Part shown: piece after piece, positions 1-61,596 of the stretch
Position numbering within the stretch: the first letter of the stretch is position 1
Layout of the letters: every line of letters begins with the position of its first letter
IMG/VR virus record: IMGVR_UViG_3300009111_000003
Length of the DNA: 61,596 nucleotides
Reading direction: 5' to 3' (one strand)
DNA from: a virus
Notes under the pieces: generated by a model
Seen by the model: only the letters and a program-made list of their open reading frames with translations
The model's database searches: none
What the model was told of the DNA's origin: nothing
Translations under genes and position numbers: made by a program

Positions 1-123
1 CCGGTCTTCTGCAGAACCGTGTAGGCAGGAGCCAGCCACTTTATCGCTGGACGGTTCAGGTTGCCAGTGAGGGTCGAGGTTCCTGCAATGGTTCCGGAAA
101 GAACGTGATTCGTTCCTCCACCG
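1..123. repeat. Terminal direct repeat copy 1 (circular-closure overlap)
   Basis: The first 123 nt (ccggtcttctgcagaacc...cgttcctccaccg) recur exactly at 61474-61596. The repeat lies inside an open reading frame. Confidence 0.95.
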
Positions 124-1133
124 CTAAGTGTGAGTTCTACCCATCCCGGATTAGTTGTTCCGTTGCCACCATTGGTAAGGTCGCTACCAGTTGTGCCAGT
201 CTGGTAAACCGCAGTCGCGCTGTAATCGGTGTCTGAGTTATTTCCACCGAATTCTACGACTAGACAGTCACCAGCAAGAGCCGATACATTGCTCCAACTG
301 TTGAGTGTACTAAAGTCTACACCGGATGTAGTGGAACCTCCTCCGACATTTGCATCCGTACGGTTTACCATCGGCATTACACCGTCGCGTCGATTCGACG
401 GATCGGTGCCGACAGCCACATAGCCGATTAGACGAGGATCGCCGTATATACCGTCACCACCCGACTGATACGTTCCAGCACAGGCGGTCAATCCGGTAAG
501 AGCAGCCCCTTGCACGAACGGAAGAGATGCGGTAAGGATAATCGCTTCTGTTGTGTCGTCGTATACCGACTCAGTGATGCTCGATAGTGTTCCTGATTTC
601 GGACCGAGCATGCGGTTGATTACGGTGGTCTCGTTCCAGCCGCTCCAGTATGCCGTTCCGGAACTGAGAACAGGGTTCACTCCCGATTGAATGTTCAATC
701 GAATGCTAGACGGAGTACCAGAGAGTACAACTCCATCTATCCATGAGTCTGAGCGATTACCCCATTCCTCGGTAGACGTCCACTCGTCCGTGATGTAGCC
801 GAGAGCCATACGACGGCTGAATGTCCAGTCGGTAGACCCATCACCAATGCTCGTTGCCACGAGTGGACCGGAGTAAGCAATTGTCGAACTACCCGTAGTG
901 CCAGCCATGTAATTGTTTACGATTTTCAGGACAGAGCCGCCGTTAGGTACGGACGTTTGAGCCACATTCGCCCATGTGTCTGTGTAGGTCGCAGTACCAG
1001 AACTGCTATCCCACACCCTCTCGGCTACACTGGTGCCAAGAGCGGTCTCCGTACTTCCAGTTACGAGGTAGACATTCGACTTGACCTGCTGATACCCGTT
1101 CCCGGAATCCTCCCCAACAGCACCGAAAGACAT
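1..1133 (-). CDS. N-terminal part of a ~836-aa fibre-like structural protein that wraps across the window junction
   Basis: Hand translation from ATG 1133 (MSFGAVGEDSGNGYQQVKSNVYLV...) stays open to position 1 and joins in frame at 61473. An in-frame GTG at 1208 overlaps the upstream stop (GTGA) and is an alternative start. The ORF track misses it because it runs off the edge. Confidence 0.8.
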   Translation of the reverse strand, partial: MSFGAVGEDSGNGYQQVKSNVYLVTGSTETALGTSVAERVWDSSSGTATYTDTWANVAQTSVPNGGSVLKIVNNYMAGTTGSSTIAYSGPLVATSIGDGSTDWTFSRRMALGYITDEWTSTEEWGNRSDSWIDGVVLSGTPSSIRLNIQSGVNPVLSSGTAYWSGWNETTVINRMLGPKSGTLSSITESVYDDTTEAIILTASLPFVQGAALTGLTACAGTYQSGGDGIYGDPRLIGYVAVGTDPSNRRDGVMPMVNRTDANVGGGSTTSGVDFSTLNSWSNVSALAGDCLVVEFGGNNSDTDYSATAVYQTGTTGSDLTNGGNGTTNPGWVELTLSGGGTNHVLSGTIAGTSTLTGNLNRPAIKWLAPAYTVLQKT

Positions 1134-1204
1134 GTCGCTTGAACCGCTAATCGGTGATAGATGCTGCCCCCCACCAGTGACCGTACATCTGAGATAAATC
1201 TTCG

Positions 1205-1606
1205 TCACGGCTGGTCAGCAAATCTGTTCTGGAGTGAAGGATAGGCGGCATAGAGCGCGTCGCGTTTGGCGATCGTGTCGATCTCAACAACGAACTGCCC
1301 ACCACCAGCGACCGCGTTCACACGATCTATTACCGCCTGTGGTATCGGCTCCTCGGTTCGTACTAGGCATATCTCGGGAATAGCGTTGTCCTCCTCATAC
1401 GCATATCCCGCTTCGACAGGGCACCCGACCTCAAGACCACCGTAGGTCACATTGCGAGTTTGTCCGCTCTGGTTATGCCTGACCGTCCAGGTCTCGGTGG
1501 TGTCGATGAACAGCATCGGATAGGTGCCGCCCGTGACCTCTTTGATTTTCGTTCCACTCGCAGGAGGCGTCACTGTAATGACATCGCAGGCATACCAGTA
1601 AGCCAT
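1205..1606 (-). CDS. Hypothetical virion-module protein (133 aa)
   Basis: ORF track. SD ggaggg lies upstream of the ATG, and the gene sits in the tightly packed late operon. Confidence 0.65.
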   Translation of the reverse strand: MAYWYACDVITVTPPASGTKIKEVTGGTYPMLFIDTTETWTVRHNQSGQTRNVTYGGLEVGCPVEAGYAYEEDNAIPEICLVRTEEPIPQAVIDRVNAVAGGGQFVVEIDTIAKRDALYAAYPSLQNRFADQP

Positions 1607-1708
1607 TTAGTCTTCCCTCCTCGGAACTTCTTTAGCGGCTGCGAGACATAGCGACCATACGAACAGTATGGTCGCCAGCCACGCAATCGCTGCCAGCACC
1701 CACCACAT
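1607..1708 (-). CDS. Small membrane peptide (33 aa, MWWVLAAIAWLATILFVWSLCLAA...)
   Basis: Hand-translated. One hydrophobic helix. Its stop abuts the next ATG (TAAATG). Confidence 0.35.
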   Translation of the reverse strand: MWWVLAAIAWLATILFVWSLCLAAAKEVPRRED

Positions 1709-1711
1709 CGT

Positions 1712-1840
1712 CTACCCCTTGGGAGGAGGGACTGTCGGATCCGTCGGCGGTTTCTGCGGAGGCAGATCCGGAGTCGGCGGATCCGACAGCGGCGGCTGCT
1801 CGGGCTTCGGCTTCTTCTTGAGCCAACCGAACATCACCAT
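1712..1840 (-). CDS. Small proline-rich peptide (42 aa, MVMFGWLKKKPKPEQPPLSDPP...)
   Basis: It is the in-frame tail of track ORF 1712-2161. The ATG lies 5 nt after the upstream stop and is preceded by aggggtg. Confidence 0.35.
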   Translation of the reverse strand: MVMFGWLKKKPKPEQPPLSDPPTPDLPPQKPPTDPTVPPPKG

Positions 1841-1845
1841 CACCC

Positions 1846-2241
1846 CTAGTCCAACGTGATATCGAGATCGCCGATCGCGAACGTTGCCGTGTCGCCAGCA
1901 CCAACGGTCTTGCTCGCGCTGAGTGCGCCACCACCGTAGAACGTGCCAACGGTCACGGCAGACCAGACACCGAAGTGCGTGACGGTCGTCCACGCTGAAC
2001 CACCGCTGTTCGTGAATTGGAGTTGCGCGTCGTTCGAGATCGCGCCAGTGGTCGAAGTGGAGAAGCCGTTGGTGACGGCAGGACGAGCATAACCCGTCGC
2101 GCCAGTCAGTTCGCTTGCACCCGTGTCGCCAGGATCGGCTGTGTGAAGAGAGACGTACCACGCCGTCGGCCTCGTTGGGGCAGCATCATTCGTGAAGTAC
2201 CAGTTTAGCATGTCGTTCTCTGCTTGGTTGCTGAGACTCAT
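1846..2241 (-). CDS. Virion structural protein, unknown role (131 aa)
   Basis: ORF track, positioned after the capsid gene. The pattern NWYF...WYVSLHTADPGDTG...THFGVW resembles a recurrent phage structural family. Confidence 0.6.
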   Translation of the reverse strand: MSLSNQAENDMLNWYFTNDAAPTRPTAWYVSLHTADPGDTGASELTGATGYARPAVTNGFSTSTTGAISNDAQLQFTNSGGSAWTTVTHFGVWSAVTVGTFYGGGALSASKTVGAGDTATFAIGDLDITLD

Positions 2242-2311
2242 GTTTCCCTCCTTCTCATCTCAGACCCTACATGCACAGTGTACGCGGACAGTTCCATTTC
2301 GTGCAATGGAA

Positions 2312-2593
2312 CTACTCCGTTTCGAGATCTGGTTCGACCTCTTCGACGACTTCCTCTTCCATGACAACGACGCTCTCGTCGCCAGCGTCTGCACGCTTCG
2401 CCGCTGAGAGAGCCGCCTTCTTGTCGAGACGCCTGCACATGAGCAGACCATCACGACCGATGCGCTTCTCGTCAGCAGCCTTGAGGAGATCCTCGGGAGG
2501 GTCGATGATAACGTCGCCTGCATTGTAGACCTGCCCCTGAACGATAAGGGCATCAAGCAGGATCTCGACCGCCTTGACCTCTGCCATTTCCAT
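2312..2593 (-). CDS. Hypothetical head-module protein (93 aa, acidic C-terminus)
   Basis: ORF track. SD aaggaggt lies upstream of the ATG. Confidence 0.6.
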   Translation of the reverse strand: MEMAEVKAVEILLDALIVQGQVYNAGDVIIDPPEDLLKAADEKRIGRDGLLMCRRLDKKAALSAAKRADAGDESVVVMEEEVVEEVEPDLETE

Positions 2594-2615
2594 ACCTCCT
2601 TCTTCGGGGTCATCT

Positions 2616-2644
2616 GAGGGGGAGGCGTGAGCCGCCTCCCCCTC
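2616..2644 (-). terminator. Strong hairpin just downstream of the capsid gene (attenuator or mRNA stabiliser)
   Basis: Perfect 12-bp GC-rich stem gagggggaggcg / cgcctccccctc with a 5-nt loop. There is no clear U tract. Confidence 0.5.
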
Positions 2645-2654
2645 CGAGCATCTG

Positions 2655-3686
2655 CTACGACGCTACCGTCGCGTAGATGTGCCAGTCGGTGTGGTACATG
2701 ACAGGCAGACCGTAGATTCCACCGAGAACCTCGACGGAGATCGGGTCGTCGTCCAACTTCCAGATCGGACGGGCGAACTTGCCAGCCTGCGGCGTCTGAC
2801 CGCCGTGGTGCATGTTCGTGGTGGAGAGGAACTCACACCACTTCTCGGGAGTGCTTGCGGGGAGAACAAGAACCTTCTTGTCCGCGAGGAACGGAGTGAA
2901 GGCTGCACTGTCGTTGACGTAGCCCGAGTCGTTGATCTCGATCGGGAGACCACCGAGAGCCTCACCGACAGCACCCATCGGGACGAGACCGCCGCTGCGG
3001 ACGAGATCGTAGCCGAACTGGTACTGGATGAGGTTGCGGATCTTCGTCATCGCGGGAAGGTAGTTGTAGGTAAACTGGTTCATCACGAGTTTACCCGCCT
3101 TGACGGGGGTGCCACGGAAGAGGAACTTCCATGCGCCCACGTCGGAGACCGCGTCGGCGTTGGTTGCGTCAGACCACAGGGTCGAGACCGTCGGCTTGTT
3201 GCCAGACGGAACCTCGTAGTCGACCGCCTGAGTCTTGGTGTCGGGGTAGGTGATGGTGATTGTCCCCGTCAGCATCTGCCAGCGCAGATACTCGAGCCGA
3301 GTCTCGATCCGAACGTTGAGATCTCCCATGCGGTCGGCAATCATCTGATTGCCATAAGCCGTGTCCCAAGTTCCGGGAGTGCGGAGGTACATGAGGTCAG
3401 TCTCGTCAAAGACGAACTTCTCCCTCCACTGCACGGTCTTGAACGACTTGTGACCGACTCCGGGATGCGCCTTGATGGGCGACGGAGCGTTCGGGTAGAC
3501 CGCAGGGGTCATACCCTGGACACCAGTCACGATGTCCCACTCGATCGTGTCAGTGCCAGGACGGGCACCAACAATCGGACACCACGGAGCACCCGTGAAC
3601 ACTGACGTATCGGTCTTGAACTCCCTGATGATTCCCGTGAGAATCGTGTTCTTCAGGGATGGATACTGGTTCGCTGTTCCTGCCAT
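2655..3686 (-). CDS. Major capsid protein (lambda gpE-like family)
   Basis: 343 aa, directly downstream of gpD-like decoration genes and a protease/scaffold gene. Size and position are typical of the gpE family. Confidence 0.8.
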   Translation of the reverse strand: MAGTANQYPSLKNTILTGIIREFKTDTSVFTGAPWCPIVGARPGTDTIEWDIVTGVQGMTPAVYPNAPSPIKAHPGVGHKSFKTVQWREKFVFDETDLMYLRTPGTWDTAYGNQMIADRMGDLNVRIETRLEYLRWQMLTGTITITYPDTKTQAVDYEVPSGNKPTVSTLWSDATNADAVSDVGAWKFLFRGTPVKAGKLVMNQFTYNYLPAMTKIRNLIQYQFGYDLVRSGGLVPMGAVGEALGGLPIEINDSGYVNDSAAFTPFLADKKVLVLPASTPEKWCEFLSTTNMHHGGQTPQAGKFARPIWKLDDDPISVEVLGGIYGLPVMYHTDWHIYATVAS

Positions 3687-3710
3687 TTGGTTTTCGCCTC
3701 CTTCTTGGTA

Positions 3711-4103
3711 CTAGAATGTGTAGATGGCTCCGACTTCGTGACCACCGAGGTCGGTCTTCCATCCTGTGTCAGGTGCGGTCAGGTTCGCAGTGACGAACGA
3801 ACCGTGGATGTACATGCTCGCAGCCAAGCGAAGGTCGGCTTGGTCTGCGCTGACCGTCGGGTCGTAGTCGTCGACAAGGACGCCGAGGGCTACGCCGATA
3901 CCAGCGGGTGAGTTCCCGTTGTTGTACGGCTGGTAGAGACCGCTCGAGTCAACCTTACCCATCAGCGTGCCCTTGACGATCTTCGCTGAGACGGCAGTGT
4001 CGATCTGGATACCGAACTTCTCGAGTCCAACTGTGGAGGCGAGAATCTCGGTTGGAGTGCTGACCGCTGCGTCGGTGAACCGACCGTATGAAGGACGTGT
4101 CAT
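3711..4103 (-). CDS. Head decoration protein (lambda gpD-like), short paralogue
   Basis: 130 aa. It shares MTRPxYGR...TPTEILAST.GLEK and the C-terminal LHGSF/IHGSF...TF block with ORF 4122-4841. Confidence 0.7.
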   Translation of the reverse strand: MTRPSYGRFTDAAVSTPTEILASTVGLEKFGIQIDTAVSAKIVKGTLMGKVDSSGLYQPYNNGNSPAGIGVALGVLVDDYDPTVSADQADLRLAASMYIHGSFVTANLTAPDTGWKTDLGGHEVGAIYTF

Positions 4104-4121
4104 ATCGCTTGCGCCTCCTCT

Positions 4122-4841
4122 CTAGAAGGTTGTGATTTGACCGATCTGGCGAGCACCAAGATCTGTGAGCGCACCAGAGTCGAGAGAAATCAGACTTGCA
4201 GTGTTGAACGAACCGTGGAGGTAGATGACTCCCGCAAGAGTCAGATCGCTCTGGTCCGTTCCCTGAACGTACCAGTAGTCAGCAAGGATGCCGACCGCAA
4301 CCTCTGTCCCGTCAGAAGCGGTGTTGTCGTACGGAGCGAACAACCCACTCGCCGTGACCTTGCCCATGACCAATCCCTTTTTGAGATTGACCTCGACACC
4401 ACCACTGAGGTTGGTCGCGGACAATGCGGTAACGAGACCAGATCCATCGTTGCCACCAGCGTTGGCAATGGTGACGAGTGATGCTGCCGTCGCATTTCCT
4501 TCGACAGCAGCCTTGAGAGCGGTTGCTGTCGTGTTGATTGCGCTTGCAGCACGACCAAGTGAAACGTCGATCAGAGTTCCTGTGACGGTCACTGAGAGCG
4601 TAGCCGTCACTCCACCAGGATCGGTGTACTTGATTTGGATGTTGTCAGCACCCATTCCCTCGACAGCGGTGAAGACGAGATCGTTGTTCAAGCCCGTAAG
4701 GGCTGTCGTAAGACTGGCGAGTGTTACGCCAGTCTTATTGTCCAACTGGACACCCATCTTCTCCAGACCACGCGTAGAGGCGAGGATCTCAGTCGGAGTG
4801 TTGGTCACATCCGACACACGACCATAAGCAGGACGTGTCAT
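4122..4841 (-). CDS. Head decoration protein paralogue with a ~110-aa internal insertion
   Basis: 239 aa. The N- and C-terminal blocks are collinear with ORF 3711-4103, and an Ala/Thr-rich domain sits between them. Confidence 0.7.
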   Translation of the reverse strand: MTRPAYGRVSDVTNTPTEILASTRGLEKMGVQLDNKTGVTLASLTTALTGLNNDLVFTAVEGMGADNIQIKYTDPGGVTATLSVTVTGTLIDVSLGRAASAINTTATALKAAVEGNATAASLVTIANAGGNDGSGLVTALSATNLSGGVEVNLKKGLVMGKVTASGLFAPYDNTASDGTEVAVGILADYWYVQGTDQSDLTLAGVIYLHGSFNTASLISLDSGALTDLGARQIGQITTF

Positions 4842-4853
4842 GGTTTCGCCTCC

Positions 4854-5936
4854 TTACTTCCTCTTGTCTTCGGGAATGAACGCAACAACTTCGTCGATGA
4901 TCTTCTGGTCCGTCGACAGTTCTGGATCGTCGTCGGACTTGGACTCGGTCTTGAATCCGAGATCCTTGACCTGCTCGGCTGAGAGGACGACGACTGCTCC
5001 ATCAGGAACACCCGCCTCACCCTTCTCCGAGAAGTCAACCTTCGGAATGAGATTCAGGATCTCACGCAACTGAGCCGAGACCGTGCTGCTCTCGTCTGCG
5101 GAGAGATGAACCTCAGTGTCTCCAGCCATAAGGATCGGTTCTGCGAGCGAAGCGATCGCGGGCGGAAGACCAGACTCGATCATCGCGGAGAGTTCCGCCT
5201 TGACCGCAGCCGCCTCCTTGACCGACGCGCTGTTGTTCAGCGAATCAGTCAGTGTCGCAACCGCTGCCTGTGACTCCTTGAGTGCCGTCTTGGTCTCCTC
5301 GAGTTCTGTCGACAGCGTTGCTGTTGCCTCGCTGACAGAAGCATCGACAAGAGCCTTGATTTCCTCTGGGGTCATGCCACTTTCACCACCTTCCTCTTGT
5401 TTCGTGTCGGGCGTTGCATCCTCGGAAAGAAAGACCGCCTCGTAGGATTCTCCCGAAAGGGACACTTCCTCAAACGGCTTCATTCCAGGAATCCACGGCT
5501 CTGGCGTCCAAGCCACATGCCGCAGAACCGCACCTACGTTCTCTCCTGTATCGTGAAGTTCGTAATCGAACTTGATACCTGCGCTCGCGCCCAATTGCGT
5601 CGCCAAGACCGCCTGACGAACAGTGTCGTCGATGGGCTCGATGATTGCGTCAAGACCTTCGTCCGTCTTGACCAGATCCACGATGCGCCCACGAGCCGCC
5701 TCCGGATCCTCCGTGTGACTGTTCTTCCTGTCGACCTTGAAGAACGGCACGACATCGATCGTGCCCTTCTTGAAGTTGTTGACGAGTTGGTCGAGTACGT
5801 CGTCGGTGACGTTGAGCATCATACCAGGACGATTCGGCCATCGGTAAACCTTGTTACGAGGAAGGATCTGCTTGCGAATCCTTCCATTCTCTTCTGTTGC
5901 TAGACCAACATCGCTCACATAGGTCAACTCAGTCAT
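4854..5936 (-). CDS. Prohead protease / scaffold fusion protein
   Basis: 360 aa between the portal and decoration genes. The N-terminal globular domain carries H...GASAGIKF-type motifs. The C-terminal Ala/Glu/Leu-rich region looks like coiled coil. Confidence 0.55.
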   Translation of the reverse strand: MTELTYVSDVGLATEENGRIRKQILPRNKVYRWPNRPGMMLNVTDDVLDQLVNNFKKGTIDVVPFFKVDRKNSHTEDPEAARGRIVDLVKTDEGLDAIIEPIDDTVRQAVLATQLGASAGIKFDYELHDTGENVGAVLRHVAWTPEPWIPGMKPFEEVSLSGESYEAVFLSEDATPDTKQEEGGESGMTPEEIKALVDASVSEATATLSTELEETKTALKESQAAVATLTDSLNNSASVKEAAAVKAELSAMIESGLPPAIASLAEPILMAGDTEVHLSADESSTVSAQLREILNLIPKVDFSEKGEAGVPDGAVVVLSAEQVKDLGFKTESKSDDDPELSTDQKIIDEVVAFIPEDKRK

Positions 5937-7692
5937 CTTGTACCTCCTTCCATGACTCTACCAGTTCGACCGCGAGCCTGACAACCCCATTGACCTCTTC
6001 CACACTCGACAGATCCACAAGATCCAGGTATTCCGAGATCTCGTCTGGGGTAGCGGGAGCGTTCACACCGAGGTCGTTCGACAGTTTTAGTTTGACCCTG
6101 CCGAAGAAGTCACGGGCATTGTCACTACGCTTGCGAATGTCCAGAACCTCTGCGGCAGACATGTTCGCCTTGCTGGTGCCCTTGTTGTCGGGGGCTGTCT
6201 GCTTCCGAGCGGCTGCAACGGCTTGGTTCGCCCCGCCTGCCTTGTTGCCTGCTCCTGGACCCGCCTTCGCTGCGCCAGTGGCATTCGCCTGAGCCTCGAA
6301 CTTCTTCATTGCCTGCTCATCTATCTCCTCCTGCGTGCGTGTCGCAGTAGGAGCGTCTTCGTCATTGCGCTCGATGGTGGCAAGGTCAAGTCCGAGTTCC
6401 TGGGCAACACGCTTGCCGAGGGCTTCAACGAACTCATCGCTGAGTCTGCTACCGCCACCCTGAACGATAGCCAAGAAGATTGACTCAACGACCTTGCGTA
6501 CATGGTCGGTCATGTCGGAGAAGACGAACTTGGGAACAATCAGGGGCTTGTCGCCGTAGTTGAGTTTGACCAGAGGAGCAACCACGCTCTCGGTGAACGT
6601 GGCGGCAATGTTCTTCATCTCAGCCGTCACCATCGTCAAGAAGAAGTCTGACTGGTCTTGGCTCAGGTTGTAGGTGCCTTGTCCGTTCGTTCCGAGTTGC
6701 AGGAAGTGTGCCAAGATCGACATTGCCATCTGAGTAGTGTGATGGTCAATGGATTCGCCTCTGCTACTACCAGATGCGTTCTTTGCCCCGAATTCGGTGA
6801 GAGCGATGTCTTTAGGTAGCAGTATGGCGGTATCAAGACCGACCCTCTTGATTTTCTGGAACACCTCGTTCTTCTGCGTTGCCGAGAGTCCACCCATCGT
6901 AGGTTGAGCAACACGAATCGGGATAGCAGTGACTTCGTGTGTCTTGTTGTCGATGATGTACAGTTTTCGCAGTGTCTCGTAATGAACGTAGGCAGTACGA
7001 AAGTCGGACTCTCCGTACCAGTTGCCGTCCTCCATTCGATGAGTATACCAGAGGAGTTTCTCTCGTGGGATGAAGACAACTTTCCCCTCCGACATGTAGT
7101 TGGATTGCTGGAAAGCCCCCACAAGGTTTCCATGGCGGTCGACGACGGGTTTGGTAGTTAGCGGCGACCGTGGAGCGATCTTCCGGATTGCTATCTTGTC
7201 GTCGACCGCCTTCCATACGATCTCCATGGGCTTGTAGCCCGACCAGAAGGAAGCGGTCAGTTCGTAGAGAACCTGCTGCATGGGTATTTCCATGCCACCC
7301 TCGTAGCCTCCGAGACTGAGGCAATCATTGACGAAGGCGGCTATCTCACCGTCTTTGTCTTCGGGTCCTGGAGACAGATTCCACTTGGTCGCGAGGATCG
7401 GGAGTTGGAGCACCTTTATCATGGCAGCGCAGGTGCCGTTCCCATATCGCATGTCCGAGTAGATCTTGATATCGAGCGGATCGAGCGGGTAAGGAACAGC
7501 CTTGTACAGTTCTGCCCAAGTCTCTGTTCCTGGATCTCCTAACTCGACGTCCCAGTCAGGTGGGGTGCGCGAGGCGTCGGGGTCTTCGGTTCCCCCGTAC
7601 ATTTGGTCTTTGACAATCTTCTCGGCTTCTTTAGCACTCGGGGACTTGTAGTAGCCAAGAGTATTGACGACACGCTCCAAGAGCCCTGCCAT
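5929..7692 (-). CDS. Portal protein
   Basis: 587 aa, immediately downstream of TerL. Size and synteny fit a portal. Confidence 0.75.
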   Translation of the reverse strand: MAGLLERVVNTLGYYKSPSAKEAEKIVKDQMYGGTEDPDASRTPPDWDVELGDPGTETWAELYKAVPYPLDPLDIKIYSDMRYGNGTCAAMIKVLQLPILATKWNLSPGPEDKDGEIAAFVNDCLSLGGYEGGMEIPMQQVLYELTASFWSGYKPMEIVWKAVDDKIAIRKIAPRSPLTTKPVVDRHGNLVGAFQQSNYMSEGKVVFIPREKLLWYTHRMEDGNWYGESDFRTAYVHYETLRKLYIIDNKTHEVTAIPIRVAQPTMGGLSATQKNEVFQKIKRVGLDTAILLPKDIALTEFGAKNASGSSRGESIDHHTTQMAMSILAHFLQLGTNGQGTYNLSQDQSDFFLTMVTAEMKNIAATFTESVVAPLVKLNYGDKPLIVPKFVFSDMTDHVRKVVESIFLAIVQGGGSRLSDEFVEALGKRVAQELGLDLATIERNDEDAPTATRTQEEIDEQAMKKFEAQANATGAAKAGPGAGNKAGGANQAVAAARKQTAPDNKGTSKANMSAAEVLDIRKRSDNARDFFGRVKLKLSNDLGVNAPATPDEISEYLDLVDLSSVEEVNGVVRLAVELVESWKEVQDD

Positions 7693-7724
7693 CTAACTCC
7701 TCCAACTCTCTCGCGCAAGATTGA

Positions 7725-9335
7725 CTACAGTATACCACCGAACATGGTTTCAACGTCAATCTCAGACCCAAGCCAGTCATCGCCTGGATCCTGAATGAAG
7801 TCGTCTGGGTCAATCTCCGCGCCCTCAAAGACGCCCATAGCGCAGTATCGCTCAGCGTCCATGAGATGGCTTGACCAGTCATGGTACGGAATCTCGATGC
7901 CTTCCCGTGGCTGTCCGTCAGGTGCCAGCGGGTAGTGGTAGTTCGTTTTGCACTCAATGTACATCAGACACCGAGAGTGAACGCGGATCTGGCGATTCTG
8001 GTGCATGACCCGAATCAAACTGATTCCATCCTGCACCGCTTGCTTCTTGTACTGGACTTGGATTCCATGCCGTGCCAGTTCCTCAATGACCGAAGAGCCA
8101 GTTATCTTCTCACGCTGGATACCAGCGATGTCACCGAAGAACACCCAGTCGGACGGATAGTTCCGTTGCAGTTCCCTGATGTATGGAACGAAGTTCTCGA
8201 TGGGCTGACCGTCCTCCGACATCTCGTAGAACACGTCATACCCACCTATCTCGTTCTTCTGCATCAGCAGGAAGCAGGTCGGGTCGTTGAGTCCCCAGTC
8301 CCAACCACAGTAGACTGGACCCTTCTTGATGCTGTAGTCGACCTCTGCGTCGAACTGAACGGTTCCTGGAGCGTCAAGGTCTATATTGAACTCGGGGTAC
8401 ACCAATCCGCTCATTGAGGACGTGTATGACATCTCTAGTTCTCGTGCCACTGCTTCACGCGTCATGGTTCGGGTTATCTTCTCGTACCACGGAGAAGTCA
8501 GTTGTCCAGTCTTCTCATTGACCGTGAGTCCCTTAGCGTACTTGGGATTCTGTGACCAATGGAGCCGATGGAACTTGTAGCCAGTGTCAACACCCCGAGA
8601 GTGCATTCGCTTTATGCGAGCATAGTGATTGCCCGTGCCGTGCGGAGTGGAGTTGAGAATCTTACCACGCTTGCATGCTTGGTCTACCGCCATAGCGACG
8701 GCTTCGCTGTTGGGAACGAAAGCCCACTCATCACACACTGCGAATTTGTAGGTGCCACCACGCCCTGCGTTCGGGTTCGCTGATTCACCTACAAGGAAGG
8801 AGTCCATTGCAGGATTGTTGATTTGTAGGAACTTGAATTCGACTGGTGCGTATGCCTTGAGCCAGTCCTCTTGGTGTTCGTAAGCGTAGCGGATCTTTCC
8901 GAAAATGCTGTCTCTTGTGGAACGTGCCCCGCCGTCATCCACCTCCTCTTCTTTACGACTGAGATACAGACCTGCGATGTGAGGCCAGAATTCTATCGCC
9001 CAAAGCCCCAAGTCAGCCAGGATCCACGACATGCCCATCTGCCGTGATTTCTCCTCGTGAGAGTCATCGATGTAGAAATCACTGCCGTCTGGAGCAAAAG
9101 ACACGATGTCCCGTATGAGGTTCTCCTGAGCGTTGAAAAGAACCAACGGACACGACCTGTATATGCCGTTCGGCGGGTCAATGTCCGTGATGGTCTCGCA
9201 TTGCTCTGAGATGAACGTCCAAGGCTCGAATTTGTACTGCTCACGCTTAGCAGCCAAATCCACTGGCAACCCAGAGATCTGGGAAGCCAGTTTCTTGAAG
9301 AAGTCCTCTCTATGGTAGGTGATGCCACCAGCCAT
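7725..9335 (-). CDS. terL: Terminase large subunit
   Basis: 536 aa with a Walker-A-like KSRQMGMS motif and a C-terminal nuclease-sized domain, located upstream of the portal. Confidence 0.88.
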   Translation of the reverse strand: MAGGITYHREDFFKKLASQISGLPVDLAAKREQYKFEPWTFISEQCETITDIDPPNGIYRSCPLVLFNAQENLIRDIVSFAPDGSDFYIDDSHEEKSRQMGMSWILADLGLWAIEFWPHIAGLYLSRKEEEVDDGGARSTRDSIFGKIRYAYEHQEDWLKAYAPVEFKFLQINNPAMDSFLVGESANPNAGRGGTYKFAVCDEWAFVPNSEAVAMAVDQACKRGKILNSTPHGTGNHYARIKRMHSRGVDTGYKFHRLHWSQNPKYAKGLTVNEKTGQLTSPWYEKITRTMTREAVARELEMSYTSSMSGLVYPEFNIDLDAPGTVQFDAEVDYSIKKGPVYCGWDWGLNDPTCFLLMQKNEIGGYDVFYEMSEDGQPIENFVPYIRELQRNYPSDWVFFGDIAGIQREKITGSSVIEELARHGIQVQYKKQAVQDGISLIRVMHQNRQIRVHSRCLMYIECKTNYHYPLAPDGQPREGIEIPYHDWSSHLMDAERYCAMGVFEGAEIDPDDFIQDPGDDWLGSEIDVETMFGGIL

Positions 9336-9408
9336 TCGTTACTCCAGTCTGAAAGGGGGAGGAGATCGCTCACCGTGGGGGGAAGGCAGCGGCGACCTAC
9401 AACTCCCC

Positions 9409-9534
9409 CTATTTCTTCTTCTTGACCCGCTTGGGCAGTTTCTTGCCCTTTGGAGTCTTCTTCTCGAACTCAGCGGCGACCTTCGGGTTTGTAGCCCAAA
9501 GTTTCGCTCTCTGAGCCTGCGATTTCATGGGCAT
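9409..9534 (-). CDS. Small basic protein (41 aa, MPMKSQAQRAKLWATNPKVAAEFEKKTPKGKKLPKRVKKKK)
   Basis: Hand-translated; below the track's length cutoff. Confidence 0.4.
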   Translation of the reverse strand: MPMKSQAQRAKLWATNPKVAAEFEKKTPKGKKLPKRVKKKK

Positions 9535-9536
9535 CT

Positions 9537-16458: not shown

Positions 16459-16723
16459 AAAGAAACGGTGGCGCAAAGGAAGATTTGTAGAGCCGTGGTC
16501 GGCTGATGCGAACCTCATCGGTGGCAACTCAGAACTGCTGTGGGGTGCTGCCGATGAGGTCGCGCAGGAAGCCATGCACATCGCGAACATTCTGAACACG
16601 CGTGGGCGCGTGGACAGACACGCTATCGAACGGTCGATGGAAAAGATCGCGAACCACATGGACACCATTGACCACGCTCTGTCGCAAATCGTGGAGGGCA
16701 TGGGCGACAGCGAAGTAAAGTAG
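16448..16723 (+). CDS. Hypothetical protein (91 aa)
   Basis: ORF track. Confidence 0.55.
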   Translation: MTPRKKRWRKGRFVEPWSADANLIGGNSELLWGAADEVAQEAMHIANILNTRGRVDRHAIERSMEKIANHMDTIDHALSQIVEGMGDSEVK

Positions 16724-16735
16724 TCACGAAAACCG

Positions 16736-16781
16736 TTGACATTACGAGTTCCTCGTGCTACGCTTGTTGTAGGCAGGCACC
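16736..16781 (+). promoter_or_regulatory. Early promoter cassette with GGCAGGCACC box
   Basis: TTGACA 16736, TACGCT 16759, box 16772-16781. Confidence 0.7.
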
Positions 16782-16803
16782 AGCGAGAAGGGTGGTGAGA
16801 AAG

Positions 16804-17205
16804 ATGAGCATTGCCGAGAAGTACGGTTTGATTCCAGTCAACCACGTTCTCGATGGCAACGATATAACGTGGGTGGATGACAACAACGAGCGCATCATAG
16901 CCGAAGGGCTGCTGACGCGTTCGTGTGTTGTGGGTGTAGAACTGAGCCACAGACTGGACGGTCCAGGGTACTGCGGAGTGACGTACAGCGATGGTCTGTA
17001 CGCCTATATCGTGGTGCTTCGTGTACATCAGCCGCGCACGGATCTCATGCGGCACACGCACATCACTCTGGAGGACGAACGCAGCACTCGCAAGCACGAA
17101 CTGACGCAGTGGTGGTGGACGCTAGTGGTGGACGGAACCAAGCAACTCCGCGAGGTTTTCGATGCAGCGCAGCCCCACCCAGATGACGAGGAGGAATGGC
17201 GGTGA
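16804..17205 (+). CDS. Hypothetical protein (133 aa)
   Basis: ATG 16804 lies 8 nt after SD gaagggtgg. Confidence 0.65.
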   Translation: MSIAEKYGLIPVNHVLDGNDITWVDDNNERIIAEGLLTRSCVVGVELSHRLDGPGYCGVTYSDGLYAYIVVLRVHQPRTDLMRHTHITLEDERSTRKHELTQWWWTLVVDGTKQLREVFDAAQPHPDDEEEWR

Positions 17206-17468
17206 GTGCTCCAGATCTGGTTCTCATTGAGTTCGGCATGAAACTCCCCGAGTGGGAAGATGCCGTGCCGATGGGAATCGTGGGAGTTGATGCCACTGAG
17301 TTCCCCGAGGGCATTGACGAGGTGGAAGCGCAGCACATCGTGTGGGAGACCCTGCTCTGCGATGGCAGGTTCTCGATACTGTCACTGATGCTATTCCATC
17401 CGATGGCGAGCATCAGTCTGGACAAGGGAAGGGAGGCACTGCGTTCCTATCAGGCGCAGTGGAACTAG
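17196..17468 (+). CDS. Hypothetical protein (90 aa)
   Basis: ORF track. Confidence 0.55.
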   Translation: MAVSAPDLVLIEFGMKLPEWEDAVPMGIVGVDATEFPEGIDEVEAQHIVWETLLCDGRFSILSLMLFHPMASISLDKGREALRSYQAQWN

Positions 17469-17469
17469 C

Positions 17470-17934
17470 ATGAACGCATCTGAGGCTCTGGACGTGCTGT
17501 GCAGGGACACGCACACCGTCTGGCAAACTGAGTATGGGAAGGAGTTGGGTGCTGCGCTTGGACTACCCGAGTCCGCAGTGCCAGTCACCGACTTCCTTCA
17601 GATGGAAGCGCACCTGACTGGAAATCCCAAGGGCTACTTCCCGAACGATCCTGACTCGGCAGACCAGACGGGCGTGGCAAGTCTCGAACTTGCCCGTGCT
17701 GCCGTTCGGTACTACCACCTTCGCCACTCACGTTCGCTCGGACGTGGGTTCGAGGTGCGTGAGAACTGTGGAATCCTGAGCGCGTACCTGCTCACGAAGT
17801 CGGGTGATGATTGCCCGTTCTGCGGTGCCAAGTCAACGATGGAAGTGTATGACGACAGCACCGATGACAACTGGACATTCCACTGCCGCGAGTGCGGCAA
17901 GGAAGCGGCTCACAGCGAGGAGGTGAAATCGTGA
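17470..17934 (+). CDS. Hypothetical protein with a C-terminal zinc ribbon (154 aa)
   Basis: CPFCG...CRECG motif. Confidence 0.6.
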   Translation: MNASEALDVLCRDTHTVWQTEYGKELGAALGLPESAVPVTDFLQMEAHLTGNPKGYFPNDPDSADQTGVASLELARAAVRYYHLRHSRSLGRGFEVRENCGILSAYLLTKSGDDCPFCGAKSTMEVYDDSTDDNWTFHCRECGKEAAHSEEVKS

Positions 17935-18167
17935 TAATCATAAATCCGGAGGACATTCCTGAGCAGGCGCATCGTGGTGCCCCGCTCAAGAACGACGTGC
18001 GTGAGTTCCTCGCCAACAAGAAGGCGCAGGCGGCTATCCTCAAGGAGTACGAGTCCACTGCATCAGCGCGGAGTACGGTCACGCGTCTGAACGCATGGGC
18101 GGAGGAGGAGGATCTTCCGTTCGAGGCGATGTCCCGCAACGGCGTCGTCTACATACAGAAGGTGTAG
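17931..18167 (+). CDS. Hypothetical protein (78 aa)
   Basis: GTG 17931 overlaps the upstream stop (GTGA). SD gaggagg. Confidence 0.55.
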   Translation: MIIINPEDIPEQAHRGAPLKNDVREFLANKKAQAAILKEYESTASARSTVTRLNAWAEEEDLPFEAMSRNGVVYIQKV

Positions 18168-18178
18168 GTGGTTCGGTC

Positions 18179-18379
18179 ATGCGTGCGATCGTTGTGTTGA
18201 ACGATGGCGAGACGTGGACGAATGCAGATGGTTGCGCCATCGTCGTAGTCAGCGAAGCCCAGATGGACGCGCTCTACACAGGAGTCACGCCCAAGGATCT
18301 CGGTCTGGAGCCGTTTGCAACGCTCCGACTGAGTGAGGAGGAAGGTCGGCTCAACAACCTGAAGATCGGGGGTGTGTGA
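18179..18379 (+). CDS. Hypothetical protein (66 aa)
   Basis: ATG 18179, in frame within track ORF 18095-18379. Confidence 0.5.
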   Translation: MRAIVVLNDGETWTNADGCAIVVVSEAQMDALYTGVTPKDLGLEPFATLRLSEEEGRLNNLKIGGV

Positions 18380-18552
18380 TGCAGAGGCACACGTTCACCA
18401 TCGTCGTGCTCTCTGAGTACAGCGAGGAGGACACTGCTGACGACATCGTGCAGTGTCTGAACAGCCAGGAGTTCGACCTGCAATCGTGCGACCACGTCCA
18501 GACCGAGGAGGGTGACATAACTCCGGAAGGAGAGTTCGTTCCCGATGCCTGA
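18379..18552 (+). CDS. Hypothetical acidic protein (57 aa)
   Basis: Hand-translated (MQRHTFTIVVLSEYSEEDTADD...). TGATG overlap with the upstream gene. Confidence 0.45.
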   Translation: MQRHTFTIVVLSEYSEEDTADDIVQCLNSQEFDLQSCDHVQTEEGDITPEGEFVPDA

Positions 18553-18979
18553 GAAATGGTTCGTCTCACGCCAGCGATACTGGCCGGATGGGACAACCGT
18601 GGTCGAGGTCGCCTTCGGTGGGCTTGACTACGCCAATCCGGACATGCTCGTACCTCGCTATGAGAATCTCGGCGAGGCGTTCGAGTACGACAACGCCTAC
18701 GATGCTGTGAAGGCAGCAATCCGTGTCCGCGAGATGTGGAGGGGTGATGTGGGCGAAGAGGGTGGCGCATCAGAGATCCAGATAGCCATCGGTTGCACGA
18801 TGGGATTTACGCTGCCCTTCGAACCTGACGGCAGGAACGATGAGGCTATCCTTGAGTGGGCACAGAAGCGCGACTCCATTGCGCGTGATGCAGAAGACGC
18901 TGACAGCGAGGAACTGGAAGCCGCCAGCGAGATGCTCAACGGATGGGACGCATGGGACGTGAAGATCTGGGGTGGTTAG
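18545..18979 (+). CDS. Hypothetical protein (144 aa)
   Basis: ORF track. Confidence 0.6.
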   Translation: MPEKWFVSRQRYWPDGTTVVEVAFGGLDYANPDMLVPRYENLGEAFEYDNAYDAVKAAIRVREMWRGDVGEEGGASEIQIAIGCTMGFTLPFEPDGRNDEAILEWAQKRDSIARDAEDADSEELEAASEMLNGWDAWDVKIWGG

Positions 18980-18991
18980 TCGCGAAAAGTG

Positions 18992-19044
18992 TTGACAACG
19001 ACTCTTCTGTGTGCTACGCTTGTTGTGTGGTAAAGCGGCAGGCG
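18992..19044 (+). promoter_or_regulatory. Early promoter cassette with GGCAGGCG box
   Basis: TTGACA 18992, TACGCT 19015, box 19037-19044. The upstream element is tagtcgcgaaaagt. Confidence 0.7.
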
Positions 19045-19059
19045 AAAGGGGTGTATCCA

Positions 19060-19302
19060 GTGACGCAGGGCATATTCGTCAAGGGCAGGCGTCCCGCAAC
19101 GAAGAAGCAAATCAAGGAGCAGGTCGCTGAAGATCCGTCGCGCGTCTCTCTCGAGGCGACTAGCATGTTCGGCAATGAGTACGACGGTCCCGTGACCGAG
19201 GCTCCCGACGGCACCTACACGTTCGTCGGTCCCGACCCGTACAACAAGCGGACGTTCTACGGCAACATCAAGAAGGCAGGCGAGACGATCCGCGTGACGT
19301 AG
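19060..19302 (+). CDS. Hypothetical protein (80 aa)
   Basis: GTG 19060 follows SD aaagggg. The track start 18943 lies upstream of the promoter. Confidence 0.55.
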   Translation: MTQGIFVKGRRPATKKQIKEQVAEDPSRVSLEATSMFGNEYDGPVTEAPDGTYTFVGPDPYNKRTFYGNIKKAGETIRVT

Positions 19303-19309
19303 GCGATAC

Positions 19310-19349
19310 GCGGGGTCGGGGGCTTTCTACCCTTCTCTCCCGACCCCGC
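19310..19349 (+). terminator. Hairpin terminator candidate
   Basis: 11-bp stem gcggggtcggg / cccgaccccgc with an 18-nt loop. Confidence 0.5.
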
Positions 19350-19368
19350 TATTGCAACCGAAGGGTAG

Positions 19369-19420
19369 TTGACAAGCCGAGTTCCGTGTGCTATGCTTGC
19401 CGTAGGCAAGGCAGGCAACC
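19369..19420 (+). promoter_or_regulatory. Early promoter cassette with GGCAGGCAACC box
   Basis: TTGACA 19369, TATGCT 19392, box 19410-19420. Confidence 0.7.
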
Positions 19421-19733
19421 GAACTTTGACAATCGTAAAGGGTTCACCATCTCGTCAAACCGACCCCACGGTAACGCGGAAAGCCAGTCGTCCCTGTCAC
19501 TTCGCACCGCCTCTACTTCCAGCCATGGATGCGAAGCACGCATACGGACGGAGTTTCACACGAATCCTGAGCCGTGGAGTAAAATGGGTTTCGCCTGCAA
19601 CCGATCGCGGGCAAGCCCTCCTGAGCGTTGCAACGCAAGGGTTTCTCGAGTGGGTGCTCCCGTCGGGATGGAGCATGGACGGGGTGGTGAATCCTTTACG
19701 GTTGTCAGGGTTCAGAGAAGGGTGGTGAGCAAG
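19421..19733 (+). promoter_or_regulatory. Long structured 5' leader / candidate cis-regulatory RNA
   Basis: It is about 310 nt between the promoter and the SD of the next CDS. The segment 19427-19448 (tgacaatcgtaaagggttcacc) pairs fully, with two G-U wobbles, with 19686-19707 (ggtgaatcctttacggttgtca). Internal hairpins include cccgtc/gacggg and gcgttgcaacgc. Confidence 0.55.
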
Positions 19734-20165
19734 GTGAGGATCGACCTCGAACGACTGGGCAAGTACCCCGATGGGTGCAACACCTATCCGTCGGGCATGT
19801 CCACTCGCGTAAACGAGATCGAGCGTGCTGGCAAGGAAGTCGCACTTGACAATCCTTCGCAGTACGCTCGTGACGTTGCGAACCGTGAGTGGTACGACAA
19901 GGTGGAAGCCGCCTACAAGGTCATCTCGCAGGACGTGAACGGGAACGGCGGTTTGGCTCTTGCTCGTATATTCGCAGACGAGCACCCCGAACTCCAGCAC
20001 ATGACGCTCGATGCGTTGCGTGCTGGCATGCTCCTCCGTCACCCCGAACTCCTCAAGTACATGGACGGCAAGATAGACGCGATCCGTCGGTCACACATTG
20101 ACGGGCGCGTCCGTGTGCGTGACGCAGAGTTCGTAGTGCAGCGCGACATCCGTTGGGAGGACTGA
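19734..20165 (+). CDS. Hypothetical protein (143 aa)
   Basis: GTG 19734 lies 8 nt after SD gaagggtgg, the same spacing as at 16804. The track extension upstream is leader sequence. Confidence 0.6.
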   Translation: MRIDLERLGKYPDGCNTYPSGMSTRVNEIERAGKEVALDNPSQYARDVANREWYDKVEAAYKVISQDVNGNGGLALARIFADEHPELQHMTLDALRAGMLLRHPELLKYMDGKIDAIRRSHIDGRVRVRDAEFVVQRDIRWED

Positions 20166-20341
20166 TGGACAAGCAGGTCGAGATAATCATCAAGACGGCA
20201 GCGCAGTCCGACACCGACTGGCTGAGTGCGAAGACGGTCGTGTGCCTCGCGCAGGACATGAAGAACGCGAACTCTGACACCGCCATGGACGAGGAGTTCG
20301 ATGACCTGTGCGACGAGGTCATCGTGAGGTACTCCAAGTGA
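20165..20341 (+). CDS. Hypothetical acidic protein (58 aa)
   Basis: ATG 20165 overlaps the upstream stop (TGATG). Confidence 0.5.
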   Translation: MDKQVEIIIKTAAQSDTDWLSAKTVVCLAQDMKNANSDTAMDEEFDDLCDEVIVRYSK

Positions 20342-20637
20342 GTTACTCCAACTACCAACAGATCCGTGACCACCTGATAGAGAACGAGCCGTTCGAGGGC
20401 AACACCATGCGAGCGACTCTGGAGGACGGCGTGTATCGCGTGTATTCGTACACGACCGTCATCTACAAGGAGTTGCCTGACGGAAGGTGCATCTTCAATC
20501 AGGACAAGTATTCCCGCACCACGACCAAGCATCAGAACCTTGTGTGGTCGGTCAAGCACTCCAAGATTGAGAAGAGTTTCAAGGGCTTCCTCGTTCGCAA
20601 GTTTCTTGATAGTGAGAGAAGGAAATCCGGTGAGTAG
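20338..20637 (+). CDS. Hypothetical protein (99 aa; YSYTTVI...YSRTTTKHQN motif)
   Basis: GTG 20338 overlaps the upstream stop (GTGA). Confidence 0.55.
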   Translation: MSYSNYQQIRDHLIENEPFEGNTMRATLEDGVYRVYSYTTVIYKELPDGRCIFNQDKYSRTTTKHQNLVWSVKHSKIEKSFKGFLVRKFLDSERRKSGE

Positions 20638-20821
20638 ACTTATCTGTAGTGGGTGCAACGCCGAGGTCAGCGAAGACGAAGTTGCCGAGGTTGACGGAAG
20701 GCTCGTACACATCGTGCAGGAGGCTGACCACGACGGTCCTGGGAGCGACATTCGCTCATGGTACATGACGAACGTGACTTGTGGCGAAGTCAGAAGGGAG
20801 GGGCAAGATAGTATGGAATAG
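20630..20821 (+). CDS. Hypothetical protein (63 aa)
   Basis: GTG 20630 follows SD gagaagga. Confidence 0.45.
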   Translation: MSRLICSGCNAEVSEDEVAEVDGRLVHIVQEADHDGPGSDIRSWYMTNVTCGEVRREGQDSME

Positions 20822-20824
20822 AGG

Positions 20825-20877
20825 TTGACAATGCGTCGTCCTCGTGCTATGCTTGTTTCACTGAAAGCGGCAGGCAG
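20825..20877 (+). promoter_or_regulatory. Early promoter cassette with GGCAGGCAG box
   Basis: TTGACA 20825, TATGCT 20848, box 20869-20877. Confidence 0.7.
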
Positions 20878-20937
20878 ACCCCGACACACAATCCTCAACT
20901 GCCTAGCCACGAGTCCCTAGAAAGGGGGATGGATTCC

Positions 20938-21444
20938 ATGGCAACACGCACCACGAAGGCAAAGCCCACGAAGGCTGCGCCGAAAAAGGCTGCTCCGAAG
21001 GAAGAGTCGGAGAAGCGGATCGTGGGGTCGGCTCTGCTTGACCCCAAGTCCCGGGAGTTCAAGGAACTGTCGGAGCGTCGGCAGGCGTGGATCCTTCGCT
21101 GGGCGGACATCGCTCCGCACATGAAGAACGTCCACCGCATCCTCGAGCACAACAAGGGTCTGTTCTGGATCTTCACCACCGAGGGACTTTATCAGGTCGG
21201 GCGCATGTCCGCCTCTGGCAAGTCCTTCAACGTGGAGTTCGAGAGCGAGTCCCGCGACGAGTCGTACGAGTACTACACTGGCGAGCGCAGCGGCTCGTAC
21301 GGCAAGGAGGCTGCGCCTGCGAAGGCGAAGGCTCCTGCGAAGGCGAAGGCGACCACCAAGAAGGCGGCTCCTGCAAAGGCGAAGACCCGCAAGGTCAAGC
21401 CAGCGGTGGAAGTCGACGACGAACTCGAGGACATGCTCGACTAG
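20938..21444 (+). CDS. Lys/Ala/Pro-rich histone-H1-like DNA-binding protein candidate (168 aa)
   Basis: The N-terminus reads TKAKPTKAAPKKAAPK and the C-terminus reads AAPAKAKAPAKAKATTKKAAPAKAKTRKVKP, around a globular core. SD aaaggggg. Confidence 0.6.
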   Translation: MATRTTKAKPTKAAPKKAAPKEESEKRIVGSALLDPKSREFKELSERRQAWILRWADIAPHMKNVHRILEHNKGLFWIFTTEGLYQVGRMSASGKSFNVEFESESRDESYEYYTGERSGSYGKEAAPAKAKAPAKAKATTKKAAPAKAKTRKVKPAVEVDDELEDMLD

Positions 21445-21519
21445 CAGATCCTCGGTTGACCCCGAAGCACCCCGCTACTGCTCGCAGTGGCGGGGTGCTG
21501 CATATAGAGGAGTGACGCG

Positions 21520-21762
21520 ATGAGAGTTCTGTGGCACTACCGCAACCGCATTCGCGTCGAGGTGGCACTCGAGCATGAGTTCCAGGTAGCCCTCGGCTTC
21601 CAGTACACCTACCGTGGCGAAACCTTTCCGTGGACGCTCACCTTCTACTTCATCTGCTTCCGGATCGTCCTATGCGGTTCCCTTGATAAGGAGATGAAAA
21701 GTCGGCGTGCATTATACGACAATGAGGGTGACGACGAATTCCGCGAAGCAGAGTGGAGGTAA
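21520..21762 (+). CDS. Hypothetical protein (80 aa)
   Basis: ORF track. Confidence 0.55.
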   Translation: MRVLWHYRNRIRVEVALEHEFQVALGFQYTYRGETFPWTLTFYFICFRIVLCGSLDKEMKSRRALYDNEGDDEFREAEWR

Positions 21763-21831
21763 CATGCGCTACATCGAGTCGTTCCTCAACTGGCTCGTAC
21801 ATGCGATCTTCACAGGCGGCTGGTGGAAGAT

Positions 21832-22062
21832 ATGAGCGCACCGAAGCGAGCATTTGTCGTGAATCTCAAGACGGGCATGGTTGGCAACTGCCCGAGATTT
21901 GACAAGGAGATGGACGCGAACCTGTGTGTTCAGAAGTGTCGCTACTGTGAGGGGCAGAACAAGTCGGTGTTCTTTGACCGAATGGATCCCAAGACTCGCA
22001 AAGCGGTCACGCATTTGAGAATCATCCACTGCTCGTATGATTACCACGGGGGAGAAAGATGA
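21832..22062 (+). CDS. Small Cys-rich protein, paralogue A (76 aa)
   Basis: CPRFDKEMDANLCVQKCRYCEG...IIHCSYD is collinear with ORF 22207-22440. Confidence 0.55.
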   Translation: MSAPKRAFVVNLKTGMVGNCPRFDKEMDANLCVQKCRYCEGQNKSVFFDRMDPKTRKAVTHLRIIHCSYDYHGGER

Positions 22063-22238
22063 AAATCGAGTGCCCGGATTGCTATGGCACTGGACAGGCA
22101 GGCATGCTCGCTAGAAACGTCAGTGATTGCCTGTGGAGGAGCGACCCGAAGTGCCCGACGTGCAAGGGTCGTGGTCGCATCAAGGCGAAGGGACATTCCA
22201 GTGGGGATGGGCGTACAAAACGAAATAGTGCGCGATAA
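22059..22238 (+). CDS. DnaJ-type zinc-finger protein (59 aa)
   Basis: Hand-translated as MKIECPDCYGTGQAG...CPTCKGRGRI (CxxCxGxG twice). ATGA overlap with the upstream gene. Confidence 0.5.
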   Translation: MKIECPDCYGTGQAGMLARNVSDCLWRSDPKCPTCKGRGRIKAKGHSSGDGRTKRNSAR

Positions 22239-22440
22239 CATCGTGCAGCATTGCCCCCGACTGGGTACGGAACTGTCGGCGAACAAATGTGTCAAATATT
22301 GTAAGTTTTGTCGGGGATATCTGTTGAGCGTATCATTCAGGATTTTTGGATCTGATGATACGAAAAAGGAAATATACACGGTGGTTTGCGACTACCCCCA
22401 CCTCCGTGAGTTTCCAAAACACGACGTCGCGAAGCCCTGA
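22207..22440 (+). CDS. Small Cys-rich protein, paralogue B (77 aa)
   Basis: CPRLGTELSANKCVKYCKFCRG...VVCDYP. In frame within track ORF 22084-22440. Confidence 0.5.
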   Translation: MGVQNEIVRDNIVQHCPRLGTELSANKCVKYCKFCRGYLLSVSFRIFGSDDTKKEIYTVVCDYPHLREFPKHDVAKP

Positions 22441-22483
22441 CCTGCGGTGGCGAGAAATAAAAATAAACATAGCACTGGTTCTA

Positions 22484-22600
22484 CGCATAAGGGGGTGGGT
22501 CAAAATAACTTCGGAACAACTCTATCTCTCGCGCGAAACTCAAAGAGTATTCAGGGGTATACCCCTATGAGCGGTTCCGGCTAGGGTGTGTGTTTTTTAT
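22484..22600. repeat. Element related to the 10600-10880 element (shorter copy)
   Basis: It shares taagggggt, ctcgcgcg(a/t)aa, a GGGGTA..TACCCC hairpin (perfect palindrome aggggtatacccct at 22553-22566), ccc(t)tatgagc.g..c.ggcta, and a terminal T run. Confidence 0.55.
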
Positions 22601-22610
22601 TCGCCGTCGC

Positions 22611-22658
22611 TTGACATTTCAGATTCCGTGTGGTACAGTTAGGTGATGGCAGGCAACC
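22611..22658 (+). promoter_or_regulatory. Promoter cassette with GGCAGGCAACC box
   Basis: TTGACA 22611, TACAGT 22634, box 22648-22658. Confidence 0.7.
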
Positions 22659-22677
22659 AGAGAAAGGGGGTGAAGCG

Positions 22678-23394
22678 GTGGCAGAAAAGTCGGACGGACT
22701 CAACCATCTTCTTGACCTTGCTAACAAGCGTTCGCGTTATGCTGCGAGGACTGAGTTCCCACCAGCAATCGTAAAGTTTGGCAAGCGCGTCGAGGAGATA
22801 CTCCTCTCCCGTGGCGTAGAGATTACACTCAAACGCTACAGGCAGGAATTCATCAACTACGGAGTGGGCAAGGTTGGATTCCACCCATACGTTGAGAAGA
22901 TCGTTCCCGAGATACACACTGAGGATGAATTCGTGAACCTCCTGAGTGTCCTGGGATACGACGTTGTCGATGAGGAGGAACTCGAGGTGGATCTCCGAGT
23001 CCTAGTGTGTGGCTCACGCGACTGGGAAGATGGTACGTTCATGCTCAAGCATCTTCGCCAGTTACCAAAGGGCACCACAATCATCGAGGGTGCTGCTCCT
23101 GGAGCAGATACTCTCGCCGCTCTGTATGCCAAGCAACTCGGGTTTGAGATCGATGAGTACCCTGCGAATTGGGGCAAGTACCATCGGGCAGCGGGACCGA
23201 TTCGCAACAAGCAAATGCTCGAGGAAGGTCAGCCCGATGTTGTGCTGGCGTTTCACGAAGACATTGCCGAGAGCAAGGGCACTCGCGACATGTGCATACA
23301 GGCAAAGAAGGCAGGAATCCCCGTGAAGATACTGAGCGGGGCGAAGCAGGTTGATATCGCATCTTGGTTGGAGGAGGTGATAGAGTATGAGTGA
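22678..23394 (+). CDS. SLOG-superfamily protein (DUF2493-like C-terminal domain)
   Basis: The motif VLVCGSRDW...IIEGAAPGADTLAA...AAGPIRNKQML...PDVVLAFH is present. GTG 22678 follows SD aaaggggg. Confidence 0.7.
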   Translation: MAEKSDGLNHLLDLANKRSRYAARTEFPPAIVKFGKRVEEILLSRGVEITLKRYRQEFINYGVGKVGFHPYVEKIVPEIHTEDEFVNLLSVLGYDVVDEEELEVDLRVLVCGSRDWEDGTFMLKHLRQLPKGTTIIEGAAPGADTLAALYAKQLGFEIDEYPANWGKYHRAAGPIRNKQMLEEGQPDVVLAFHEDIAESKGTRDMCIQAKKAGIPVKILSGAKQVDIASWLEEVIEYE

Positions 23395-23674
23395 GAAGAC
23401 GTACAGGGTAATGGACTCTGCGACACTGGTTCGTCTGACACAGAAGGCGGCGAAGCAACGGTACAACAAGTACCCGAGCATGGAGTTCCTCAAGCGTGAC
23501 CTAGACCCTAGCGGTCGCCATCTTGTCACGTTCCACATGCTTCACAACGACGGACCCGAGATCCGCACAGTCCTCATGGTCAAGGTCAAGGAGACCATGC
23601 AGCCCGTGGAGGTAGCACTCGACATGGACATCTCGGACTTCAACAAACTCGAGGAGGTCATGGTCGAAAAGTGA
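23387..23674 (+). CDS. Hypothetical protein (95 aa)
   Basis: ORF track. Confidence 0.6.
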   Translation: MSEKTYRVMDSATLVRLTQKAAKQRYNKYPSMEFLKRDLDPSGRHLVTFHMLHNDGPEIRTVLMVKVKETMQPVEVALDMDISDFNKLEEVMVEK

Positions 23675-25410
23675 ACATAGTGCCGAAGGTGGCACTGACG
23701 GACGACGGGTACTATGTTCTCAAGATACCAAAGCGGTACGAGTCAGGAAAGCGGGAGTTGAGAAGAGAATTCCCAAACGCGGTGTACGACGAAGAGGCGG
23801 GTGGGTTCATCCTTTATGCCGACACAGATGCCACAATCGCTATCAAGCGTAAGTTGCCGAAGGCAAGGTGGGAGACTCGTAAGGTCGGCATACTCAGGAG
23901 GAACCAGCACAAGCGGTTCACGGAGGAGCAAGTGAAGCCGAGTCCGGAGGGTCAGGACAAGAAGGTCAAGAACGGGCTGTACCGATTTCAGGTCACAGGC
24001 GTTGACTTCCTCGTTGCTCACGAGACCGCGCTTCTTGCAGACGACATGGGTCTTGGGAAAACTATCCAGTCCGTCGTTGCTGCTCAACGAGTGGCATCAA
24101 ACGGCAGGAAACTCGTCATTGTCCCTAACACGCTCGTGGAAAACTGGCTGGACGAGATTGAGGCGTGGACACCTGATGATGGTCAAGCGATATACTCCAT
24201 CGGTGGTGGCACACCCAAGTCCAAGAGACTCGATATCATCGAGCAGGTTGCCAACGACGATGCCTGCTGGTTCGTTGTGTCGTGGGAAGTCATGCGCCTG
24301 CATGCTACTCCACAAAACAAGTCCAAGATGCAGACCGACCAAGCACTCATGGGAATCCCGTTCGCTGTTGTGATTGCTGACGAGGCGCACAGGATGAAGA
24401 ACCGCAAATCCGTACAGGCGCAGGCAATCAAGCGAATCCCTGCTGGTCGGAAGTACGCGCTCACTGGTACTCCCGTGATGAACCGCCCCGACGAACTGTG
24501 GTCAATGCTCAACTGGATGGAACCGAAGAACTTCCGTTCATACTGGGACTTCTTCGAGAACTACGTTGACTACTACGACGGGTACTTTGGAAAAATCATC
24601 AAGGGGTCAAAGAACGTAGACCAACTCGCACGGCTTCTCAGTACACGCATGCTGCGTCGTACAAAGCCCGAAGTGTTCAGGGAACTGCCTGACAAGACAT
24701 ACAAGACCATCTATGTCCCTCTTAGCAAGGCACAGCAGAAGGCGTATGACGAACTCGCTGAGTTCCTCATCACTCAACTCCAAGACGGCGAGATTGTCAC
24801 GGCTGCTGCCGTCCTTGCCAAGATTACACGGCTCAAGCAGATATGCGTGAGCCTCGGTCTGCTCAGTGATGGTGTGTCAGACTCTGCAAAGATCGACGCA
24901 CTCATGGAACTGATGGACGACACGGGTGGGAAGGTTGTCGTGTTCAGCCAGTTCGCTAAGGCAATCGGTCTGGTGCATGAGCGTCTGAAGAAGGCGAAGG
25001 TTCCACACGTCGTTATGACGGGGAAGGCAGCACTCACATGGGACGGAGAGTCGGCTCGTGTGACTCGTGGAGAACTGGTCAAGGCGTTCCAGAAGCAAAA
25101 GAAGTACCGAGTGTTCCTTGGCACGACGCAAGCGGGAGGCGTGGGTATCACTCTGACAGCAGCCAACACTGTTGTCTTCCTTGACAAGATGTGGACACCC
25201 GCTGACCAAGTGCAGGCGGAAGACAGGCTGCATCGTATCGGGCAGAAGGACAATGTGTACGTTGTGAATCTGCTGACGAGAGGCACTGTCGAGGAGCACA
25301 TTGAGCGCACTCTGAACCGCAAACAGAGCATGATTCAGGAGATAATGGACAAGGCGACTAGGACATCTGATGTTCATGGAATGGCTAGTCTCCTTCGGCG
25401 TACTGCTTGA
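23671..25410 (+). CDS. SNF2-family helicase/translocase
   Basis: Motifs LADDMGLGKT and VIADEAHRMKN, plus a C-terminal helicase domain with QAEDRLHRIGQ. Confidence 0.9.
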   Translation: MNIVPKVALTDDGYYVLKIPKRYESGKRELRREFPNAVYDEEAGGFILYADTDATIAIKRKLPKARWETRKVGILRRNQHKRFTEEQVKPSPEGQDKKVKNGLYRFQVTGVDFLVAHETALLADDMGLGKTIQSVVAAQRVASNGRKLVIVPNTLVENWLDEIEAWTPDDGQAIYSIGGGTPKSKRLDIIEQVANDDACWFVVSWEVMRLHATPQNKSKMQTDQALMGIPFAVVIADEAHRMKNRKSVQAQAIKRIPAGRKYALTGTPVMNRPDELWSMLNWMEPKNFRSYWDFFENYVDYYDGYFGKIIKGSKNVDQLARLLSTRMLRRTKPEVFRELPDKTYKTIYVPLSKAQQKAYDELAEFLITQLQDGEIVTAAAVLAKITRLKQICVSLGLLSDGVSDSAKIDALMELMDDTGGKVVVFSQFAKAIGLVHERLKKAKVPHVVMTGKAALTWDGESARVTRGELVKAFQKQKKYRVFLGTTQAGGVGITLTAANTVVFLDKMWTPADQVQAEDRLHRIGQKDNVYVVNLLTRGTVEEHIERTLNRKQSMIQEIMDKATRTSDVHGMASLLRRTA

Positions 25411-25452
25411 CAAAGAGTTTCTGTTGTGCTATGCTGACCGTGGCTGGCAACC
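25407..25452 (+). promoter_or_regulatory. Promoter cassette with box variant GGCTGGCAACC
   Basis: TTGACA 25407, TATGCT 25430, box 25442-25452. Confidence 0.7.
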
Positions 25453-25596
25453 CATTAGAGTTCCGGGTAAAGCGGGGTTACGCTCCCTGCCTCCGAGGTT
25501 GCCTGCCGCACGAGGTTGAGCGACCCGCTTTAGGGAAAGTGGGTCGGAGTGGAGCCACCCTTCCTCCGACCCCCTTCCCGACCATTTGGAGGGGAC
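25453..25596 (+). promoter_or_regulatory. Structured 5' leader containing the exact complement of the consensus leader box
   Basis: ggttgcctgcc at 25497-25507 is the reverse complement of ggcaggcaacc. There is a helix taaagcggg (25468) / cccgcttta (25524) and a hairpin gggtcggag/ctccgaccc (25541-25572). Confidence 0.5.
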
Positions 25597-26538
25597 ATGG
25601 CAGGCAAGCCCGAAATCCATACTACCGAACTCAAGACGTTCAAGCGTTGTCGTCGCAAGTGGGCTATCGGAGAACTCGCAGCCCTACAGCCACAAAAGCG
25701 GAACATGAATTTCCTCTTGGGCACTGCTGTTCACTCCGCACTAGAAGAGTGGAGTGCAACTGGCGACGAGGAAGCCATGCTAGATGCCTTTCTCGTCGCT
25801 GTGGACAACGACACAAGAGATCTCAGAGAGCAGACTCCGTGGTTATACGCGGAACAGGAAGCGGATATCATCGAGGCTGTGGAACTGGGACGTGAGATGG
25901 TGACGGGATACATCAAGCACTGGTATCCCGAGACGTTCACAGTGCTACGAGCAGGCGGCAAGCCACTTCTCGAGGTGGCTTTTTCTATGCCGATCCTCAC
26001 GCCTGACGGCAAGCCCACGGGATACACCTACGCTGGAAAGATGGACGGCGTGGTGAAGGACGAGTACGGCATCTGGATACTCGAGCGCAAGACCACCAGC
26101 AACACGAACGCTGAGTACCTACGACTCGACGACCAGAACGTGATGTACCTCGCCTATGCCCAGAAGATGTGGCCGAAGATTGTACCGCATCTCCGTGGTG
26201 TCTACTACGACTTCCTTCGCAAGCAGCGTCCTGGTCCGAGAGTCAAGTCACCACTGTTCTTCCGAGAGCGTGTGTACCGCAACCAGCACGAGATCGACTA
26301 CGCCATGGAGCACGTCTACTACGTCGTGCAGGATATGATTCGAGTGGCAAAGGATCCAGACAACCTTGCGTATCCCAGTCCTACGAAGGACTGTTCATGG
26401 GACTGTCCGTACAAGCAACTCTGCAAGGCAATGAATGACGGAACTGATGTTGACACGATTGTTGAGGCAGGGTTTGTCATCCTGTCAGAAGGTCGCAACG
26501 GTTGGGTCAGTGATTGGTTCCCGAAGGGGCGCGTCTGA
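25597..26538 (+). CDS. PD-(D/E)XK nuclease, Cas4/RecB-like, with an Fe-S cysteine cluster
   Basis: ATG 25597 follows SD ggagggg. It carries an ILERKTT (ExK) motif, an N-terminal Cys (KRCRRKW) and C-terminal CSWDCPYKQLC. Confidence 0.8.
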   Translation: MAGKPEIHTTELKTFKRCRRKWAIGELAALQPQKRNMNFLLGTAVHSALEEWSATGDEEAMLDAFLVAVDNDTRDLREQTPWLYAEQEADIIEAVELGREMVTGYIKHWYPETFTVLRAGGKPLLEVAFSMPILTPDGKPTGYTYAGKMDGVVKDEYGIWILERKTTSNTNAEYLRLDDQNVMYLAYAQKMWPKIVPHLRGVYYDFLRKQRPGPRVKSPLFFRERVYRNQHEIDYAMEHVYYVVQDMIRVAKDPDNLAYPSPTKDCSWDCPYKQLCKAMNDGTDVDTIVEAGFVILSEGRNGWVSDWFPKGRV

Positions 26539-26747
26539 TGCCCGTAGGTCTTCGCACAGCGAGGGCGAAGAAGCACATTGACGCACTGCGCCAGTCGGTA
26601 GCAGACGCATACGCCAATGGAAAGATAGCGGAGTGCAGAATGAAGATTCTGCTAGGGTTACTCAACTCGTTTGAGAGGGAGGCATTCCTTCCATGGAGGC
26701 GGGTTGAGGAAGAGATGAACGCTGAGCGTGAGTACGAAAAAAGTTGA
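26538..26747 (+). CDS. Hypothetical protein (69 aa)
   Basis: ATG 26538 overlaps the nuclease stop (TGATG). Confidence 0.5.
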   Translation: MPVGLRTARAKKHIDALRQSVADAYANGKIAECRMKILLGLLNSFEREAFLPWRRVEEEMNAEREYEKS

Positions 26748-26792
26748 CACGGAACGGCGGCAGTGCTACGCTTTGATTGTGGCAGGCAAACC
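26744..26792 (+). promoter_or_regulatory. Promoter cassette with GGCAGGCAAACC box
   Basis: TTGACA 26744, TACGCT 26767, box 26781-26792. Confidence 0.7.
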
Positions 26793-26806
26793 ACTTGGAG
26801 GCGACA

Positions 26807-27550
26807 ATGGCTCTGGATATCAAGAGTGCTAAGAACATCAGCCAAGACGCTCGACTCAAGATGCTGGTCTATGGCGATTCAGGGGTTGGGAAGACCGTTT
26901 TCGCAAGCGGTTTCCCCAAGCCCTTTGTCATTGCCAGCGAGGAAGGGTTGCTGAGCGTTGCAGGGCAGGACGTGGATTACGTCAGCATCACGAGTTGGGC
27001 GCAGTTGGAAGAGATCTACCTGCACCTGCTCAAGACCGAGTCCAAGAAGACATACCAGTCCGTAGTCGTGGACTCATTCACCACACTCCAGCAACTTGCT
27101 CTCGCCTATGTGCTGGAGCAGAATGGCAGGCAGTTCCCCGAGCAGCGCGACTGGGGTATGCTGCTCGAACTCATGCGTCGCTTCATGCGGCAGATGGCTG
27201 ACCTGCCGTACCATATCGTATTCATCTGCCTCTCGGGTACAGAGAAGGACGACCTCACGGGCATCGTGCGTGAGAAGCCTTCTATCGTTGGTCGCATGGC
27301 GGCGGAGGCACCCGCCTATGTGGATGTCGTTATGCACTTGACCGTGGAGATGAACCGGAAAGGGGGCGAGGTATCGGTCACGCGTTTTGGGATCTTCCAG
27401 CCGAGCAGTAGGGCAGTCGCTAAGGATAGGAGCGGTAGACTCCCAACCGTGATGAAAGAGCCAACGGCTTCCAAGGTCATTGCGAAGGTTCGCGGTGACG
27501 TTGTGGAGAAGCCACCCGTTCGTCGTCGTAGAAGCACCACTACCAAGTAG
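26807..27550 (+). CDS. Sak4-like RecA-fold ATPase (AAA_24-type)
   Basis: Walker A motif in LVYGDSGVGKT. It sits next to SSB-like and nuclease genes. Confidence 0.75.
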   Translation: MALDIKSAKNISQDARLKMLVYGDSGVGKTVFASGFPKPFVIASEEGLLSVAGQDVDYVSITSWAQLEEIYLHLLKTESKKTYQSVVVDSFTTLQQLALAYVLEQNGRQFPEQRDWGMLLELMRRFMRQMADLPYHIVFICLSGTEKDDLTGIVREKPSIVGRMAAEAPAYVDVVMHLTVEMNRKGGEVSVTRFGIFQPSSRAVAKDRSGRLPTVMKEPTASKVIAKVRGDVVEKPPVRRRRSTTTK

Positions 27551-27561
27551 GGAGGAAGTAC

Positions 27562-28278
27562 ATGGCAGCACCAAAACTTCCGAAGCGTCTCTCGCTAAGT
27601 GACGTTGAGTCCAGCAGCGAGCGAGTGATGCCCGGAACCTACCACGCTCGTGTGTCAGAGATGGAGCCGAAACTCAACAAGGCAGGCGACGGCTACTACT
27701 TCAACGCCGATCTCGTTATCATCAGCGAGGGTCCTGCCAAGAACCGCCACGTCTGGGAGATCCTTCCCCTCAAGCAAGCCGCCCTCTGGAAACTCAAGGG
27801 CTTCCTCGTTGCATGCGGCGTAGACCCTGACGCCGACATTGACACCGAGGAGATCCCGGAGTTGTGCAAGGGCGAGGTCGTCGACATCGTCGTTGGCGAA
27901 GAGGAGTACAACGGCGAGATGCGCCCCATCATCCGTCGGGTCAAGCCGTCCACCATGCCCACCCTCGAAGACCTCGCCGATGAGGAAGAGGAAGAAGCAG
28001 AGGACGAGGACGAGGACGAGGCTGAGGAGGGCGAGTGGGATCTCGAGTCCCTCAGTGACCTGTCCCTCAAGGAACTCCGTGAGGTTGCCAAGGAAGCGGA
28101 GGTCTACGAGAAGGGCATGAGCAAGGACGACCTCATTGCCGCGATTCTGGGTGAGGACGAGGACGAAGAGGACGAGGATGAGGACGACGAAGAGGATGAG
28201 GACGAGGATCCTTTCGCCGATGACGAGGATGAGGAAGAGGAGCCTGCGCCCAAGAAGCGCAAGGTGGCTCGCAAGTAA
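27562..28278 (+). CDS. SSB-like protein candidate with a Rho-N/SAP-like motif and poly-acidic tail
   Basis: Its position after the Sak4-like gene fits this call. It carries LSLKELREVAKEAEVYEKGMSKDDLIAAILG and long D/E runs. Confidence 0.5.
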   Translation: MAAPKLPKRLSLSDVESSSERVMPGTYHARVSEMEPKLNKAGDGYYFNADLVIISEGPAKNRHVWEILPLKQAALWKLKGFLVACGVDPDADIDTEEIPELCKGEVVDIVVGEEEYNGEMRPIIRRVKPSTMPTLEDLADEEEEEAEDEDEDEAEEGEWDLESLSDLSLKELREVAKEAEVYEKGMSKDDLIAAILGEDEDEEDEDEDDEEDEDEDPFADDEDEEEEPAPKKRKVARK

Positions 28279-28349
28279 TCTCATCTGAACGTGCAGGGTG
28301 GGCAGATTCACCTGTCCACCCTGTACCTCATTCTCGAAAGGAACTCCAG

Positions 28350-31145
28350 TTGAAGCCCGAACGTATCAGGGAGTTCTATGAGCGGGAAATGGGGGTGAAA
28401 CTCCCCGCCCCCAATGCGGTTGGCGAAGTGTCCGTACCGTGCCCGTTCCATAGTGACACGAAGCCGTCAATGTCGGTCAATGTTGACAGCGGCATGTGGA
28501 AGTGTTTCACATGCGATATTGGCGGTAGTGTGTATGACTTCTATATGGAATCGCATGGGGTGGATTTCACCACTGCGAAGTCAGCAGTGGACAAGGGTGA
28601 TTTCCTACCCACCATATCAGACGAACTCGTTGAGGAATGGCACGAGGCACTTCTTGATACGCCTCGCATCCTCAACTGGCTTGAGAAGAATCGTGGCATC
28701 ACGGTCAAGACCGTGACCAAGTATCAACTCGGCTGGGACGGCGAGCGTATCACCATTCCGATACGAGACATCGCTAGTAGAGTGGTGAACGTCAGGCGGT
28801 ACAAGCCGAACTCTGGCACTGGAAACAAGGTCGTATCCTATGGCGCAGGGTACGGCTCTGCTCGTTTATTCCCGATGAACAACCTAGACAAGAAGAGTAT
28901 CGTCATACTAGAGGGTGAGATGGACACTCTGCTAGGTGACGAACTCGGGTTGCCCGTGGTGACTTCCACGGGTGGTGCAGGCACATGGAAACAATCGTGG
29001 AACAAGTGGTTTGCTGGCAAGAACGTGTTCATCGTCTACGACATAGACGAGACGGGCAAGAAGGGTGCGCTCAAGATAGCGCGTCAGTTGTCGAAGGTTG
29101 CCAAGACTCTCAAGGTGGTAGAACTCCCAATCAGCACACCTGAGAACGGTGACTTCACCGACTACATTCTTGGGCATGGCAACACGCAGATGGACTTCAA
29201 GGTTTTGTTGAAAGGGACGCCGAAATTTGGCGCGGAGAGAAAAATTGCCAGTAGCGTTGACGAGGCACCTATCGAACTCCATCTGAGCCAAGCGTCACAT
29301 GAGGAATACTTCAACAGGCATATCGGGATGAACGTGATTGTGGCGGGGAAAGACCTAGCACCATTCCTCGTACCACGCAGGATAGCGTTCACCTGCTCGA
29401 TGGACAACGGAAAGCGATGTCAAATCTGTGCGCTGATGGGGTCAATGGGTTCGTTCAATCTTGAGATAGACTCGCTCGACCCCATACTCCTGGAGTTGAT
29501 TGACTGTCCATCTGGCACGCAAAAGGGAATCCTCAAGCAACTCTCTGGCATACACAATGATTGCAAGATCTTCGAGTACGAGATAACTGATGCGTACAAC
29601 ATCGAAGAAGTGTACATCATGCCAGAGATAGATTTCTCAAGCGTTGATACGGAGTACGTTATCAGGCGAGCGTTCTACGTTGGTCACGGCATACGGACAA
29701 ATCAGTCGTACTACATGACTGGTATCACCGTGCCCGAACCGCACCGCCAGTACGCAACGCATCTGATAAACTCCGCAGTGCCAGTGAAGGACGACGTTTC
29801 CACCTTTGAGGTCACTGAAGAAGTCCGCAGTTTACTAGAGGTCTTCCATCCTGATGCTGGTCAGACGGTGTCTGACAAGATGGACGAGATTGCGGGGGAC
29901 TTCACCTACAACGTCACGCACATCTACGGGCGCGAAGACCTCATAACAGCGATTGACCTTGTGTATCATAGTGTCATCGCCTTCGACTTCCAGAGCAAGC
30001 GTATCACTAAGGGTTGGAACGAACTGTGCGTGGTCGGTGACACGCGTACCGGAAAGTCTGAAACGATGCTGATGCTTATGCAGCACTACCGCATGGGCGA
30101 ATTCATCACGGGTGAGAACACTTCGTTTGCTGGTCTGGTCGGTGGCATGCAGCAGAATCAAAAGAGGTGGAGTATCACATGGGGCAAGATTCCGCTGAGC
30201 GACAGACGGCTGGTGGCGATAGACGAGTGTGGTGCTTTGCCGGAAGAGACTATCCAACGGATGTCAGGTATCAGGTCTTCTGGTGTAGCGGAGATTACCA
30301 AGATACAGACGGAGAAGACTCACGCACGAACCCGCCTGATATTCATGGGGAATCCTCGCAATGGCAAGAGCCTATCGTCATACGCTTTCGGGGTGAACGC
30401 CTTGAGGGAGTTGATTGGTGCTCCCGAAGACATTGCCCGTTTCGATTTAGCGGTAGCATGCTCGAGCAGTGACGTTCCAATCAACATCATCAACGCGGAG
30501 TTCGACTCGCACAATAGGGTTGCACACACATACAATGGCGAAGCGTGTACGATGCTAATTCGGTGGGTATGGTCACGCAAGCCCGAGCAGGTCACATTCT
30601 CTAGGGGCGTAGAGGCTGAGATACTTCGACTGGCAACTGAGCAGGGCAAGGTCTACTCCAATCGTGTACCGTTGATTGAGGCAGCGAACCAGCGTATCAA
30701 GATCGCGAAACTTGCGGTGGCGGTAGCGGCTCGTCTACATAGCACTGACAAGACGGGCGAACTCATCGTGGTGAAGAAGGAGCATGTCTCCTTTGTTGGT
30801 GAGTTCCTCGATAGACTGTACAAGAGCAAGACTCTCGGGTATCACGAGTTCTCACGTCAACAGATACAGAACGTCAGTATTGCCGACGAGCATCGTGACG
30901 CAGTGTACAAGATGATGAAGGCAGAACCAGAACTTGCCAACATCTTCCTGACCTACTCACATGTACGCATCGTGGACATTATCGACATGCTTGACTGTGA
31001 GCGTGAGGAAGCGAAGCACTACTTGAAGGAACTTGTAAAGTCCAAGATGCTGTTCAAGACGCAGAACGGATTTATGAAGTCTCCTGCGTTCACCGAGATA
31101 CTCCGTGAGATACAGTCTGAGATGATTGGAGAGAACGATGACTGA
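28350..31145 (+). CDS. DnaG-type primase (zf-CHC2 + Toprim) fused to an MCM-like AAA+ helicase
   Basis: Primase motifs are CPFHSDTKPS...CFTC, ILEGEMD and VYDIDETG. MCM-like motifs are VVGDTRTGKSE (MCM Walker A GDPGxxKS), LVAIDECG, IFMGNPRNGK (AAANPxxGRY) and ARFDL (SRFDL). The start could instead be ATG 28383. Confidence 0.8.
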   Translation: MKPERIREFYEREMGVKLPAPNAVGEVSVPCPFHSDTKPSMSVNVDSGMWKCFTCDIGGSVYDFYMESHGVDFTTAKSAVDKGDFLPTISDELVEEWHEALLDTPRILNWLEKNRGITVKTVTKYQLGWDGERITIPIRDIASRVVNVRRYKPNSGTGNKVVSYGAGYGSARLFPMNNLDKKSIVILEGEMDTLLGDELGLPVVTSTGGAGTWKQSWNKWFAGKNVFIVYDIDETGKKGALKIARQLSKVAKTLKVVELPISTPENGDFTDYILGHGNTQMDFKVLLKGTPKFGAERKIASSVDEAPIELHLSQASHEEYFNRHIGMNVIVAGKDLAPFLVPRRIAFTCSMDNGKRCQICALMGSMGSFNLEIDSLDPILLELIDCPSGTQKGILKQLSGIHNDCKIFEYEITDAYNIEEVYIMPEIDFSSVDTEYVIRRAFYVGHGIRTNQSYYMTGITVPEPHRQYATHLINSAVPVKDDVSTFEVTEEVRSLLEVFHPDAGQTVSDKMDEIAGDFTYNVTHIYGREDLITAIDLVYHSVIAFDFQSKRITKGWNELCVVGDTRTGKSETMLMLMQHYRMGEFITGENTSFAGLVGGMQQNQKRWSITWGKIPLSDRRLVAIDECGALPEETIQRMSGIRSSGVAEITKIQTEKTHARTRLIFMGNPRNGKSLSSYAFGVNALRELIGAPEDIARFDLAVACSSSDVPINIINAEFDSHNRVAHTYNGEACTMLIRWVWSRKPEQVTFSRGVEAEILRLATEQGKVYSNRVPLIEAANQRIKIAKLAVAVAARLHSTDKTGELIVVKKEHVSFVGEFLDRLYKSKTLGYHEFSRQQIQNVSIADEHRDAVYKMMKAEPELANIFLTYSHVRIVDIIDMLDCEREEAKHYLKELVKSKMLFKTQNGFMKSPAFTEILREIQSEMIGENDD

Positions 31146-31419
31146 GGAAGACGTTCGCTGGTCTCCGTGGCAGGTGGTGCAGGCGAGTGACCCGCAGATA
31201 CTCATTCGTGAGTCTCGCCCTCGCATCAAGCCAGCCGCGCAGTGTCCCAAGTACGACAGGGTGTATCGCCCAATGAAGGTTGACTACGAAGGGGCGTGCA
31301 AGAACTACGACTACACCGACAGACGATGTGTGTATTGCACCGCTCACATGATGAGCCTGCGATACCACAACATTCCGATAGACGTCCGTGTCCAATGCGA
31401 CAACATCATGGGGTGGTGA
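31138..31419 (+). CDS. Hypothetical Cys-containing protein (93 aa)
   Basis: ATG 31138 overlaps the primase-helicase end. Confidence 0.5.
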   Translation: MTEEDVRWSPWQVVQASDPQILIRESRPRIKPAAQCPKYDRVYRPMKVDYEGACKNYDYTDRRCVYCTAHMMSLRYHNIPIDVRVQCDNIMGW

Positions 31420-31423
31420 GAAG

Positions 31424-31582
31424 ATGAGGTCATTTCTGGTTGCCCTGCTGTGTGCAGTGCCAACGGGATTCCTGCTGGCAGATTACATTCTGTACCACGA
31501 AATCAAGTGGTGGCTGTTCCTGATATGGATAGTTATCATGTCGTTCGGGATCGCCGTCACGCTATCCGAGGACAAGAAGTGA
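31424..31582 (+). CDS. Small membrane protein (52 aa)
   Basis: Two hydrophobic segments. SD ggggtggtgag. Confidence 0.5.
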   Translation: MRSFLVALLCAVPTGFLLADYILYHEIKWWLFLIWIVIMSFGIAVTLSEDKK

Positions 31583-32448
31583 ACAAATTCGTAATCATAG
31601 GTTCTGGCATGGCAGGTCTGCTCGCTCGTAAGGCGGTGGCAGACTCAGTGCCAGACGCAAGGGTGTCCATCGTGACTACCACTGTACCCCGAGAGTTGTC
31701 ATGGAGGAGTGTGAACGGCATACACGTTCTTCACGACAACTGTGGTCTACCCCTTGACGAGATGCTGGTTACGAACTTGGTTGTACTGCCGATGATTGAC
31801 AAGCCCCAGATGCTCGCATCACTCAGCGGGTGGGAGCGCAAGATGGCGAATGGCACCTATGGACAGAAGGTGTACGGGAGTCGTAAGGCAACGACCAGCA
31901 TCACTCGCATGCCCGGAGTCATCGAGGGCTACGACTATGTGCAGGCATACAACCAACTCTTGAGGGAGTTTAGCGACGAAATCAAAGTGACCAAGCCAGT
32001 CTACGAGGACTACTTCCACAAACTGGCTGACACGAATACATTCGTCATACTTGCAATCCCTCGCTACCACGTTACTCCGAAGTGGGTGAGTCACCCGTTC
32101 TCAATCGTGTTCTTCGCACCTGCCCCGCCTATAGGGTTCGAAGACCCAGAGATGGGTGGCGACAACTTCGTTGTGTACAACGCTGACCCCGCAGAGATCT
32201 GGTCTCGCACGTCTAGGGTGATGATGGGTGGTGTGGAGAACTGGACTACAGAGTACTCCAAAGCCCCTCAGTATCCTGTGCCAGGACTTCGGCAGGTTGA
32301 GAAAGTCATTGACGGTGACGAGTTCGCCCTGCCTGAGAACGTGATACCAGTCGGTCGGTATGGCAAGTGGCGTTCGGGAGTGCTGGCGCACGACGCCTAC
32401 TGGACAGTCATTGAGGAGATGAGGATTCGTGGGCTGGCTTCTGTGTAA
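31579..32448 (+). CDS. FAD/NAD(P)-binding oxidoreductase-like protein (289 aa)
   Basis: GTG 31579 overlaps the upstream stop (GTGA). It has the N-terminal dinucleotide-binding motif IIGSGMAGL and a C-terminal GRYGKWRSGVLAHDAY, resembling flavin amine-oxidase or UDP-galactopyranose-mutase-type ends. Confidence 0.6.
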   Translation: MNKFVIIGSGMAGLLARKAVADSVPDARVSIVTTTVPRELSWRSVNGIHVLHDNCGLPLDEMLVTNLVVLPMIDKPQMLASLSGWERKMANGTYGQKVYGSRKATTSITRMPGVIEGYDYVQAYNQLLREFSDEIKVTKPVYEDYFHKLADTNTFVILAIPRYHVTPKWVSHPFSIVFFAPAPPIGFEDPEMGGDNFVVYNADPAEIWSRTSRVMMGGVENWTTEYSKAPQYPVPGLRQVEKVIDGDEFALPENVIPVGRYGKWRSGVLAHDAYWTVIEEMRIRGLASV

Positions 32449-32629
32449 ACTCCACTGGCATAGGTGGCAGTATGGAGTTGACTACATCAGGGCAGAGGAC
32501 GGAGTCATCGTATATATCATGCGCCTATGCGCTCGCTGTGGACGACTCGAGGAAGTTCCCAGCATCAAGACCGTGAAAGGAGGATTCGTCCGTGGACAAG
32601 TGGGAGGAGATGTATTCTCGCCAAAATGA
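32429..32629 (+). CDS. Hypothetical protein (66 aa)
   Basis: ORF track. It overlaps both neighbours. Confidence 0.4.
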   Translation: MGWLLCKLHWHRWQYGVDYIRAEDGVIVYIMRLCARCGRLEEVPSIKTVKGGFVRGQVGGDVFSPK

Positions 32630-33491
32630 TTTCCAGGAATCTGTCGGCATGAATGATGATGCCTCGGCAGAGACCAAGGAACTCGTACTGCATGTGTTGA
32701 GTGAGTGCGACGAACTGCTGCGTGAGTTCGCCTGGAAAGCCAAGCGTCGGCAGAACATCACGCCAATCAGGAGCAACGTACTGACCCAGATAATCGACAT
32801 CTTCAAGTTGGTCGTGTCCATGGGCTGTTCGTGGGGCTTCACGGCTGACGAGATGTACGAGGCGTTCATTGAGAAGAGCAGCGTGGTCGAGCAACTGTAT
32901 AGGCAGGAGTTCCCCCTGTATGAAATCATCAGGATGGGCGACCCTGTGGTTGCGATCGACATTGACGGCGTACTGAGCGACTACCCAAAATGCTTCTACG
33001 ACTGGGTAGCGAAGGAGACTGGCAAGAAGCAGGTTCGCTTCGATACGCTCGACCCCTATGATGCTTTCGGTGGTGCGATATCTCACGCAGGACTGGCTGC
33101 ATTGAAGGACGCATACCGTCAGTCGGGGGTCAAGAGGGGGCTACCACCGCTCACAGGGGCGGTGGAATTCACTCACGCGCTCAGGCGCAAGGGTTACAGA
33201 ATCGTCCTGCTGTCAGCCCGTCCAGCACGCGAGTACACACGCATCTTTGCAGACACTATCGCATGGCTGGACGGCAACGTGTTTGAGTACGACGCGATAC
33301 TGTGGGATGAGCGCAAGGAGACTCGACTCATCAATGAATTCCAGACGGGACAGGTGCAGGCGTTCATTGACGACGACGCTCGGAACATTGACAGGGTGAG
33401 CAGTAGTGGAGTTCCATCCTATCTACTGTCACGCCCGTACAATGACCTCGGGTACACATTCACACAAATCCTAGATTTCCTAGGGGGTTAG
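32592..33491 (+). CDS. Fusion of an all-alpha NTP pyrophosphohydrolase (dimeric dUTPase/MazG-like) and a HAD-family 5'(3')-deoxyribonucleotidase-like domain
   Basis: N-terminal LSECDELLREFAWKAKRR...IIDIFKL. C-terminal HAD motifs AIDIDGVL, LLSAR and FIDDD. SD aaaggagga. Confidence 0.65.
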   Translation: MDKWEEMYSRQNDFQESVGMNDDASAETKELVLHVLSECDELLREFAWKAKRRQNITPIRSNVLTQIIDIFKLVVSMGCSWGFTADEMYEAFIEKSSVVEQLYRQEFPLYEIIRMGDPVVAIDIDGVLSDYPKCFYDWVAKETGKKQVRFDTLDPYDAFGGAISHAGLAALKDAYRQSGVKRGLPPLTGAVEFTHALRRKGYRIVLLSARPAREYTRIFADTIAWLDGNVFEYDAILWDERKETRLINEFQTGQVQAFIDDDARNIDRVSSSGVPSYLLSRPYNDLGYTFTQILDFLGG

Positions 33492-33495
33492 GTAG

Positions 33496-34038
33496 ATGGG
33501 GCGTAATCCATTCGTAGTCGTTTGCATTGACGGTGTTGGCAGAACCAGTCCCGTCGAGGTAGCACGAACCGTACAAGCCCTGATGGACATTCCATCGGTA
33601 GGTCGCCTCATGCCCCAACACGAAACTGCTTACGAGATCGTCCTTCCTGAGATTATCAGGATAGGTCAGTACCTACCGTCAATCATCGTGTCACCGAGCA
33701 GCGTGGCTCTAGTGGCATGTGACAAGGTGAAGTTCGAGCAGGTTCGGTGGGAGTCAATGTATCCCCAGTCGAAGACTCTGTTCATCACGCTCACCGAGGA
33801 CGTGAAGGCAGAATTGAGAACCGAGGGGTCTGACTTTATGTACTCTCTGATGGGTCCCCGTCTAAAAGAACAGGAGGATATTATTTCCGTGTCAACACGG
33901 CTCGGTCAGAGAGGATACAGGACGAAGTCGATCCCCTATCACAGCACACAACTCGACGTAGCCAAGCGCGTGATTCAGGAGATTCGCCTGACACGCCGAA
34001 ACATCATGGAGGAGGAGAGGGCGCATGGAGAAGACTAG
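33496..34038 (+). CDS. Hypothetical protein (180 aa)
   Basis: ORF track, within the nucleotide-metabolism cluster. Confidence 0.6.
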   Translation: MGRNPFVVVCIDGVGRTSPVEVARTVQALMDIPSVGRLMPQHETAYEIVLPEIIRIGQYLPSIIVSPSSVALVACDKVKFEQVRWESMYPQSKTLFITLTEDVKAELRTEGSDFMYSLMGPRLKEQEDIISVSTRLGQRGYRTKSIPYHSTQLDVAKRVIQEIRLTRRNIMEEERAHGED

Positions 34039-34387
34039 GGCGGTGATTGAGAATCTACTTCTCGATCTCGACATCACATTTGACACAGAAGAGCAGCGGG
34101 ACTCTACCGTAGCATTCTCGGGGTTCATGCTCCACATGCTCAAGGTGTTCGTCCGAAAGAACAAGCAGTACGGCAACTCGTTTGAAGAGGTTGGCGCGAA
34201 GGGTGCTTACATAGAAATCCAAGCCAAGCACGCTCGGCTTCGGGAACTACTATGGAAGGCAGATGCAGAATCCATAGCACAGCACCTCGGCGACATCCAG
34301 CAGAACTCGCTTGACCTGAGCATATACGGTGTGATACTTTGTATGTGCATGGCGGCAGGCAACGTCTATGGAGTTGACAATGAGTAG
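34025..34387 (+). CDS. DUF1599-like (MazG-fold) nucleotide-associated protein
   Basis: RKNKQYGNSFEE...AKGAYIEIQAKHARLRELL pattern. Confidence 0.5.
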   Translation: MEKTRAVIENLLLDLDITFDTEEQRDSTVAFSGFMLHMLKVFVRKNKQYGNSFEEVGAKGAYIEIQAKHARLRELLWKADAESIAQHLGDIQQNSLDLSIYGVILCMCMAAGNVYGVDNE

Positions 34388-35090
34388 AATAGTTGTGTTT
34401 GGTGGCACGACTGGTTTGGGTGGCGCAATCACTGAACGACTCATGACTCCGAAGAACACCATCTGGGTAGTCGGAGCATCACAGGGGTACGATTTCACAA
34501 CACAGGATGGACTCGCACAGATCTGGCGTACCATGCGCCAGTGCGAACCCAATCAAGTCGTCTACAATGCTGGCATCAATGTCCTCATGCCGCTTGACGA
34601 CTTGAACGGCGACATCGTTGAGCAGATGTATATGGTCAACGTATACGGACTGATGATAGCCCTTCGGGAGTTCGCTAAGATCGCCAAGAACTGCCCCGTG
34701 AAGGACGAGGGCTATCACAGATTCGTTCACATTGGCTCCATTGCAGCGCGTGTCCAGCACACACATAGTATCGCGTACTGCTCCAGCAAGGCGGCGGCTC
34801 GTCAGGCAGCAATGACGGCAGGGCGCGAACTCGGTCCCATCGGTGCATACGTCAACACAGTCGCTCCGGGACCAATCAAGGGTACGGCAATGACGAGGTA
34901 CGTCCAGTCAACCGTACCGAAGATGCGTGGTTGGAGCGATGAAGAGGCAGAGGCGTATCAACTCGCTGCTATTCCGCTTCGGCACAGGGTTGATGTTGCC
35001 GACGTTGTGAGCATGGTGGACTTCCTGCTCGACCCTGACAAGGCACATGGAATCACTGGCTCGGAGTTCGTTGTGAGCGGTGGTCTGTGA
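34380..35090 (+). CDS. Short-chain dehydrogenase/reductase (SDR)
   Basis: Motifs VFGGTTGLGGAI (TGxxxGxG), NAGI and YCSSKAA (YxxxK). Confidence 0.85.
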   Translation: MSRIVVFGGTTGLGGAITERLMTPKNTIWVVGASQGYDFTTQDGLAQIWRTMRQCEPNQVVYNAGINVLMPLDDLNGDIVEQMYMVNVYGLMIALREFAKIAKNCPVKDEGYHRFVHIGSIAARVQHTHSIAYCSSKAAARQAAMTAGRELGPIGAYVNTVAPGPIKGTAMTRYVQSTVPKMRGWSDEEAEAYQLAAIPLRHRVDVADVVSMVDFLLDPDKAHGITGSEFVVSGGL

Positions 35091-35335
35091 TGGGCAGCAC
35101 CCGACACCACCTCGTGTGGCAGACTGTCGAACTTGACAAGAATGCCAATCCCAAATACGAGACCACTCATCCCACGACTGGTGAGATAATCCCCATGCCG
35201 TCAATGCTCTACGACCTGTGGGTGTGGGCTGAGCGTATCCGTGGTGATATCGCGGAGGTAGAGCATAGCGTCGAGATGATGCAACTCGAACTAGTACGAC
35301 TGGCAGGTGCGCGGTGGGACAAAAAGAATTCATAA
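35087..35335 (+). CDS. Hypothetical protein (82 aa)
   Basis: ORF track. Confidence 0.55.
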   Translation: MMGSTRHHLVWQTVELDKNANPKYETTHPTTGEIIPMPSMLYDLWVWAERIRGDIAEVEHSVEMMQLELVRLAGARWDKKNS

Positions 35336-38300
35336 ACCTGCACTGCCATACGACGTTCTCATTCCGAGACGCCTACGGTCAGCCGATTCAGCATGCTACC
35401 CGTGCAGCAGAACTCGGTCATCGTGCTCTGGCAATCACTGACCACGGCAGCATCTCGGGTTGGGTACGCCACCAGAAGGCATGCCGAGAATTAGGTGTCA
35501 AGCCTCTGTTCGGGTGTGAGTTCTACATGGTGTCGTCGTTGCAGGCAGAAGCAGAGTCACGCAAGAAGCGTGACCATCTGACCGTGATAGCCCAGAACGA
35601 AAAGGGCTTGCAGAACATCATGGCGTTGTTGTCGCTGGCATGGGAGAACTTTTACTACAAGCCAATCATCGACTATGCTACACTGTTACGGTACAGCGAA
35701 GGGCTTGTGATTCTCAGCGGTTGCATGTTCGGTCGCTACGCTCAGACAGTTTGGAGCAGAGAAGATGATAAGAAAGCGGAGAGTATCGCGAAGAAGTTTG
35801 CTAGGGAATTTCCTGGCAGATTCTTTCTCGAGGTTCAGGCTTTTGACATTGACGCGTGTCGAACGACGGCAGAGGCAGCAGTGTCTCAGGGTTCTCGACT
35901 TGGTATACCAGTACTCGTCACCAACGATGCACATTATCCCGGACCCGAAGATGCCCGCGCTCGAGAACTACTCCTGCGCGTCACTCCAGGATGGACTCCT
36001 GATACTATCGACTCCCCCTTGTGGCAACACTCCAGGGCTGAGCAGTTTCATCGCATGCGTGAGGTCTGGAAGGGAGTGCCCAAAGCCACCATCAGCGAGT
36101 TGATGGATAACACCATTCTCGTTGCTGACCTGTGCGAGGACATCTCCCTCCCGCAAGCAGAACCAGTCCACTACATGCCAGTCGAGTGTGAAACTGTAGA
36201 GAACGAGTTCCTTGAGTGGTGCAAGCGTGGGTGGAAGCGGCGAGGTCTGAACGCTCTACCACCTGACAAGAAGAAGGTCTACAAGGAGCGGCTCAAGTAC
36301 GAGACTGGGCTGATTCAGAACAAACACTTCGAGGACTACCTCATGGTAGTTGCCGATGTTATCATGTGGGCAAAGTCACAGGGCATTGTCGTCGGACCCG
36401 CACGCGGCTCCTCATGCGGCTCCCTTGTGTGCTGGCTGCTCGGTATCACAGAGGTTGACCCTATCAGGTGGAACTTGTTGTTTGAGCGATTCATTGACTT
36501 GAATCGTATGGACCCTCCAGACATTGACACCGACTTTGAGGACGCAAGGAGAGACGAAGTCCATGAGTACCTTCGGCAGAAGTACGGGGAAGATAGATTC
36601 GCGCAGTTATGCACCTTTGCTCAGTACAAGCCGAAAAACGCTCTCGACGATGTTGCTCGTGCTTATCGCATACCGAGAGATCCAGTCGAGACGCTCAAGG
36701 GCTTCATCATTGAAAGATCGTCCGCAGATGCTCGCGCCTCTCACTGCCTCGAGGATACCATCACGTCGTTCCCTGCGGCTCAAGAAGTGGTGGATAAGTA
36801 TCCCGATCTCAAGAAAGCCATAATGCTCGAGGGTCAGTTCCGTCAGACTGGTCGGCACGCATGCGGCGTAATCATTGGAGAGAAGCCCCTGAATCAGCAC
36901 ACGGCACTGATTCGCTCTGAGGACGGGCGACCGATGGTGTGCTACGAGGGCTATGACTCCCTTGCACTTGGCTTCCTGAAACTCGACGTCCTCGGGTTGC
37001 GCTCACTCACAATCATTGCGACGATTCTCAACAAGATCGGTAAAGACATCGAATGGCTTTACGCATTGCCGACTGATGATGAGGAGACGTATCATGGATT
37101 TCAACGAGGAGACCTTACGGGCATATTCCAATTCACAGGACAGTCCACTACCTCCGTGTGCAAGCAGATGCCCCCTACGCACTTCATGGAACTCGCAGAT
37201 ATCTCAGCTCTTTCTCGTCCTGGACCCCTGCACTCAGGGAGTACAACTATCTATATTTCCAGACGAAATGGAGAATCAGAGGTAGACTGGATTCATCCCA
37301 TTTACAAGGAAATCACGAAGGACACTTGGGGTGTCATCGTGTATCAAGAGCAAATCATGGAGATTGGTCGCCATCTGGCAGGCATGGACTGGGAGACCGT
37401 TTCGGTGATTCGCAAGTCCATCTCCAAGAAACTAGGTGTGGAGGGCTTCCGCAAACTTGAGAAGATATTCGTCGAGGGTTGCTGGGAGACCAACGGCGTT
37501 GACCGTGCCGTGTCAAAGGAGATTTGGGACAACATCTGTACGCATGGTTCGTGGTCATTCAACAAGTCCCATGCCGTAGCGTACTCACTCATCTCGTACA
37601 TGATGATGTATCTCAAGGTGCATTACCCGATTGAGTTCCAGTGGGCTAACCTCGTTGACCTGACCGACCAGCAGAAGAAGATGTACATACTCAGGGATTT
37701 CATCAATGCTGGTGGAAAGGTCTTGCCCGTCACAATCAACGACAGCGAGTACACATGGAAGATTGACGGTGACGGGCTGCGTCCAGGACTTCTGGAAATC
37801 AAAGGCATCGGACCGAAGATCGCCGAGGAAATCATTGAGCATCAGCCCTACACGGACATGGACGACTTGATAGCCCGAACCAACGGTAGGCGTGTACACT
37901 CTGGTATACGCAAACTCATCGAGGAGTGTGACCTTTTCGGTGAGGGCGAGAAAGACGTCTGGGGTCTGACCAAGATGAAGGAGATTCTTGACGACCTTCC
38001 AATCACCCACCGCATCGCAGACCTCGGTTGGGGCAAGGAACACTTCTGTATCGCGGCAGGACGCATCATAGAGAAGAACACCCGTGACATATTCGAGATA
38101 GCGTGGTCAAAGCGCGGTGAGATTCTTGACCCGAAGACGGTGTACAAGCCCGAACTCGCCTCGTACATCAACATCACGCTAGAGGACGACACCGACAGCA
38201 TCTACGCCACGTTCGACAGATTCATCTACCCGCACGTTCGGGATATAATCACGAACGTGGAGAATCAATCAGACGACATCTTCATGCTGAAAGGGGAGAA

Positions 38301-38397
38301 GACAAAAGGGTTCAGGAAGATTTACGCCAAGTCTATCGTGAACGTGTCACTGCAACGTCGCAAGGAAATGGAGGAGCAGCATGGCTCAGATAGTTAG
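35314..38397 (+). CDS. dnaE: DNA polymerase III alpha-like replicative polymerase (PHP + Pol IIIa core)
   Basis: N-terminal PHP motif INLHCHTTFSFRDAYG, then a conserved core (GPARGSSCGSLV, PDIDTDF). 1027 aa. Confidence 0.9.
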   Translation: MGQKEFINLHCHTTFSFRDAYGQPIQHATRAAELGHRALAITDHGSISGWVRHQKACRELGVKPLFGCEFYMVSSLQAEAESRKKRDHLTVIAQNEKGLQNIMALLSLAWENFYYKPIIDYATLLRYSEGLVILSGCMFGRYAQTVWSREDDKKAESIAKKFAREFPGRFFLEVQAFDIDACRTTAEAAVSQGSRLGIPVLVTNDAHYPGPEDARARELLLRVTPGWTPDTIDSPLWQHSRAEQFHRMREVWKGVPKATISELMDNTILVADLCEDISLPQAEPVHYMPVECETVENEFLEWCKRGWKRRGLNALPPDKKKVYKERLKYETGLIQNKHFEDYLMVVADVIMWAKSQGIVVGPARGSSCGSLVCWLLGITEVDPIRWNLLFERFIDLNRMDPPDIDTDFEDARRDEVHEYLRQKYGEDRFAQLCTFAQYKPKNALDDVARAYRIPRDPVETLKGFIIERSSADARASHCLEDTITSFPAAQEVVDKYPDLKKAIMLEGQFRQTGRHACGVIIGEKPLNQHTALIRSEDGRPMVCYEGYDSLALGFLKLDVLGLRSLTIIATILNKIGKDIEWLYALPTDDEETYHGFQRGDLTGIFQFTGQSTTSVCKQMPPTHFMELADISALSRPGPLHSGSTTIYISRRNGESEVDWIHPIYKEITKDTWGVIVYQEQIMEIGRHLAGMDWETVSVIRKSISKKLGVEGFRKLEKIFVEGCWETNGVDRAVSKEIWDNICTHGSWSFNKSHAVAYSLISYMMMYLKVHYPIEFQWANLVDLTDQQKKMYILRDFINAGGKVLPVTINDSEYTWKIDGDGLRPGLLEIKGIGPKIAEEIIEHQPYTDMDDLIARTNGRRVHSGIRKLIEECDLFGEGEKDVWGLTKMKEILDDLPITHRIADLGWGKEHFCIAAGRIIEKNTRDIFEIAWSKRGEILDPKTVYKPELASYINITLEDDTDSIYATFDRFIYPHVRDIITNVENQSDDIFMLKGEKTKGFRKIYAKSIVNVSLQRRKEMEEQHGSDS

Positions 38398-39088
38398 GTC
38401 AGGAGATGCGGTCAAAGTTACAATCGTGAGTCATACGATTGACCCACTTAGAACGATCGCTCTCGCTCAACTCAACATGACGGGCAACATGCGTCACAGT
38501 CGAGATGCCGTGGAAAGGTCTGAGGCTCTCGACATCTTCATGGACATCGCCAAGACCGAACTGCAAGGTGCGTTCGAGTTCGTCCACTTTGTCATTCAGA
38601 TGGAGGGCGTTAGTCGTGCCTTCCAGCAGCAGTTGACTCGAACACGACTGGCGGCATACAGCGCAGAGTCCTTGCGCTTCACTGAGGTCGGCATGCAAGT
38701 TCTGATGGGACCGCATCTGGCGAACAGTGGTGACACCGAGGCGATGAATCAGTACGTCAGAACCGTTGACACAATCGAGGCGGGGTATGAGTATCTGATT
38801 GATGCAGGTGTGCCGATTGAAGATGCTCGTGGTATACTTCCGTTGAATGTACTGAGCAAGATCGGCATGTGCGTCTCGTATAAAACGCTGGTTGGCATGA
38901 GCAGAGTTCGCATGTGCTACCAGTCGCAAGAAGGCGAGTGGGACGTTGTGTTCAAGCAGATTGTACAGGGAATCGCAAACGTAGAGCCGATACTTGTGAG
39001 TCCTCTCGGACCATTCTGCGAGCACGGTCAGAAGTGTCCGTTCGGTAGCAAACTTGACAGAGATTGTCCAAGGAAAGGAGGGAAGTAA
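38381..39088 (+). CDS. thyX: Flavin-dependent thymidylate synthase-like protein (ThyX family) with a variant signature
   Basis: SRAFQQQLTRTRLAAYSAESLRF aligns to the ThyX RHRxxSxxxxSxRY block as RTRxxAxSxxSxRF. Downstream it has RMCYQSQEGEW (R...AQxEIR-like). Confidence 0.65.
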   Translation: MAQIVRSGDAVKVTIVSHTIDPLRTIALAQLNMTGNMRHSRDAVERSEALDIFMDIAKTELQGAFEFVHFVIQMEGVSRAFQQQLTRTRLAAYSAESLRFTEVGMQVLMGPHLANSGDTEAMNQYVRTVDTIEAGYEYLIDAGVPIEDARGILPLNVLSKIGMCVSYKTLVGMSRVRMCYQSQEGEWDVVFKQIVQGIANVEPILVSPLGPFCEHGQKCPFGSKLDRDCPRKGGK

Positions 39089-39090
39089 CG

Positions 39091-39264
39091 GTGCCAGAGG
39101 AAGAGTCAGACCAACCGATGAACCGTGCAGAAAGGCGTAAGGCGTTCAAGGAGCGTCTGAGCAGGGAGCAGCGGGAGGAGTGGAAGCGCAAGACCAACCA
39201 CGGCTATGCTCGCAAGAGTGCGGCTTCCCTCAAGCCGAAGAAGCAACGGGAGGACGAAGAGTGA
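39091..39264 (+). CDS. Small charged protein (57 aa)
   Basis: GTG 39091 follows SD aaaggaggg. Confidence 0.45.
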   Translation: MPEEESDQPMNRAERRKAFKERLSREQREEWKRKTNHGYARKSAASLKPKKQREDEE

Positions 39265-39731
39265 TTGCTCTATTCGTGGATCCGGGCGGAACGACTGGGT
39301 GGTGTGTGATGGAGCACGATTTCGACGTGAACCTTCACCCCACACTGGTACTCGCTGAACAGACAGCGGGTGACAGATTCCCAGAGACCCTTCGCACTAC
39401 GCTCAAGTCGATGGACATTGACCTCGTAGTGTACGAGAGGTTCCGAATCCACAAAGGCACCATCGGTGAGAGTGCCGTACCTGTTATCAAACAGATTGGC
39501 AAGATCGAGATGGTGTGCGAAGATCTTGGCATCCCGTATACCAGCCAGCCGCCAGCGAACAAGAGTTTCTTTGAAGGTCGCCTCAAGTCATTCGACATGC
39601 ACATGTCGGGTAAGCAGCATGCAAGGGACGCGATCCAGCATGGTCTGTACTACTTTATGACTGAGGCGAAGAGCCGCGACGGAAGGACACCGTCTTGGGT
39701 ATTAGGAGTGTTACAGCAATCGCAGCATTAG
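39261..39731 (+). CDS. RuvC-like Holliday junction resolvase
   Basis: FVDPGGTTGW, VVYERF and HARDAIQHG match the RuvC catalytic D/E/D pattern. GTG 39261 overlaps the upstream stop. Confidence 0.75.
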   Translation: MIALFVDPGGTTGWCVMEHDFDVNLHPTLVLAEQTAGDRFPETLRTTLKSMDIDLVVYERFRIHKGTIGESAVPVIKQIGKIEMVCEDLGIPYTSQPPANKSFFEGRLKSFDMHMSGKQHARDAIQHGLYYFMTEAKSRDGRTPSWVLGVLQQSQH

Positions 39732-40255
39732 CAGTAGTCGCTGCTACATTGTACCCTGCTACCACCCCGAGTGTTACCCCGAGCAGTGCCATGACCATCG
39801 AGCGCAGACTTGAAGCCCTAGAGACCACGCAAGTCGTCAAGTTTCAGCCCGTTTCAGACGTCGAGAAACTTGATGTGGTGCCAATGCCCAAACGCATGAC
39901 CGCAACGCCGCACGCAACGCCACGCAAAGCCACACGCCGCTCGCCTCAACCCCCTGTAACCTACCGTGGCAGTGGTAGCGTCGTAATCAGGTCAGTTGCT
40001 CGCGAAATGGGCTGTACGAGCAAAGAAATCGAGATGCTGCTGTACATCGCTAAGCATGAATCTGGACTGCGGTGCAACGCAGTATCGCGGACAGGGAAGT
40101 ACGTCGGTCTGTTTCAACTCGGACCGCACCTCGGGACGTACGAGCAGCGGATAGATCCGAACTGGAACACGAGGCGTGCAATCAAGTACATGAGAGGACG
40201 GTACGGAAGTATCGCGAGGGCATACGCCTTCAAGAGATCGCACGGCTGGTACTAG
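39695..40255 (+). CDS. Secreted/membrane-anchored lytic transglycosylase (SLT domain)
   Basis: N-terminal hydrophobic segment plus the motif IAKHESGLRCNAV...YVGLFQLG. The start is uncertain. Confidence 0.7.
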   Translation: MGIRSVTAIAALAVVAATLYPATTPSVTPSSAMTIERRLEALETTQVVKFQPVSDVEKLDVVPMPKRMTATPHATPRKATRRSPQPPVTYRGSGSVVIRSVAREMGCTSKEIEMLLYIAKHESGLRCNAVSRTGKYVGLFQLGPHLGTYEQRIDPNWNTRRAIKYMRGRYGSIARAYAFKRSHGWY

Positions 40256-40263
40256 GTTCTCAA

Positions 40264-40311
40264 GAAGCCCCCACTGCCTCGGACCCCGAGAACGAGGACA
40301 GTGGGGGCTTC
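40264..40311. terminator. Bidirectional terminator between the convergent arms
   Basis: Perfect 13-bp stem gaagcccccactg / cagtgggggcttc with an inner cctcg/cgagg pairing, located between the stops at 40255 and 40313. Confidence 0.8.
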
Positions 40312-40312
40312 A

Positions 40313-41932
40313 TTATGCGATTCGGTCTATCGTCACGAAGTTATACGGCTGGTTCGTGATTGTGCTTACCGCAGAACCGTAGTTGTGATAAGCACAGAAC
40401 TCCAGATAGTCTCCTGGACTCAACCAGCACGTCATATTCAGAGATGACATTCGAGTTCCGGTTCCGGCAAATCTGTCGTGGATTCCCCATGCCATGTGAG
40501 TCCCGTTCTTCAGAACAGAAGCCATCCAGTAATGACTACCCGTCCATGCCATGGAGTTCGACATGATGGAGAATGAGAAGTGATAGAATCCTCCATGGAT
40601 CGCTGTAAACTTACCCGACGATGCAGCGAACTCTGCATTGTTGTCGTAGACCTCGACGTTGAAGTTGATTGGAACGTTCGTCTGGTCTGCGATCGACTGC
40701 GATCCATTCTGGTGGGCGTACACATGGGAGTTCTTCCTTGCCGTGAGAGTCCCATTGATATCTAGAGTTCCATACGTGGGAGTCCCCGTGCAAATCCCTA
40801 TTTGATGGTCTGCCATAGACGCCCCTCTTTTGAGAGTGATGAAGGAGTCTGAGGCTTGTACCGTGAACACCGTCTCGGTGTCCTGTGTCGCGTTGTTGTA
40901 CAGTCGTGCATAGCACGTCTGGGTAGAAGTCACTGCCAAGTCGAAGGCATCATCTTTCGTCCACGTCTTAGTCGGACGTGTGAATGATGAGCCGAGTGAA
41001 GTCAATTCTGTTGTACCACGCCACAACCTGATTGCAATATTCGCAGGCCAGAGCGAGTGCTGATAGAACGGACAGTTCGTTGCCTGTGTGACAACGGCTG
41101 TATGCGACTGTGGGTTGGTGTCGTCAGGTGGATCGTTGACGAGGGGTCCACGAGCCACGCTGTATGATGTCGTATTGTACGCCGTAGCGAATGCTGGTGG
41201 GAGGAGGAAGACGGCGGGGTGGTCTTTTGTCCCGGAGCCGTCGTCGTAGTGAGTGGTGACTCTGATGCCGATCTGAGTTATCTCATAGTTCCCACCAGCG
41301 TCAGACCCTTCCCAGTATGCCAGAATCTGATGGATCTGTGCGTCGGTCAGACCACAGTAGCGAGTGGTTCCACTGGAGGTGATTGTCGCAACATAGGTAT
41401 ACTTCTGCGTGGTGCCAGTCCTCGTGGTGTAGATGTCAACGTCGGCATGGTCTATGTGGTACGCCACTCCACCAGTGACTACGAAACTGACAGTCTGCGT
41501 CGTGCTACCGAAGTTGTACGTCCCTGCCGTAACCGTCGGGTGTGCTTTTGGAACTCCGGTAGCGGGAATGTCAAACGAACTACTGACACCCATGTCGTCA
41601 GTGTCAAGGTAGTCTATTGCATGCAGGTATCCAGAGATACTGATGTTCGTTGATTGGGTCTGTGATACCGTGACCGTGTAGGTCTGCGAGCCTAGGATGG
41701 TGATGTTGCTACTCGTATTGATGTTCTTGTTGGTGCCGCTGTGCGTGTGCCCTTCGACCGTGAGTCCGTAGTGGTTGGTCGTGTCGTAGATCGCCTCACC
41801 GTTTGTCATAATCAGAGAGGCGGTGACAACGACAGATGTGGCACCGACAGCAGGTGTCGGGTATGACCAGTCTATGTGGAGACCGTGTGTATACGGAGGA
41901 TAGTTACCAGATGAGAAATGTCCAGATGGCAT
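40313..41932 (-). CDS. Tail fibre / receptor-binding protein with a C-terminal C1q-like globular domain
   Basis: 539 aa. The C-terminal ~130 aa read KFTAIHGGFYHFSFSI...LKNGTH...LSPGDYLEF, which matches the gC1q jelly-roll pattern. Confidence 0.65.
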   Translation of the reverse strand: MPSGHFSSGNYPPYTHGLHIDWSYPTPAVGATSVVVTASLIMTNGEAIYDTTNHYGLTVEGHTHSGTNKNINTSSNITILGSQTYTVTVSQTQSTNISISGYLHAIDYLDTDDMGVSSSFDIPATGVPKAHPTVTAGTYNFGSTTQTVSFVVTGGVAYHIDHADVDIYTTRTGTTQKYTYVATITSSGTTRYCGLTDAQIHQILAYWEGSDAGGNYEITQIGIRVTTHYDDGSGTKDHPAVFLLPPAFATAYNTTSYSVARGPLVNDPPDDTNPQSHTAVVTQATNCPFYQHSLWPANIAIRLWRGTTELTSLGSSFTRPTKTWTKDDAFDLAVTSTQTCYARLYNNATQDTETVFTVQASDSFITLKRGASMADHQIGICTGTPTYGTLDINGTLTARKNSHVYAHQNGSQSIADQTNVPINFNVEVYDNNAEFAASSGKFTAIHGGFYHFSFSIMSNSMAWTGSHYWMASVLKNGTHMAWGIHDRFAGTGTRMSSLNMTCWLSPGDYLEFCAYHNYGSAVSTITNQPYNFVTIDRIA

Positions 41933-41941
41933 CGGGGTCTC

Positions 41942-44023
41942 CTAGACGAAGTTGATGTTCATTCCGTTTTCATTTTTCTGAATCAGCATATCGCCGATTG
42001 TGATATAGTCAGGGAGATTCACCTTAGTCTCGATGGTAGTCTCCGTCTGAAGAGTTGGCTTCTTGATGAAGGTGGCAGTGTCGGCAACCTCAACACGGAC
42101 ATCGTCTCCATAACGGAACTGGAGTGCCTGCGCCTTGAGTCGTGAGTTCGGACCACTGTAGGCACCAACGTCTTCTGGGTCGTACCCAGTCTGTAGATCG
42201 CCGATGTAGATGCCGAGTCCAGTGATTTTCACAGAGTTGGTCTGGTTGGTGAAGAACTTGTCTAGTTCCTGGTCAAAGAGGTTCATGTAGTCGTAGTATG
42301 CCTGAATGGTCGTGTTGATGCCGTCTAGAGTGGTCTGGTCAACCGTCGTGTCACCCTCTATAGGCTCCGAAAGAATTGAGAGGGCATAGAAGGCATCACG
42401 CGCTGACTCGTACTGAGTGCGCTGCGTCTCCACATCAGCATCTCCATAGTACGGATTGTCATGTAGCAGGTTGTCGTTGTTCTGTGCCTGTAGCACGCGC
42501 TTGTGGAGGGCAGCCTTCTCGTATTCAGTGATTGTCAGGTTCGCAAGGGGAACATAGAAGTCGAACACCGCTGACTGGTTGTATGAATCTGCGATCGCCT
42601 CTGCGACTGAGGAGAAGGAGATGTCCGTGGAACTGACAGTTCCGACTATCGTACCCGTAGCATCTCTAACGATAAGCCCGTTGAGGTCAAGGCGAACGCT
42701 GCTCTCCTCGGCTGACCCTTGCAGGTCTATCGCTCCACCCTCAGTGAGAAGGATGTTAGACTTCCTTAGTGTGAGTCCTGCACTTGTCAGGTCAAAGCGA
42801 GGATCTATCTCCGTGCCGACGTAGCCCTTGATTCCAGTGGAGTCGATAGTCACCTTGTCACTGGCAGTGGAGATATCTATCATGCCGCTCTCTATGTACA
42901 GCCCCCAGAAGTTCCCGTCATACGTTCCGAGGCATGCCTTGTGTCCTGCCGAGTCGTAGGCGGCTACCATTGGAACTCCGCCCACGTTGCCCATCTTCAG
43001 AACGGAGGTGCCTGCCACACCGTCGTTGGAGTAGAAGATAAACTTGCTGTTCTTGCAGACCATGCCCGAGGTGTCGATATACACGGCACCACTGCCGACT
43101 AGTTCTGCTATCTCTGCGTTCAGAACTCCTGGGTCAAGACCTGATACCTGCACGCCAGGAATCGCTGCGTAACTGGAAGACTCAGTCCATGACGTTGATA
43201 CGACATTGCCGTACCACACGCCCTTCACACGAATCTTGTACCAGTATCCCACAGTCGGTGGAGTCACCTGCCATGAGATAGCACGACCGCTGCCAGATGG
43301 ATACGAGTAGTCACTGCTCCATGCGTTCCACCCTGACGGTGAGCCACCACTGGAGTATGCGTTGGTGGACTGTGCCAACTGAACGATGTATCCCCAAAGC
43401 GCGGGATCGCTTACTGCGTCCCATGAACCAACAAGGATCGCACCTAGTTTGGCGGCGACAGTCACATTGGTAATCGATCCCGGAGGCGGTGTAGTCGTCA
43501 CCGCTATGCTGTTCTCTCCAGGGACACTCTCATTGAAGTCCAGATCTACGGCAATCACTCGAACGTACCACGTCTGCCCCGTAGCCAGTCCAGGAATATA
43601 CGACTCCTGTGGCATGTTCGGACGAACCTCTTCGGCTGGCGTGTAAGTTACATCATCTGGAGAGTACTCGACTCTACAGTGGTCTAGGTCTACGAGTTGA
43701 TTGTCATCTTCCTCAGTTGTCGGTGCCGTCCATGTGACGTGAAGGGTCGCCGTCTTCTCTATACCCTCTACGTCTGCCTGAATGGTGTACGACAAGCCAA
43801 TGGCAGTAGGAGGCGAAGGAGCAAGTTCCTTATCGGTATCCGGACCTTCGTAAATCAGGTCGGTGTCCGTAGGGAGCATGAACCCACTGTTCTCTTGAGA
43901 ACCCCCGTATACGAGGACACTGCCAGCGATCGGCGGTTCCATTTCTGAGAACATCATTACGGAGCCATCGCGAAACGTGATTCCTCCGGCAACGAGATCC
44001 TTGGATGCTTGCTCCTTCGCCAT
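41942..44023 (-). CDS. Tail fibre/spike protein with FN3-like domains (693 aa)
   Basis: FN3-like segments include LHVTWTAP...YVRVIAVD. Confidence 0.6.
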   Translation of the reverse strand: MAKEQASKDLVAGGITFRDGSVMMFSEMEPPIAGSVLVYGGSQENSGFMLPTDTDLIYEGPDTDKELAPSPPTAIGLSYTIQADVEGIEKTATLHVTWTAPTTEEDDNQLVDLDHCRVEYSPDDVTYTPAEEVRPNMPQESYIPGLATGQTWYVRVIAVDLDFNESVPGENSIAVTTTPPPGSITNVTVAAKLGAILVGSWDAVSDPALWGYIVQLAQSTNAYSSGGSPSGWNAWSSDYSYPSGSGRAISWQVTPPTVGYWYKIRVKGVWYGNVVSTSWTESSSYAAIPGVQVSGLDPGVLNAEIAELVGSGAVYIDTSGMVCKNSKFIFYSNDGVAGTSVLKMGNVGGVPMVAAYDSAGHKACLGTYDGNFWGLYIESGMIDISTASDKVTIDSTGIKGYVGTEIDPRFDLTSAGLTLRKSNILLTEGGAIDLQGSAEESSVRLDLNGLIVRDATGTIVGTVSSTDISFSSVAEAIADSYNQSAVFDFYVPLANLTITEYEKAALHKRVLQAQNNDNLLHDNPYYGDADVETQRTQYESARDAFYALSILSEPIEGDTTVDQTTLDGINTTIQAYYDYMNLFDQELDKFFTNQTNSVKITGLGIYIGDLQTGYDPEDVGAYSGPNSRLKAQALQFRYGDDVRVEVADTATFIKKPTLQTETTIETKVNLPDYITIGDMLIQKNENGMNINFV

Positions 44024-44029
44024 TTTGAC

Positions 44030-44260
44030 CTACCCAGAGATGAGGGTGCTGTCTTCGGCACCGATGTTGCGAACAACGAGTGACTTGACAATGGAGATTG
44101 CTGCGCCCACCGCTGCGAGAACTGCTGACGCAGCCGCAGGAGCAAGCCCCTCCCACGTCAGATCCCCGAGTGCAGCCATTGATGCAGCGAACGTGACGAT
44201 GAACACTTCGAGGAATGTCCACCCCGCTGCCTCAAGAGCCTTCTTCCAGAATGTACTCAT
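44030..44260 (-). CDS. Holin-like membrane protein (76 aa)
   Basis: ATG 44260 is preceded by a perfect aggagg. Two hydrophobic helices. It lies directly downstream of the amidase. Confidence 0.65.
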   Translation of the reverse strand: MSTFWKKALEAAGWTFLEVFIVTFAASMAALGDLTWEGLAPAAASAVLAAVGAAISIVKSLVVRNIGAEDSTLISG

Positions 44261-44268
44261 GCTGCCTC

Positions 44269-44913
44269 CTAACTCTTGACGAGATTGATGGTGGTGGCTG
44301 TCTGTGATGCGACCTTCCAGACTGCCGTCGGTGGAACTGTTGGTACGGGCGGTGGCGTTGTCGGGACAGGCGGTTTGGGAATCGGGAACGTCAAGCCAAG
44401 CAACTTGGCGAATCCCTTGGCAATCGCCTGAGCGAACTCTTCGACCGAGACACGCATCTCCTGAGCCTCCGTCGTGTTGTCGTGGAAGAGAAGTTCCACG
44501 ATCCCAGCGGGAGCCTTCGTGCGACTCAATGCGTAGTAACCAGTCGAGGTCTTGATACCACGGTCGGGCATGTTGCTCGCGGCAGCGCATGGAGGATAGA
44601 TGGCGTTCGCCATCTTCAGACCACTCGCGGAGCCAGTGTAGTACCAGTACTCCGTTCCATGCCCACCACCAGCATTCGTGTGGATCTCTAGATGCCAGTT
44701 CGCTCCCCAGTTGTTCGAGTCAGTGACATTGGCTCCTACGGAGATGTTGCCACCAACACGAACATCAGGGCGTGGGCTTGCCGTGAGGAGAATAGCCTGA
44801 GCGCGAACTGCTACTTTTCGCATCCATGTCTCTTCGCTGTCCGCAATCCCAGTCCCCCCACCCGCGTACTGATTGGCGTCCTGAGTCGAGGGACTCAAGT
44901 AGATCTTTGTCAT
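44269..44913 (-). CDS. Endolysin: N-acetylmuramoyl-L-alanine amidase (Amidase_3-type) with a Pro-rich tail
   Basis: Motifs IYLSPSTQ, HLEIHTNAGGGHG and ELLFHDN; C-terminal PKPPVPTTPPPVPTVPP. Confidence 0.85.
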   Translation of the reverse strand: MTKIYLSPSTQDANQYAGGGTGIADSEETWMRKVAVRAQAILLTASPRPDVRVGGNISVGANVTDSNNWGANWHLEIHTNAGGGHGTEYWYYTGSASGLKMANAIYPPCAAASNMPDRGIKTSTGYYALSRTKAPAGIVELLFHDNTTEAQEMRVSVEEFAQAIAKGFAKLLGLTFPIPKPPVPTTPPPVPTVPPTAVWKVASQTATTINLVKS

Positions 44914-45313
44914 CGATTACACCTCCCTTCCGTCTTTTCCTGATAATCTTCTGTTCCATCTTGTGAGCGTAGTGATAGTATCCGAGTAGTGAAGCCATTG
45001 CGATTGTAAGTACCGTCACCACTAACTCCGAGAACAGAAGATTTGTTCCGTCCAATGACTCTGGATGGTTCACCAGAACTATCATTCTGGCATTGGCTGT
45101 CGTCCATGACGACCATGACAGTCCAACAAACAAGAGGGCGATCGTTGACGTGAAGCCCTTGAGGGATCGACATCCACACCTGACTGGCTCACGAAGAAGA
45201 AGAGCCGCTGCCACAAGAAAGAACACCATGCGAACAATCCGCATGAAGACTACAGGATCGAGTCCACCGCTATCTCGTAGGAACACGAAGATATGTTGGT
45301 CGATAAGTTCCAT
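44765..45313 (-). CDS. Multi-pass membrane protein (holin candidate, 182 aa)
   Basis: ATG 45313 overlaps the upstream stop (TGATG). Three to four hydrophobic segments. The 3' end overlaps the amidase by about 149 nt in another frame. Confidence 0.5.
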   Translation of the reverse strand: MELIDQHIFVFLRDSGGLDPVVFMRIVRMVFFLVAAALLLREPVRCGCRSLKGFTSTIALLFVGLSWSSWTTANARMIVLVNHPESLDGTNLLFSELVVTVLTIAMASLLGYYHYAHKMEQKIIRKRRKGGVIDDKDLLESLDSGRQSVRGWGDWDCGQRRDMDAKSSSSRSGYSPHGKPTP

Positions 45314-45666
45314 CACTTTTCCTCTGTTGAGGAGAACTGGCGGCAAGTCTTCGCCTTCGCACAGAAGCCAGATCTCGTGAACCCCGCAATCAACTCATCG
45401 ACAGCCATGCCCATTGCTTCTTTCTGGACTGCCATCGTTTGCTTCAACTCTCGGATCTCAGCCTCCAGACGGTCGTGCTTGTCCTCTAACTGCTCGACGG
45501 TGTCCTTGTATCCTTCTGCAAGACTTCGATATGTCTCCACTGCACTGTTGAGCGCGTCCATCGTTCCCTTGTTCTTGACGAACAGGAAAACTGATACCGC
45601 CAGTGCGACGAATACAATGACGGGGATACCGCCAGTAAATATGCGAGTGATTGTGATTGCGTCCAT
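45313..45666 (-). CDS. Membrane-anchored coiled-coil protein (117 aa)
   Basis: ATG 45666. The TM segment IPVIVFVALAVSVFLFV is followed by heptad-like EQLEDKHDRLEAEIRELKQ. Confidence 0.5.
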   Translation of the reverse strand: MDAITITRIFTGGIPVIVFVALAVSVFLFVKNKGTMDALNSAVETYRSLAEGYKDTVEQLEDKHDRLEAEIRELKQTMAVQKEAMGMAVDELIAGFTRSGFCAKAKTCRQFSSTEEK

Positions 45667-45671
45667 ATCGC

Positions 45672-46190
45672 CTACACCGGAGGCTTCTTGTATGTCACCG
45701 ACAACCATCCTGTCTTGTCTGTTCCCGACGGTGCTGGCAAACTCCCTGCTGCCGCTGGCTTCACAATCATGTAGACGATGATACTGGAGTAGCCGACCGT
45801 GAATGGATGAGCGACGTGTATGACCGCGCTATCACCAGTCGTTGCCGTTTTGGTGCCCACATACCTTGCAAGCAATGTCGTGCCGTCATACACGGCTACA
45901 CCAAGCGTGCCGCCCCCTGTGGCAGTGATAGCAGCCCCCGCGCTTATCTCCAGGAAGTCTCCACTCAGGACTTCACCGACAGCCACGTTTCCGAGTCCAC
46001 CCGAGTCAACGGTGTTCCACGCACCGCCAGTCGACAGTGTGACCTGAGCGGTCTGCGTGCGAATCGTCTGTGAGGCAACCTTCTGTACCCCATCATAGAG
46101 ATACTGCAAGTTGTCCCGAACGTACTTGTTGAGGTCTGCATACGAGAGCACCTCTTGGAACGTCCATGTTTTCGGAGGCCACCAAGCCAT
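45672..46190 (-). CDS. Small tail fibre-associated protein (172 aa)
   Basis: The N-terminal block WTFQEVLSYADLNKYVRDNLQYL is common in phage fibre proteins. Confidence 0.55.
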   Translation of the reverse strand: MAWWPPKTWTFQEVLSYADLNKYVRDNLQYLYDGVQKVASQTIRTQTAQVTLSTGGAWNTVDSGGLGNVAVGEVLSGDFLEISAGAAITATGGGTLGVAVYDGTTLLARYVGTKTATTGDSAVIHVAHPFTVGYSSIIVYMIVKPAAAGSLPAPSGTDKTGWLSVTYKKPPV

Positions 46191-46199
46191 TGTTCTCTC

Positions 46200-49100
46200 C
46201 TAGTATGTCAGGACAGCGTCGCTGTCGAGTTGATTGCTGTCCAAGATGAACCAGTTCCCTTCGTCTGCAACCGCAAGGTCTACCTTCTGAGTATACCCTA
46301 CATCTGGGGAAAGAGTGTCCTCAATTTTCTCGATCCAGAAACTATTGAGGAGTCCCATCTGGGGGATGTCAACAAGAATCCTATCGCCAACCTCAAGCAG
46401 AGGATCGCCGACAATGTTGATATCCTCAAGTTTCTTTAGACCGATGTTGTATCGTCTTAGGACGTACATTCCCAAGTCGTATGCTGACGTGGAATCAACC
46501 AGATAGTCGAGGTTGATTTCTACTTCGTTTGCACCATACGTCGCAACCGATTCAGCGTCAGTGACTTCTATTACGCTGCTCTCTTCTGAGCGGAATCTCG
46601 CTGCTGTGTAGGTGCGTCCCCAGATACAGAAGTGATTGTTTCCATTCCCGTCCATCAGTACGATGTCTCGTGACGAGATGTTCCGAATGGAAACATGGAT
46701 GGACTTGCCGTATGGAACAAGGGTGATGATGATACTCGACTCAGCACCGCCCAATGAGCCGTCCACGCCATTCAGTTCGGTTACGGGTATGCCGTGGTCG
46801 TAGCCCGTCACGAACGCCGCCCTGTAGCGCGTAGCACCTGCGTCCAGACCACCAGATGCTACAGTATCAAGAGACTCGAGGACTCCGGGGATCGCTACAT
46901 CATACGTTGACGTTGAATTCGCCTTGATTATCCAGTGAGTATCAAGGCTCCACAGGTCATCTGCGATCTTCAAGTCCTGAGATTTGACCTGGACTCGAAT
47001 CACATTTCGAATGTCCGACACATCTTCCGCAATGATTGCAGACGATATGTCGTCGTCCGAGTTTACCGTTCTCACGATACCTGAGTTCGAAGGCAAAGAG
47101 AAGTGGTGCCTGTTGTAGAAACGGAGTTCTCCGTTTCCGTCCCACGCCAGACAGCCAAGTTCTGACTCTGCCACGGTTTTCAATTCTTCCCATACATTAG
47201 TCCCTTGGAAGGCTGCTGCGGTGATGGTGTTGAGTCCCTTTTCCAGTCTGTACTGACGACTGGGTATAGTAGTGGGAATCTGCCCAACGCCCACAAACAG
47301 ATTGTCATATCTGAGTCCTGGGAACGAGTTGCTGTACCGAGCGGTGTGTATCGTCCCGCTGAACGTACTCGCTATGCACACACCAGAGAGGGGTTGAAGA
47401 TCTGCGGCAACGAATGTCGTTGCAACCCATGAGCCAACCGTTGAAGAACTCCCGAACTTCACAGTCACCTTTGTCTGCAATACACTACCGACGTATCTGA
47501 ACCCGACCTCAACTCCAGCGAACGTTTCAGTAGCACTGTAGAGATACTCTGTTCCATTGAGGGTAATGGCAGTTCCAGTCTGCTGCGTCCACGAACCAGA
47601 GACATAGCGGTATATTCTGGCAGTTATGCCAGAGGAGTCTCGTCCGAGAACGATCTTCATGTTGTTCCCGAAGTTGACTTCCATCATCAAGAAGTTTGCT
47701 GCACCGAGTAGTTGCTGCTGTGCGGCATACGAACTGAACCACCCTCCAAAGGAGATCCAGTGTTCTGCCGTATCACCCGTCCCATCTGGAAATATGGTGA
47801 ATCTAGCAGCGGATGTTACTCCATCAATGCACTTGTTTGCAACGAATGGTCCGTAGTAGATTGGACCGATCGGGAGTTTGCTTGGAACAGTTCCGCCCCA
47901 AGACAGCACCGACTGGTAGACGATTGTTCGCCCTAGCCCAAAGGTTTCGTTGTTGTTGAAAGCGGAGTACCACATGTCGAATGTCTCGCCAGTGTCTACG
48001 TTCACGTCGGCAACGAAGGCTCCTGAGTGGACACCACCGTTATCCCATCCTGTAGTATTTCTTGCTACAAGGGAACGCTTTGACAACTGCCAACTCTCAC
48101 CAGTGGCAGACGACGCCTCAAACAGATCTGTTGATGCTCCGAGCCTACCCCTCGCACAAGTCGTCATACAGGCATTGAATCCATTTGTCGCTGCTGTCGC
48201 ATCTTTGATAACTGACAGTCTCCAGATATCCCGAGTACCTGCAAGTCCATCTAGACTACATGTGTTCGCGTCTGTGAGTGAGCCACCGACTGAGGAGCAG
48301 GTTGAGTGATAGAGCCTGTTCGGGTTCTGAGTCCTATTGACCCACCAGACGTGCAGGCTCCCGTCATTCCTCACAGCGAGTGCAGGTGAGCAATGGGTCT
48401 GGTATCCAGAGGATATCCATCTGGTCTTTGCAGACCATGTTGTACCATTGGTCGTGTACATGTAGTACCAGTACTCGGTCTTTCCTGCGACCTCACGCCA
48501 CACCACATAGATTCGGCTGTTGTGGTACACCATCGTAGGCTCGCACAGAAACGTACCAAGCCTCGGGTCTCCAGCCTCCATGTCGTGGTCTGTGCGATAC
48601 TTCTTGTTGTACTCGTCGTAGTAGCGCACATGAGTAGTGGAGGAGTAGGTTGGGCGTGTGGAAAGCGGATTGTTGAATACTGGAGAACTCCACGTCACCC
48701 CGTCATTGCTCACAAGAACGATTGGATCGCCCTTCTTGCTCTGCACGTCTACCTCTGGAATGAGGAATGTGAATCCGTTTGACTTCCAGAGATTCACTTC
48801 TGTTTCAGACAACGTGAGTTTCGGGTAGCCCTGCACGCAGAGCCAGTAATTGAATCCGCCGAACCCTGACGGGAAGTAGAGGACTGTCGGATTGATAACC
48901 GACCCACCACCGTACCCGCTCGGAGAGGGAACATACTGTCTGCTCCCTGCATTGTCAGCCGTCAGGATTCTTGTCGGGTCCACAAGCCCGTACACGTTGT
49001 ACGTTTCTCTGTCAGAGTAGTGGGTGATGGTGAATGGCTCGACCACCATTCTATGTGACCGAGTGTTCTCAGTCGACTCATACCTAAAGTTCTTGTGGTC

Positions 49101-49715
49101 GTAGTCATACCACCGATGGGGTTGCACAAGAGTTCTGTTCACACCATTGTCGTCCGTATCACTGACCTCACGGACAGCAGACGTTGTGGCAGAGTTCTCT
49201 TCGCAATCAAAGTCCAGTGCAAAGATGGTTTGGCTCGGCGGGAACATGCGAGCCGTCACGCCAACCAGTTCCAGGAGTTCTCTGATGTACACTCCGGAGT
49301 TGACATTGAAGTACGACGGCGACTTGACGTACTGGCGTGTGAGAGGAAGTGCATTGTCAAGAGCGACGACAACGACCTCACCGTTAGCATGCCTACGAGT
49401 TCTCTGTATCATGCCGCTAAAGAACTTCACATACTCGTTGTTGAAACCAACCTCTAGCGTGACTACGCTTCTGATTGGGTTGTCGCCAAGATGGACATCT
49501 GCAGGAACCAGCGTTATCTCAAGTTCGCTAGAGAGCGCAGATGAGAACGACGCTACCGCTTTCGCGTCTCCAGCAGTTCTGATTACACGCAGGGACTTCA
49601 CATACGAGGACATGTCGGTCAGCACACCGTTGACCTCGCACATGAATCTGAAACAAAGCCGCCTAGTAGGGGCGACTCGCTCAGCGTTGAAATCAGAACT
49701 CGGAGGCGTCCTCAT
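46200..49715 (-). CDS. Large tail/baseplate protein with BNR (Asp-box) repeats
   Basis: 1171 aa downstream of the tape measure. Asp-box-like motifs SNDGVTWS and TTNGTTWS. Confidence 0.65.
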   Translation of the reverse strand: MRTPPSSDFNAERVAPTRRLCFRFMCEVNGVLTDMSSYVKSLRVIRTAGDAKAVASFSSALSSELEITLVPADVHLGDNPIRSVVTLEVGFNNEYVKFFSGMIQRTRRHANGEVVVVALDNALPLTRQYVKSPSYFNVNSGVYIRELLELVGVTARMFPPSQTIFALDFDCEENSATTSAVREVSDTDDNGVNRTLVQPHRWYDYDHKNFRYESTENTRSHRMVVEPFTITHYSDRETYNVYGLVDPTRILTADNAGSRQYVPSPSGYGGGSVINPTVLYFPSGFGGFNYWLCVQGYPKLTLSETEVNLWKSNGFTFLIPEVDVQSKKGDPIVLVSNDGVTWSSPVFNNPLSTRPTYSSTTHVRYYDEYNKKYRTDHDMEAGDPRLGTFLCEPTMVYHNSRIYVVWREVAGKTEYWYYMYTTNGTTWSAKTRWISSGYQTHCSPALAVRNDGSLHVWWVNRTQNPNRLYHSTCSSVGGSLTDANTCSLDGLAGTRDIWRLSVIKDATAATNGFNACMTTCARGRLGASTDLFEASSATGESWQLSKRSLVARNTTGWDNGGVHSGAFVADVNVDTGETFDMWYSAFNNNETFGLGRTIVYQSVLSWGGTVPSKLPIGPIYYGPFVANKCIDGVTSAARFTIFPDGTGDTAEHWISFGGWFSSYAAQQQLLGAANFLMMEVNFGNNMKIVLGRDSSGITARIYRYVSGSWTQQTGTAITLNGTEYLYSATETFAGVEVGFRYVGSVLQTKVTVKFGSSSTVGSWVATTFVAADLQPLSGVCIASTFSGTIHTARYSNSFPGLRYDNLFVGVGQIPTTIPSRQYRLEKGLNTITAAAFQGTNVWEELKTVAESELGCLAWDGNGELRFYNRHHFSLPSNSGIVRTVNSDDDISSAIIAEDVSDIRNVIRVQVKSQDLKIADDLWSLDTHWIIKANSTSTYDVAIPGVLESLDTVASGGLDAGATRYRAAFVTGYDHGIPVTELNGVDGSLGGAESSIIITLVPYGKSIHVSIRNISSRDIVLMDGNGNNHFCIWGRTYTAARFRSEESSVIEVTDAESVATYGANEVEINLDYLVDSTSAYDLGMYVLRRYNIGLKKLEDINIVGDPLLEVGDRILVDIPQMGLLNSFWIEKIEDTLSPDVGYTQKVDLAVADEGNWFILDSNQLDSDAVLTY

Positions 49716-50128
49716 GCTGATTCGTCCAATTGGATCGAGGTCTTGATGTTGCCGACCGTGTCGTATTCCTTCGGTCCGTGGTTAGCCCTGACGACATAGC
49801 AGTCGTCGTTGTGCATGCGGAACAGGAGTGGGTCGCTCACGTTGTACGCCATCTCGATGATATCCCACTCAGCCTCGGTAAGCCCTTCCCATCCGAGATA
49901 GAAGTGGCGACGGTCTCCAAACACATCTTCACGAGCCTTGCCACCGAGGAGAATGTGCATGCCACCCTGTCGCACAGGGTCAATGCGAAACTCGGTGAGT
50001 TCCGGAAGCGTGAACAGTCGAACCACGTTACCGAGTTTGAAGACACCGAATACTCCAGTGCCAATCCCAAGACGTGAGGAAAGGGTTCCACGATTAGCCA
50101 TAACCCCCGTGAGGGTGTGGTTCGCCAT
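49712..50128 (-). CDS. Distal tail protein candidate (138 aa)
   Basis: Located immediately after the tape measure gene. Confidence 0.5.
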   Translation of the reverse strand: MANHTLTGVMANRGTLSSRLGIGTGVFGVFKLGNVVRLFTLPELTEFRIDPVRQGGMHILLGGKAREDVFGDRRHFYLGWEGLTEAEWDIIEMAYNVSDPLLFRMHNDDCYVVRANHGPKEYDTVGNIKTSIQLDESA

Positions 50129-53100
50129 TACCGAATCTCCCTCGACTGGTAGATGCTCACCTTACGGGACACTTGCTTTATCGCCTTCTCGTTGTTGGTG
50201 AGAAGATCGGCTACCTGCTGTGCGTCAAGGTCGAGTGTCAGCCCATCTGGTAGTGAGCCGAACTCTACCTTGTGTATCACCGTCTGGGTAACGGACATTC
50301 CGTAGCCCACGCTCATCGCGGGGGTCATGCTTGCCATTGGATCTGCAATACTCTGCACCATGTTCGCGCTTGCGTCCTTCACCTTTGCGGTCATGGCAGC
50401 GATTCCATTGATGAGTCCCTGACCGACGTTGCCACCAACCTCTGCCATGACTCTTGATGGAGAACTGATGCCCAGGAAATTCTTGATTGCGTTGAGCGCA
50501 TTTCGTGCAATGTTGCGTGCTTTGTCGTACAGGGCACCCGCCTTCTCACCGATACCGTTGATGATACCCTGAACGATGTCCTTGCCAGCAGACACGAACT
50601 GTGAGGCAAAGTTCTTGACGGTGTTGACAGCGGTCTGGATCTTCTCTTTCACCTTAGCGATTATCTCGCCCACCTTGTTTGCGAAGGCGGTGACAAGTTC
50701 GCCAGCCTTAGATACTGCACTGTTCTTGAGATCGACAACCTTGTTCACAAACTCCGTCACCATACTGGCGACCTTAGCCTTCACGTCACTGGCAAGTTTA
50801 GCGATCTTGTCGATGATACCCTGCACGAACGATGCCACAAGTGCCAGCACCTTTATCGGTAGTATCACGAACCAGTTGATTATCGCATTTATCATGTCGG
50901 GTATGATACTGTGCCCGACCAGAGTGTCCCAGAGTCCCGTGAAGAACCCTACGATGCCGTCCCACAGTCCCTTGAGGAATCCAGAGATAGCATTCCACAT
51001 GCCTGAGAAGATGCCCTTGATTCCCTCCCACATCTTCTTCACGCCGTCCCACATCTTCTGGATCGCCTTGTTGGTGATTTCATCATTCGCCGTAATGACA
51101 CCCCAAAGGAACTGGAAGAATCCGACAATGACTTGCACCAGTCCAGAGAAGAAGTTGATTACTCCGGTGATTGCCTGAATGACTCCACTGAGCGCACCCG
51201 CCACACCTGCAAGAAGTCCAGTCAGCAGACCGAGGGCTACAACCACCACGCCCACAATGATTCCACCGATAAGCATCAGAATCGGCTTTAGTTGCTCGAA
51301 CAGATTTACGACAGCCTCCCACAGAGGCTTGAATTGCGACTGTATCTGTTCGATGAGGGGCTTGAACACTCCAATGAGATTTTGTATAAACGGTGACGTG
51401 CTGGCGAATACCATCTTCACCTTGTCCCAGTATGTGTACAGGAACATGGCGACACCAGCGATAGCCGCTATGATTGCGAGGAATGGAGCGGCTGCTGCCA
51501 CTACACCCGCAAGAGCACTGCCGACTGAGGAGAGAGCACCTGATACCGCAGCGAGGACACCCTGACCACTAATCGTCGCGAAGGCACTGGAGATGGCACC
51601 ACCGAGATTCACGAACAGAGTCTGTATGCCAGTGATGATTCCAGCAAACCCTCCACTCGTTAGAGTAGAGACAGCAGTGGAGATAACCCCTCCAACTCTC
51701 GTGAATACAGTGAGAGCGAGATCTCCGAACTTACCGAGGAGCGGACTAAACTGCGAGAGGATGGTGAGGAACTTGCTACCAAGTCCGATGGCATATCCCC
51801 AGATGACTGGAATCATCTGTACCTTGCCGATGAACGTGGTTATGAATCCACCAGCAATTCCAAGACCAGACCACAGAGTTCCAAGAATGGTGACTACCCT
51901 ACCGACACCAGTCTGCATAGATGTAAAGGCTCCGGGAATCTTGGTGAGGATAGCCCAGAATGCACCGAGTGGACCGCTAAGGAGATTGAATATCATTAGT
52001 CCACCAAGAGCGACCACAACCGCCTTGATTACTCCCGTATGCTCCTTGAACCAAGTAATGACCTTACCGATTCCCTCTTCGACCGTACGAACGAAGTTGA
52101 CAATCTTTGCAGACATTTCGTACGGTGCATTACTCTGTGCCCAATCCTTCATCGCAGCAGTAGCATCCCGGAGCCACTCAGCGAATGTACGAACTCCCTC
52201 CGCTGCATTATTCACCTGCTCGGCATTTCCAGTGATAGCATTCCAGAGAGCCTTCGCGACAGGCCAGAGAGCAGTGAACGTGTCTTTGAGATTCACCCAA
52301 GCGTCGTTGAACGCCTGCATCGCTACTTCGTCTTCCTTGACCACCTTAGCGACGTTATAGAGGAATGCAGTGACAGGAACAAGTGCTGCTCCAAGAACTC
52401 CTATGGTGATAGCCAGTCCACCTATTACACCCCAAAGGAGTTCGAGGAGTCCAATGACTAGCATGATGCTACCCGTGACAATGGAGAATGCTGCGATACC
52501 AGCAATCACTATCAACATGGTTCTCGCAAGTTCCGGATTCACACGAACCCATTCAGCAAGAGCCTGAACGAGAGGAGTGACTTTGATAATCAAGTCTGAA
52601 ATCATCGGGAGTAGCAGGGCACCAAGCCTCTTGGCAACTTCCGCGAATCCATTCTTGAGAATTATCAACTGATTGGAAACGATCTCCATGGCAAAGGCAA
52701 ATCGTTCCTCTAGTGTGCCAGACGCCCCCTCAATCATCTTGCGAAGCATGCCAAGTTCTCCAGCAGCACCCTTCGTATAGTCCTGAGCCATTGCCATGAG
52801 AAGAGGGATGGCACGCAAGTTCGGGAAGAACTTGACCAACTCGTCTATATTCCACTGGACCTTCTCTCCCAATTGAGCGAGGAAAGGAATCAGACCTCCA
52901 GCGGCTTTCAATCCCGCTTCGCCCCATACGATACCAAGTTCCTTGTACTTCTTCTTCGCAAGGGCGGCAGGATTTATAATCTTCATCATGGTGTTCTTGA
53001 GGAATACGGAGGCTTGCGAGGCTGAGTAGCCACGCCTCGTGAGGAATGCCATCCATGTTGCAAGTTCCGAGAAACTCACAGATAGAGTGTTGCCGTATCC

Positions 53101-53688
53101 AATCAGCACACCCATCTGAGTAGCGAAGTCTGCATACTCAGCACGACCTACGACAACGGCTTCGGTCAACTGGTCTGCCCACATCACTACGTCTTCTACA
53201 GTACCGCCGTATGCCACGAACGCAGCGGTGAGTACCTTCGCAACATCCTTGGTGTCTGCCATAGCGATAGTAGCCGCTTTAGCAGAGACTTCCAGGATCG
53301 CCATTGCGTCAGCATTGTCAAACACAACCGACTTGACGTAGTAGAGTGCGTCTGCCAGTTCCTCAGCAGACTTAGGAACTATTCGTGTGAGCAAGAGGAC
53401 TTGGTCTTTGAGAACCTCGAATCCCTCTTTGGTCACACCTTCCGTGGAAGTCAAGACCTTACTCATCGCGGTCTCGAACTCCATCGCAGATTTTGCCATC
53501 TTCACAAACCCTGCGATTATTGCGGCTCCGAATCCCACCCCCACTGCGCCGAGGGCGGCAAGGGCTAGTTTCGCCTTGCCGCCGTTCTTGGCGATATCAG
53601 CAAGCATGTAAGAGACGCCCATGAGAACGGAGCGAGCATTGCCGCTCGACGCTCTCACTATCAGGTTTAGAACTCTACCCTGATTCAT
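50128..53688 (-). CDS. Tail tape measure protein
   Basis: 1186 aa with long Ala/Gly/Ile/Leu-rich helical and TM-like segments. It follows the chaperone pair. Confidence 0.85.
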   Translation of the reverse strand: MNQGRVLNLIVRASSGNARSVLMGVSYMLADIAKNGGKAKLALAALGAVGVGFGAAIIAGFVKMAKSAMEFETAMSKVLTSTEGVTKEGFEVLKDQVLLLTRIVPKSAEELADALYYVKSVVFDNADAMAILEVSAKAATIAMADTKDVAKVLTAAFVAYGGTVEDVVMWADQLTEAVVVGRAEYADFATQMGVLIGYGNTLSVSFSELATWMAFLTRRGYSASQASVFLKNTMMKIINPAALAKKKYKELGIVWGEAGLKAAGGLIPFLAQLGEKVQWNIDELVKFFPNLRAIPLLMAMAQDYTKGAAGELGMLRKMIEGASGTLEERFAFAMEIVSNQLIILKNGFAEVAKRLGALLLPMISDLIIKVTPLVQALAEWVRVNPELARTMLIVIAGIAAFSIVTGSIMLVIGLLELLWGVIGGLAITIGVLGAALVPVTAFLYNVAKVVKEDEVAMQAFNDAWVNLKDTFTALWPVAKALWNAITGNAEQVNNAAEGVRTFAEWLRDATAAMKDWAQSNAPYEMSAKIVNFVRTVEEGIGKVITWFKEHTGVIKAVVVALGGLMIFNLLSGPLGAFWAILTKIPGAFTSMQTGVGRVVTILGTLWSGLGIAGGFITTFIGKVQMIPVIWGYAIGLGSKFLTILSQFSPLLGKFGDLALTVFTRVGGVISTAVSTLTSGGFAGIITGIQTLFVNLGGAISSAFATISGQGVLAAVSGALSSVGSALAGVVAAAAPFLAIIAAIAGVAMFLYTYWDKVKMVFASTSPFIQNLIGVFKPLIEQIQSQFKPLWEAVVNLFEQLKPILMLIGGIIVGVVVVALGLLTGLLAGVAGALSGVIQAITGVINFFSGLVQVIVGFFQFLWGVITANDEITNKAIQKMWDGVKKMWEGIKGIFSGMWNAISGFLKGLWDGIVGFFTGLWDTLVGHSIIPDMINAIINWFVILPIKVLALVASFVQGIIDKIAKLASDVKAKVASMVTEFVNKVVDLKNSAVSKAGELVTAFANKVGEIIAKVKEKIQTAVNTVKNFASQFVSAGKDIVQGIINGIGEKAGALYDKARNIARNALNAIKNFLGISSPSRVMAEVGGNVGQGLINGIAAMTAKVKDASANMVQSIADPMASMTPAMSVGYGMSVTQTVIHKVEFGSLPDGLTLDLDAQQVADLLTNNEKAIKQVSRKVSIYQSREIR

Positions 53689-53691
53689 GGA

Positions 53692-53853
53692 CTATCCCTT
53701 CGCCTTCTTCGCTTCGACCTCTTGCGCCTCTGCATGCGCTGCTCTGAAAATCTCGAAGTACACACGAACGCTGTTCGGCTGCTCTCTCCAACCACCTGAG
53801 TACGGCATGACTCCCATCTGCTCGCACATCAGGTAGTCAGAGAATGCCCTCAT
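53692..53853 (-). CDS. Second tail-assembly-chaperone ORF (53 aa; T-like part or separate gene)
   Basis: Hand-translated (MRAFSDYLMCEQMGVMPYSGGWREQPNS...). Its ATG overlaps the upstream stop (ATGA). It lies in the -1 frame relative to 53850-54335. Confidence 0.45.
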   Translation of the reverse strand: MRAFSDYLMCEQMGVMPYSGGWREQPNSVRVYFEIFRAAHAEAQEVEAKKAKG

Positions 53854-54335
53854 TGCTTCGGGATGCTTTTCAAGGGCGCGACGTCCGACACTGTGTCCGA
53901 GGAAGAGTTCTCTGCAGAGGCGGCGGATTCCCCCTCTGCCCTCACAACCGAGGCAACCTCGTCCTCATGCTTGCGCCAGACGGAGTCACACTGCTCGTCG
54001 ATCCACTCCTTGCTCTCACGAGACAGGAGCCTGTACTGAGCCATCGCGGTCGAGACGTCCTTGTAGATGCGATCGTTGATGGTCATGCTCACGAACAGAG
54101 CGCGGAACTGGAACTCAGCGACCTTCTTCTTGTCAACATTGAATTCGACCATCTCGCCGTTGGCGAACAGGTCTTCCATGTTGGTGTTCTCGTCGATGAG
54201 ATTTCCAGGAATCTTCATGGAACCCAGAAGACCCTGACGCTCATCGTACTGAGAGCCAGTCGGTTCTGACTTGAGAATGAGGATGTCTCCGTCAGGGTCT
54301 CTGAATTCCACTGTGCCGATCGATGCGTATTTCAT
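53850..54335 (-). CDS. Tail assembly chaperone (G-like)
   Basis: 161 aa, located between the tail tube and tape measure genes. Confidence 0.6.
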   Translation of the reverse strand: MKYASIGTVEFRDPDGDILILKSEPTGSQYDERQGLLGSMKIPGNLIDENTNMEDLFANGEMVEFNVDKKKVAEFQFRALFVSMTINDRIYKDVSTAMAQYRLLSRESKEWIDEQCDSVWRKHEDEVASVVRAEGESAASAENSSSDTVSDVAPLKSIPKQ

Positions 54336-54356
54336 CTCGGGGTCACTCCTCAGTTC

Positions 54357-55310
54357 CTAGGTGTACACGGCGTCGGTGTTGACAACCTCGACCTGGAGGT
54401 CGTAGGTTGCAGTACCGTCGAACAGCACGATGGAATCCAACTTCTGGGTCATAATCCCATCGGCTTCGATCGGGGTGGCGACATTGGCGAACTTGACGTT
54501 CGGGAGCGTGAAGATGTACTTGTACGGCTGTCCCGCGCCACCTGCCATAACGGTCGAGAGCACGGTGATAACCACAGGCGTCTTCGTTCCCGCAACAGCA
54601 AGGTCGTACATCGACTGACTGGTGAAGTCCATCTCCAGTCCGAGCGTGATTGCGCGGAAGCCCTCGGCTACCCTGCGGGAGTACAGAGTGCCGTTCAGGG
54701 TGTTGACTCGCTCGAGGTTGTTCTCGATACCAAGTTCCGCTGAGATGATTTCGAGATTGGACACCGCGTTGAACGTCGCAGACGTCATCTCGAAAGAGCC
54801 GAGGTTGTCATCGGCTGGCAGACCGCTGACCGTGGCGGGAGCGTTCTTGGAAGCGACCGTTCCGAGGAAGTCGCAGGAAACCTCTGCGGCCTCTCCAGCC
54901 TTCATCGAGACAGTCAACTTGTCAACGAGACACCCGCACAACTGCTTCGCACCAACAGCGGTGGTGTACCCGACCTCTGCTGTGAACGACTTGAGGTCGG
55001 CGGTCGTGCCCTTGAGGGTGTGCTTCCATCCCGTACCCGCTGCGATACAAGTGTCGGGACCGATGGCGAACTTGAAGAACCACGGCAGAGCATTGAAGTA
55101 CAGAGGAGCGGTGAAACTCCCCTTGCACTCAACTTGCTTCGACACCGAACGAACTCGAGAGCGATCCTCTCGCATTGTCGGGATTGCCTCACGCGGGTAG
55201 GAGTCGTCGATGTCAGCGGAGGTGGGGTCGATGAATTTCGCGATTGCCACAGCAGTACCACGCGTGACTTCCTGTCCCCACCCGAAGTGCGTCATTGCTC
55301 CAGTCGGCAT
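54357..55310 (-). CDS. Major tail (tube) protein
   Basis: 317 aa, upstream of the chaperones and tape measure. No sheath gene is present. Confidence 0.65.
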   Translation of the reverse strand: MPTGAMTHFGWGQEVTRGTAVAIAKFIDPTSADIDDSYPREAIPTMREDRSRVRSVSKQVECKGSFTAPLYFNALPWFFKFAIGPDTCIAAGTGWKHTLKGTTADLKSFTAEVGYTTAVGAKQLCGCLVDKLTVSMKAGEAAEVSCDFLGTVASKNAPATVSGLPADDNLGSFEMTSATFNAVSNLEIISAELGIENNLERVNTLNGTLYSRRVAEGFRAITLGLEMDFTSQSMYDLAVAGTKTPVVITVLSTVMAGGAGQPYKYIFTLPNVKFANVATPIEADGIMTQKLDSIVLFDGTATYDLQVEVVNTDAVYT

Positions 55311-55489
55311 TACTTCTCACCTTCTTTCTCTTTCTTAGGAGTCTTCTCAACCTTCTCGAAGTCCGGCAGCGAGAGCAGGACTTCCGCGTCTTCTGCGGAC
55401 ACCTCGGTCGGGACATCCCGCTCGAAAGCCTTCGTCACGGCGGGAACCCATGCTGACCCGAGATATCCTCTGTAGACTACTTTGACCAT
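55310..55489 (-). CDS. Small hypothetical protein (59 aa)
   Basis: Hand-translated (MVKVVYRGYLGSAWVPAVTKAFERD...). SD aaggaggg. TAATG overlap with the tube gene. Confidence 0.5.
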   Translation of the reverse strand: MVKVVYRGYLGSAWVPAVTKAFERDVPTEVSAEDAEVLLSLPDFEKVEKTPKKEKEGEK

Positions 55490-55500
55490 GCCTACCCTCC

Positions 55501-55935
55501 TTACCTCGACTTCAAGACCATGAACCGAGCGTCCATCTGAGCCATCCTGACGGCTTCACGATTCCTCACTGCTGGTACATATTGTACCCCAACATCTTGG
55601 AACGTGACCACCATACCATCCAGACTTACATCCTCGCGCAATGTCGCGACTATCTGGTCTGCGATCCGTATGAGGGATCTGTCGACAGGAGACTCCGAGA
55701 CCGTGCTGTTGAAACCGTCCCTTGCACTCTTGACAACGTAGATCGCTACGCGAATCAAGTGCTGGTCTTTCGCGGTTGTGTACGTTGACACAACGTCGGT
55801 TCCTGGTGCAACGATGATTGCTGGCAAGTCGAAGTCAACGTATGTGATTGGATCTCCGAAAAGCAGCGACCGAATCTCAGGAAAATTCTGCTCCCTGATT
55901 ACGGCAATGATTTTGTCCAGGAGTTCTTCCATCAC
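55501..55935 (-). CDS. Neck / tail-completion protein candidate (144 aa)
   Basis: Synteny between the head-tail joining genes and the tube. Confidence 0.5.
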   Translation of the reverse strand: MMEELLDKIIAVIREQNFPEIRSLLFGDPITYVDFDLPAIIVAPGTDVVSTYTTAKDQHLIRVAIYVVKSARDGFNSTVSESPVDRSLIRIADQIVATLREDVSLDGMVVTFQDVGVQYVPAVRNREAVRMAQMDARFMVLKSR

Positions 55936-56408
55936 AGTCTCCTGAACACTTGCGCGTCAAAGGTAGTGGCAAACATCTCGTCTATCCTCTCGAGGTCTTC
56001 GTCTAGCAGATTGAGGACTGGACGCATCGGCATCTTCACAGTACCGAACTCATGCCATAGATGCTTCGAGTCTTCGAAGTCTGGGTTATGGATGATGATT
56101 GCATTCTCTCCATAATCATCAACCGCCCATGCCGCTCGATACTCTCCAGTCAATTGCAGATCCGGAGTCGTATCACCGCCCTTCTCCCGATCTGCGTATG
56201 GCTGAGTCAGACGAACGAATCCTCCTACCTCACCGCCAGCAGTGTCGTAGTTACGCTCGATCTTGTCTATGAAGTATTCTCCCATATCACCAAGGAGGTC
56301 GCTCCACATACCACTGCCGCCAAGGATCGCAGAAACGCTCATCACCTGAGCAGAGTACGAGGAGAACTGCCCCGCACCCTCAAGTGTCAGTGTCTCGAAT
56401 AGTCCCAC
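55932..56408 (-). CDS. Head-tail joining / virion morphogenesis protein candidate (158 aa)
   Basis: Synteny. Confidence 0.5.
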   Translation of the reverse strand: MGLFETLTLEGAGQFSSYSAQVMSVSAILGGSGMWSDLLGDMGEYFIDKIERNYDTAGGEVGGFVRLTQPYADREKGGDTTPDLQLTGEYRAAWAVDDYGENAIIIHNPDFEDSKHLWHEFGTVKMPMRPVLNLLDEDLERIDEMFATTFDAQVFRRL

Positions 56409-57175
56409 TACAAATGCTCCAGGTCGTCGATCTGGTCGTCAGAGACTGTTATCGTTGGATCCCATCTCCACGGACTGGAGTCTGAGTACCGAGTGAGGAC
56501 ACCTTCGGAGTCTGCATAGAACTGGTCGTTCTCGAAGAGCCTGTCACGAGACCCGTAGGTGGTTTCCTCGATCCAAGCATCAACCTCAACGATGATTGGA
56601 ATCTCAGTACCCGTCGTATCAACCAGAGTGATAACGCCGCACATGACTTCTTCGAGAAGGGCGTAAGCCACCCTTCGAAGTCTGTCAGGCGGGAACACCG
56701 TTGTTGACGGAGTGTTGGCACCCATCTCGTTGTATGCTTGGTCTCCGAGATTCGCAGCCGCCAGCATAGCGACGATACGACTGATGAGTGGTGAATCCTC
56801 AAGATCCGCCTTCGCGTACATACCGATGAGTTTGCCATAGACCTCGGCTTCAACTTCATCACGCGCAATCGTTATCTCAGCACTGGAGAGGTTGTGTCCC
56901 CAATAGTCAGCAGTGACCGCAGCCCCTCCAGCAGGAGCAGCGGAGAGAACAACAGCGTTCTCTGCAATGCTGTTGATACCGACCGACACTCCGTTGACCT
57001 TGACGGTGATTTCAGAGGTCTGTGGAGCGTCATTGGTGGGACTGACAAAGCATGCGAACTGATGCGGGGCGAAGACGACATTAGAGCCGTTGCCAGTTCC
57101 GAGAGCGTCACCGACAACTCTCTTCGGTCGGAACCCGCTGAGTGCCCTAATTCGTGCAAGTGTCGTCAGTGCCAT
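56408..57175 (-). CDS. Head-tail adaptor candidate (255 aa)
   Basis: Synteny. Confidence 0.45.
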   Translation of the reverse strand: MALTTLARIRALSGFRPKRVVGDALGTGNGSNVVFAPHQFACFVSPTNDAPQTSEITVKVNGVSVGINSIAENAVVLSAAPAGGAAVTADYWGHNLSSAEITIARDEVEAEVYGKLIGMYAKADLEDSPLISRIVAMLAAANLGDQAYNEMGANTPSTTVFPPDRLRRVAYALLEEVMCGVITLVDTTGTEIPIIVEVDAWIEETTYGSRDRLFENDQFYADSEGVLTRYSDSSPWRWDPTITVSDDQIDDLEHL

Positions 57176-57825
57176 TACTCCGTCACCCCATTACCATCAT
57201 CATCGATGGTGAGGACTTGCGTGATAGTCACACCAGTCTTCGTGATTGTCAGTGTGTAAGTTCCAGGATCGAGTCGGAACGCTCCGTAGCCGTCGCTTGC
57301 AATGCACTGACCGTTGGCGTCTGTCGTCGCTGGACCGTATGTCGTGCCCCCTCCAGTAATGACGCTGACCGACGCACCACTGACAGGAACTCCTGCGTCC
57401 TCGACCAATGGAGTCCACGGCCAGTATCCATCACCGTACAGGGCTGGAGTCGTCGGAGGAAGTTCGGTGTCCTCAAGCAGGTCTGCCGTCTCGGTCTCGA
57501 TGTTGTCACTCACGTCCACCGAGATGTAGCCAACCGTCGGGAATGTCTGGTAAGCAGATCCAGGCCATTCAACGACAATGACGGCTTCCATTCCCTCACC
57601 GACGATGAATGTGTCTCCCTCTGCCCAAGAGTAATACACGATACCACTTGTGCGAGTCAAGTCAAATGTCATCGCGCCGATAACATGGGCTCTCTGTCCA
57701 GGGCGACGCATCCGAAACTGAGCCGACAGAGCAGTGGTCAGATCCACAGGATCCAACGCCGGATCCAAAAGAGTCGCCGTGAATGACGGCTCTGTGTCGT
57801 GTTGCTTGATGGTGAAATCCGCCAT
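57175..57825 (-). CDS. Structural protein with an Ig-like N-terminal domain and a carboxypeptidase-regulatory-like domain (216 aa)
   Basis: The C-terminal VSGASVSVITGGG...TTDANGQCIA...LDPGTYTLTITKTG is a typical CarboxypepD_reg pattern. Confidence 0.55.
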   Translation of the reverse strand: MADFTIKQHDTEPSFTATLLDPALDPVDLTTALSAQFRMRRPGQRAHVIGAMTFDLTRTSGIVYYSWAEGDTFIVGEGMEAVIVVEWPGSAYQTFPTVGYISVDVSDNIETETADLLEDTELPPTTPALYGDGYWPWTPLVEDAGVPVSGASVSVITGGGTTYGPATTDANGQCIASDGYGAFRLDPGTYTLTITKTGVTITQVLTIDDDGNGVTE

Positions 57826-57837
57826 GCGTAACGCCTC

Positions 57838-60096
57838 CTAATCCACAAGGACAGTATATGGGCTACTCACAGTTACGGCAACCGAACTATTCCCGTCTGA
57901 TGGTGTCGCTATCCACAGCCCGTTCACGCATGTAACCGTATATAGACTCGGGAGAACCGAAACTGTACCGTGGTCTGTTGGGAGTATGATAGCGACAGTG
58001 AGTATGCCGTCGAAGGCAGATTGTCCTGCAATCAAACCAGAGAGTGATGCTGGCACTGATAGAATGCCTGTGAGAGTTGCTTGTGACGGAACTATACCGA
58101 CAAGCGACAGCCTCGACAGCATTGCTCCTGTCATTGAGCCAGTGCCAGCAATCACTCCCGAAATTAGAGAGGCAAGATGAATGGTGCCTGTCAGACCACC
58201 AGTGCCAGCAGATACACCAGAGATCTTGTTATTGAGTACCAGAGTTGCTGTTAGAGAACCAGTACCAGACAGAGTTCCGGCAATAGCACCGCTGCCAAGA
58301 AGCGATCCAGTGAATCCACCGACACCAGCAATGATGCCAGAGAGTTTACTATTCTGCTTTAGAACCCCCGCAAGTATTCCAACTCCAGCCGCAGTTCCCG
58401 TTAGAGGACTGTTGCTCTTTGCAGAACCAGTCAGTGTCCCAGTTCCAGAGATAACACCAGCAAGAGATGCGGGATTGGTCAGGGCACCTGAGAATGTACC
58501 AACTCCTGCACAGGTTCCAGATATGCCTCCACCGCCGAGGAGGTTGCCAGTCATATCTCCAATACCAGCAATGGATCCAAGGAGTTTGCCGTCTTGCTTT
58601 AGGGCTCCTGCGAGTGTACCAGTTCCAGCGACGGAACCTGATAGTGGACTATTGGTCGTGGCAGCAGCGGTCAGAGAACCAACGCCTGCTATCGTACCAG
58701 CGAGCCACCACTGAGCCTCGGTCATTGTCAGAGAGCCAGTGAGGGAACCCGTTCCAGCACAGACACCTACGAGAGGAGAGTTCGACTTTAGGATTCCAGT
58801 AAGAGAACCAGTGCCAGCAGTGGCTCCAGCCAATTTACGATCTACTGTGGCGGCACCTGCCAGCGTACCAGTGCCAGCGATAGTGCCAGCCAGTGAATGA
58901 CCATACAGAATATTCGACTCTGTGTAATCAGACGTTCCCTCTCCGTCTATTACAGTCGCTACTCGATATTGCAGAGATGCGTATGACGCTGGAGGATTCA
59001 GGTCTATGTATTCGACACCAGCAGGTGGAACATAGAGGATTCCGTCGAATCCAGCAGTGCCAGCAAGCGTGCCAGCAAGCGAAGTATTGACAGACGCTAC
59101 GGCTGACAGGGTGCCTACTCCCGCACACGTTCCAGAAAGAGGACTGTTCGTCGTAGCGGCAGCGGTAAGAGTTCCTGTGCCAGCCGCAGTACCAGAGAGT
59201 TTACTGTTCTGCTTGACCGCACCAGTGAGAGAGCCAGTACCAGCAATCGTACCCGCAAGTTTGCTATTCTGCTTTAGAACTCCAGTGATGGAACCCGTAC
59301 CAGCAATCGTACCCGCAAGAGGCTTGGTCACGGCAAGAATACCAGTCAGAGTTCCTGTACCAGCAAAGGATCCAGAGATCGGAATTCTGATTCCAAGAGT
59401 CGCTGATAGGGTTCCAGTACCAGCACATGTGCCAGCGATTTGAGTGTTCTGTTTGATTGTGCCAGTCAGAGAACCAGTACCAGCAAGAGTTCCAGCAAGT
59501 GACCAGTTCGCATGCGTATCTGTTAGCGAACCATTGAGCGAACCAGTACCAGCAATCGTTCCTGCAAGAACATGATTCGTCGCCGTCGTGTAGTAGACGG
59601 TAAACTGTGCGCCGTCCACATAGACGTCGGTATTGTTGGACGTCGCTAATACAGAGACCTGAAAACCGAATGTACTGCTATTGATATCGGTTACATTAGC
59701 CCCAGACCAGCCAAACATATCTCCGTCGCCACCGACGGCGGTAAGATCGCCTTCTGTAAAAGAAGGGAAGGTGATACCGACATTAGTTTTCGCAGTTCCT
59801 ACAACAGAACCATTCAGGACAAGAGCGGCGTATTGAAGGTCTGCACCACCAGCATCGAAGTATCCCTGGAGTTGAATCATAAATCCAGTGATTGTTGCTC
59901 CAGTAGGGATTGAGAACGAAGCGTTCGTGAACCTCAAGAGATAGGAATAGTCGCCCGTGTCGTATGTTGCAGCCGTGATTGAGGCGCGATTGTCGTCTAG
60001 AGTTGCCGCATTCCCAGGACTCGTCCAGTCATTCGCATTATATGGAGAGGAGCCAACGGAGGTTACACTGAATGATACTCGTCCCTGTCCAGGCAT
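57838..60096 (-). CDS. Large fibre-like protein built from ~28 copies of a 19-residue repeat (752 aa)
   Basis: An N-terminal jelly-roll-like domain is followed by the repeat LAGTxAGTGSLTGxLKxNSx in two blocks. TAATG overlap with the upstream gene. Confidence 0.75.
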   Translation of the reverse strand: MPGQGRVSFSVTSVGSSPYNANDWTSPGNAATLDDNRASITAATYDTGDYSYLLRFTNASFSIPTGATITGFMIQLQGYFDAGGADLQYAALVLNGSVVGTAKTNVGITFPSFTEGDLTAVGGDGDMFGWSGANVTDINSSTFGFQVSVLATSNNTDVYVDGAQFTVYYTTATNHVLAGTIAGTGSLNGSLTDTHANWSLAGTLAGTGSLTGTIKQNTQIAGTCAGTGTLSATLGIRIPISGSFAGTGTLTGILAVTKPLAGTIAGTGSITGVLKQNSKLAGTIAGTGSLTGAVKQNSKLSGTAAGTGTLTAAATTNSPLSGTCAGVGTLSAVASVNTSLAGTLAGTAGFDGILYVPPAGVEYIDLNPPASYASLQYRVATVIDGEGTSDYTESNILYGHSLAGTIAGTGTLAGAATVDRKLAGATAGTGSLTGILKSNSPLVGVCAGTGSLTGSLTMTEAQWWLAGTIAGVGSLTAAATTNSPLSGSVAGTGTLAGALKQDGKLLGSIAGIGDMTGNLLGGGGISGTCAGVGTFSGALTNPASLAGVISGTGTLTGSAKSNSPLTGTAAGVGILAGVLKQNSKLSGIIAGVGGFTGSLLGSGAIAGTLSGTGSLTATLVLNNKISGVSAGTGGLTGTIHLASLISGVIAGTGSMTGAMLSRLSLVGIVPSQATLTGILSVPASLSGLIAGQSAFDGILTVAIILPTDHGTVSVLPSLYTVTCVNGLWIATPSDGNSSVAVTVSSPYTVLVD
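57894..59544 (-). repeat. Coding tandem repeat array (57-nt period) inside ORF 57838-60096
   Basis: Degenerate 19-aa units are visible throughout the translation. They are interrupted by a ~55-aa insert (VPPAGVEYIDLNPPASYASLQYRVATVIDG...). Confidence 0.75.
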
Positions 60097-61596
60097 TAGA
60101 CGACCACCTCGTCATAAGGCACCCAAGAGCCGCCGTCAACGCGACGCTCAATCAGGTAGGAGGTCGCCCCATCAACTGGATCCCACGTTATCAGCCTGTC
60201 GTCTCCATAGAGCGAAAGCACTACGTTGGTTGGGGGATCTACAGTTGTCGGAACGTACAGGTTGCCGCTGAACGAACCGAGTCCAGCAATGGCACCTGAT
60301 AGGGCAGAATTGATAGCGAGCAGGGCATTACCAGCACCCGTGCCAGCCATCGTAGCGACAAGTGGTGCATTGACACCGACTGAGCCTGCAATCGTACATG
60401 CTCCAGCAATTCCACCCGCAAGAGTGTATTGCCGTCTGAGGTCGCCAGCAAAGGAGCATTGGGCAATCAGACTACCACCTAGAGGGGAGTTGACCGTTGC
60501 CGCTCCATTGATAGTCCCTATCCCTGCGACAGTACCCTGCAACGGATGGTCAACCGAACCCATCGTGATAACGGTGCCCTCGTTGGTGTACGCCTGTAGA
60601 TATATGCTGTCCGTGTTTACGGAGTCCTGCGCTATCTGGAGAGCATTGTTCGCATTGGCACCAAGACCGATGACCGTATTGCTGAACGAAGACGCGCCGT
60701 TATCTGCTGCATCGTTCGAGTTAGTACGAATCGTTAGTTGAGCGTTGGTGTACTGATGCTTCCGGAGGAACATTCCAGTCGCACCTGACGGTGGAGTGGG
60801 AATGTCCGTCGGAGTGGTCTCGGTCAGCGTCCAACCAGTCTCCGTTACTGGCACGATGACACCATGCAGGAAGTAAGCGATCGGGCGCATATCTATCGCA
60901 TAGTTTGCATTGCGATATGCGTCGAACTGTTTGCTGCTGTTGAGTGGAACGACCCAATACCCACCCTGATAGAAGGACGAGACGTTCGCCCATGAAGAAC
61001 CAGTCGGTCTTACGTTGAACGAAACTGCTGAGGTTCCTCCGAGATTCATCACTGCATAGATACCAGCGATTGCACCAGTTGGTGCGGAAGAGTCCGTCAG
61101 AGTTACCCATCCAGCAGTACCAGCAGCAGTTCCGACATCACTGACGCTGTTTATATCGGTCCACGTCACATCACCCTCGCTCGTGGTGTAACCGACAACA
61201 GCGTATCTGTCGTTATTTGCTCCAGTGGTCGTGTAGCAGTAAACATCCACGCTACGACTGGCACTGAGTTTCGATGCGACCATGTGCATCGCATGGGAGT
61301 ACATTCTGTCGAAGTTACCACCACTCATCCATGATGGGTCAGAAACACCAGTCGCCTTAGCACCGTAGCGATAGTGGTTACTGCTCTCACAGTGGAATCG
61401 AAGAATGACACCCGTGGCATCTGAGGGAAGCAGACTGGACAGGTCGAAGGAGTACCAGCCAGAGGCTTCTCCTCCGGTCTTCTGCAGAACCGTGTAGGCA
61501 GGAGCCAGCCACTTTATCGCTGGACGGTTCAGGTTGCCAGTGAGGGTCGAGGTTCCTGCAATGGTTCCGGAAAGAACGTGATTCGTTCCTCCACCG
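60096..61596 (-). CDS. C-terminal part of the same wrap-around fibre-like protein (jelly-roll-like region, AGxG repeats, FN3-like end)
   Basis: The frame of ORF 60096-61328 has no stop upstream to the window end (...GGEASGWYSFDLSSLLPSDATGVILRFHCESSNHYRYGAKATGVSDPSWMSGGNF...). The C-terminus reads GATSYLIERRVDGGSW. Positions 61474-61596 duplicate 1-123. Confidence 0.8.
   Translation of the reverse strand, partial: GGGTNHVLSGTIAGTSTLTGNLNRPAIKWLAPAYTVLQKTGGEASGWYSFDLSSLLPSDATGVILRFHCESSNHYRYGAKATGVSDPSWMSGGNFDRMYSHAMHMVASKLSASRSVDVYCYTTTGANNDRYAVVGYTTSEGDVTWTDINSVSDVGTAAGTAGWVTLTDSSAPTGAIAGIYAVMNLGGTSAVSFNVRPTGSSWANVSSFYQGGYWVVPLNSSKQFDAYRNANYAIDMRPIAYFLHGVIVPVTETGWTLTETTPTDIPTPPSGATGMFLRKHQYTNAQLTIRTNSNDAADNGASSFSNTVIGLGANANNALQIAQDSVNTDSIYLQAYTNEGTVITMGSVDHPLQGTVAGIGTINGAATVNSPLGGSLIAQCSFAGDLRRQYTLAGGIAGACTIAGSVGVNAPLVATMAGTGAGNALLAINSALSGAIAGLGSFSGNLYVPTTVDPPTNVVLSLYGDDRLITWDPVDGATSYLIERRVDGGSWVPYDEVVV
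61474..61596. repeat. Terminal direct repeat copy 2
   Basis: Identical to 1-123. Confidence 0.95.

What the first reader, a model, noticed from the sequence alone, without database searches (positions are those of the whole stretch)
19421..19733. About 310-nt structured leader closed by a 22-bp long-range helix upstream of an unknown early gene
Promoter 19369 is followed by about 310 nt before the SD and GTG at 19734; other cassettes have 15-40 nt. The segment 19427-19448 (TGACAATCGTAAAGGGTTCACC) is fully complementary, with two G-U wobbles, to 19686-19707 (GGTGAATCCTTTACGGTTGTCA). Together they enclose about 237 nt of GC-rich sequence with further candidate helices: cccacgg/ccgtgg, cccgtc/gacggg, atgcg/cgcat and the palindrome gcgttgcaacgc. 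The 3' arm ends about 10 nt before the SD. The overlapping track ORFs start inside the promoter and are not credible. The region could be a riboswitch-like or protein-binding leader, a stable phage ncRNA, or a small inserted element flanked by inverted repeats.
Basis: partly seen in the sequence, partly recalled or inferred. Interest (0 to 1): 0.66.

Follow-up and report, generated by a model that had tools for sequence, protein, structure and literature searches.

The report
Helix-closed RNA module in phage leader
The long leader of this early phage gene holds a real, conserved folded RNA closed by a 36-base-pair helix; it belongs to a previously undescribed family in a small group of uncultured phages and is most likely cut out of the mRNA by the host enzyme RNase III.

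Summary
The closing helix is 36 bp (19421-19456 with 19678-19713): 30 Watson-Crick pairs plus 6 G·U pairs, and no mismatches. It sits between a leader motif shared by the early transcripts (GGCAGGCAAC) and the Shine-Dalgarno sequence of a 143-aa gene that starts at GTG 19734.

I found eight further elements of the same design in seven other contig lineages of related uncultured phages. In six lineages they lie upstream of homologues of this gene. In the seventh lineage two stand in tandem before a different gene.

- **Helix:** 19 of 26 aligned pairs show compensatory changes. Non-canonical pairs are mostly G·U on the sense strand.
- **Invariant box:** the 5' strand begins with TTGACA in 8 of 9 elements.
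- **Interior:** it ranges from about 70 to 385 nt and is not coding. It has conserved loops and covarying hairpins only within subfamilies.
- **Databases:** no Rfam family matches.

Best reading (about 0.45): an RNase III processing module in the leader, with an expandable apical domain. It resembles phage T7 and lambda N-leader sites and the intervening sequences of 23S rRNA.

Rivals are a trans-acting excised RNA, a protein-bound regulator, and a DNA-level insertion or inversion switch. It is a new variant of a known kind and moderately interesting.

The parts
19310..19349 (+). Terminator-like GC-rich hairpin (arms 19310-19320 and 19339-19349) that ends the upstream gene 18943-19302. It has no U tract.
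   Evidence: I3: 11 bp, 100% complementary.
19369..19397 (+). Early sigma-70-type promoter: TTGACA, 17-nt spacer, TG-extended TATGCT. The transcription start is inferred near 19403-19405.
   Evidence: The same promoter type precedes nine cassettes in the window. Equivalent promoters stand before the homologous leaders in L001, L003, L006, L010, L012 and L013.
19405..19420 (+). Leader motif GGCAA-GGCAGGCAAC-C, shared by the early transcripts. It abuts the 5' strand of the closing helix.
   Evidence: One search shows the motif 7-15 nt after the -10 box of most early promoters. GGCAGGCR occurs 25 times against 3.8 expected.
19421..19456 (+). P1, 5' strand of the 36-bp closing helix. It carries the invariant box TTGACA (19426-19431) and a second conserved box AAAGG (19437-19441; AUAGG in most relatives) about one helical turn further in.
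19457..19464 (+). Junction motif AAACCGAC, conserved in the window, L006, L012 and L014. CCGAC is complementary to GUCGG in the loop of the 3' hairpin, so a pseudoknot is possible. Both are invariant, so this is untested.
19466..19577 (+). Domain closed by P2, CCACGG (19466-19471) with CCGUGG (19572-19577). It is followed by the conserved single-stranded GUAAAA (19579-19584).
   Evidence: The minimum-energy fold is. The helix covaries: UCUCGG/CCGAGA in L006 and UUCGG/CCGAA in L012 (sequences).
19586..19618 (+). Hairpin GGGUUUCGCCUGC...GCGGGCAAGCCC. It is specific to the window. L006 and L012 carry a larger insert at this position.
19620..19642 (+). Hairpin CCUGAGCGU-UGCA-ACGCAAGG, preceded by CCCUCC (19616-19621).
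   Evidence: One search shows compensatory changes in L012 (GAGUG/CACUC) and L006 (CCAUAGUG/CACUAUGG).
19654..19676 (+). 3' hairpin: stem GCUCC/GGAGC with the conserved 9-nt loop CGUCGGGAU (19661-19669).
   Evidence: The U-A pair becomes C-G in L012. The loop is conserved in L006 and L012.
19678..19713 (+). P1, 3' strand of the closing helix. It ends with UGUCAGGGUUC.
19717..19736 (+). Shine-Dalgarno sequence GAAGGGUGGUGAG (19717-19729) and start codon GTG 19734. The Shine-Dalgarno sequence begins 4 nt after P1 and is unpaired in the predicted fold.
   Evidence: The start codon lies 14-24 nt after P1 in every relative.
19734..20165 (+). Downstream early gene of 143 aa. The protein is all-alpha and of unknown function. 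It is conserved in the same phage group.
   Evidence: homologues; no Pfam or PHROG family; model with pLDDT 82 and no structural match.

Best explanation
The leader of the early gene at 19734 carries a self-contained folded RNA module. The module is inserted exactly between the standard leader motif (GGCAGGCAAC) and the Shine-Dalgarno sequence. Its defining, selected part is a long closing duplex, 36 bp here and 25-36 bp in relatives. Two sequence boxes in the duplex are conserved about one helical turn apart: UUGACA/UGYCAR at the base and AUAGG/CCUAU. The apical domain is expandable, about 70-385 nt in the family and 221 nt in four or five helices here.

Shown: the structure exists, it is on the sense strand, it is conserved by compensatory evolution, and it is not coding.

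Inferred: a near-perfect duplex longer than two helical turns in a bacterial transcript is a substrate for host RNase III. The module would therefore be cut out of the primary transcript. That would separate the triphosphate 5' end and the leader motif from the mRNA. The mRNA would keep a short monophosphate leader that begins inside the 3' strand of P1, a few nucleotides before a free Shine-Dalgarno sequence. This cut would set the stability or translation, and so the timing, of this early gene, as RNase III sites do in phage T7 early mRNAs and the lambda N leader. The excised apical domain may be a tolerated expansion, or it may have gained a role of its own.
For: Helix in the window:
- It has 36 pairs (30 Watson-Crick, 6 G·U). 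The fold gives z = -5.4 on the plus strand and -2.2 on the minus strand.

Family:
- The same layout (promoter, GGCAGGC motif, helix beginning TTGACA, helix ending TGYCARGG, 14-24 nt, start codon) occurs in L001, L002/L003, L006, L012, L013 and L014, upstream of homologues of the 143-aa gene with 40-56% identity.
- It also occurs twice in tandem in L010, before a different gene.

Covariation across the nine elements:
- 93.2% of cells are paired, against 31-45% when the partner strand is slid by 1-3 columns.
- 19 of 26 pairs show changes on both sides.
- 0 of 500 shuffles reach the observed values.

Strand:
- There are 19-21 G·U cells against 6 A·C cells. Four of the A·C cells are at one conserved position.
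- The z-score is more negative on the plus strand in all nine elements.

The helix is the constant part:
- The interior varies from about 70 nt (L013) to about 385 nt (L012). The window type and the L001 type share no detectable sequence.
- Every helix nevertheless stays at 25 bp or more. That exceeds what is needed merely to close a domain and also exceeds the two turns RNase III needs (established knowledge).

Position:
- Other early leaders run from the motif to the Shine-Dalgarno sequence within a few nucleotides, so the helix is an insert in a standard leader.

Precedent:
- The 428-444-nt intervening sequence of Coxiella 23S rRNA is closed by a 28-bp stem. [quoted passage not shown]
Against: - There are no RNA-end data. 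Cleavage is an inference from helix length, and the host and its RNase III specificity are unknown.
- A plain processing site does not explain why the 5' strand keeps TTGACA in 8 of 9 elements while the partner strand drifts. That drift leaves an A·C mismatch in four lineages, which shows a sequence constraint beyond pairing.
- In the window/L006/L012 subfamily the interior has conserved loops (CGUCGGGAU, GUAAAA, AAACCGAC) and covarying hairpins. The L001/L003 pair has invariant blocks of 27-36 nt. Both suggest the interior also has a function.
- The Shine-Dalgarno sequence is not sequestered, so the regulatory gain from cleavage is not obvious.
- The alignment used for the covariation count was anchored on the pairing itself, so it leans towards the structure. 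The slid-partner controls address this only partly.
Confidence: 0.45

Rival explanations
1. The functional product is the excised RNA. On this reading the module is a gene for a stable, trans-acting phage ncRNA, for example one used in host takeover, anti-defence or factor titration. It would ride in an early leader, with the long helix serving only as its processing stalk, as the leader-trailer helices do for rRNA.
For: - The interior of the window, L006 and L012 keeps conserved unpaired motifs and at least three covarying helices, although the flanking protein is only about 50% identical.
- L001 and L003 share perfectly conserved blocks of 27-36 nt between variable, indel-rich stretches.
- Two different elements stand in tandem in one leader before an unrelated gene in L010. 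This fits RNA genes better than a gene-specific regulator.
Against: - The interiors of the subfamilies share no detectable sequence. They shrink to about 70-100 nt in L013 and L014.
- What is conserved family-wide is the stem and its place next to the Shine-Dalgarno sequence.
- No known ncRNA family matches.
Confidence: 0.2
2. The module is an uncleaved cis-regulatory structure bound by a protein, either a phage protein, a host protein or RNA polymerase/sigma. The factor would read the two conserved boxes on one face of the helix, or the UUGACA strand before the helix closes. It would control translation or transcript elongation of the downstream gene. Autoregulation by the 143-aa protein is one version.
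For: - The two conserved boxes in P1 lie about 10-11 bp apart (columns 3-8 and 14-18).
- The 5' strand keeps TTGACA even where that leaves a mismatch.
- The element is associated with the 143-aa gene in seven lineages.
- Closing the helix places the leader motif and the Shine-Dalgarno sequence side by side, as in the short leaders.
Against: - L010 carries the elements before a different gene.
- The 143-aa protein has no recognisable RNA-binding fold or family.
- A long, near-perfect duplex would have to be shielded from RNase III.
- No -10-like element follows the TTGACA at promoter spacing (direct reading).
Confidence: 0.15
3. The feature acts at the DNA level. It would be either a decayed miniature inverted-repeat transposable element or an invertible DNA switch, flanked by inverted repeats and located between the promoter and the gene.
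For: - The module looks inserted into a standard leader, and the terminal 8 bp are conserved (CCTTGACA...TGYCAAGG).
- It occurs in tandem in L010 and before two different genes.
- Inverted repeats around 100-450 bp in a 5' UTR match the layout of known inversion switches (own knowledge: Clostridioides difficile cwpV and flgB).
Against: - There are no target-site duplications, and the complementarity runs 4-6 bp beyond the conserved box into covarying flanks.
- The window has only one copy.
- The arms differ almost completely between lineages, yet each pair stays complementary. Independent decay of transposon ends would not do this.
- Non-canonical pairs are biased to G·U on the transcribed strand.
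- Internal hairpins also covary.
- Every duplicate copy recovered has the same orientation: the window, L004 and L005, and L002 and L003.
- No recombinase, transposase or reverse transcriptase was found among about 50 ORFs scanned against Pfam or PHROGs. That scan was not exhaustive.
Confidence: 0.07
4. The region is translated, either as an N-terminal extension of the gene (ORF 19386-20165, 259 aa) or as the 119-aa ORF 19369-19728.
For: - Two of the three plus-strand frames are open across the leader.
- Public gene callers extended the gene to 165-193 aa.
Against: - All six homologues checked begin at the conserved N-terminus, preceded by a Shine-Dalgarno sequence. Each has an in-frame stop 4-38 codons upstream.
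- L001 and L003 differ by frame-breaking indels of 1 and 2 nt inside the element.
- The ORFs would start inside or right after the promoter.
Confidence: 0.02

Closest known systems
RNase III processing sites in phage early mRNAs (T7 R0.3-R1.3; the lambda N leader). Recalled from established literature, not tested here.
   Same: Both are double-stranded RNA structures in early transcripts made by host RNA polymerase. Both lie just upstream of a gene's ribosome-binding site. In the known cases, host RNase III cleavage changes the stability or translation of the mRNA.
   Different: The known sites are local hairpins of about 40-80 nt with an internal loop. Here a long-range helix of 25-36 bp encloses 70-385 nt of further structure. 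It also carries a conserved UUGACA box. Cleavage has not been shown.
Intervening sequences of 23S rRNA (Coxiella, Salmonella, Leptospira; PMC4990558)
   Same: Both are inserts of some hundred nucleotides closed by a near-perfect stem of about 28 bp formed by their own ends. Their size and content vary between lineages. In the known cases RNase III excises the insert from the middle of the stem without re-ligation.
   Different: The known inserts sit in rRNA helices 25 or 45, not in an mRNA leader, and some encode the S23p protein. No sequence relationship is evident.
Leader-trailer helices of rRNA operons (PMC10250234)
   Same: Both show the order promoter, short conserved leader box, then a long-range helix that encloses a structured RNA. 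In rRNA operons the helix is the RNase III site.
   Different: The rRNA helices enclose a 1.5-2.9-kb rRNA, and the boxA/boxB sequences are unrelated to GGCAGGCAAC.
6S RNA (mimic of open promoter DNA)
   Same: Both are largely double-stranded RNAs. Here the duplex begins with the exact -35 hexamer and opens into unpaired RNA about 24-31 bp later, near where a promoter melts.
   Different: There is no Rfam 6S match. There is no -10-like element. The polarity relative to the closing stem is opposite to that of E. coli 6S RNA (own knowledge), and a branched interior replaces a bubble followed by a second stem.
Riboswitches and large ornate ncRNAs (ROOL, GOLLD and others)
   Same: Both are multi-helix RNAs closed by a P1 helix, located in a 5' UTR or in a phage genome, with covariation.
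   Different: No Rfam family matches. The core is not conserved across the family, P1 is far too stable to switch, and there is no expression platform.

Membership tests
Any Rfam 15 family (including riboswitches, 6S, group I/II introns, ROOL, GOLLD, tmRNA, RNase P, Y RNA) | Covariance-model score at or above the family's gathering threshold | tested here: not met
   the whole window gives 0 hits; at E<=10 the region gives only chance hits well below threshold. L001, L003, L006, L010, L012, L013 and L014 give 0 hits (E<=1, E<=0.1); no tRNA or tmRNA.
RNase III substrate | Continuous double-stranded RNA of about two helical turns (>=20-22 bp) on the transcribed strand | tested here: met
   The window has 36 bp with no mismatch. 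All nine elements have 25-36 bp. Transcription from the 19369 promoter is inferred.
RNase III substrate | Staggered double-strand cleavage by RNase III in vivo or in vitro | not testable with these tools
   This needs end-mapping in wild-type and rnc hosts, or an in vitro assay.
Riboswitch | A ligand-binding core conserved across members, plus an expression platform with mutually exclusive pairings (terminator/antiterminator or Shine-Dalgarno sequestration) | tested here: not met
   The interior is not conserved between subfamilies. No U tract follows P1, and the Shine-Dalgarno sequence is unpaired. P1 contributes a duplex of about -60 kcal/mol.
MITE or IS-derived element | Terminal inverted repeats bounded by target-site duplications, with several similar copies in the genome | tested here: not met
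   The window has a single copy. By direct reading the flanks are not duplicated; they continue the helix instead. The arms differ between lineages while staying complementary.
Invertible DNA switch (inverton) | Both orientations present in populations, and a cognate recombinase | tested here: inconclusive
   All recovered duplicate copies have one orientation. No recombinase was found among about 50 ORFs scanned. Raw reads were not available.
Retron ncRNA (msr-msd) | A reverse transcriptase gene adjacent to an RNA closed by an inverted repeat | tested here: not met
   The downstream gene has no Pfam or PHROG family and no structural match. No reverse transcriptase was seen in the scanned ORFs.
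Type I toxin mRNA with 5'-3' fold-back (hok-like) | A conserved small ORF enclosed by the long-range helix | tested here: not met
   No ORF is conserved. There are frame-breaking indels between L001 and L003, and the stop-free stretches differ by frame and lineage.
Group I intron | The P3-P8 catalytic core, with splice sites in a coding or RNA gene | tested here: not met
   There is no match to any group I intron model in Rfam at permissive E-values. The element lies in a 5' UTR and is closed by a 36-bp helix, which is not a group I feature.

The most novel reading that the evidence does not exclude
The module is not merely a processing site. It would be a new class of phage RNA whose duplex imitates promoter DNA. 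The duplex has an exact, strand-specifically conserved -35 hexamer (UUGACA) at the base of a helix of about 24-31 bp, which then opens into unpaired RNA. Once made early in infection and released from the leader, this RNA would bind host sigma-70 holoenzyme, in the manner of 6S RNA, or another host factor. The expandable interior would tune that activity.
Probability: 0.1. Interest if true: 0.85.

Novelty: new variant of a known kind. Interest (0 to 1): 0.55.

Why it matters
The result adds an undescribed, covariation-supported RNA family to phage early-gene control. It was found in nine elements from eight contig lineages and matches no Rfam model.

Its architecture is unusual. A long, sequence-boxed duplex is the constant part, and the apical domain ranges from about 70 to 385 nt. 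If RNase III excision is confirmed, this would be an mRNA-leader counterpart of the rRNA intervening sequences. It would also be a natural case of how a processing hairpin can grow a complex RNA domain.

The practical point is immediate. Public gene calls for the downstream gene are over-extended into this RNA (165-193 aa instead of 143 aa).

The strand-specific conservation of the -35 hexamer inside an RNA helix is unexplained and can be tested directly.

Tried and rejected
**Searches that found nothing**
- DNA similarity to 50,697 GenBank phages, near and distant modes.
- IMG/VR scans with the 143-aa protein, the SNF2 protein, a back-translated FADEHPELQHM motif, two conserved L001 RNA blocks and the 3' hairpin.
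- Two scans of the JGI metagenome contigs. Those samples are not in that collection.
- One GTDB genome scan with the 3' hairpin.

**Limits of the protein searches**
- The word-indexed protein search found only two homologues of the 143-aa protein.
- The full HMMER search and the neighbour-gene route through SNF2 were what recovered the family.

**Negative results on related sequences**
- The most distant homologue, P0139 (L016), lies in a different context and has no element.
- Arthrobacter phage Wollypog is the nearest cultured relative, with 35% identity in the primase-helicase and a syntenic replication module. It has neither the element nor the leader motif.

**Readings considered and rejected**
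- A second promoter at the internal TTGACA: no -10 box follows at 15-19 nt in any lineage.
- An intrinsic terminator: there is no U tract.
- Shine-Dalgarno sequestration: the sequence is unpaired.
- Protein coding.
- An IS3-like TG...CA element: the helix extends beyond those ends.
- Group I or II intron, retron, and hok-like mRNA (see the membership tests).

**Not done or uninformative**
- Structure prediction of the downstream protein gave no functional lead.
- A covariance model of the whole element was not built.

Full report
**The observation**

The window is a complete-looking siphovirus-type genome of 61.6 kb.
- The structural genes lie on the minus strand: major head protein, portal, large terminase and tape measure.
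- A long plus-strand early and replication arm carries SNF2 helicase, a PD-(D/E)XK nuclease, AAA_24, a primase-MCM helicase, a DnaE-type polymerase and ThyX.
- It has no DNA match among GenBank phages.
- By primase-helicase, its nearest cultured relatives are Arthrobacter, Microbacterium and Streptomyces phages at 35% identity.

At the finding, the promoter is TTGACA 19369-19374, a 17-nt spacer, then the TG-extended TATGCT 19392-19397. About 330 nt follow before GTG 19734.

The reported 22-nt complementarity is exact. It is part of a longer helix in which 19421-19456 pairs with 19678-19713 over 36 positions. These are 30 Watson-Crick and 6 G·U pairs, with no mismatch. All six G·U pairs would be A·C mismatches on the other strand.

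The sense strand folds at -139.9 kcal/mol with z = -5.4. The antisense strand gives z = -2.2.

**Context within the genome**

Nine plus-strand promoters of the same type (TTGACA, 17 nt, TAyGCT or TACAGT) stand in the early arm. In most of them the motif GGCAGGCAAC(C), or a close variant, follows 7-15 nt after the -10 box. A few nucleotides later come a long Shine-Dalgarno sequence and the start codon. GGCAGGCR occurs 25 times in the window, against 3.8 expected.

The 19369 cassette reads GGCAAGGCAGGCAACC, then the helix-closed module, then AGAGAAGGGTGGTGAGCAAGGTG. The 293-nt module therefore sits as an insert inside an otherwise standard leader, between the motif and the Shine-Dalgarno sequence.

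**Relatives**

The downstream 143-aa protein has no Pfam or PHROG family. An AlphaFold model (pLDDT 82, all-alpha) matches nothing in PDB or BFVD.

Homologues were recovered in three ways: a word-indexed search, neighbour-gene look-ups through the SNF2 helicase, and a full HMMER scan of 1.84 billion representatives.

| Lineage | Loci | Identity to the 143-aa protein or note |
|---|---|---|
| Window | L004, L005 | Leader 100% identical to the window |
| L001 | L001 | 56% |
| L002/L003 | L002, L003 | 55% |
| L006 | L006 | 51% (BLASTP) |
| L012 | L012 | 48% |
| L013 | L013 | 49% |
| L014/L015 | L014, L015 | 40% |

Every lineage has the same layout: promoter (not visible in L014, which is cut off), GGCAGG motif, a long helix whose 5' strand begins (C)CTTGACA, a 3' strand ending TGYCARGG, and then 14-24 nt to the start codon.

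L010 is a related phage whose SNF2 protein is 56% identical. One of its leaders carries two such elements in tandem. The arms are 710-734 with 937-961, and 970-998 with 1239-1267. They precede a different gene.

Two sequences lack the element: a very distant 97-aa homologue in another context (L016), and Arthrobacter phage Wollypog.

**Is the helix real and is it RNA?**

I aligned the lower 26 positions of both arms of the nine elements, anchored on TTGACA. The counts come:
- 93.2% of the 234 cells form standard pairs, against 31-45% when the 3' partner is slid by 1-3 columns.
- 19 of 26 pairs have changes on both sides.
- None of 500 shuffles reaches any observed measure.

The alignment was anchored by the pairing, so it leans towards the structure. 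The arms are nevertheless almost entirely different in sequence between lineages, and each pair remains complementary.

Inverted repeats in DNA would covary in the same way, so strand evidence matters:
- Non-Watson-Crick cells include 19-21 G·U against 6 A·C. Four of the A·C cells are at one conserved position.
- The shuffle-normalised folding z-score is more negative for the sense strand in all nine elements.
- Local hairpins inside the element also covary (and below).

Coding is excluded. Homologues have in-frame stops 4-38 codons upstream of their starts. L001 and L003 differ by frame-breaking indels of 1 and 2 nt. The window's open frame (ORF 19386-20165) is therefore a coincidence. The public gene calls of 165-193 aa are over-extensions.

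**Anatomy**

Two things are constant across the family.
- The duplex is always 25-36 bp long.
- Two boxes within it are conserved: UUGACA/UGYCAR at positions 3-8 and A-U-A-G-G/CCUAU at positions 14-18, about one turn apart.

The 5' strand keeps TTGACA in 8 of 9 elements (TTGATA in L013). The partner strand varies, which leaves an A·C mismatch in L001, L003, L006 and L010b. This is a sequence constraint beyond pairing, and I cannot explain it. No -10-like hexamer follows at promoter spacing in any lineage, by direct reading.

The interior is not constant. Approximate sizes are given below.

| Element | Interior length |
|---|---|
| L013 | about 70 nt |
| L014 | about 100 nt |
| L010a | 202 nt |
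| Window | 221 nt |
| L010b | 240 nt |
| L006 | about 300 nt |
| L001, L003 | 375 nt |
| L012 | about 385 nt |

The window type and the L001 type share no detectable sequence.

Constraint is clear within subfamilies. The window, L006 and L012 share these features:
- AAmCCGAC directly after P1.
- A covarying P2: CCACGG/CCGUGG in the window, UCUCGG/CCGAGA in L006, and UUCGG/CCGAA in L012.
- The conserved single-stranded motif GUAAAA.
- A covarying hairpin at 19620-19642.
- A 3' hairpin with the conserved loop CGUCGGGAU. Its GUCGG could pair with the CCGAC after P1. Both are invariant, so this is untested.

L001 and L003 are 85% identical. Perfectly conserved blocks of 27-36 nt alternate with scrambled, indel-rich stretches, and eight predicted pairs are compensatory.

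**Mechanism**

The conserved, selected feature is a near-perfect duplex longer than two helical turns, placed 3-8 nt before a free Shine-Dalgarno sequence. By established knowledge of bacterial RNA metabolism, such a duplex is a substrate of RNase III.

A close structural precedent is the 428-444-nt intervening sequence of Coxiella 23S rRNA. It is closed by a 28-bp stem. [quoted passage not shown] Phage T7 early mRNAs and the lambda N leader are functional precedents for RNase III sites just upstream of early genes (own knowledge).

I therefore think the module is most likely cut out of the leader. That cut would detach the triphosphate end and the GGCAGGCAAC motif, leaving an mRNA with a short monophosphate leader. 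The apical domain would be an expansion that may have acquired its own role. I put this at about 0.45, because no RNA-end data exist and the TTGACA constraint and the interior conservation are not explained by it.

The rivals are:
- The excised RNA is the functional product (0.2).
- An uncleaved, protein-bound regulator (0.15).
- A DNA-level insertion or inversion switch (0.07). It is disfavoured by the absence of target duplications, the single copy, the strand-biased wobbles, the covarying internal hairpins, the uniform orientation, and the lack of any recombinase among about 50 ORFs scanned.
- Translation (0.02).

**Comparison with known families**

No Rfam 15 family matches the window or any relative, and there is no tRNA or tmRNA. 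The element works most like an RNase III processing stalk or an rRNA intervening sequence, but membership cannot be claimed without cleavage data.

It fails the defining features of riboswitches, MITEs, retrons, hok-like mRNAs and group I introns, as listed in the membership tests.

I rate it a new variant of a known kind: a previously undescribed structured-RNA family with an unusual combination of parts (a boxed long duplex plus an expandable domain) in the early leaders of a small, uncultured phage group related to actinobacteriophages.

Noticed in passing
window 15658, 16772, 19037, 19410, 20869, 22648, 26781 and others; also L006, L010, L011, L012, L013, L014: The motif GGCAGGCR occurs 25 times in the window, against 3.8 expected. 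It lies 7-15 nt after the -10 box of most early promoters and a few nt before the Shine-Dalgarno sequence. It is also present in the leaders of the related phages. It may be a family-wide leader or start-associated signal, comparable in idea to the start-associated sequences of cluster K mycobacteriophages (own knowledge). Its function is unknown.
   Followed up: partly
window 19426-19431 and the equivalent positions in L001, L003, L006, L010 (two elements), L012, L014: The 5' strand of the closing helix keeps the exact -35 hexamer TTGACA in 8 of 9 elements. The partner strand drifts, which leaves an A·C mismatch in four lineages. This sequence constraint beyond base pairing is unexplained.
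   Followed up: partly
L010 660-1285: One leader carries two different helix-closed elements in tandem. The helices are 25 bp and 29 bp, with interiors of 202 and 240 nt. Each is preceded by a GGCAAC motif. They lie upstream of an unrelated small gene with a CxxC motif, which probably starts at GTG 1284.
   Followed up: partly
window 25440-25552: In the 25407 leader the motif itself (GGCUGGCAACC) pairs with GGUUGCCUGCC about 45 nt downstream, forming a 12-bp hairpin. A second 11-bp hairpin follows before the Shine-Dalgarno sequence (z = -2.7).
   Followed up: partly
window 10560-12100: This region looks non-coding. It holds copies of AAAAAAGCGTAGGCA in direct and inverted orientation (10596-10621, 10818-10843, 10865-10889). 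It also holds a 26-bp inverted repeat, 11187-11212 with 11896-11921, that begins with TTGACA, contains GGCAGGCAGGCA and encloses ORF 11254-11886. It may be an origin or a regulatory region.
   Followed up: no
window 15202, 16736, 18992, 26744: Several early promoters share an upstream element, AGTCrCGAAA, placed 5 nt before the -35 hexamer.
   Followed up: no
window 19322-19338 versus 19714-19730: The loop of the terminator-like hairpin upstream of the promoter is 82% complementary over 17 nt to the Shine-Dalgarno region of the 19734 gene. This would matter only in read-through transcripts.
   Followed up: no
window 19386-20165; proteins P0001, P0003, P0004: Public gene predictions for the 143-aa gene run 165-193 aa, because two reading frames happen to be open across the structured leader. 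Homologues show that the true start is GTG 19734.
   Followed up: yes
L018 (Arthrobacter phage Wollypog, MW055913.1): Its replication module is syntenic with the window's: helicase, RecB-like nuclease, AAA_24/RecA-like protein, primase-helicase, oxidoreductase, DnaE, ThyX and resolvase. This suggests an actinobacterial or related host. In Wollypog the DnaE gene is split by an HNH endonuclease gene.
   Followed up: partly
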